DNA of 63,537 bases, counting the filler, from Octopus bimaculoides (lineage: Eukaryota): the NCBI RefSeq assembly GCF_001194135.2. It is 9 parts of 7 records of this genome, joined end to end, with 100 filler letters (N's around TTAATTAATTAA, not from the genome) between each part and the next. Parts side by side here need not be neighbours in the genome. Positions count along the whole stretch, not along the records: positions 28,678 to 44,045 come from NC_068982.1; 8 more parts are not named here. One strand, written 5' to 3'. How positions within the stretch are numbered: the first letter of the stretch is position 1; each line of letters starts with the position of its first letter. Shown piece after piece: positions 1-63,537 of this stretch. The position numbers and the translations under genes are program-made. A model generated the notes under the pieces. That model was not told the DNA's origin. It saw only the letters and a list, made by a program, of their open reading frames with translations, and made no database searches.

Positions 1-212
1 GGGCTAAACATAGAGGGGACAAACAAGGACAGATAAAGGGACTAAGTCAATTACATCGACCCCAGTGCGTAACTGGTACTTAATTTATCGACCCTGAAAG
101 GATGAAAGGCAAAGTCGACCTCAGCGGAATTTGAACTCAGAACATAACGGCTGATGAAATACCGCTAAGCATTTCGTCCAGCGTGCTAACGTTTCTGCCA
201 GCTCACCGCCTA
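1..212 (-). mobile_element. tRNA-headed SINE, family A
   Basis: Head ggcggtgagctggcagaaacgttagc, B-box gagttcaaattcc, core gtcgactttgcctttcatcc...ctggggtcgat; recurs more than ten times in the window. Confidence 0.8.
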
Positions 213-649
213 CTTTCAGTTTCTGTCTACCAAATCCTCTCACAAGGCTCTGGTTAGCCCGAGGCTATAGTAGAAGACGCAAGGTGTCATGCAGTGGGAC
301 TGAACCATGGGACCATGGGGTTGAGAACCAAGCTTACATACATATACATACATATGTTCCAGGTGATGATATATAAATGTGTGTGTGTATATATATTCAT
401 GCATGTGTGTATATATATTCATGCATGTGTGTATCCACTGAGGACAATTATGATTCTATTAAAACGACACAAACACATGGATGAAAACTCTCTCTGCATG
501 TGGTGGCTTTAAAATGAATGTGACAATGAGGGGGCGGATGTGGGGGGGGGAGCAGGACTGTGGTGGTAGGGGTGGTTGTGGTGGGGTTGAGGAAGATGTA
601 CATTTGTGCTAGTGTTGTAGTTATTGTCGGTGGTGGTGGCGGGCCATGG

Positions 650-1814
650 CGTTAGTATTGTGAATGCATAATAGGATTGGGAAGGTAGTGGTGGTTGCGT
701 AGGAGGTGGTATTGGTGGTGCTGCTTCTGCTTATGTTGGCAGAGGTGGCAAGGATGTACTGCTGATGGTGGTGGTGGTGTTTGTGGTAGTGTGTATGGTA
801 ATATTGGTGGTGGTGGTGGAGTGGTAGTGCATTTGTGGCATTGTTCTTGTTATTGTTGCAGGTGGTGGTGTTGGCTGTGGTGGTAGTATGGTGAGGCTAT
901 GATGTTGTTCATCATTGGTGTTAGAGACACCACCACCATCACAACTACTATAAACCCCACCACCACTATCACCACCACCACTATCACCACCACCACCACC
1001 ATCACCACCACCAACACCACCACCACCAACACCACCACCACCACAACTACTATTACAACTACTATCACCACCACCACCACCATCACCACTATCACCTCCA
1101 CCAACACCACTATCACTACCACCAACACCACCATCACCACCAACATCATCATCACNNNNNNNNNNNNNNNNNNNNNNNNNNNNNNNNNNNNNNNNNNNNN
1201 NNNNNNNNNNNNNNNNNNNNNNNNNNNNNNNNNNNNNNNNNNNNNNNNNNNNNNNNNNNNNNNNNNNNNNNNNNNNNNNNNNNNNNNNNNNNNNNNNNNN
1301 NNNNNNNNNNNNNNNNNNNNNNNNNNNNNNNNNNNNNNNNNNNNNNNNNNNNNNNNNNNNNNNNNNNNNNNNNNNNNNNNNNNNNNNNNNNNNNNNNNNN
1401 NNNNNNNNNNNNNNNNNNNNNNNNNNNNNNNNNNNNNNNNNNNNNNNNNNNNNNNNNNNNNNNNNNNNNNNNNNNNNNNNNNNNNNNNNNNNNNNNCACC
1501 ACCACCACCGCTACTACCACTATCACTATCACCATCATCACCACCACCACCACCACTACCACCATCACAACTATCACCACCACCCCTATCAGCACCACTA
1601 CCACCACTACTACCACCATCACCACCACCACAAACACTACTACCACCATGACCACCACCACTATCACCACCACCACCACCACAAACACTACTACCACCAT
1701 CACCACCACAACCACCGAGTCAAGATGTCTAAATGTAAATAATACTGGTTGTAATTATTACTGTATCTTCAGTATGGCTTCTTGCATTGTTGTATAGGTG
1801 TTAGTGGTGGCTGA

Positions 1815-1858
<44 letters not shown>

Positions 1859-1880
1859 ATTGGTGGTGGTGGTGATGACA
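650..1880. repeat. Degenerate (TGG)n / (CCA)n / (TAG)n low-complexity region spanning a gap
   Basis: The TGG-rich block switches to a CAC/CAT-rich block at ~925. Confidence 0.9.
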
Positions 1881-2004
1881 TTTGTGGTGGTTTTTCACTG
1901 TTTTTGTTATTGTTTAGCCACAGGACAGTGTGAATCCAGCAAAGCCATGAACCTATAATCAAAGATATTCCAGCCGTGACCATCCCATCTTATCTTCAGA
2001 GAAG

Positions 2005-2403
2005 ACTCTTTTACTTGTTCCAGTCATTTGACTGTGGCCATACTGGAGCACCGACTTTTGTCGAGCAAATCGACCCCAGGACCTATTCTTTGTAAGCCTA
2101 GTACTTATTCTATCGGTCTCTTTTTGCCAAACCACTAAGTTATGGGGACATAAACACACCAGCATTGGTTGTCAAGCAATGCTGGGGGGAACAAACACAG
2201 ACACACAAACACACACATATATATACATAGACATATATACGATGGGCTTCTTTCAGTTTCCTCTACCAAATCCACTCACAATATTTTGGTCAGCCTGAGG
2301 CTATAGTAGAAGACACTTGCCCAAGGTGCCATGCAGTGGGACTGAACCTGGAACCATGTGGTTGGTAAGCAAGCTACTTACCACACAGCCACTCCTGCGC
2401 CTA
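2005..2403 (-). mobile_element. tRNA-headed SINE, family B, full length
   Basis: Minus-strand head taggcgcaggagtggctgtgtggtaag...ggttcagtccc, internal (TA/TG)n, tail actggaacaagtaaaagagt. Confidence 0.8.
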
Positions 2404-3349
2404 TATGTTAACTATCGTTAACTATTGTACTATACATGGGGTAATGTAGTCCTAGATACACTATGTCTGAATAAAATATGGGATGATCTCTGCTAAACTA
2501 TCTTTGATCATGGGTCAGCTGGATCAGGACTGACCTGGGGCTGAGTAGCAACTAGAAGTATTGCTGCTAATGCTAATTTCTGTACTATACTTTAGATAAT
2601 GTAGTCCAAGATACACTATGAGTAAAAGATTGGATGGTATTACATTAGTTGGAACAGCTTTGAGCATAGGTCTCCTGGATCAGGACTGACCTGTGGCTAA
2701 ACAACAACAGCAGCTTAACCCCCCCCCCCCNNNNNNNNNNNNNNNNNNNNNNNNNNNNNNNNNNNNNNNNNNNNNNNNNNNNNNNNNNNNNNNNNNNNNN
2801 NNNNNNNNNNNNNNNNNNNNNNNNNNNNNNNNNNNNNNNNNNNNNNNNNNNNNNNNNNNNNNNNNNNNNNNNNNNNNNNNNNNNNNNNNNNNNNNNNNNN
2901 NNNNNNNNNNNNNNNNNNNNNNNNNNNNNNNNNNNNNNNNNNNNNNNNNNNNNNNNNNNNNNNNNNNNNNNNNNNNNNNNNNNNNNNNNNNNNNNNNNNN
3001 NNNNNNNNNNNNNNNNNNNNNNNNNNNNNNNNNNNNNNNNNNNNNNNNNNNNNNNNNNNNNNNNNNNNNNNNNNNNNNNNNNNNNNNNNNNNNNNNNNNN
3101 NNNNNNNNNNNNNNNNNNNNNNNNNNNNNNNNNNNNNNNNNNNNNNNNNNNNNNNNNNNNNNNNNNNNNNNNNNNNNNNNNNNNNNNNNNNNNNNNNNNN
3201 NNNNNNNNNNNNNNNNNNNNNNNNNNNNNNNNNNNNNNNNNNNNNNNNNNNNNNNNNNNNNNNNNNNNNNNNNNNNNNNNNNNNNNNNNNNNNNNNNNNN
3301 NNNNNNNNNNNNNNNNNNNNNNNNNNNNNNNNNNNNNNNNNNNNNNNNN

Positions 3350-3420
<71 letters not shown>

Positions 3421-4289
3421 TTATATATAGATATATAATATGCAACAAAATGCTTATGTACACCTGATGCAGACTACCACCAAGTAGTACTCAAAGAAAT
3501 CTGAACATTAAGCTTCAACCTCTCCATCAGCGTACATATTACAGAGGTAGAAAAATCAGTAATAAGAATGATCTTTGAAAGGACAGACGAAAAAACAAAA
3601 AAAAAAACATGAAAATAATGTAATTTATATGCAAAGATACATTTACAAATTGTATGATGTAATCAAGTGTTTTCTTTACAGCTGTTTCAGATAACTGATG
3701 ACTGGTTCATACAACCATGAATATAACGTAAAAAAAGGTCAATGTTAAGTCATTAATGTAGGAATTTGTAAGGGCAAGGGGAAAATATCAACATGGATTT
3801 TAGTAGCGCCATGCAGCAAAATCATGATATCTTTATCTGTGTTCTTTGCTTTTATGTATACCTACAATAGTCACTTGGTATTGTACATGCTTGCATGATA
3901 TTCATGTTTATGGCAAACAGTCATCGGTTATGTGAAACAACTGTAAAGATAGGACTTGATTACACCAAGTAAATTATCTTTGCAACTATACAATATAAAT
4001 ACATCCTTTATGCCTGTTATTGTTTGTCTAGAGAGACAGAGGCCTTGTTTTGGCACAACCTTGAGGAGTTTAGTTAAACAAATTGATCCTAGCATGTGTT
4101 TTTTCATGCCTGGCACTTAGTGTATCAATCTCTTGTCAAACCACTAAGTTACAGGTACACGAAAAAATCAACACCAGTGTTTTATTCCTAAATTTTATCT
4201 AATTAACCTAAGATCACATTCATTCCAACTATGACCATCCCTAAATGTAAAAAACTCAGGACAAATTACCCAGTATGCCTATTTTTAAG

Positions 4290-4900
4290 ATGGAATGTGA
4301 TTTGAGTGAGTTTTGGTTGTTATTTCTACCAGGTGTAGCTACCATGTAGAGATCTCCCTCATTGGCTCATATATACATATATATATATACATATATATAT
4401 ATATACATACATAAGCCAGTAGGGTATGAATGAGGGAGATTTAGCTGCTATTTCTAACAGGTGTAGCTACTATGTAGAGGTCTCCCTCAATAGGTCATGC
4501 ATATATACTTATATAAAACAGTAGGGTGTGATTTGAGGGAGATTTGGCCTCTATTTCCACCAGGTGTAGCTGCCATGTAGAGGTCTCACTCATCAGCTCA
4601 TACATATATAGGTACATAAGATAGTGACGTGTGGTTCGAGGAAGATTTGGCTGCTATTTCTACCAGGTCTTGCTACCATCTAGAGGTCTCCCTCATTGGC
4701 TCATACATACACACAAAAGACAGTAGGGTGTTATTTGAGGGAGATTTGGTCGCTATTTGTACCTGGTCTAGCTACCATGTAGAGGTATTCCTCATTGGCT
4801 CATATAGACATATACGTAAGACTGTAGAATGTGATTTGAGGGAGCTTTGGCTGCTATTTCTACAAATTTTGGCTACCATGTTGAGGTCTCCCTCATTGGT
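4290..4900. repeat. Six-unit tandem array (~100-125 bp period) derived from the end of family E
   Basis: Each unit is approximately gtgatttgagggagatttggctgctatttctaccaggtgtagctaccatgtagaggtctccctcattggctc, followed by a variable TA-rich spacer. Confidence 0.85.
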
Positions 4901-5329
4901 TTGTGGCATTGTTGTTAATGTTGTTTAATTTGGCATTGTTGCTAGTAATCACAGCATGGGGTGGCTAAATGGTGACTTAAGGGTAGTTGATGTGTGAATG
5001 CTGGGTGGATGTGGACCTTAGATATGGTGTTTTTATATGATTTTATAATTTTTTTTTTTTTTTCACAGAAGGAGGAGGGATGAAATTTCACAAGGGTAGA
5101 GGGAAGAGGAGGTGACATAACCTACAACAACACACACACATACACACACACACTTGCACAAACATGTACATGGAGAAAATAAATTGAAGGGAAAAAAATA
5201 AAGGGGTCTGCCTGAAACCCTTTAAAAAATTTTAGGGACTTCTTTTTCAAATATTGGCATTGAGTAATTAGAAAACGGTTGGTTTGGGGGCAGTGGGGGA
5301 ATTGGATGGGGTGGGCTGTCTTGTCTGTT

Positions 5330-5488
5330 TGTCTCTGCATTGCACTTGCTGGCTGTCCGTCTGTCTATCTTATCTATCGTTCTATCTCAATATTTGTCTG
5401 TATCTATCTATCTATCTATTTGTCTGTCTGTCTGTCCATCCATCTTTATCTATCTATCTATTTATCTATCTACCACTCTATCTATCTA

Positions 5489-5520
<32 letters not shown>

Positions 5521-6620
5521 TTTGTCTGTCTGTCTATCTATCTATCTATCTATCTCTTTGACTATCTGCCTATCTATTTGTCTCTGTGTTGATCCATCCA
5601 TCTGTCTATCTATCTACCTTCCTATATACGTATCTGTCTATATCTGTCTGTCTATCTATCTATCTATCTATCTGTCTNNNNNNNNNNNNNNNNNNNNNNN
5701 NNNNNNNNNNNNNNNNNNNNNNNNNNNNNNNNNNNNNNNNNNNNNNNNNNNNNNNNNNNNNNNNNNNNNNNNNNNNNNNNNNNNNNNNNNNNNNNNNNNN
5801 NNNNNNNNNNNNNNNNNNNNNNNNNNNNNNNNNNNNNNNNNNNNNNNNNNNNNNNNNNNNNNNNNNNNNNNNNNNNNNNNNNNNNNNNNNNNNNNNNNNN
5901 NNNNNNNNNNNNNNNNNNNNNNNNNNNNNNNNNNNNNNNNNNNNNNNNNNNNNNNNNNNNNNNNNNNNNNNNNNNNNNNNNNNNNNNNNNNNNNNNNNNN
6001 NNNNNNNNNNNNNNNNNNTGGTAGTTGAAGTGGTAATGGTGGTGCTGGTGGTAGTTGAAGTGGTAATGGTGGTGCTGGTGGTAGTTGAAGTGGTAATGGT
6101 GGTGCTGATGGTAGTAGTGGTAGTGATGATGTAGTTTACAGTAGTAGTGGCGGTGATGGTCAAGGTGATGATGTTACTGCTGGTGTCAGAGGTTGCGATT
6201 ACAACGACAGCGATGATGATGATGATAGCGATGATGGTGGTGGTGGTGGTGGTGATGGACATGTTGTTTGCAGTGATGATGGTAATGATGCTAAATGACA
6301 CACTGCCATCAGCATCATCATCGTCATCACCATCCTTACCACCACCACCACCACTACCATCCTCCTCATTATCATCATCATCATCTTCGTTATCATTATC
6401 GTCATCATCGTTGCTGTCATCCACATTATCATCCTCACCACTACCATCATCATCATTGCTTCAGCCGTCATCATCGTCATCATCACCACTAGAAGCTCCA
6501 TCATTGTTATGTATTATTATTATTATTTTGTTATAACCATTATCATCATCATCACAATCTTTGTTTCATCATCATCATCATCTCCGTTTCTGTCGCTTCA
6601 TTGTTGTCGTCATCACAAAC
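5330..6620. repeat. (CTAT/CTGT)n, a 30-bp minisatellite (6019-6110, three copies) and (GAT)/(CAT)n tracts
   Basis: Directly visible. Confidence 0.9.
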
Positions 6621-7478
6621 ATCTTCCTCTTCCTCGTTAGTATCATTGTCACATTTTCGCAGCTGCTTATGATTGTTATATAAATGGCGTTGCCCCTCCC
6701 CCCCGCTCACCTCCAACTCACCCCCCACCTGCAACCCTGTGACCCCTTCCCTTGGGGGCTCATCTTCATCGCAGTTATCCATGATATGTTTTTGCTCAAG
6801 CCAGCCAGCCAGGAAGTAAGCCAGTCAGCAAGCCAAGCTCCAGCTTTACCTCGCACTCCACTCCAGACACTCCACTCNNNNNNNNNNNNNNNNNNNNNNN
6901 NNNNNNNNNNNNNNNNNNNNNNNNNNNNNNNNNNNNNNNNNNNNNNNNNNNNNNNNNNNNNNNNNNNNNNNNNNNNNNNNNNNNNNNNNNNNNNNNNNNN
7001 NNNNNNNNNNNNNNNNNNNNNNNNNNNNNNNNNNNNNNNNNNNNNNNNNNNNNNNNNNNNNNNNNNNNNNNNNNNNNNNNNNNNNNNNNNNNNNNNNNNN
7101 NNNNNNNNNNNNNNNNNNNNNNNNNNNNNNNNNNNNNNNNNNNNNNNNNNNNNNNNNNNNNNNNNNNNNNNNNNNNNNNNNNNNNNNNNNNNNNNNNNNN
7201 NNNNNNNNNNNNNNNNNNNNNNNNNNNNNNNNNNNNNNNNNNNNNNNNNNNNNNNNNNNNNNNNNNNNNNNNNNNNNNNNNNNNNNNNNNNNNNNNNNNN
7301 NNNNNNNNNNNNNNNNNNNNNNNNNNNNNNNNNNNNNNNNNNNNNNNNNNNNNNNNNNNNNNNNNNNNNNNNNNNNNNNNNNNNNNNNNNNNNNNNNNNN
7401 NNNNNNNNNNNNNNNNNNNNNNNNNNNNNNNNNNNNNNNNNNNNNNNNNNNNNNNNNNNNNNNNNNNNNNNNNNNNNN

Positions 7479-7514
<36 letters not shown>

Positions 7515-7648
7515 ATGTATCAGGTGACACGGGAGCTATGCAAAATGACTTTGGGTCAGGGTCCAGTTTGGATTCTAACTTCCATGTGTTAAGGCACGTC
7601 CGTGTGTATAAATAAGTGTATGATTGGGTTTAGCTGTGTATGTGTGGT

Positions 7649-7686
<38 letters not shown>

Positions 7687-7827
7687 TATGTGCGTGGCTG
7701 AGTGGTTAGGGTGTTTGGCTGACACTCATGAGGTTGTGTGTTAGGATTTCGGTATGCTCTTCATGAATCCCCAAATAGTTACAGGGGTCGGACCCCACTA
7801 TTTTTATAGGCCCTTACTGGTTGTTGA

Positions 7828-8140
7828 GAAGGCTCGTGGCTTAGTGGTCATGATGTTTAGCTTGCGATTGTAAGGTCATGAGTTCAATTCCTGGCATCAC
7901 ATTGTGTCCTTGAGCAAGATATTTTACTCCATATTGCTCCAGTTCACTCAGCTGGCCAAAATGAGTTGTACCTGTGTTTCAAAGGGCCAGTCTTATCATA
8001 TTCTCTGTCGTGTTCAATCTCCCTGAGACCTATATTAAGGGTACATGTGTCTGTGAAGCGCTCAGTCACATGCACATTAATTTCATGTGGCAAGCTGTTC
8101 CGTTGATCGGATCAACTGGAACCTTTGTCATCATAACTGA
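7828..8140 (+). mobile_element. SINE with tRNA head, V/Meta-like central domain and family C tail
   Basis: tagtggt...gagttcaattcc, gtccttgagcaaga...ctccagttcactcagctgg, then the family C 3' end. Related copies at 17615-17755 (-) and 23676-23865 (-). Confidence 0.7.
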
Positions 8141-8258
8141 TAGAGGGCCATTGTCCTTGAGCAAGACACCTTACTCCATGTTGTTCCAGTCCACTCACCT
8201 GGCAAAACTGAGTTGTACCTGTAATGCAAAAGGGGTCAACCTTGTTACATTTAGTGTC

Positions 8259-8260
<2 letters not shown>

Positions 8261-8289
<29 letters not shown>

Positions 8290-8412
8290 CTTCTTCTTCT
8301 TCTTCTTCTTCTTCTTCTTCTTCTTCTTCTTCTTCTTCTTCCTTATTCTTCTTCTTCTTCTTCTTCTTCTCCTTCTTCTTCTTCTTCTTCTTCTTCTTCT
8401 TCTTCTTCTTCT
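8261..8412. repeat. (TTC)n microsatellite
   Basis: Directly visible. Confidence 0.95.
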
Positions 8413-9658
8413 AGGAATGTATTATCCTGGCAGTCACTGTGTTTCCTCTCAAGTTGGTTTCAAATGCTGGCTAACCATGGTGCTACGTTGCATATCCAAT
8501 AGCGTGCGGTTAATTCAGTTGAAACCCGTGTAGGTCCCGAAAAGATACTGTAAATAACTGTTAAATAAAATTACGGATGTGAAAAATCTCCCTTCTCCTT
8601 ATCATTATTAAAATTATATAGCCCCCTAAAAATCCCCTGCGTATTATACTCAAGGGCGGACTATACTCGAGGATTTATGGTATATACATATACATATATT
8701 CTGTGTCTTTGTGTCTGTGTTTATCCCCAACCATTGCTTGACTACCGATGTTGGTGTGTTTATGTCCCTGAAACTTAGCAGTTCGATAAAAGAACCGATA
8801 GAATAAATACTAAACTTACAAAGAATAACTCTTGGGGTTGATTTCTTCGACTAAAGGTGGTGCTCCAGCATGGCCGCAGTCAAATGACCGAAACATGTAA
8901 AAGAGTAAAAGAGATATATATATTCATATTTTGAGTTCTATTTTTCCTGTTTGCATCACCATAAATGTATATGGAACCATGTATGTAGAAATATATGTCT
9001 GCTTGTCTGTCTGTCTGTCTGTCCCTCTACCAAATTCACCAACAATTTATTGGCCTGATACTACAGCAGAAAGAAAACATTTATCAATGGTGCCACACAG
9101 TGGGATTGAACACTCAACCACGTACTTGCAAAGCCATGGTTCTTCACCACAGGCCCAACCCTGCCTGCATCGAAATTGATTCAATTTATTTTCAATATAT
9201 ATTCATTTTGATTCCTAGACCCCCCCACCCCCTCCACTTACCTGATCTTTTTCATTGTCCCCCTTCTTCTTATTATTCCTGTCCGTCAACCCTTCCCCCA
9301 TCTGGCGGCACCATAGAAAAATTTTGTGCAGTGAAGGGTGGAGAGAGAGGGGGGGGGTAAATAGTAAATGCGGGGTGGGGCAGGGTGGTGTTTTGCTATT
9401 AATGTCTTATATTGTGATGCTGTCTTTCTCATGCAATTTCTATCCCTCTGCTCTCTTCCTCCCTGTCTGCCTGTCTCTCTCTCTCTCTGTCTCTTTCTCT
9501 CTCTGTTGTCATAAAGACAAACATGTGTCTTGAACTGTATCGCAATATGATGCCATCACAATCTATATACGCAGACATTGCATTCTTAGAATGAGGATGG
9601 TAACCTGAAAGACAATAGCGCAGAAACAAAATGTTATATGTATGTATATATGTATGTA

Positions 9659-9703
<45 letters not shown>

Positions 9704-9759
9704 ATATGTATATATATGTATACATGTACATAACTATATCTGTGCACATATATATATAT

Positions 9760-9859
9760 NNNNNNNNNNNNNNNNNNNNNNNNNNNNNNNNNNNNNNNNN
9801 NNNTTAATTAATTAANNNNNNNNNNNNNNNNNNNNNNNNNNNNNNNNNNNNNNNNNNNN
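9760..9859. other. Artificial assembly spacer N44-TTAATTAATTAA-N44 (also at 16579, 21437, 28622, 44090, 52429, 58412, 60991)
   Basis: Identical 12-mer with stops in all six frames, centred in a 100-bp gap, eight times. Confidence 0.95.
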
Positions 9860-9891
9860 TATATATATGTATATATATATATATATGTATG

Positions 9892-9948
<57 letters not shown>

Positions 9949-10233
9949 CTACATCTGTGTCTCCTACTACCACTTGACAACCAGTGCTGGTATGTTTACG
10001 GCCTCGTAACTTAGCCGTTCGACAAAACCGATAGAATAAGCATCAGGCTTTAAAAAGTCGATTCATTCGACTAAAATTCTTCAAGGCGGTGCTTTAGCAT
10101 GGTCGCACTCTAATGACGGAAACAAGTAGAGAAAAAGAAAATCTCGGCGTCTTGAAACCCAATATAAAAGTAACACGATACCACTAATCCAACCCGTAAA
10201 TCAAGGGTCTACATACGTTTTCAAAGGGTTTTA

Positions 10234-10632
10234 TTAGTAAACTATCTTTACTAAATTGATTTCTGCGAGATATAACGGCATCTCATACCGTTTTTGCTTT
10301 TTGTTGGGAAAGTAAAATGGTTCGAATGCATTGAGGAACGTTAATACAATCTGAAAAGGAATCTCAACAGAATGCATAGAAGCATGAAGATCTTCATCAT
10401 TGAGGATTTCCATGTAGGTAGTGTTGAAAGTGACATGCTTGGAAAATTGTAGCGTTTGTGCAACGACTTGACCCTCAAATGAATAAAAATGACGTTGACC
10501 ATTTGAAAGTATCTGAGGCGGAAAATCTGGTGAATGAAGAGTTGATGGGAAAGAAAAGCAGTGAGAAGGTGACTGGTAATGAAGTTTACAACCAGAAACA
10601 TCTGTCAGATGCAAATATTGCAGGATGTGCAT
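10234..10632 (-). CDS. 132-aa non-repetitive ORF of unknown identity
   Basis: Longest high-complexity ORF outside recognisable TEs; acceptor-like ttttctcgcctttcctctcaacaag just upstream; ends TAA TAA. No family recognised, and the length is near what chance allows. Confidence 0.25.
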   Translation of the reverse strand: MHILQYLHLTDVSGCKLHYQSPSHCFSFPSTLHSPDFPPQILSNGQRHFYSFEGQVVAQTLQFSKHVTFNTTYMEILNDEDLHASMHSVEIPFQIVLTFLNAFEPFYFPNKKQKRYEMPLYLAEINLVKIVY

Positions 10633-10849
10633 GTTAATATTGCCTGATTTTCACTTGTTGAGAGGAAAGGCGAGAAAATTATGCTCTGTTATAAATGAAC
10701 AGAAGCATTTAGTTTAGTTGCTTCTTTGTTTTGTGGGGGAATATTTTTAGTGATTTCATTTCTTGGTCAATAAAAATTTGTTATTGCAGCTGTGCCGTCA
10801 GTAAGTTTTGCTGCCTCCCAAGACATTAATCATTATGGTGGCCCTATTC

Positions 10850-10952
10850 CCCTCCCTCCTTCGTCATCATCCCCCTCCCCCCTTCGTCATCATCCCCCTC
10901 CCTCCTTCGTCATCATCCCCCTCCCTCCTTCGTCATCATCCCCCTCCCTCCT
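10850..10952. repeat. ~23-bp minisatellite ccctccctccttcgtcatcatcc, four copies
   Basis: Directly visible. Confidence 0.85.
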
Positions 10953-12752
10953 ACAAGATGAAGTCACCTTATATCTCTATTACTGCCAACTTTTGTGTGT
11001 ATACAGGAAAGATAAGTTTCACATTTTATTTTTGATTTTTTTCCTTGTATTTTCATATATCTGGCTTCATTTTGACTTCTGATATTTTCGTCTCAACAAG
11101 GGGTGTTCTCTATCTGCATCCCAAGCTGGAGAATATTACGCTCTCTTTCTTTCTACCTTACCTTCTGCCCAATTATATATAATATCTATATACACACGCA
11201 GAGAAACAAACAAACACATAGACACACGTATACACATAAAATGGGGAGAAAAAAAAAAGAGAGATTATATATACATATGTATGAAAAGAAAAAAAAGCGC
11301 TGAAGTTGGCGTGCATGGGTGTGTTGGGAAAATCAAAAAATAGAAAACTCTTTAGTTCTTTGCAGCCATCGTTTCTTCATCCCTAAGTTACTCCTTTAAC
11401 GTAGAATCTGATACATAGACGCCATTATGTATATTATTAAAATATTTGTCTTTTATAAATATTTTTATCTACAGTTCTTAAGTATTTTTATGAAATCACT
11501 GAGGTTTCTCTCAGCATATTTTGTCGACTGCTGAATATTTATAACACAGAAGCTACAGAGAGGAATTCATAACACAAAAACCCCACCCCATACAACCCTC
11601 TCACAAAAAGCAAAACAACAACAAACAAAACGCGTTGTATCAAAATGCAACGCGAGAGTTATGTTGACGAAGATAAATAAATGTAGCCAACGGATAACCC
11701 TATGTAGTCTGTATGCTTATGGGTTGTCGGAATTATTCTCAGAGATCAGCACACATTCACCCACGCACACAAATTCACTCTCACAAACATATACACACCT
11801 ATTGTAACTTATATACCGTTTCTTAACACGTTCTTTTTTCTTACTCATCTGTTTTCCACCCTAAATTTTCTTGTTTTTACTCTTAACTGTTGTTTATCAC
11901 TAATCATTTCTTATTGGATCCAAATAAAGATGTTTGTATCATGACTTCATTCGCTGTTTTATAAAAGAAAGTTCAAGTTCTAAATATTTATACACATTAA
12001 GGGCGTTAGATTGACTTGGCTGAATGAACGACCAAGAGTATTAATATATTAAAGAGAAATTTGAGTGTCTACTTATATAATTATGATAGTTAACTTATTG
12101 ACATCAACGAAAATAAGCCTCTGCTGAAGCTTGAATATAAACTCTACAGAGATAAACCTAAATGCTTTGTCATCACTTTAGTCTCATTGCTCTTTTCAGT
12201 ACCAAGTGCTACTTTAGGTAAACAGTTGAAATGTTTGCATTCCTTCCTATTTTCAGACTTCAAAGAGAGTTGCATTTGCTCGTGTTCATCCAACGCAGTT
12301 GTCTCTCTTCCCTTCTTCAAAAGAATTTAAAAAGAGACTCAATGATGTATTTTAAACCTAAAAGCAACACAATACTACAATTAACGGGTGTTTGAGTTTG
12401 AGTTGGAATTCCTGTCTTGCATTTAGTCTAGAGGCATTTAGTCTGTGGACTAACTTGACTTTTATAAACGACAAAAAGAATTTAGAACATAATAGGACCA
12501 ACTAATTACAGGGTAACAAAAAATGTTGCCGAAGTTGTGTTTAAGCATTTCATATATATATATATATATANNNNNNNNNNNNNNNNNNNNNNNNNNNNNN
12601 NNNNNNNNNNNNNNNNNNNNNNNNNNNNNNNNNNNNCATATATATGTGTGTGTATATATATGGGAGAATATACGAAAAAACAACAACAGACGAGGACAGG
12701 TGGTGTAAATAACAAAAGGATGTATTAGTATGACGCTCGGGAATACGGAAAG

Positions 12753-24834: not shown

Positions 24835-25233
24835 GTGAGTCTACTGGTCTGAACAAAAAATAGTAACAATGAATGCGATTTTAGATAGCTGTTCGACAAA
24901 CATAAGGATTAAATATTATACAATCGGACCAGAGCATCGGGGAAAATGTTTTGCGGTATTTCCTTGGTTCTTTTATTTTCTGAGTTCAAATCCCGTCGAG
25001 GTCAACTTTGTCTTTCAGTTCTCCAGGATTGATAAAGTACCAATCGAGTACAGGGGTCGATGGTATTAACTAACCAGCCTTCTCTCTTATAACTGATGGC
25101 TTTGTGCCTAAATCACAGGCCATTGTGTAGAAGGGTGTGGGATGTTTCGGCACAGCTGTTTTGGTGTCACTGATTCGATGCTGACTTATTTGACAAACTA
25201 TTTTATTGTCATGTGCTTTTCCTCCCTTCCTGC

Positions 25234-25291
<58 letters not shown>

Positions 25292-26148
25292 NNNNNNNNN
25301 NNNNNNNNNNNNNNNNNNNNNNNNNNNNNNNNNNNNNNNNNNNNNNNNNNNNNNNNNNNNNNNNNNNNNNNNNNNNNNNNNNNNNNNNNNNNNNNNNNNN
25401 NNNNNNNNNNNNNNNNNNNNNNNNNNNNNNNNNNNNNNNNNNNNNNNNNNNNNNNNNNNNNNNNNNNNNNNNNNNNNNNNNNNNNNNNNNNNNNNNNNNN
25501 NNNNNNNNNNNNNNNNNNNNNNNNNNNNNNNNNNNNNNNNNNNNNNNNNNNNNNNNNNNNNNNNNNNNNNNNNNNNNNNNNNNNNNNNNNNNNNNNNNNN
25601 NNNNNNNNNNNNNNNNNNNNNNNNNNNNNNNNNNNNNNNNNNNNNNNNNNNNNNNNNNNNNNNNNNNNNNNNNNNNNNNNNNNNNNNNNNNNNNNNNNNN
25701 NNNNNNNNNNNNNNNNNNNNNNNNNNNNNNNNNNNNNNNNNNNNNNNNNNNNNNNNNNNNNNNNNNNNNNNNNNNNNNNNNNNNNNNNNNNNNNNNNNNN
25801 NNNNNNNNNNNNNNGTAGTGGATGAGATAGCTTGCTTATGTACCAATTTCTTACACGATAATGTTCAGAATGAATTTATTTCGCAAAAATTGGCTCCTAA
25901 ATTAGTCAATGGAACTGAAACGACAGCAGCAGCAGCAGCAATAATAACAACAACAACAACAACAATACCAACAACAATATGAAGATCAGATGTGCTAACG
26001 ATAGGTAAAAATATTGAAGATAAAAATTAACCAAAAAAAGCAGTGTTCACCTGAGAATGTTCGAAACGTGGGCTGAAGATGATGTGTGGTGTGCCAAAAT
26101 GATTTGAGATGTATCACTTAATCGTATTTAGCCGTTGATAGTAGCATT

Positions 26149-26532
26149 GAGTGGAGGCGCAATGGCCCAGTGGTTAGGACTCGCGGTCATAGGATCGTGG
26201 TTTCGATTCCCAGACCGGGCGTTGTGAGTGTTTATTGAGCGAAAACACCTAAAAGCTCCACGAGGCTCCGGCAGGGGATGGTGGTGAACCCTGTTGTACT
26301 CTTTCACCACAACTTTCTCTCACTCTTACTTCCTGTTTCTGTTGTGCCTGTAATTCAAAGGGTCAGCTTTGTCACAGTCTGTGTCACACTGAATATCCCC
26401 GAGAACTACGTTAAGGGTACACGTGTCTGTGGAGTGCTCAGCCACTTGCACGTTAATTTCACGAGCAGGCTGTTCCGTTGATCGGATCAACTGGAACGCT
26501 CGACGTCGTAACCGACGGAGTGCCAACAACAA
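26149..26532 (+). mobile_element. tRNA-headed SINE, family C, full length
   Basis: A-box TGGCCCAGTGG, B-box GGTTTCGATTCC, tail gatcggatcaactggaac...ggagtgccaacaacaa. Confidence 0.85.
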
Positions 26533-27171
26533 TTTACACCCGTATATAATTATGCATGTTATTCATTAAACGTTTTCGTTACACCTTTCACTTCATTTTT
26601 CTCCCTTCCACCACCACCCTTGACTCACATCCTGTTAACAAAGAACATCACCACCACCACCCTGCCAAACACACATCATACCTAAAAAAACCCACTTGTT
26701 CTCATGTTTTCATTACAGACACACATACAGATATATATATACATATAGAAAGATCTTTAAATGTTTTAGGGCACAGCTTGGATTATAACCATATCTACAA
26801 ACTATACGCACACACACATACATACATTTCATATATACATACATACATATATACATACATACATACATATATACATACATACATACATGCATACATACAT
26901 AAATATTCTTTTATTCTATTACTTGTTTCAGTCATCTAACTGCGTTCATGCTGGGGCATCGCCTGAAAGTTTTTCTTTTAGTCGAAGAAATCGCCCCCAA
27001 GTCTTATTCTTTGTAAGCTTAGTACTTATTCTATCGGTGACTTTGCCGAACCGCTAAGTTACGAGGATGTAATCACGCCAACATTGGTCGTCAAGCGATG
27101 ATGGGGGACAAACAGACACAAAGACACGTGCATGAATATATATACAAATACATACATATATGTACACACAA

Positions 27172-27206
<35 letters not shown>

Positions 27207-27219
27207 CATACACACATAG

Positions 27220-28052
27220 AGGCTAAATTGTCGCATTTTATAATTTTAATTTCGCGCATGCGCACGTTTCTTTTTGATTTTGTTGACTACACAGTATAGT
27301 AGGGTCAGCTGGCACCGTCTGTGAGAAAAACAATACCATAACGCAATACACTCTGCTAGAAATTTGGAAACGACATGTTGCACTGCTTGGCATTCGCGCC
27401 GGCAGACCCAATACGAACAGATCGTGAACTCACAGAACAACCATTGGCTTACCGTGTTTCCAAAACATGAACCGAGAGTGATAAATGTCAAACATCCACT
27501 CAACATCGTGGTGTTTGGAGTGATCACTAGTGATGGCGACGTTATGCCTCCATTCATCTTCCCACATGGCCTCAGACTCAATATGGAGGTCTACATCAAG
27601 TGCCTGGAGGAGGTAGTGCTGCCCTGGGTCAAGTGAGTAGCTGCTGAAAAACCTTATGTCTGGCAGCAGGACTCTGCACTATGCCACACTAGCAGGTGAA
27701 CCCTGTCATGGCTGTCAGACAACTTCCGCGATCACGTCACCCCTAACACCTGGCCACCTAACTCGCTTGATTATTATGTGTGGGATACAGTTGAGCGAGA
27801 GACCAACAAAACTCCTTGTAACACCAAAGATAAACTGAAGGCAAAGATTATGGCAGCATTCACCAACTTAAACAACGAGACTGTCCAGAAGAGTTGCAGG
27901 AAATTCTGTAGTCGTCTGGAGGCTGTGGTTGAAGCCAATGGCGGCTCTATTGAATAAATTTGCTCTTTAGTATTTTAAGATGAAATTTTGGTAAATATAT
28001 CTGCTAAAATGAGATGTCAGCGTTATTTTCATTTTTGCGTAATTTAGACGAC
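27220..28052 (+). mobile_element. Decayed Tc1/mariner-superfamily transposase, maT (DD37D)-like, internally deleted
   Basis: KHPLNIVVFGVITSDGDVMPPFIFPHGLRLN..YIKCLEEVVLPWVK*...YVWQQDSALCH...TWPPNSLDYYVW...CRKFCSRLEAVVEANGGSIE*, with stops. Confidence 0.85.
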
Positions 28053-28677
28053 ATATATATATTCATTTATGTGTGTGTGGCTTTGTTTCTCTGTTTGTCC
28101 CCCCAAAACCACCATATATATATATATATTATAATGGACAAAGCTGCTTATTTATTAGGTGTGTAACAGTTGCTAAATGAAAGCAATTATTAAAGGCTTG
28201 ATTGTCTGGAAATTTTTTTTTTATAAATTCATGTGCCAAGAAATTTCCTGTAATTTTGATTTCTGAAGATTATTGAATATTTGGACTACAAGTTTTTCAC
28301 AAATTTAAATATTCGTTGAATTCACTGTGGAGTAGATTTAATAAACAATATTAATTCGTTACAGGCATGGTCGCAGTCTAGCAACTGAAACAAATGAAAG
28401 ATATATATACATTATGTTATATATAATAAGCGTATGTGAATATATCTATTTGTATGATTATTGCTTTAATTATACTTTCTTAAAACGTAAACTCCTTTTC
28501 ATCCATGTTTGTTTGTATATGTGCATGTATGTATGTATAAATATATATACAAATATATATATATATATATATATATANNNNNNNNNNNNNNNNNNNNNNN
28601 NNNNNNNNNNNNNNNNNNNNNTTAATTAATTAANNNNNNNNNNNNNNNNNNNNNNNNNNNNNNNNNNNNNNNNNNNN

Positions 28678-28739
<62 letters not shown>

Positions 28740-28899
28740 GTGTATATAGTAAATAAAAAAAGACGGAGAAAAAAAAACAAGAAACGTTTGTGCATATATA
28801 GCAGCAGCAGAGTATGAATCAAGGCATGAAAGAGTTAGCCAATATCTAATAAGTCGGCATTATAATATCAAAACTGTCGACAAAATGTAAAAGTTTCAG

Positions 28900-29185
28900 C
28901 GTGACGTTATAATTAAGAGGAAAAGTGCAACGGTTCTTACGGACTTTTCCATATATTCAGATTGAACCATCAAAACTAATAAACAGCATAATGATGTTCG
29001 CAGACCCGAAAATAAAGTCTGTATTATTAGTCGACGTGAAAATACCTTATGATCATAATATCTCGGTGAAAGAATTTGATAAATTCAGAAAATATAAACA
29101 TTTGCTCATTGAACTCGAAAAAAATATTGCATTCCAAAGAAAATACCATGTTAGTTTTACTAAATTATATTCAATTAAATTATAG
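28900..29185 (+). mobile_element. Fragment of a restriction-like endonuclease domain of a non-LTR retrotransposon
   Basis: LLVDVKIPYDHNISVKEFDKFRKYKHLLIELEK matches the D..(I/V)P.D.N...KE..K..KY..L..E motif. Confidence 0.7.
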
Positions 29186-29699
29186 AAAATGTTGATGCCA
29201 TCTGTGTCACCGTCACATTATAGATGAGCCGTCATTATTTGAGAAGTAGAGATCTAGAACAAAATTAAACCTTGTTATGTTGAGCAGATTTACTCCATGG
29301 ATAGCATTTTTGTGAAGTCAGGCAGGGACTCTGCTAGTTTTTTCTCATATAACGACATGCCTACGAGAAGGCAGACCTCAAGCCACACTTGACATTAGAG
29401 AGTTTGAAGTCTCCTAGAGAAAATATTTTAATGCTGTCATGTGCTCTACTTTCCTTTAATGATTATTTTTCTATATATCTTCATTCCATTTTGTAAAGGA
29501 GCAAACTAGTATATTTATTTTAATGACGTATCAGTAAGCTTCTTAGCCCTAGGTGTCGGGAAGACACTCGGCAATAAATTGAAGCAAGACTGAAAGAAGA
29601 AAATCTAATAATAATAATTATTACTATTATAATTATTACAGACCCTGGCACTTGGTGGTACTTTATGAACCCTGAAAAGATAAATGTCAAATGTGATCT

Positions 29700-30130
29700 C
29701 CAAAAGACTTGAGCTCCAAACATGCAAAGCTATTTGGAGAAGACGTGGACTTTTTCTGCATTAAATCGCATGTTGTTTTCTTCGGTCCATTTAAAGTGCC
29801 ACCTCGGTCTTTCAATAGGATCCGTGACTACTTGGGCTACTTTTGTATCATCGTCGTTGCTAATAAGAGTGACTGACTGTATAACTGAAGCACTTCACTC
29901 GAAACTAATGTATCTTCTTTAGAGGCCTCATTGATTACCGAGGCCTAGCTTGTAGGTGTTAAGAAGTTATGTACTCCTTCTCTACGCTTGCCGACTATGC
30001 CGAGTCCTCATAGCTTGTGACATATCATCCCGTGATCAACATTATCAAAGGGTTTGCAAGATCGACATCCAGGCATAATGCTGTAAAAGTTGAGTACAGT
30101 AACATATTCCTGAACGGAAGTCAAGCAGGC
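29700..30130 (-). mobile_element. Decayed CR1/L2-type reverse transcriptase
   Basis: DLA(N/K)PFDNVDHGMICHKL*GLGIVGK...DDDTKVAQVV...WTEENNMRFNAEK matches DFAKAFD.VDH...ADDTK...W...N.M.FN..K. Confidence 0.7.
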
Positions 30131-31999
30131 TGTTAGAGAGCAGATTTATGCTTTTCTCTCAGTTGACATTCTCTCAGGAAAAATCTTAATTCATATGCCT
30201 GGCATTATTGTCGTAACATATTCAAACCTTGTTAAGTTGAGCAGATCTGCTCCACAAATAGCATATTTGTAAAGTCAGTCAGGGACTGTGCCAGTTTTGC
30301 TCATGTAATCACCTGCCTAAGAGGAGGCAGCCCTTAAGTCACTTGACATCAGAGATGTTGAAGTCTCTTAGAGAAAAAATTTTTGAGGCTCTCATTTATT
30401 TAGACTTCTTCCATCTTTTCCAGTCTCTCTTCGAATGTGTACCTAAGATTTGGTGTGTGTGTTAGGTGATATGTAGTACGTATTTCAATTGTCATCTGTT
30501 TACTGTGTGCCATCCGTATGTAACAAATTGAGTGTCAGAGGCTTGACATTTACCTGATTCAAATCAGGACATCTTGACAGTATTACATTTTCTAGGATGC
30601 ACAACTTCACAGGCATGACAATTTCCCAGATGTACATCGCAACTCCATCAGGAGTTCTTTCTCTCCTGTCAATTTAAAATACAACACATTTTGGTATGTG
30701 TGTCTCAGCATTTGTTCTATCAGCGGTCAACTGTGTTTCTGTTCAAGCCATGCATATTGCTTTATTAAATGTCTCTCAGGTATTGGGTTTTGTGCTGGTG
30801 GGATGATACCAAGTTCTTTGTATTCAACAGCAACATTGGTGTGACGTACAGGATGTCAGTAACAACCACTTGTCTGACATATGTAGTGGCATCAGGGGTT
30901 GCCATTCTGGATCTTTAACTGTTTATAGTGGTCTGGCGTGCTGGTCTGCTGGTGTGCAGTTTTTTTTGTTTTTTTGCAGTGTTGTTTAAGGTAACCAAGT
31001 CAGCTGACTTACAATCTCCTGCACCATATACTCAAAAGACCATTGTTCAGCTGCTTAGTTATGTCTACAGGTTGTTTGTCTGTGGAGAAGTGCGTGCTAC
31101 GGTCGAATATTTCCAAAGTGGAAGGAGTGTGTGCTGTGGCCTGGTTTTGTGCCCTGAGTGATCTTGATGGAAGTTGACTCCTCAGAATAATTAGGTAGTG
31201 GCAATCAGTCAAGTCATGCTATTGTTATAAGACATATGCTTACTCCACCAACTAATTTTAACAACAAAATCTAGGTATTTGTGAGCTATATCCAGAGGAA
31301 CAGATCTATGATATTCCAGGCATTTTGTCTGACTGTATTGGGATTACATTATCCAATATGATTTTATCCAATATTATTTTTTTTAATGAGAGAGAGCGTG
31401 ATTTGAGAAATTTGGTTGGTATTTCAAACAGATTCAGTTGTCTCCTAGTGGTAGTAGCATAGACTGGTTAAGGCTCCCTCATGGACTTGATAGGGATTTC
31501 GTTGTAGAGATTGCAGAGAAAAAGCAAAACAAAAGGCCCGAAACCAGATCAAACAAACAGTATGATTGTGATAGTTGGGATAATGATACTTATATAAAAG
31601 ATCATTTGTAATACTCGTTTGCTGCATTGAGTCTAACAATAACCGTTTCAACAATTTCAACCGCATCAGTCTTGTTTTACTCATCTTTAATATCTCTGCC
31701 AACTTACCATTATATCTTAGGTTTCTATTAATCCAGTCTACATATAATAGCTCTAACACCTCAGTAGCAATTGACTAAGAAAAAGCATGACGTTTCGCAG
31801 CTTTGATAAAATATCTACTTTTTTATAAGAACAGCAGTTATGAAACTGACAAATAATATCAGTTCACCACCACCACAACTGCACCCACCCACCAAAAATA
31901 TAGGTGGAATTTGGGGTCACACCAACATCCCGCCATGCGGTCCTTTATTAAGAAGAAACAATATTGATCATCCATATAATTCCATATAATTGCTGTTGC

Positions 32000-32215
32000 T
32001 AAGGCGGTGAGTTGGCAAAATCGATAGCACGCCGGAAAAATATTTAGCGGTTATTTGTCCGTCTTAACATTCTGAGTTCAAATTCCTCCAGGTCCACTTT
32101 GGCTTTCATCCTTTAGGGATAGATAAAATAGGTACTTGTTGAGTGCTGGGGTCGATGTAATTAACTTATCCACTCACCCAAAATTGCTGGTATTGTACCA
32201 GAATTAGAAACCAAT
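32000..32215 (+). mobile_element. SINE family A in the intron upstream of the CD225 exon
   Basis: aaggcggtgagttggcaaaatcg...gagttcaaattcc...ctggggtcgat. Confidence 0.75.
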
Positions 32216-32285
32216 ATATTTGCTGTCGTTGGGTTTTATTAGCGTGCTTTAAATATAAACTAACTCTTGTCTTTCTGTCTTCTAG

Positions 32286-32456
32286 GCAAACTCAATGGCC
32301 CTAATTGGAAATATAGCAGGTGCAAACGAAGCAAACGGCAGGGCAAAACAATTCGTCGGAATATCACTTGTTGCTGGTTGTGTTTTCATTGTGCTTTTAA
32401 TCATTATTCCCGTTATAATACAGGCTTCTGTAAAAGATAATTCAAATTCATATTAA
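32286..32456 (+). CDS. Terminal coding exon of a CD225/dispanin (IFITM/PRRT-like) small membrane protein
   Basis: Branch point CTAAC (32260-64), pyrimidine tract and AG (32284-85), then a phase-0 frame ANSMALIGNIAGANEANGRAKQFVGISLVAGCVFIVLLIIIPVIIQASVKDNSNSY*. This fits the second half of the CD225 domain (G-N/D-x-x-G-A...A-K, then a hydrophobic TM helix) at the usual intron position. AATAAA signals lie downstream (~32565, ~32843). Confidence 0.72.
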   Translation, partial: ANSMALIGNIAGANEANGRAKQFVGISLVAGCVFIVLLIIIPVIIQASVKDNSNSY

Positions 32457-33429
32457 ATGAATCATATTAAATGAAGTGTATTCTTTTTTTACATAGTACA
32501 TTAATTATAATCACACAAAAATACTCTCAGCTAGAAATTTTTAAATATGTTGAGAACTGCTTTCAATAAACGGGATATTTCATAACAAATGACATAAATT
32601 GAACAGTGACATATTTTGATCGGTGAATTCTGTGCTTCAGTCTGATGGCAAGAACCCGTAAAGAAGTAAAACTATGAGTATATAGAGATATTGCTGGACC
32701 ATTTTTACCATTCCTTCTCTCTAATTTTATCACTCACGAAAGCAAGAGGTGATGTTGCTGCATTTTGCTTTTATTTGAATCTTCTTTTTCATTATGTCAA
32801 GGACTATTATAATTGAGAATAATTTTATAAGCGCAATTGTTAAATAAAGCAAACTTTTAAACTCTTGCCTAGTTTTTCAAAGTGTTAGCTCAAGTTATTC
32901 ATTTGATGGTTTAGCGCATATATATGAGCGCTTAACTCGGTTTAACATAAATTAGACACTGGATACACAAAAAGATAAACTGTTATACACATACATTCAC
33001 AAATATCGCTATACATGTCAACACAATATTTTAGATAATATTAGTTATAGGTGGCTAAAACTAAAATCTACATACAATAATAGACCACAGATGTAGAGTA
33101 ATATTTGTTTTAGCTTTCATTCATAAATATTTGGGTTAATATTGGTTAAAAATCTTTCTTGGTATCATGTCAAACAATGGAAAATGGAGATCACAATAAA
33201 TACACGAATGGAATTTTGTGGACAAGAAAGTAAATCTCCAGCGCAGCAAAGCTGTAAGAACAGCAGGGAAAGAATGGGTATCTACCCTTATAAAACGGAA
33301 AAGAAAATCTTACCAACGGACAACTACTGCATTCGAATCCGCACTCGTCAGATACCGTCAACTAATGAATCCTATAACAAAATAATAGTTGTTTAATATT
33401 TGTAAATACACCAATAAAACAACTTGCAT

Positions 33430-33508
33430 ATTCCACGACGAGCAGCAGCAGCAGCAGTAGTAATAACAGCAATAACTACTGTTGCTGCTGCTACTACTAC
33501 TACTACTG

Positions 33509-33590
<82 letters not shown>

Positions 33591-33733
33591 CACTACTACT
33601 ACTACTACCACTACTACTACCACTACTACTACTATTACTACTACTACTACCACTACTACCACTACTACCACTACTACCACTACTACTACTACTACTACCA
33701 CCACTACTACTGCTACTACTACTACTACCACTA

Positions 33734-33831
<98 letters not shown>
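33430..33831. repeat. Long (CTA)n/(CCA)n trinucleotide microsatellite
   Basis: Directly visible; source of the poly-T/V/L/S pseudo-ORFs. Confidence 0.95.
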
Positions 33832-33832
<1 letters not shown>

Positions 33833-34657
33833 ACCAAAGACTCAAGCGGAGATGCACTAACAAGAAATGTGGACAGGCAGACTTCATCACCCAAGCCTGA
33901 CCAAACAGCGCCGCCCAAGTGAAATTCTTAGAGGAGACCCTCGCAGCTAATCGTTCTTCTGACTTCTGTACTAGTGAATAATTTATCTTCATTCCCACGT
34001 ATCTGGAAAAACAGAGAGCGAGGGTGAATATGTCTGGTATGCTACCAGAAGTAGTCATTTGGTGCGTGGTGGTGTGCAGAGATCTGGAGGTAAGTGACAT
34101 TCTCCCGTAGAACTGCCAGGATAATTGACTAGGAGCAGACTGGAAGTTTCATTAGATGAATTTCGAACATTTCGAAATGATTTTGAGGTAATGAAGTTCA
34201 TAAACACAGAAGACCTTCGCGTCATTGTGGGATAAAGGAGACCAAAATTTACGTATGTGGTAATACCAACCACCTCAGAACCTTCTGCCCGCAATAGATG
34301 GTGAATGTATGGAGATAACACTGTTTCCAGCATCACTAACATCAAACACAATAACAATGCCAACAACACCGTGCAACCATAACATTAGCAATAGTAATAC
34401 CAACGGCAACAACAAATGTGTTTATGAATGTATGCATTAGCTATCGGTGACATCTTTAAGGAGCTGCAGTTTTGTTCAGTTTCAGATCTGCTGAGATTCG
34501 CTTGTTATACTGTAAAGATTAATGGGTGTAGTTTCTTATACAGAGAGGGGGAGATGGGTAGAGAGTAGGCGTATGTTTGAGCATCTGCGTGTGAGTGTGC
34601 AGTCTAATATATTTCCCTATGTAGTCGGATCGATTTTGTGAGTGAATGTGTAGGGTC

Positions 34658-34695
<38 letters not shown>

Positions 34696-35619
34696 ATGCG
34701 TGAGTGGTTGTTTATGTGATTGCGTTCCAGCATGTGCGTGTGTATGCATCGTGGAGGCTTTCCAAATAGGCAAGCACCGGTGTTCACGTTAGACTGTGCG
34801 CGCGTGTTATTATCATAGCTGAAATGACCCTTTAAAAACATACATTTGTTCCAACACACGAGTCCATATCAAGGAATTTGCAAACCAAATACAAAAACGA
34901 AGTACATATATATATATATGCTTGTGTGTGTGTATGTGCGTAGATGTGTGGGTATGTATGTATGTATGCATGTATGTATGCATGTATGTATGCATGTATG
35001 TATGTATGTATGTATGTATGTATTTATGTATGTATGTATGTATGTATGTATGTATTTATGTATGTATGCATGTATGTATGCATGTATGTATGTATGTATG
35101 CATGTATGTATGTATTTATGTATGTATGTATGTATGTATGTATGTATGGGCAAATTCTCGCCGGACAAATTTTGCACAAAAAATATCAACTAAAAAATAT
35201 TTTGCACAATTTTTTTTGTATAAAGTTTCACTTTCCTAAAACATCTTTAATGTACATACATACATACGCACATACATAAGTACGTACATATACATGGACT
35301 GCTCTTTTGTGGATCACTTAAAACTTTATGCAAAAAATATGCATGAGATGAAAAAGAGCCTTCACCCCCTTGCAACATTCTCAATGGAAGTAAGGTTGGA
35401 GGTTGGTCAAGTTGTGAAAAGGGGGAAAATTATAAACCAGGCTCCATAAATGATCTGTTTGTTTCCCCAATATCTAACGAGGAATGTTACAGGTGGCTAG
35501 AGGTGGATGGAAACATTTCTTAAAATGGCACCTGTAACAAAACACGTAACACTAAAGTATGTTACAGCTGAATGAAGAAAAGAGGGACCTCAGAACACTC
35601 TGCATACAATAAATCGGTT

Positions 35620-36068
35620 GCTAACTGCCTAAATGCCAATATTGAAGAATTAGGCTTCTCAAAACCAGAAAGGAGAAGGCTAATTCGGAGACAACAGATC
35701 CACTCCATCACTGGAACTGTAAAAATCTGTAAAACTTTCCAGTTTATCATTTAAATATATATGAGCATGTCTAGATATACAAGTTTATGCATGAGAATAC
35801 ATACATAAAGCAAAACATACCAATCTGCACATATACATACATACATACATACATACATACATACATACATACATACATACATACATACATACAAACATAC
35901 ATACAAGCAAGAATATCTTGTTAATGTTGAAATTCCAATGAACGAGCCTTGAATTGAAGTCAGAAACAGGCACTTTCTCTCTGGCAAGAAATCTTGAAAT
36001 AAAACTGAACAATGACATACATACATACATACATACATACATACATACATACATACATACATACATAG
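35620..36068 (+). mobile_element. Third 3' end of the same RLE-type family
   Basis: NCLNANIEELGFSKPERRRLIRRQQIHSITGTVKICKTF, the same 3' UTR, AATAAA and an (ATAC)n tail. Confidence 0.75.
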
Positions 36069-36769
36069 ACATGAAGACAGCGCCGGCAACATCAGAGGTG
36101 CAGATGTAGAGGACCGCTTATAATCCTTTCGAACGCTGTCTTCTTAAATAATGCCGATTGCTCTAGCTTAGATCTGCAACTGAATAATTTCTCCAGTTAT
36201 AACCACTTGCCATTCTAGCATTATTCTGACCGGATTTTTAAACATATAACTTACACCACGTGGAAGTTGCTAGCAAGATCATGGTTTACTCTAACAACAA
36301 CAACATCCAAGAAAACAACACTACATTACCAGTTAGCTATCCAAGAAAACATAAGTATTTCTCTCATTTTACGTGAACTTTACATCAAAACCAAGACCTA
36401 AGTCAGTGTTATCAAAAAGTTCGTGATGAAGCGGTTAAAAATACTGGAACGAAGGTAACCACATCTTAAACGACTTTTCGACGAAACCTATTCAGCCACA
36501 AGCACTTTTTTTAAAAAACATTGCTGACTACCATGCCGAAATCTACCAAACGTTATCACTAAATTCGCATGCCTCTCCAAATTTATTTGAGTCAACAATG
36601 GCGTATGTGGAGTATATCCAACTTACGAACATCTTGAAACTACAACTCATACCAAATTTTTCTACTTTTTCGAAAATATCATTGAGCGACAGGTCATTCT
36701 CAACAATGTTGAAAATTATCGATGAAATCGCTGGAGAGTACATGGTAGAATGTGATATTAATTATTTGA

Positions 36770-37850
36770 ATATTTATATCCTTATATAAACAGGGGATAT
36801 CACTATTGAAGAACACATGAGAAATCTGTACTATACATGGTAATGAAATTACTGAACAGAAGCAACCTAAATTGAAAACAAAACTTGAAGAAAACATCAA
36901 CAATCTGCGCTGCTATATTGGAGGGTTAACCAAAATAATGAACTGTAAGGAGTATAATTATATTTTATGCATCTTATGCATCTTATACATCAATTAAGAA
37001 ATCTCTATGGTGACTTTTCCCACAAAGCCCATGAGGGAAAGCTAACTGCAATAAATCATGAACTCAGGACACTGAGTTACAAATTTCGCTGCTGTAGAAA
37101 ATTTTCGAATGCGCCAAGATATATCACAAGCTTTCTTCCAGCCCGTAGACATCACTTAAAGAGATGAGGAAGGTAAACTTTACTGTGAAGAAAGCTCCCT
37201 CTCTAGGAAAACTAGAAATATTTTGATCTAAAGATTGAAATCGAAAGAAGGATTTCAACCTTAATGCATCATGGCTAGATACAGTTAGATACAATTTCAA
37301 CACTGACAGTAAAATATTCAGAATTGTCCTAGAAACTTTTATTATAGCTTTAGGCAAAATGCATAGTAAGGAGGCATGTGGAAAAGACATTATATTTGAA
37401 TTCTGGTACAAGACGTTGCCATTTTACAGGAAACCTTTAATATGCATAATCCAAAATAACTATGAGTGATCAGACTAATGGACCTAATTCACTTGCAACA
37501 GCAAGGACCACCCTAGTGATTAAAAAAGGAAATGACCGATTTGGCAGAAAATTATAGGTTCATTCCTTGCCTAAACTTTATGTTGAAATTGTATGCAAGG
37601 CTGCCTCAACCAATTCAGCCAGGGTCATTTTAAGTCCGGCACTGATGAGCAAAAGGTGGAAAGAAGATAGTGTGAGGCTGTGCTGTTCAACTTACAGCTT
37701 CCATAAGCAAAGTCGTACTGTTTGAAGTGAGAAAATACTCTAGAACTCTTGCGACAGTGCGATTTAATTATAGGAAAGCCTTTGACTATTCCATACGCAT
37801 GGCTACTAGAGTGTCTTCATTTGGCAAAATTACAAAAGAATGAGAGCGAA
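36770..37850 (+). mobile_element. Decayed RLE-type non-LTR retrotransposon, RT region
   Basis: PSLGKLEIF*SKD*...NASWL...EACGKDIIFEFWYK..., then AENYRFIPCLN, GGKK, and RTLATVRFNYRKAFD, matching RT motifs NYRPITCL and W.DY.KAFDS. Confidence 0.75.
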
Positions 37851-38229
37851 TAAATCCTCTCCAACGGAGCCCAAGTAGCCCGAGTAGTCAAGGATCCTAT
37901 TGATGCTAATAATGATATTGCTCCGAAACATCCAGCTCCTATATCCAGATTATAAACTTTGGATATAGTACCTAAGTAGTAGGGCCCGTGTAAACTACAC
38001 AGAATGGAAAAATTAAGAGGATCTATTTAAGAAAGAATATTTTGCTTTTTTATAGCATTCATCGTTTAGCTTTCTTTTGATATTCTTGACTTTCGTCTGC
38101 ATTCATTTCTTCACGTCTCCATCGGTGTTGTCTTTTCCCCCTTTCATTATATATTGTTGTTGCTTTCTCACTCTTGCTCTATACCTGCATATCGTTACTC
38201 AGGCAGGTTGCAACCGTGTTTCATGTGAA

Positions 38230-38328
<99 letters not shown>

Positions 38329-38767
38329 CTTTTATTCCACCTCTCACTCATTCCACATCCATCTCTACCTCTCTAGCTAACTAATGTATAACGGGCGCGA
38401 ACAAACAAGTAGATTACTATTTTACTGTAATGGGCGTTATGTCCGTCTGTCTGTTCCCTTTTCATGGTCAAACGGCTGGACCAATGAACAGGATGTTTTT
38501 CGGGATTACGAAGCACATAATCAAGAAGGTTTTTAGCGGAAAAAATGTGAAAAAGTAGGATACATACAACATACAAATCTGCTCATACACATACATACAT
38601 ACATACAGCGTATTTGGCGTGGGAGATTTATCGAAAATAGGATGAGTACTATCTCCACCTTGGAGCCACAACTATAAGCCTTGTTAAATAACTGGTTAAT
38701 CTTCAGTTGAATTAACTGAGTGAGCCCTGAAACTTGAATTTAGCGTGAGTGAGTTACTACGAACAAC

Positions 38768-38825
38768 ATGGCTGGACACATCAACAACACACCTGAAGAA
38801 CAGAGTGAAAACAACAGCTCAACAG
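38768..38825 (+). CDS. Candidate first coding exon (MAGHINNTPEEQSENNSST+G, phase 1)
   Basis: Initiator-like TCAGTT at 38703-08, acaacATGG start context, open frame and CAG|GTAACA donor at 38826. Confidence 0.4.
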
Positions 38826-39639
38826 GTAACAAATTCTTTCTAGCTGTAGGTATAGAAGAAACCGTAACTATAAAACTCGTTTCCCTTGAAGTTATGAATT
38901 GAATAATGATCTATTTAGCTGCTACAAAAAAACAACACAAACCTCGCTGTTGGTTAATAAATCGATTGAAATCATATTGGGACGATCTGCATCTAGAATT
39001 AAATCATTTTACTGCGAAGTAACTTCGGCAACAAGCAACATTTGTAGAACATAGAAAGAAAGTAAGTAACTGTAACTTTATTAAAGAATCGCAAATCAAC
39101 CTTCTTCCCAACAATATAAACAAAAACGTAAACGTGAATGATATGAGACCACCACGTGGTCTCGCAGTTCGCAGCATACCAACAGATTCCATAGTGCCTG
39201 CCAGCCAAACTACATTACTGTCTCAAGTAACTGACCATTGTTCCCCTACTACGACTATGGTCAATAACAGGTACAACCGCAACGATTATTGTAGTAGTGG
39301 TAGTTAGGGTTAGGGTTAGGGTTAGGGCTAGGACGGTGAGATATGCCCTTACTGCTCTTACTGGCTTTGAAGTACTCCCTACCAAAGTAGATTAAAAAAA
39401 AGCCCTGCAGATACGGTATTAAATCTGTTAACGAAATTAGTGTTAAGTATTTACAATAGTGTGATGAACCCACATACTGGCATATTAACGCCTGTCTATA
39501 TGCTCTGGATACTAATGTAAAACAGAAAATGAATAATATTCAAAAAGTAAATAAAACCGAAATAACAAATAAAGTACCACCATGAGGTTTGAAGACAGAA
39601 AAAGATAAGTTGTTTACGTAAGACTACCAGCCATGTAAT

Positions 39640-39895
39640 GATGGTTATTGCATGCAAACAAGCAAATTACTATACGTCCAACCAACAGAAAGTAAAGGAG
39701 ATAGAAATCATGTTTGGTGACAGCAAAAAGTGGACACTCACTTGCAAACTGATTACCCGCAAGCAGGAGCTAAAAGCTGTCAGTGAAAGACTCCGACATT
39801 AGAAGAGAATGACTGAGAGTAGAACAATAAGCAAAACATTTAACTGCAACCAAGCAGCAGTATACAGAGACATGAGAGGAGGAGCAGTATACATC
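39640..39895 (+). mobile_element. Fragment of an RLE-type LINE, region N-terminal to RT
   Basis: KQELKAVSERLRH*KRMTESRTISKTFNCNQAAVYRDMRG resembles the L.A...RL.RY...N..F..NQ..FY motif. Confidence 0.4.
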
Positions 39896-39903
39896 ATAGA
39901 TGC

Positions 39904-40497
39904 TCATTCACTAGAAACGCTTTGAAACGTTTGTTTTTGAAAGTAGTAGTTTTCTGATTGCAGCCCACCCGTGAAATCCGGCTTTGTGCAGCTTCCGTCG
40001 AACAGTTTTTGTGGAAACTGGGTTCTCGAGGTGGTCATTAAGGTCAGCAGTAATCTTTGCAGATGTACTTTTGTGATCCTTTTTAACAATTTGTGCAAGA
40101 GTCCGACAGTCCCTATCTGAAAGTATTGGTTTTCTTCCGGAGCTTTGTTTCAACGAGGAAGTTTTTCCCTCTTTCTCATAGGGTGTCATTAATTTCGAGA
40201 CAGTACTTCTTGATACGCCAAACATTTCGGCTGTTTTCCTTACGCTAGCGCCTGTCATACGAGCACCAACAATTTGACTTCTTTGAAAGTCCGATAGATC
40301 TGTCATTTTAATGAATGTTGATTACCTTTTTCTGATGATATCTGAAAAGAAACAGCAATTTTAGCAAAGCATACTCAGCAACACTAACAATATTAAAAAA
40401 AAACGTAAAAATAAACAAGCTTTTGGCGGTTTCATAGATATTTTAAAATTATGATGCTATGATGCTAGATGTTTCCATTATTTTGTCCAACCCCTAT
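39904..40497 (-). mobile_element. Tc1-like transposon, 5' part (TIR plus transposase HTH region), truncated
   Basis: ORF 39911-40306 MTDLSDFQRSQIVGARMTGASVRKTAEMFGVSRSTVSK...GRKPILSDRD...VSTKTVRRKLHKAGFHG..A.RK.LL; TIR-like GGGGTTGGACAAAATAATGGAAACATC next to TA at ~40470-40497. Confidence 0.9.
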
Positions 40498-41327
40498 ATA
40501 TGAACCCTAAAATGAATGCAATTTCCAAAAGTAGTTACTTGCATTCAAATACCCTAACTGAACCTTGAAAATACATAACTCTGTGGAGTGCTCAGCCACT
40601 TACACGTTAATTTCATGAGCAGGCTGTTCCGTTGATCGGATCAACTGGAACCCTCGACGTCGTAAGCGATGGAGTGCCAATAATAATTCATGAACTGCTA
40701 TATGCTGCACGGATATTTTTTCATAAGTAAAACTGTTACACTCCTTAAAGCAACCTGCCCACATTTGTGACGTAACCTGTCACGCTGTTTATAAGGTTGC
40801 TGCTACCAGCTGTCATCACTAAATTCGCCTGCCTCTCCAAATTTGGTTCACAAACACGGCTGTGGAATATATCCAACTTAGAAACATCTTGAAACTACAG
40901 TTCACACGAATTTTTTCTACTTTTTTCGAAAATATCGTTGAGCGACAGGTCATTCCCAGCAATATTAAGAAAATAATGATACAGCTCTAATGTTGAGAAT
41001 TATCGATGATGTCGCTGGAGAGAGAGGATGATTCGCATTTTTATAGCATTTATTGTTTAGCTTTCTTCCTTTATTCTTGACGTTCGTCTGCATTCATTTC
41101 CTCACGTCTCCGTCGGTGTTGTCTTTTGTATCTTTTTACTACATCTTCTTGCTGTTGCTCTCTGATCCGTGCCCTATAACTACGTATCCTTTTAACCCTT
41201 ATAAACAAATATTTTTCTTAAGCGAGCAGACGATAAATAATTGAGATTGTCGCTATAAAAAAAATTAGCTCGATAAAAAGAAAAACTTTTCAATATCAAC
41301 TCACCACCACCGCTATCTGCCTCTTTC

Positions 41328-41438
<111 letters not shown>

Positions 41439-41782
41439 NNNNNNNNNNNNNNNNNNNNNNNNNNNNNNNNNNNNNNNNNNNNNNNNNNNNNNNNNNNNNN
41501 NNNNNNNNNNNNNNNNNNNNNNNNNNNNNNNNNNNNNNNNNNNNNNNNNNNNNNNNNNNNNNNNNNNNNNNNNNNNNNNNNNNNNNNNNNNNNNNNNNNN
41601 NNNNNNNNNNNNNNNNNNNNNNNNNNNNNNNNNNNNNNNNNNNNNNNNNNNNNNNNNNNNNNNNNNNNNNNNNNNNNNNNNNNNNNNNNNNNNNNNNNNN
41701 NNNNNNNNNNNNNNNNNNNNNNNNNNNNNNNNNNNNNNNNNNNNNNNNNNNNNNNNNNNNNNNNNNNNNNNNNNNNNNNNNN

Positions 41783-41834
<52 letters not shown>

Positions 41835-42795
41835 CACCTCTACCTCTCTCTCTAACTAATGTATATCGGGCGAACGAACATGCAGATTATTATACAGGTA
41901 ATAATTGGTGCACGTGGTTTTGTAATTGAATGCCTGTGATAATTTGGATAAGCTGAGGTTTACAGAAAAACAAATCAACCAAGTAACTACATCAAGGAAG
42001 AATTAAAGTAATAAAACCCAGCGGACAATTAAAGTAATAAAACATAGAGGAGAACATACTTACATACATGCATACATACATACGTACGTACATACATACA
42101 TACATACATACATACATACATACATACATACATAATTGGAGCGCTTGGGTTTGTAAGTAAATGCCTTACTGTCAGTTAGGATAAGATTGGATTTTCAGAA
42201 AAAGAAATCAACCAATTGATTCACCTTTATAAATACAATCTCTAAGCGGAACAGTAAAGCCAAGCAAGACTTTCCTCAGGTTCAAATTGTGACATAGTTT
42301 TCCTTATCTATTAACACATTCCAAAGATGGCAGTTTGTATCTTTATTAGAAACCAGCTTTTTCTTCAGCGGAAGAATTTAAATGATTAAAAACAGGAGAT
42401 ACATACATGCATATATACTTTCTTGGTCCTCCTGAAATACATGAACACCTATTTTCAAAAGTTCTTTTCAAAGAAAGATTCATAGGCATCATAAAGACAT
42501 GCATTTTGTTTGGCAATGAAATACTTGCTATCATTGTTTGAACCTGTGTAAGTACTATTTAGCATGATATGACGCCTACATAAATATATCATCAATGAAA
42601 GGGTTTCAATGAACAGATTATCCTTTCTCAGGATATGACTGTTTCAATACTGTTGTTCACATGCAAGCTGTTCATGAAGAATTATATGCTGAAAGGAAAT
42701 CTTTCATAAGGGAAATGTTACACTCCTTAACGTAATCTTCCCACGTTAGTAACGTAACCTGTGACGCCATTCAAATAATACTGCTAACACTACCC

Positions 42796-42834
42796 TCAGT
42801 TCACACAGTTGCTACTTCCGCTAGAAAGGTGAGT
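42796..42834 (+). promoter_or_regulatory. Initiator-like TCAGTT, short non-coding exon and consensus donor AAG|GTGAGT
   Basis: TCAGTT at 42796-42801, GTGAGT at 42829-34, and a TGACG half-site ~35 bp upstream. Confidence 0.3.
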
Positions 42835-43320
42835 AGAACTCAGCAATATTTTCGGATTTTACAAATTCAGTGTTCTATTGCTAGCAGCAGGATGCAGCAG
42901 AGCTTCACACACATAGAAGCCAGTAAGTATACATTAATGAATTTTCGTAAGTCCTCACTATATACCCACTTCTATAACGCTTTTTCTAAACACACTCCAC
43001 GATTTAATCGATAAGGCGCTAACAAAATTCCAGTTTTCCGTTCCATCAGTTCACGGATGTTAATAAAAGACTAGTCTACTAAACACGCTTGTAATATACG
43101 CTGGACTAACTGAACCCAGTTCCAAGAGATATTGTTGAGTTCTGATAAAGATATTTTTAGACTCCTACGTGCATGTGTATGTAAACGGAGAAAAACGGAG
43201 AAAAAGAAAACACCATCCGTAAAAAAAAACAGAACATTACGGCTGTTACTTTAAATTTAAGCTTCTTTATATACATTCATACATACATACATGCGCCCGT
43301 GCGCACATAAAGGCTCACAT

Positions 43321-43390
<70 letters not shown>

Positions 43391-43689
43391 AAATATGTAG
43401 ATAGATAGATAGATAGATAGATATATTCTTTTATTCCTTTACTTGTTTCAGTCATTTGACTGCGACCATGCTGTAGCACAACCTTGAAGAGTTTTAGTCG
43501 ATGAAACCTACCCCAGGATGTTGTAAGCCTAGTATTTATTCTAAGGGTATCTTTCGCCTAACCATTAAGTTTCGAGGTCGTAAACACTCTAACATCGATT
43601 TCAAGGGACAGTGGGGACAAACACAGACATAAAGACAAGCACACATAAATATATACGACAGGATATTTTCAGTTTCCATCTACCATATA

Positions 43690-44045
43690 TATATATATCC
43701 GTGTAGAAATTCGTTTCCGGATTATTCACACAAGGATAAATTTGCACGAATTTCTACACGGATATTTACCACTGGAATGAAACTACTCTTCAAGTGCTGT
43801 TCTCTCTTTTTTCAGCACATCACACTATTTACCACTTCATACTAAAAATATCCGCCTATGGATATAATAATAGATTACTATATTTTTTCTGTCTCCGATG
43901 AAGAGAAGTACTGGATCTTCCCAGAAACAGCTGTAAGACTCTATCCATAAATTTCTTCAACCTTACCTTTGCTCTCTTTATCTTTTTGTTTTTATATATT
44001 TACATATACACACGCTAATACACGACTTATAATACCCAATCCTGT
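43690..44045 (+). mobile_element. Probable Penelope-like element terminus with inverted segment
   Basis: Perfect 20-bp inverted repeat atatccgtgtagaaattcgt / acgaatttctacacggatat (~43694-43765) upstream of the hammerhead-like motif. Confidence 0.4.
43891..43939 (+). ncRNA. Minimal type I hammerhead-ribozyme-like motif, degenerate
   Basis: GTCT-CCGATGA-A-GAGAAG(TACTGGAT)CTTCCC-A-GAAA-CAGCTG-TA^AGAC: 4-bp stem I, imperfect stem II, palindromic CAGCTG helix III and GUA triplet. The core has U4>C. Confidence 0.5.
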
Positions 44046-44989
44046 NNNNNNNNNNNNNNNNNNNNNNNNNNNNNNNNNNNNNNNNNNNNTTAATTAATTA
44101 ANNNNNNNNNNNNNNNNNNNNNNNNNNNNNNNNNNNNNNNNNNNNTTTTCTTTTCTTCCTTTTTTTGTCACTTTTGCTATAAATTAAATTAATGAATTCA
44201 ACGGGATACACCGTCTGCAAGTAGTTGGGTTCAGCATATTATCCTCCATTTTCTAATTGTTACACAAATTTTGGGTAAAACCTCCACTTTTACCCGCTCC
44301 CATTGATTGCACCTAGGATAGCACTAGTGTAGCAATAATTGGGTACCCTCCCAGCAGTATACTGGATAGATACTATCCCTTAGTGGGTTGAACCCCCAAC
44401 CCCTAACTCTCTCACGTTATATATATATATATATATATACATATATAGTGATAGACACCCTAGCGGTTACGGTGTGCACATATAAGGCTAACCGTGCCGT
44501 CAATAATTACGACGAGTGTTTCTACTAAACTTTGTGATAATTACATTTCAGTTTGTACGAATGTATATTCGATTTTTCCAACTGAAAAGGTATTGTTGAA
44601 AAATGTTCCTGATGAAAGTCGCCAATATGAGTGTGAAGATGTCAATTAAAATGCCAAAAATAAGAGGAAAATAAGAAAATAATGTTCATCGTTCCCAAAA
44701 TATCATGCAGGTTTGATTACTTTTAATATGTCCAATATGTTGTCAATTCGTTCTTCTCCGTTATGTTATTTTCTAGAATAAAAGTTCTACTTAACTACAG
44801 AACTGTTGTCCGTGAATATCCATATCATATGCATACATTATCTTACATTTTCTAAAGATATTTCAAGGGTCAACCGGTTTAGTTAAAGCAAAAGCTGCGC
44901 CATTTACAACATTTCACACATTCCGTGTAAAAGCTACAAATATACAGAATAAGAATTATCGTTCACGTTCAATACTTCTTGTAAAGAAA

Positions 44990-45745
44990 AGCGGCGAGCT
45001 GGCAGAAACGTTAGCGTGCCGGGTGTCTTAGCACGCGCCTGTCTTTACGTTCTGAGTTCAAATTCTGCCGAGGTCGACTTTGCCTTTCATCCTTTCGAGG
45101 TCGATAAATTAAGTTCTAGTTGTTTGCTGGGGTCGATCTAATCGACTGGACCCCTACCCCAAAATTTCGGGCCTTGTGCCTAGAGTAGAAAAGAAAAAAA
45201 AAAAAGAATATTTCCTGTATTGTTAAGGTGGTGACCTGGCAGAAACGTTAGCAGGCCGGGCGAAATGCTGAGCGGTATTTCGTCTGCCGTTACGTTCTGA
45301 GTTCAAATTCCGCCGAGGTCGACTTTGTNNNNNNNNNNNNNNNNNGCGCCTGTCTTTACGTTCTGAGTTCAAATTCTGCCGAGGTCGACTTTGCCTTTCA
45401 TCCTTTCGAGGTCGATAAATTAAGTTCTAGTTGTTTGCTGGGGTCGATCTAATCGACTGGACCCCTACCCCAAAATTTCGGGCCTTGTGCCTAGAGTAGA
45501 AAAGAAAAAAAAAAAAGAATATTTCCTGTATTGTTAAGGTGGTGACCTGGCAGAAACGTTAGCAGGCCGGGCGAAATGCTGAGCGGTATTTCGTCTGCCG
45601 TTACGTTCTGAGTTCAAATTCCGCCGAGGTCGACTTTGTTTTTCATCCTTTCGAGGTCGATAAGTTAAATACCAATTGAGTACTGGGGTCAATTTAATCG
45701 ACTTAACCCCTCCGCTAAAATTTCGGGCCCTTTGCTTATAGTAGA
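44990..45745 (+). mobile_element. Tandem SINE family A copies, partly duplicated by the assembly
   Basis: Heads at ~44992, ~45227 and ~45538; 45035-45328 is repeated at 45346-45639 across a 17-N gap. Confidence 0.8.
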
Positions 45746-45749
45746 ATGT

Positions 45750-46003
45750 ATTATTATTTCTCTTTATCACAGGTTTTGTTGGAGCTCCTGGAGTCTTGCA
45801 CACGTAGCGGGCTTGCTTCCTGAAGCCTACGGTACCATGCTATTCGTTCTTTTCAATTGTCTAAATAGTTTCCTGGTTATTCTGGCCGTGCCAAGGAGGC
45901 AGACGTTTTGTAACAGCCCTACTGGACACTTTATTCCGATTTCCTTGATATTTCTCTTTATGCCTTCTCATACTGTCCCCAAGGACCCAACGCTAATTGG
46001 CAC
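45750..46003 (-). mobile_element. 5'-truncated 3' end of a different RLE-type element in (TAA)n
   Basis: VPISVGSLGTV*EGIK...GLLQNVCLLGTARITRKL; TAA/TTA repeats on both flanks. Confidence 0.7.
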
Positions 46004-46030
46004 CATCATTATCATTATTATTACTATTAC

Positions 46031-46082
<52 letters not shown>

Positions 46083-46654
46083 GAGTGAGAGAGCATTGCA
46101 TGCCATCAAAGTGACACTAGGATACTAATATACTAAACCAAATATACCCATCATGGCTACCCATCTGATAAGGGTACACGAGGTACATGCATCACAATCA
46201 TATGGGTGCGACATGGTAGTCTCACATCAAGATAAATAATGCATGACCTTGCAGGTGGGGGCCTAGTTTGAATTGTCTTCAGGTTGAGTAGCTAATCCTG
46301 CTCAAAAGGTCTCTATTATTATTATCATCATTATCATCAACATATTTTCAAGTTTGTTCATAAATTGCATTTTTTACGACGACAGATTTTTTTTCATTCC
46401 CTTATTTATATATTTTCATTGTTTCTATTTTTTTTTTTTCTTCTTATACGACCATTTTGACTGGCATCAATATTTGCTTAAAGAACAATTAACAACAAAA
46501 TTTCTTTGAGTAAAAGCTTATCAACTGCGTATCAACTCAATTACCTGTCACAGAACTTCCAATTGATAAATGTCTACGACGGAATATCGGCAGATGGTAA
46601 CCACTTCCACCTCTATAGAATGAACAGATGGCGCTGTGATAACACTGACTGATT

Positions 46655-46880
46655 ACTCTTTTACTCTTTTACTTGTTTCAGTCATTTGACTGCGGTCATG
46701 CTGGAGCACTGCTTTTAGTCGAGCAAATCGACCCCAGGACTTACTCTTTGTAAGCCTAGTACTTATCCTATCGGTCTCTTTGCCGAACCGCTAAGTTACA
46801 GGGACGTAAACACACCAGCGTCGGTTGTCAAGCGATGTTGAGGGGACAACACAGACACACAAACGTATACACACACACAA

Positions 46881-46939
<59 letters not shown>

Positions 46940-47097
46940 CATATATATGACGGGCTTCTTTCACTTTCCGTCTACCAAATCCACTCACAAGGCTTTGGTC
47001 GGCCCGAGGCTATAGTAGAAGACACTTGCCCAAGGTTCCACGCAGTTGGACCTGGAACCTGGAACCATGTGGTTGGTAAGCAAGCTACTTACCACAT
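46655..47097 (-). mobile_element. SINE family B, near full length
   Basis: Same as 2005-2403. Partial copies at ~213-335, 8693-8915, 9940-10135, 26905-27130, 43425-43685, 52090-52310, 53910-54090 and 63350-63510. Confidence 0.8.
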
Positions 47098-47714
47098 CGT
47101 TGTATTCCTAATTTAATCTTCTATACCTGAGGTGACACAGCGAAGGTAGACACAGCGAAGGTAGACACAGCGAACCTTTATAGAGGAGATCGAGAGGCAG
47201 TGTCACTGAGTCGACAAAACTTGATGGAAAGAAGGGACAGGGTAAGGATAGATGTGGCTGTTAGAGCTGCTAGACATAACAGCCACAACCCTCAAATCAC
47301 AAACTTTTCTTTTTAATGGAAAACTACCTTCAATATTGTTGAACTAAACATACAGAGTCTGAAAATAAGGTAGGATGGCCACGACTAGAACGCCTGATCT
47401 AGTTGCCTAAAGATGACCGCAGCTAAACAACAGCAACATTGAAGAGAGTGATACCTAAACTCATACATGCGCACGCGAGTGTTTACGCGTGCGCGCTTTA
47501 TGTAAATATGCTTTATGTAAATATGCATAATAAATATTATACACATACGTACATAAATACATGCATACATACATACCATATGAGTTTTATGTGTGTTTAT
47601 ATGTGTACACGCTTATTAATATATTCCCGTTTTATTCCTCTTTAATCATTAACTCGTAGATTTTTCTTTGTGATTTTATTTATTTACTTTTTTTTTTTGT
47701 CTCAACGCTATTTT

Positions 47715-47729
47715 CCTTGCTGCAACACA

Positions 47730-47768
<39 letters not shown>

Positions 47769-47825
47769 CTTCTCCATCTATTTTTTCTCTCCCTTTTCAT
47801 TTCCCTTCTATTCTGTCTCCTTCTC

Positions 47826-47863
<38 letters not shown>

Positions 47864-48077
47864 TGCACTCGTTCTCTTCCTCTGGCCTATCTTTTATCTC
47901 TATTTCACTCTATTCCTTTCTTTCTCCCCTATTTCCTCTTCTGATCAACTTCTCTCTCTCTCTCTTCTTCTTCTCTCTCTCTCTCTCTCTCTCTTCTTTT
48001 TCTTCTCTCTCTCTCTCTCTCCTTCTCCATCTATTTTTCTCTCCCTTTTCATTTCCCTTCTATTCTGTCTCCTTTTC

Positions 48078-48117
<40 letters not shown>

Positions 48118-48425
48118 TGCACTCGTTCTCTTCCTCTGGCCTATCTTTTATCTCTATTTCACTCTATTCCTTTCTTTCTCCCCTATTTCCTCTTCTGATC
48201 AACTTCTCTCTCTCTCTTCTTCTTCTCTCTCTCTCTCTCTCTCTCTCTTCTTTTTCTTCTCTCTCTCTCTCTTCTTTTTCTTCTCTCTCTCTCTCTCTTC
48301 TTTTTCTTCTCTCTCTCTCTCTCCTTCTCCATCTATTTTTCTCTCCCTTTTTATTTCCCTCCTATTCTCTCTCTCTCTCTCTCTTTCTCTTTCTCTTTCT
48401 CTTTCTCTTTCTCTCTCTCTCTGTT
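47715..48425. repeat. Compound polypyrimidine tract with ~250-bp higher-order duplication
   Basis: Unique blocks (ctccttctccatctatttt; cttgcactcgttctcttcctctggcctatc) recur at ~47765-47960 and ~48018-48210, and partly at ~48320. Confidence 0.85.
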
Positions 48426-48714
48426 TCATCACTTCCCACAATGCATTTCTCTCTGCGCCTCCTCCTCACCACTTCCTCTCTCCTACCTTGTCATCCATTA
48501 TCGATCGATTCCCGCTGTGGAACAGTTTACTCTCAAATCTCGCTCTTATTTCCCCATTCATAGACCGATCTTTCAAGTATTAACAATTTTACTTCCTCTC
48601 AGCGTTGGTTCTGGATAAAACTATAAACAATTCGTTCTTTTCTACCATCGAGTTTTTCACCAACAATAAATACAGTTCACTCTTTTTTATCAAGCCGGGA
48701 GTGGAGTCACTTGA

Positions 48715-48890
48715 CCCACTAAAATTAGCAACCAGATCTCCCTCAAACCACACTCTACTGTCACACTTAAAGAGGACACGTTCAGGTCCGTCATCCTTGA
48801 CATACAGAAATATGGAATGATCACATCTACTCTTGACCATAGGTCTACCTGATCAGTGTTGTTCTAGGGTTAAACAAAATATATTAGCAA
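48715..48890 (+). repeat. Interspersed repeat family E (aaatagcagccaaatctccctcaaatcacac...gctaaacaacaac)
   Basis: Related copies at ~2440-2715, 4150-4340, 31260-31450, 47270-47420 and 54930-55165. Confidence 0.6.
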
Positions 48891-48959
48891 TCTTTAGCGA
48901 TGATTAACGCCCGATATGAGAAGCTCCACCACCAATTATAATGATCTATTTCGCCTATC

Positions 48960-49125
48960 TTTACGTTTCGTCTGTCTTTGCGTTCTGAGTTCAAATTCCG
49001 CCAAGGTCGACTTTGTCTTTCATCCTTTCGGGGTCGATAAATTAAGTACCAGTTGCGTACTGGGGTCGATCTAATCGACTGGCCCCTTCCCCCAAAATTT
49101 CGGGCATGGTGCCTAGAGTAGAAAC
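48960..49125 (+). mobile_element. SINE family A, 5'-truncated
   Basis: B-box, core and tail present. Confidence 0.75.
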
Positions 49126-49262
49126 AAATTATAGTGACCTATTAAAGGGTAATGTAGAGTGACAACCATTTATATTAACCTATCGGAGGACATTCTATTT
49201 TGGACAAATTTGAAGATAGTTTTGGACATATGTTAGAATTTTAACACAAATTTAGAAGTAGA

Positions 49263-49809
49263 AAATGTGCTCACTCGAATTTGTTTCCTCATAACTTCCA
49301 GAAAAATTGATATTTTTTTGAATAAAATTTTCTNNNNNNNNNNNNNNNNNNNNNNNNNNNNNNNNNNNNNNNNNNNNNNNNNNNNNNNNNNNNNNNNNNN
49401 NNNNNNNNNNNNNNNNNNNNNNNNNNNNNNNNNNNNNNNNNNNNNNNNNNNNNNNNNNNNNNNNNNNNNNNNNNNNNNNNNNNNNNNNNNNNNNNNNNNN
49501 NNNNNNNNNNNNNNNNNNNNNNNNNNNNNNNNNNNNNNNNNNNNNNNNNNNNNNNNNNNNNNNNNNNNNNNNNNNNNNNNNNNNNNNNNNNNNNNNNNNN
49601 NNTTTTTCTAAAAGTGATTAGGAAACAAAGCTGACTCGTGGGAATTTTCCGAAACTCCTCTCCCCACCCATGGAAAATATTTTTTTCAGAACAAATTCCG
49701 ATTATATCGGAATTTGCATCATCTGAAAAAATTTCATTGAAAAATTTCATTGAAAAATATCCATTTTTCTAGAAGTTATGAGGAAACAAAATTGGAGTGG
49801 GGGCACACT
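49263..49809. mobile_element. MITE-like element with long imperfect TIRs, spanning a gap
   Basis: ttgtttcctcataacttccagaaaaattgatattttt (~49281-49318) is inverted to aaaaatatccatttttctagaagttatgaggaaacaa (~49753-49789); similarity extends ~18 bp outward. Confidence 0.55.
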
Positions 49810-51074
49810 TGTGTAGGTATGCCGAGTATTTTAGTGTAACAATCATTTACATTAACCCATGGTGGACATCCTGTTTTGGACAAATATGAAAATAGTTTGG
49901 GACATTTACTATACATTTAGAAGTGACACTGGAATGTTTATATACTTAAAAAGTCTATCGACAACTTTTGTGTTCGCTGTTTCTTTGGAAAAATACGAAG
50001 AGATTTTGTTATGTATTTTCTGTAGAAAGAAAATCTATGAAGATCAATGATTAGAACATAAAAGACATTTTCTGATATTCTTCTGATTTCGTTAAAATGA
50101 TCTGGCGAAGCTCTGCTACGAACAGTAATTGATTTGAAATTTTGAGATGATTAACTCATCTTGTAATGTCTTTATGTTTCGTGGGGAAATAATTACGATA
50201 AATGATAAATTCTTTTAACTGCAATTAAAAGAAGTTATCATTTAACACTTAATTAGCAAGCTTTATTAGATACTGGCAACAATGTATCCAGACGAATCCA
50301 AAAGCTCTTTCAATTTAGAGAGAAAGATTAGAACATATAAGAAGGTACGATCACTTTTCGCATCGAGTATTGCTTGCTCCCTCCCTCTCTCTCTCTCTCT
50401 CGACTGCAACCAGGAACTTCCAAAATTAGACATTAGCACCACATGGTTTTCAACAGCTGTCTTCCACGTAAAGGTTCAAGGGTGATCTCTCTCTAAACCT
50501 CGCCCTTAATCATCAGTGTATTTCTTAAGTAGCCTATTATTCTGTGGTCCTGCTATGTTCGATCTGCTGTTGTTGTCTTCTTCTTGTTCACACGCGCGCG
50601 CGCGCTCATACATATCTATATATGATGGACTCTCCCGTCGAAGATGACGTATGAGCGTTCACCTTTTGCCGAACGACCTGAACAAATGATTTGTTTATAG
50701 TGGTCAAATGTGTGCCACGTGTCAGGTGTCAGGAATTGAAATCACGATCTTTTGATCGTGAGTGCAACACCCTAACCCTAACCCTAACCCTAACCCTAAC
50801 CAGTAAACGATGCGCCCATTCGAATCTACCAAACTGTTGGTGTCAGCACTGTCACTGCAAAGGCTTTGTGTGATATTGCCACACTTTGCGAAATCTTGTG
50901 TAATAACTCTACGTGGTTGTGTGGTGAGAAGTGTGCTCCCCAACCACATGGTTCCGGGTTAAGTGTCTCCCACAATAGCTCCGGGCTATAGCAGAAGACA
51001 CTATCTACAACATTCAGTTTTGTGCTTTGAAGGAAAATGCCAGGTTCATAATATGAGTTGGGAGCTGGCTGAGA

Positions 51075-63537: not shown

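What the first reader, a model, noticed from the sequence alone, without database searches (positions are those of the whole stretch)
32260..32456. Hidden CD225/dispanin (IFITM-like) exon missed by the ORF track
This is a clean spliced terminal exon with the G-N-x-x-G-A...A-K signature and a TM helix. Dispanins include antiviral IFITMs and synaptic fusion regulators (PRRT2, SynDIG1), and I know of little characterisation of them in cephalopods. The family call rests on motif recognition in 56 aa.
Basis: partly seen in the sequence, partly recalled or inferred. Interest (0 to 1): 0.7.

Follow-up and report, generated by a model that had tools for sequence, protein, structure and literature searches.

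The report
Last exon of an octopus dispanin gene
This is very probably the final coding exon of a small membrane protein of the CD225/dispanin family (the family of IFITM, PRRT2 and TMEM233) in an octopus-like genome: a new but ordinary family member, with its first exon outside the available sequence and no evidence yet that it is expressed.

Summary
A very strong 3' splice site (CTAAC branch point, pyrimidine tract, AG at 32284-32285) opens a 56-codon frame at 32286-32453. A TAA stop and ATTAAA/AATAAA signals follow.

The peptide carries G-N-x-x-G-A-x6-A-K, a 24-residue hydrophobic helix and a 10-residue tail. Pfam CD225 matches only weakly (E=0.0015, 19.1 bits, below the 27.1 cut-off, second half of the profile only). 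A junk fragment scored better against another family, so this alone proves little.

The decisive test was independent. In five real CD225 genes that I mapped on their genomes, the loop intron is phase 0 and the next exon starts exactly 7 codons before the G of the G-D motif. The window's exon does the same. A family profile also ranks this exon 11 bits above all 852 other six-frame fragments of the piece.

Not shown:
- The first exon (CC helix) is not in the 3.6 kb upstream.
- No protein in the databases matches, although Octopus sinensis RefSeq proteins are present.
- There is no transcript evidence.
- Nothing supports an "IFITM-like antiviral" role.

Verdict: a genuine dispanin terminal exon, either live and unannotated or a recent relic. 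It is a new member of a known kind, of low to moderate interest.

The parts
32260..32264 (+). Branch-point-like CTAAC, 21-25 nt upstream of the acceptor AG
   Evidence: Read directly from the sequence. It fits the YTRAY branch consensus, which I cite from general knowledge. Its function is inferred.
32265..32285 (+). Pyrimidine tract (tcttgtctttctgtcttct) and acceptor AG at 32284-32285
   Evidence: Ranks 4th of 1849 AGs in the piece by a simple pyrimidine-tract log-odds score of my own. The AG is part of the TAG that closes the frame upstream, so the frame opens exactly at the splice site.
32286..32351 (+). Codons 1-22: C-terminal part of the cytoplasmic loop. G8-N9 stands in for the family's G-D motif. 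G8xxxG12 is at 32307-32321, A13-x6-A20 at 32322-32345, and R19/K21 are basic residues.
   Evidence: Translation. Aligned in register with a profile of real members. The motif definitions come from PMC3282796 and PMC7665892.
32352..32423 (+). Codons 23-46: transmembrane helix FVGISLVAGCVFIVLLIIIPVIIQ, with the conserved glycine (G31) and a proline (P42)
   Evidence: Hydropathy maximum 3.13 over 19 residues. It matches the end of Pfam CD225, profile positions up to 67 of 68.
32424..32456 (+). Codons 47-56 (ASVKDNSNSY), a short extracytoplasmic tail, and the TAA stop at 32454-32456
   Evidence: The family typically has a C-terminal tail under about 10 residues (PMC3282796).
32452..32570 (+). Candidate 3' UTR with polyadenylation-like hexamers: ATTAAA at 32452 and 32466, AATAAA at 32565
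   Evidence: Pattern scan. Usage is not shown. The two ATTAAA copies lie in a 14-nt tandem duplication at 32448-32475.

Best explanation
The segment 32286-32456 is the terminal coding exon of a gene for a small CD225/dispanin-family membrane protein in an octopod-like genome.

Proposed mechanism:
- The exon is spliced, in phase 0, to an upstream exon that lies beyond the 5' edge of the available piece.
- By analogy with the family, that upstream exon encodes a cytoplasmic N-terminus and the first hydrophobic segment with the C-C palmitoylation motif.
- This exon supplies the end of the cytoplasmic loop, the single membrane-spanning helix and a 10-residue outward tail.
- The loop carries a GxxxG motif, which drives oligomerisation in IFITM3 and PRRT2, and the A-x6-A motif.
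- The likely action is that of other dispanins: an oligomerising two-segment membrane protein that alters membrane properties and so modulates fusion or trafficking.

Shown: the reading frame, the motifs, the helix, the splice-site position and its identity with the family's, and the profile match.

Inferred: splicing in vivo, the existence of exon 1, expression, topology, oligomerisation and any cellular role.
For: Intron position:
- The loop intron is phase 0 and the downstream exon starts 7 codons before the G of G-D in five genes: Pan IFITM5, Ictalurus 'interferon induced protein 2', Alligator TMEM233 and Pseudopodoces PRRT1, and Lampetra TRARG1-like.
- Four of the five (all but the Lampetra gene, which I mapped by hand) fall in one alignment column.
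- The window's exon starts 7 codons before G-N in phase 0, at a top-0.2% acceptor.
- PMC3282796 states that this splice site is shared by nearly all eukaryotic dispanins.

Profile matches:
- Pfam CD225 E=0.0015, second half of the profile; shuffles gave nothing.
- A C-half HMM of 120 real members gave 18.2 bits and E=6.8e-5 over 853 fragments. The next best scored 7.0 bits. The alignment is in register.

Other features:
- The G-N variant exists in bona fide members, for example fish PRRT2 GNIDGA and monotreme IFITM5 GNMAAA.
- The frame is open (P about 0.02), the first codon position is G-rich and the third is A/T-rich.
- A stop and poly(A)-like signals follow.
Against: - No exon encoding the first half of the domain was found in the 3.6 kb upstream (Pfam on 57 fragments; N-half HMM best 7.0 bits, E=0.23).
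- No protein in 5.8 billion clusters or 1.84 billion representatives matches the exon, although Octopus sinensis RefSeq proteins are in that collection.
- The 53-aa ORF is not on record as a called gene.
- There is no match in metagenome contigs.
- The Pfam score is below the gathering cut-off (19.1 against 27.1).
- D of the G-D motif is N.
- There is no transcript or cross-species conservation evidence.
Confidence: 0.58

Rival explanations
1. It is a relic: the last exon of a dispanin gene that has died (lost or disrupted exon 1, or a silenced duplicate). It is still open and recognisable but no longer part of an expressed protein.
For: - Homology and splice position are as for the best explanation.
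- No first-half exon is present in 3.6 kb upstream.
- No annotated or predicted protein anywhere matches it, although O. sinensis RefSeq is in the collection.
- The most conserved acidic residue of the G-D motif is replaced.
- A SINE-like insertion sits 100 nt upstream of the acceptor.
Against: - The frame is intact over all 56 codons in AT-rich DNA (P about 0.02 by chance).
- The splice acceptor, branch point and most motif residues are intact.
- G-N occurs in functional family members.
- From general knowledge, cephalopod introns are commonly longer than 3.6 kb, so the absence of exon 1 in the piece says little.
- Small two-exon genes are often missed by annotation.
Confidence: 0.3
2. It is a chance open frame in AT-rich intergenic or intronic DNA that happens to resemble the second half of CD225.
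For: - The Pfam hit is weak. After allowing for the roughly 300-470 fragments a reader scans in this piece, its expected number is about 0.5.
- A spurious hit of E=1.3e-4 turned up among 57 neighbouring fragments.
- Hydrophobic stretches inflate such scores.
- There are no homologues in the large protein searches.
Against: - Chance would also have to place a top-0.2% acceptor at exactly the codon where the family's ancient phase-0 intron lies.
- It would have to keep the profile alignment in register from the first residues.
- It would have to end the frame 10 residues after the helix, as in the family.
- No other of 852 fragments comes within 11 bits, and shuffles score nothing.
Confidence: 0.09
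3. It is the transmembrane exon of another single-pass protein, for example a protocadherin. My recollection is that this family is greatly expanded in octopus.
For: The Pfam Protocadherin family PF08374 matches at E=0.0086, 16.6 bits, profile positions 20-70 of 217.
Against: - It scores lower than CD225.
- The match covers only the hydrophobic part of a 217-position profile.
- The frame stops 10 residues after the helix, where a protocadherin would continue into a long cytoplasmic domain.
- The loop motifs and the splice position are CD225-specific.
Confidence: 0.03

Closest known systems
CD225/dispanin family (Pfam PF04505) in general, as defined by Sallman Almen et al. 2012 (PMC3282796)
   Same: - Loop motifs: G-(D/N), A-x6-A and GxxxG.
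- Basic residues before the helix.
- A second transmembrane helix with a conserved glycine.
- A short C-terminal tail.
- A phase-0 intron in the loop at the identical codon position.
   Different: - Only the second half of the domain is present in the piece.
- D of G-D is N.
- The Pfam score is below the gathering cut-off.
- The first helix with the C-C motif has not been located.
PRRT2 / TMEM233 / TRARG1 (dispanin B) and PRRT1 (dispanin D) of vertebrates
   Same: These give the best pairwise alignments to the exon:
- 36.7% identity over 49 residues to a bird PRRT1.
- 45-48% over 29 residues to fish PRRT2, with the same GNIxGA start.
- Identical exon boundary.
   Different: - The sample of comparators was retrieved with a bait profile that contained the exon, so those pairwise E-values are biased.
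- Identity is low.
- No orthology can be claimed.
- The N-terminal proline-rich regions cannot be assessed.
IFITM proteins (dispanin A; IFITM3, IFITM5)
   Same: - The same exon boundary (IFITM5).
- A GxxxG motif, shown to drive oligomerisation in IFITM3 (PMC7665892).
- A LLIIIPV-type end of the helix, which resembles IFITM2/3 as far as I recall those sequences.
   Different: - PMC3282796 defines subfamilies A-D only for the vertebrate dispanins, and IFITMs are subfamily A.
- The IFITM-defining amphipathic helix and palmitoylated cysteines are encoded in exon 1, which is not available.
- Interferon induction has no known counterpart that was tested here.

Membership tests
CD225/dispanin (PF04505) | Pfam profile match at or above the gathering score (27.1 bits) | tested here: not met
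   19.1 bits, E=0.0015, profile positions 34-67 of 68 only. Only half of the domain is encoded here, so the cut-off cannot be reached by this exon alone.
CD225/dispanin (PF04505) | [quoted passage not shown] | tested here: met
   The exon begins 7 codons before the G of G-(D/N), in phase 0. Five mapped genes do the same, and the four mapped by then share one alignment column. The literature statement is in PMC3282796.
CD225/dispanin (PF04505) | G-D motif in the loop | tested here: inconclusive
   The exon has G8-N9. G-N occurs in real members retrieved here, namely fish PRRT2 (P0096, P0124, P0047) and monotreme IFITM5 (P0144, P0162). The canonical D is absent.
CD225/dispanin (PF04505) | A-x(6)-A motif in the loop | tested here: met
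   A13-NEANGR-A20, followed by K21. It is aligned to the profile's A...A-k.
CD225/dispanin (PF04505) | Second transmembrane helix with a conserved glycine, and a short C-terminus | tested here: met
   Helix F23-Q46 with hydropathy maximum 3.13. G31 aligns with the profile glycine. The tail is 10 residues, then a stop.
CD225/dispanin (PF04505) | First hydrophobic helix with a C-C (or C-F-C) motif and a flanking aspartate | tested here: inconclusive
   Not found in 28678-32285 by Pfam on 57 fragments or by an N-half HMM with --max (best 7.0 bits, E=0.23). The exon may lie beyond the edge of the piece.
IFITM subfamily (dispanin A) | IFITM-type exon 1 (amphipathic helix, palmitoylated cysteines) and phylogenetic placement within dispanin A | not testable with these tools
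   Exon 1 is absent from the piece. No cephalopod or mollusc dispanins could be retrieved for a tree, because the top 120 hits were all from vertebrates or unlabelled sources.
Protocadherin (PF08374) | Transmembrane segment followed by the conserved cytoplasmic region | tested here: not met
   Only profile positions 20-70 of 217 match, at 16.6 bits. The frame ends 10 residues after the helix.

The most novel reading that the evidence does not exclude
An expressed, so far unannotated cephalopod dispanin with a G-N loop variant. It might belong to a lineage-specific set of small membrane-fusion or trafficking regulators, acting in octopus neurons or in innate defence, that standard annotation has missed.
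Probability: 0.5. Interest if true: 0.35.

Novelty: new member of a known kind. Interest (0 to 1): 0.27.

Why it matters
Dispanins include antiviral IFITMs and the synaptic-release regulator PRRT2, and they are hardly studied in molluscs. My searches found no paper that holds both 'CD225' and 'cephalopod'. A confirmed octopus member would add one gene to the family's invertebrate catalogue, and it would show that short two-exon membrane-protein genes escape annotation in cephalopod genomes.

The finding has no unexpected architecture or mechanism. Its methodological interest is that a half-domain, sub-threshold profile hit was validated by an ancient conserved intron position.

Tried and rejected
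1. Word-indexed protein search with the 56-aa peptide: 1 candidate, none significant.
2. Exhaustive phmmer against 1.84 billion representatives: 0 hits at E<=0.001.
3. Exact look-up of the 53-aa ATG-started ORF: not on record.
4. Metagenome contig scan: 598 pattern matches, none confirmed.
5. Pfam on whole three-frame translations of 28678-32460: nothing. This approach was too insensitive, since even the exon was lost.
6. Candidate upstream mini-exon 30929-30990 (VWRAGLLVCSFFCFFAVLFK, AAG|GTAACC donor, phase-compatible with 32286). It adds only 0.3 bits to the CD225 score. Its acceptor is poor (rank 209 of 1849), it is not picked up by the N-half HMM, and it has no start codon. Rejected as unproven.
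7. 'ICCRWVLLACFKYK' just upstream of the acceptor (about 32215-32260): it is in another frame and would need an intron of about 40 nt. Rejected.
8. tblastn of the exon, and of human dispanins written from memory, against the piece: no tandem paralogue. One weak + strand similarity at 31352-31453 (E=0.068) was taken as chance.
9. A bait alignment (synthetic first-half variants joined to the exon, plus human sequences from memory) to pull out mollusc dispanins. It returned 449 hits, but the 120 listed are all from vertebrates or unlabelled sources. I used them only as real family members for profiles and gene structures. Pairwise E-values against that set are biased by the bait and are not used as evidence of significance.
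10. Self-comparison of the piece: the exon is not part of any repeat.
11. tRNA scan and Rfam: nothing.

Full report
**What is in the sequence**

On the + strand, 32260-32285 reads ctaactcttgtctttctgtcttctAG. This is a CTAAC branch-point-like pentamer, a 19-nt run that is almost all pyrimidine, and an AG.

The AG belongs to a TAG codon, so the reading frame opens exactly at 32286. It stays open for 56 codons: ANSMALIGNIAGANEANGRAKQFVGISLVAGCVFIVLLIIIPVIIQASVKDNSNSY. A TAA follows at 32454-32456.

- ATTAAA lies at 32452 and 32466, and AATAAA at 32565.
- By a simple pyrimidine-tract score of my own, the acceptor ranks 4th of 1849 AGs on both strands of the piece.
- The peptide has a 24-residue hydrophobic stretch, with a Kyte-Doolittle maximum of 3.13 over 19 residues.
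- At the local base composition, a 56-codon open frame has a probability of about 0.02.
- First codon positions are G-rich (21 of 56) and third positions are 75% A/T.

**How good is the family call on sequence alone?**

Pfam CD225 (PF04505) is the best family at E=0.0015 and 19.1 bits. That is below the gathering score of 27.1, and the match covers only profile positions 34-67 of 68, the second half of the domain.

The reversed peptide and six shuffles that keep the loop, helix and tail compositions gave no CD225 hit. Their best E-values, to unrelated families, were 0.07-0.23.

This E-value is not decisive on its own, for two reasons.
- The piece holds 295 stop-to-stop fragments of at least 30 residues and 470 of at least 20. 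A hit of this strength to some Pfam family is expected about once in two such pieces.
- Among only 57 neighbouring fragments, one reached E=1.3e-4 against an irrelevant zinc-ribbon family.

Large-scale searches gave nothing.
- The word-indexed search of 5.8 billion clusters found nothing significant.
- The exhaustive phmmer over 1.84 billion representatives found no hit at E<=0.001.
- The 53-aa ORF is not on record as a called gene.
- A metagenome scan confirmed nothing.

**The independent test: intron position**

I retrieved real family members. There were 449 hits and 120 were listed, all carrying PF04505. The bait alignment was partly synthetic, so I use these proteins only as authentic family sequences.

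I fetched the genomic loci of five of them and mapped their exons.

| Gene | Exon boundary |
|---|---|
| Pan paniscus IFITM5 | ...AYSIK \| ARDQKVVGD |
| Ictalurus 'interferon induced protein 2' | ...VFSRR \| THTANTIGD |
| Alligator TMEM233 | ...VYSVM \| ALNSYNQGD |
| Pseudopodoces PRRT1 | ...VKAVQ \| VRAAVARGD |
| Lampetra TRARG1-like | ...FSIM \| SRNSYAGGD |

In all five the intron is phase 0 and the downstream exon begins exactly 7 codons before the G of the G-D motif. In a MAFFT alignment of the 120 proteins, the four boundaries mapped by then fall in one column.

The window's exon reads ANSMALI-G-N. It has the same 7 codons, the same phase, and one of the strongest acceptors in the piece.

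Sallman Almen et al. [quoted passage not shown] It separates the two helices into different exons, is present even in a choanoflagellate, and is missing in only two of the genes they examined. A chance ORF has no reason to open at that codon behind such an acceptor.

**A profile test with a fair denominator**

I built an HMM from the 120 real proteins, using the columns downstream of the intron. I searched it with all filters off against all 853 six-frame fragments of at least 10 residues in the piece.

- The exon scores 18.2 bits (E=6.8e-5 for that set). The next best fragment scores 7.0 bits.
- The alignment runs in register: profile position 7 aligns to exon residue 7. It matches G-x-I-x-G-A, A-K, the helix glycine and the helix itself.

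The features listed by PMC3282796 for this half of the protein compare as follows.
- A-x6-A: present (A13...A20).
- A conserved glycine in the second helix: present (G31).
- Positive charges in the loop: present (R19, K21).
- A short C-terminus: present (10 residues).
- G-D: present as G-N. This variant occurs in genuine members retrieved here, such as fish PRRT2 GNIDGA/GNVDGA and monotreme IFITM5 GNMAAA/GNVAAA.
- G8xxxG12: intact. In IFITM3 (G91/G95) and PRRT2 (G305) this motif drives oligomerisation and is needed for function (PMC7665892).

**What is missing**

The first half of the domain should contain the aspartate-flanked first hydrophobic segment with the C-C motif. It should sit in an exon ending in phase 0.

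I did not find it between the edge of the piece (28678) and 32285.
- Pfam on 57 individual + strand fragments matched CD225 only for the exon itself.
- An HMM of the first half gave nothing above 7.0 bits (E=0.23).

A frame-compatible mini-ORF at 30929-30990 (…FFAVLFK|GTAACC) looked tempting. It adds only 0.3 bits, has a poor acceptor and has no start codon, so I do not count it.

From general knowledge, cephalopod introns are commonly longer than 3.6 kb, so this absence is uninformative about whether exon 1 exists. There is no tandem paralogue in the piece, and the exon is not part of a repeat.

**Organism and annotation status**

The piece shares two interspersed repeat families with Octopus sinensis.
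- A SINE-like element at 31998-32185 has at least four copies (77-84% identity) within one 20.8-kb O. sinensis locus.
- A Tc1-type transposase remnant at 39915-40501 is 82% identical to the copy in that locus.

This supports an octopod or closely related origin. It also shows that O. sinensis RefSeq proteins are in the searched collection. No protein there matches the exon, so the gene is either unannotated or not a live gene.

**Interpretation**

The most likely reading (about 0.58) is a genuine terminal exon of a live, unannotated dispanin gene whose first exon lies upstream of the piece.

A recently dead gene's last exon cannot be excluded (about 0.30). The evidence for homology is the same for both readings, and only transcripts or cross-species constraint can separate them. 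Chance (about 0.09) and another single-pass protein such as a protocadherin (about 0.03; PF08374 at 16.6 bits over the hydrophobic part only) are unlikely.

By analogy, the protein would be a small oligomerising membrane protein with one re-entrant or peripheral hydrophobic segment and one spanning helix, acting on membrane fusion or trafficking.

The IFITM-defining parts are encoded by exon 1, and PMC3282796 defines subfamilies A-D only for the vertebrate dispanins.

**Novelty and interest**

Dispanins are known throughout metazoans outside ecdysozoans (PMC3282796), and a Lottia member is reported in PMC7653359. This is therefore a new member of a known kind.

No paper in the searched library holds both 'CD225' and 'cephalopod'. 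The gene would be a small addition to a thinly studied corner of the family rather than a surprise.

Noticed in passing
window 31998-32185 (+): SINE-like interspersed repeat about 100 nt upstream of the acceptor. At least four copies at 77-84% identity lie within a single 20.8-kb Octopus sinensis locus (L006 17211-18309). No tRNA or Rfam family was detected in it.
   Followed up: partly
window 39911-40501 (- strand): Remnant of a Tc1/mariner-type transposase. A 131-aa ORF carries HTH_Tnp_Tc3_2-type domains. Its best protein hits reach 70-76% identity and include an O. sinensis 'uncharacterized protein'. It is 82% identical at DNA level to the O. sinensis copy in L006.
   Followed up: partly
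window 29264-29429 and 30220-30383 (+): Two direct copies (82% identity, about 165 nt) of an unidentified short interspersed element inside the presumed intron.
   Followed up: no
window 36543-36723 / 40803-40980 and 38041-38136 / 41032-41127: Two collinear pairs of similar segments (82% and 89% identity), which suggests two copies of a larger repeat. The second copy runs into CT-rich microsatellites and an assembly gap of 344 N at 41439-41782.
   Followed up: no
window 33491-33831: Long (CTA)n microsatellite of about 114 copies at 91% match. Many (GTAT)n/(ACAT)n arrays lie at 34952-35148, 35833-35905, 36015-36067 and 42054-42134. These create long spurious ORFs on both strands.
   Followed up: no
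window 32448-32475: Perfect 14-nt tandem duplication (TCATATTAAATGAA x2) spanning the stop codon of the exon. It duplicates an ATTAAA hexamer.
   Followed up: no
window 30929-30990 (+): Hydrophobic mini-ORF (VWRAGLLVCSFFCFFAVLFK) ending in AAG|GTAACC, in a phase compatible with the 32286 acceptor. It gets no profile support and has a weak acceptor, so it is probably coincidence. A very strong acceptor-like site also lies at 30978-30979.
   Followed up: yes
window 31352-31453 (+): Weak similarity to the exon peptide (32% identity over 34 residues; E=0.068 within the piece). It is either chance or a very decayed duplicate of the exon.
   Followed up: no
window 28678-32285, one + strand stop-to-stop fragment of at least 20 residues (not identified): Pfam hit Zn_ribbon_TiaS at E=1.3e-4. 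It is better than the CD225 E-value and almost certainly spurious, perhaps from a Cys-rich translation. It is a useful warning about E-values of about 1e-3 on translated junk.
   Followed up: no
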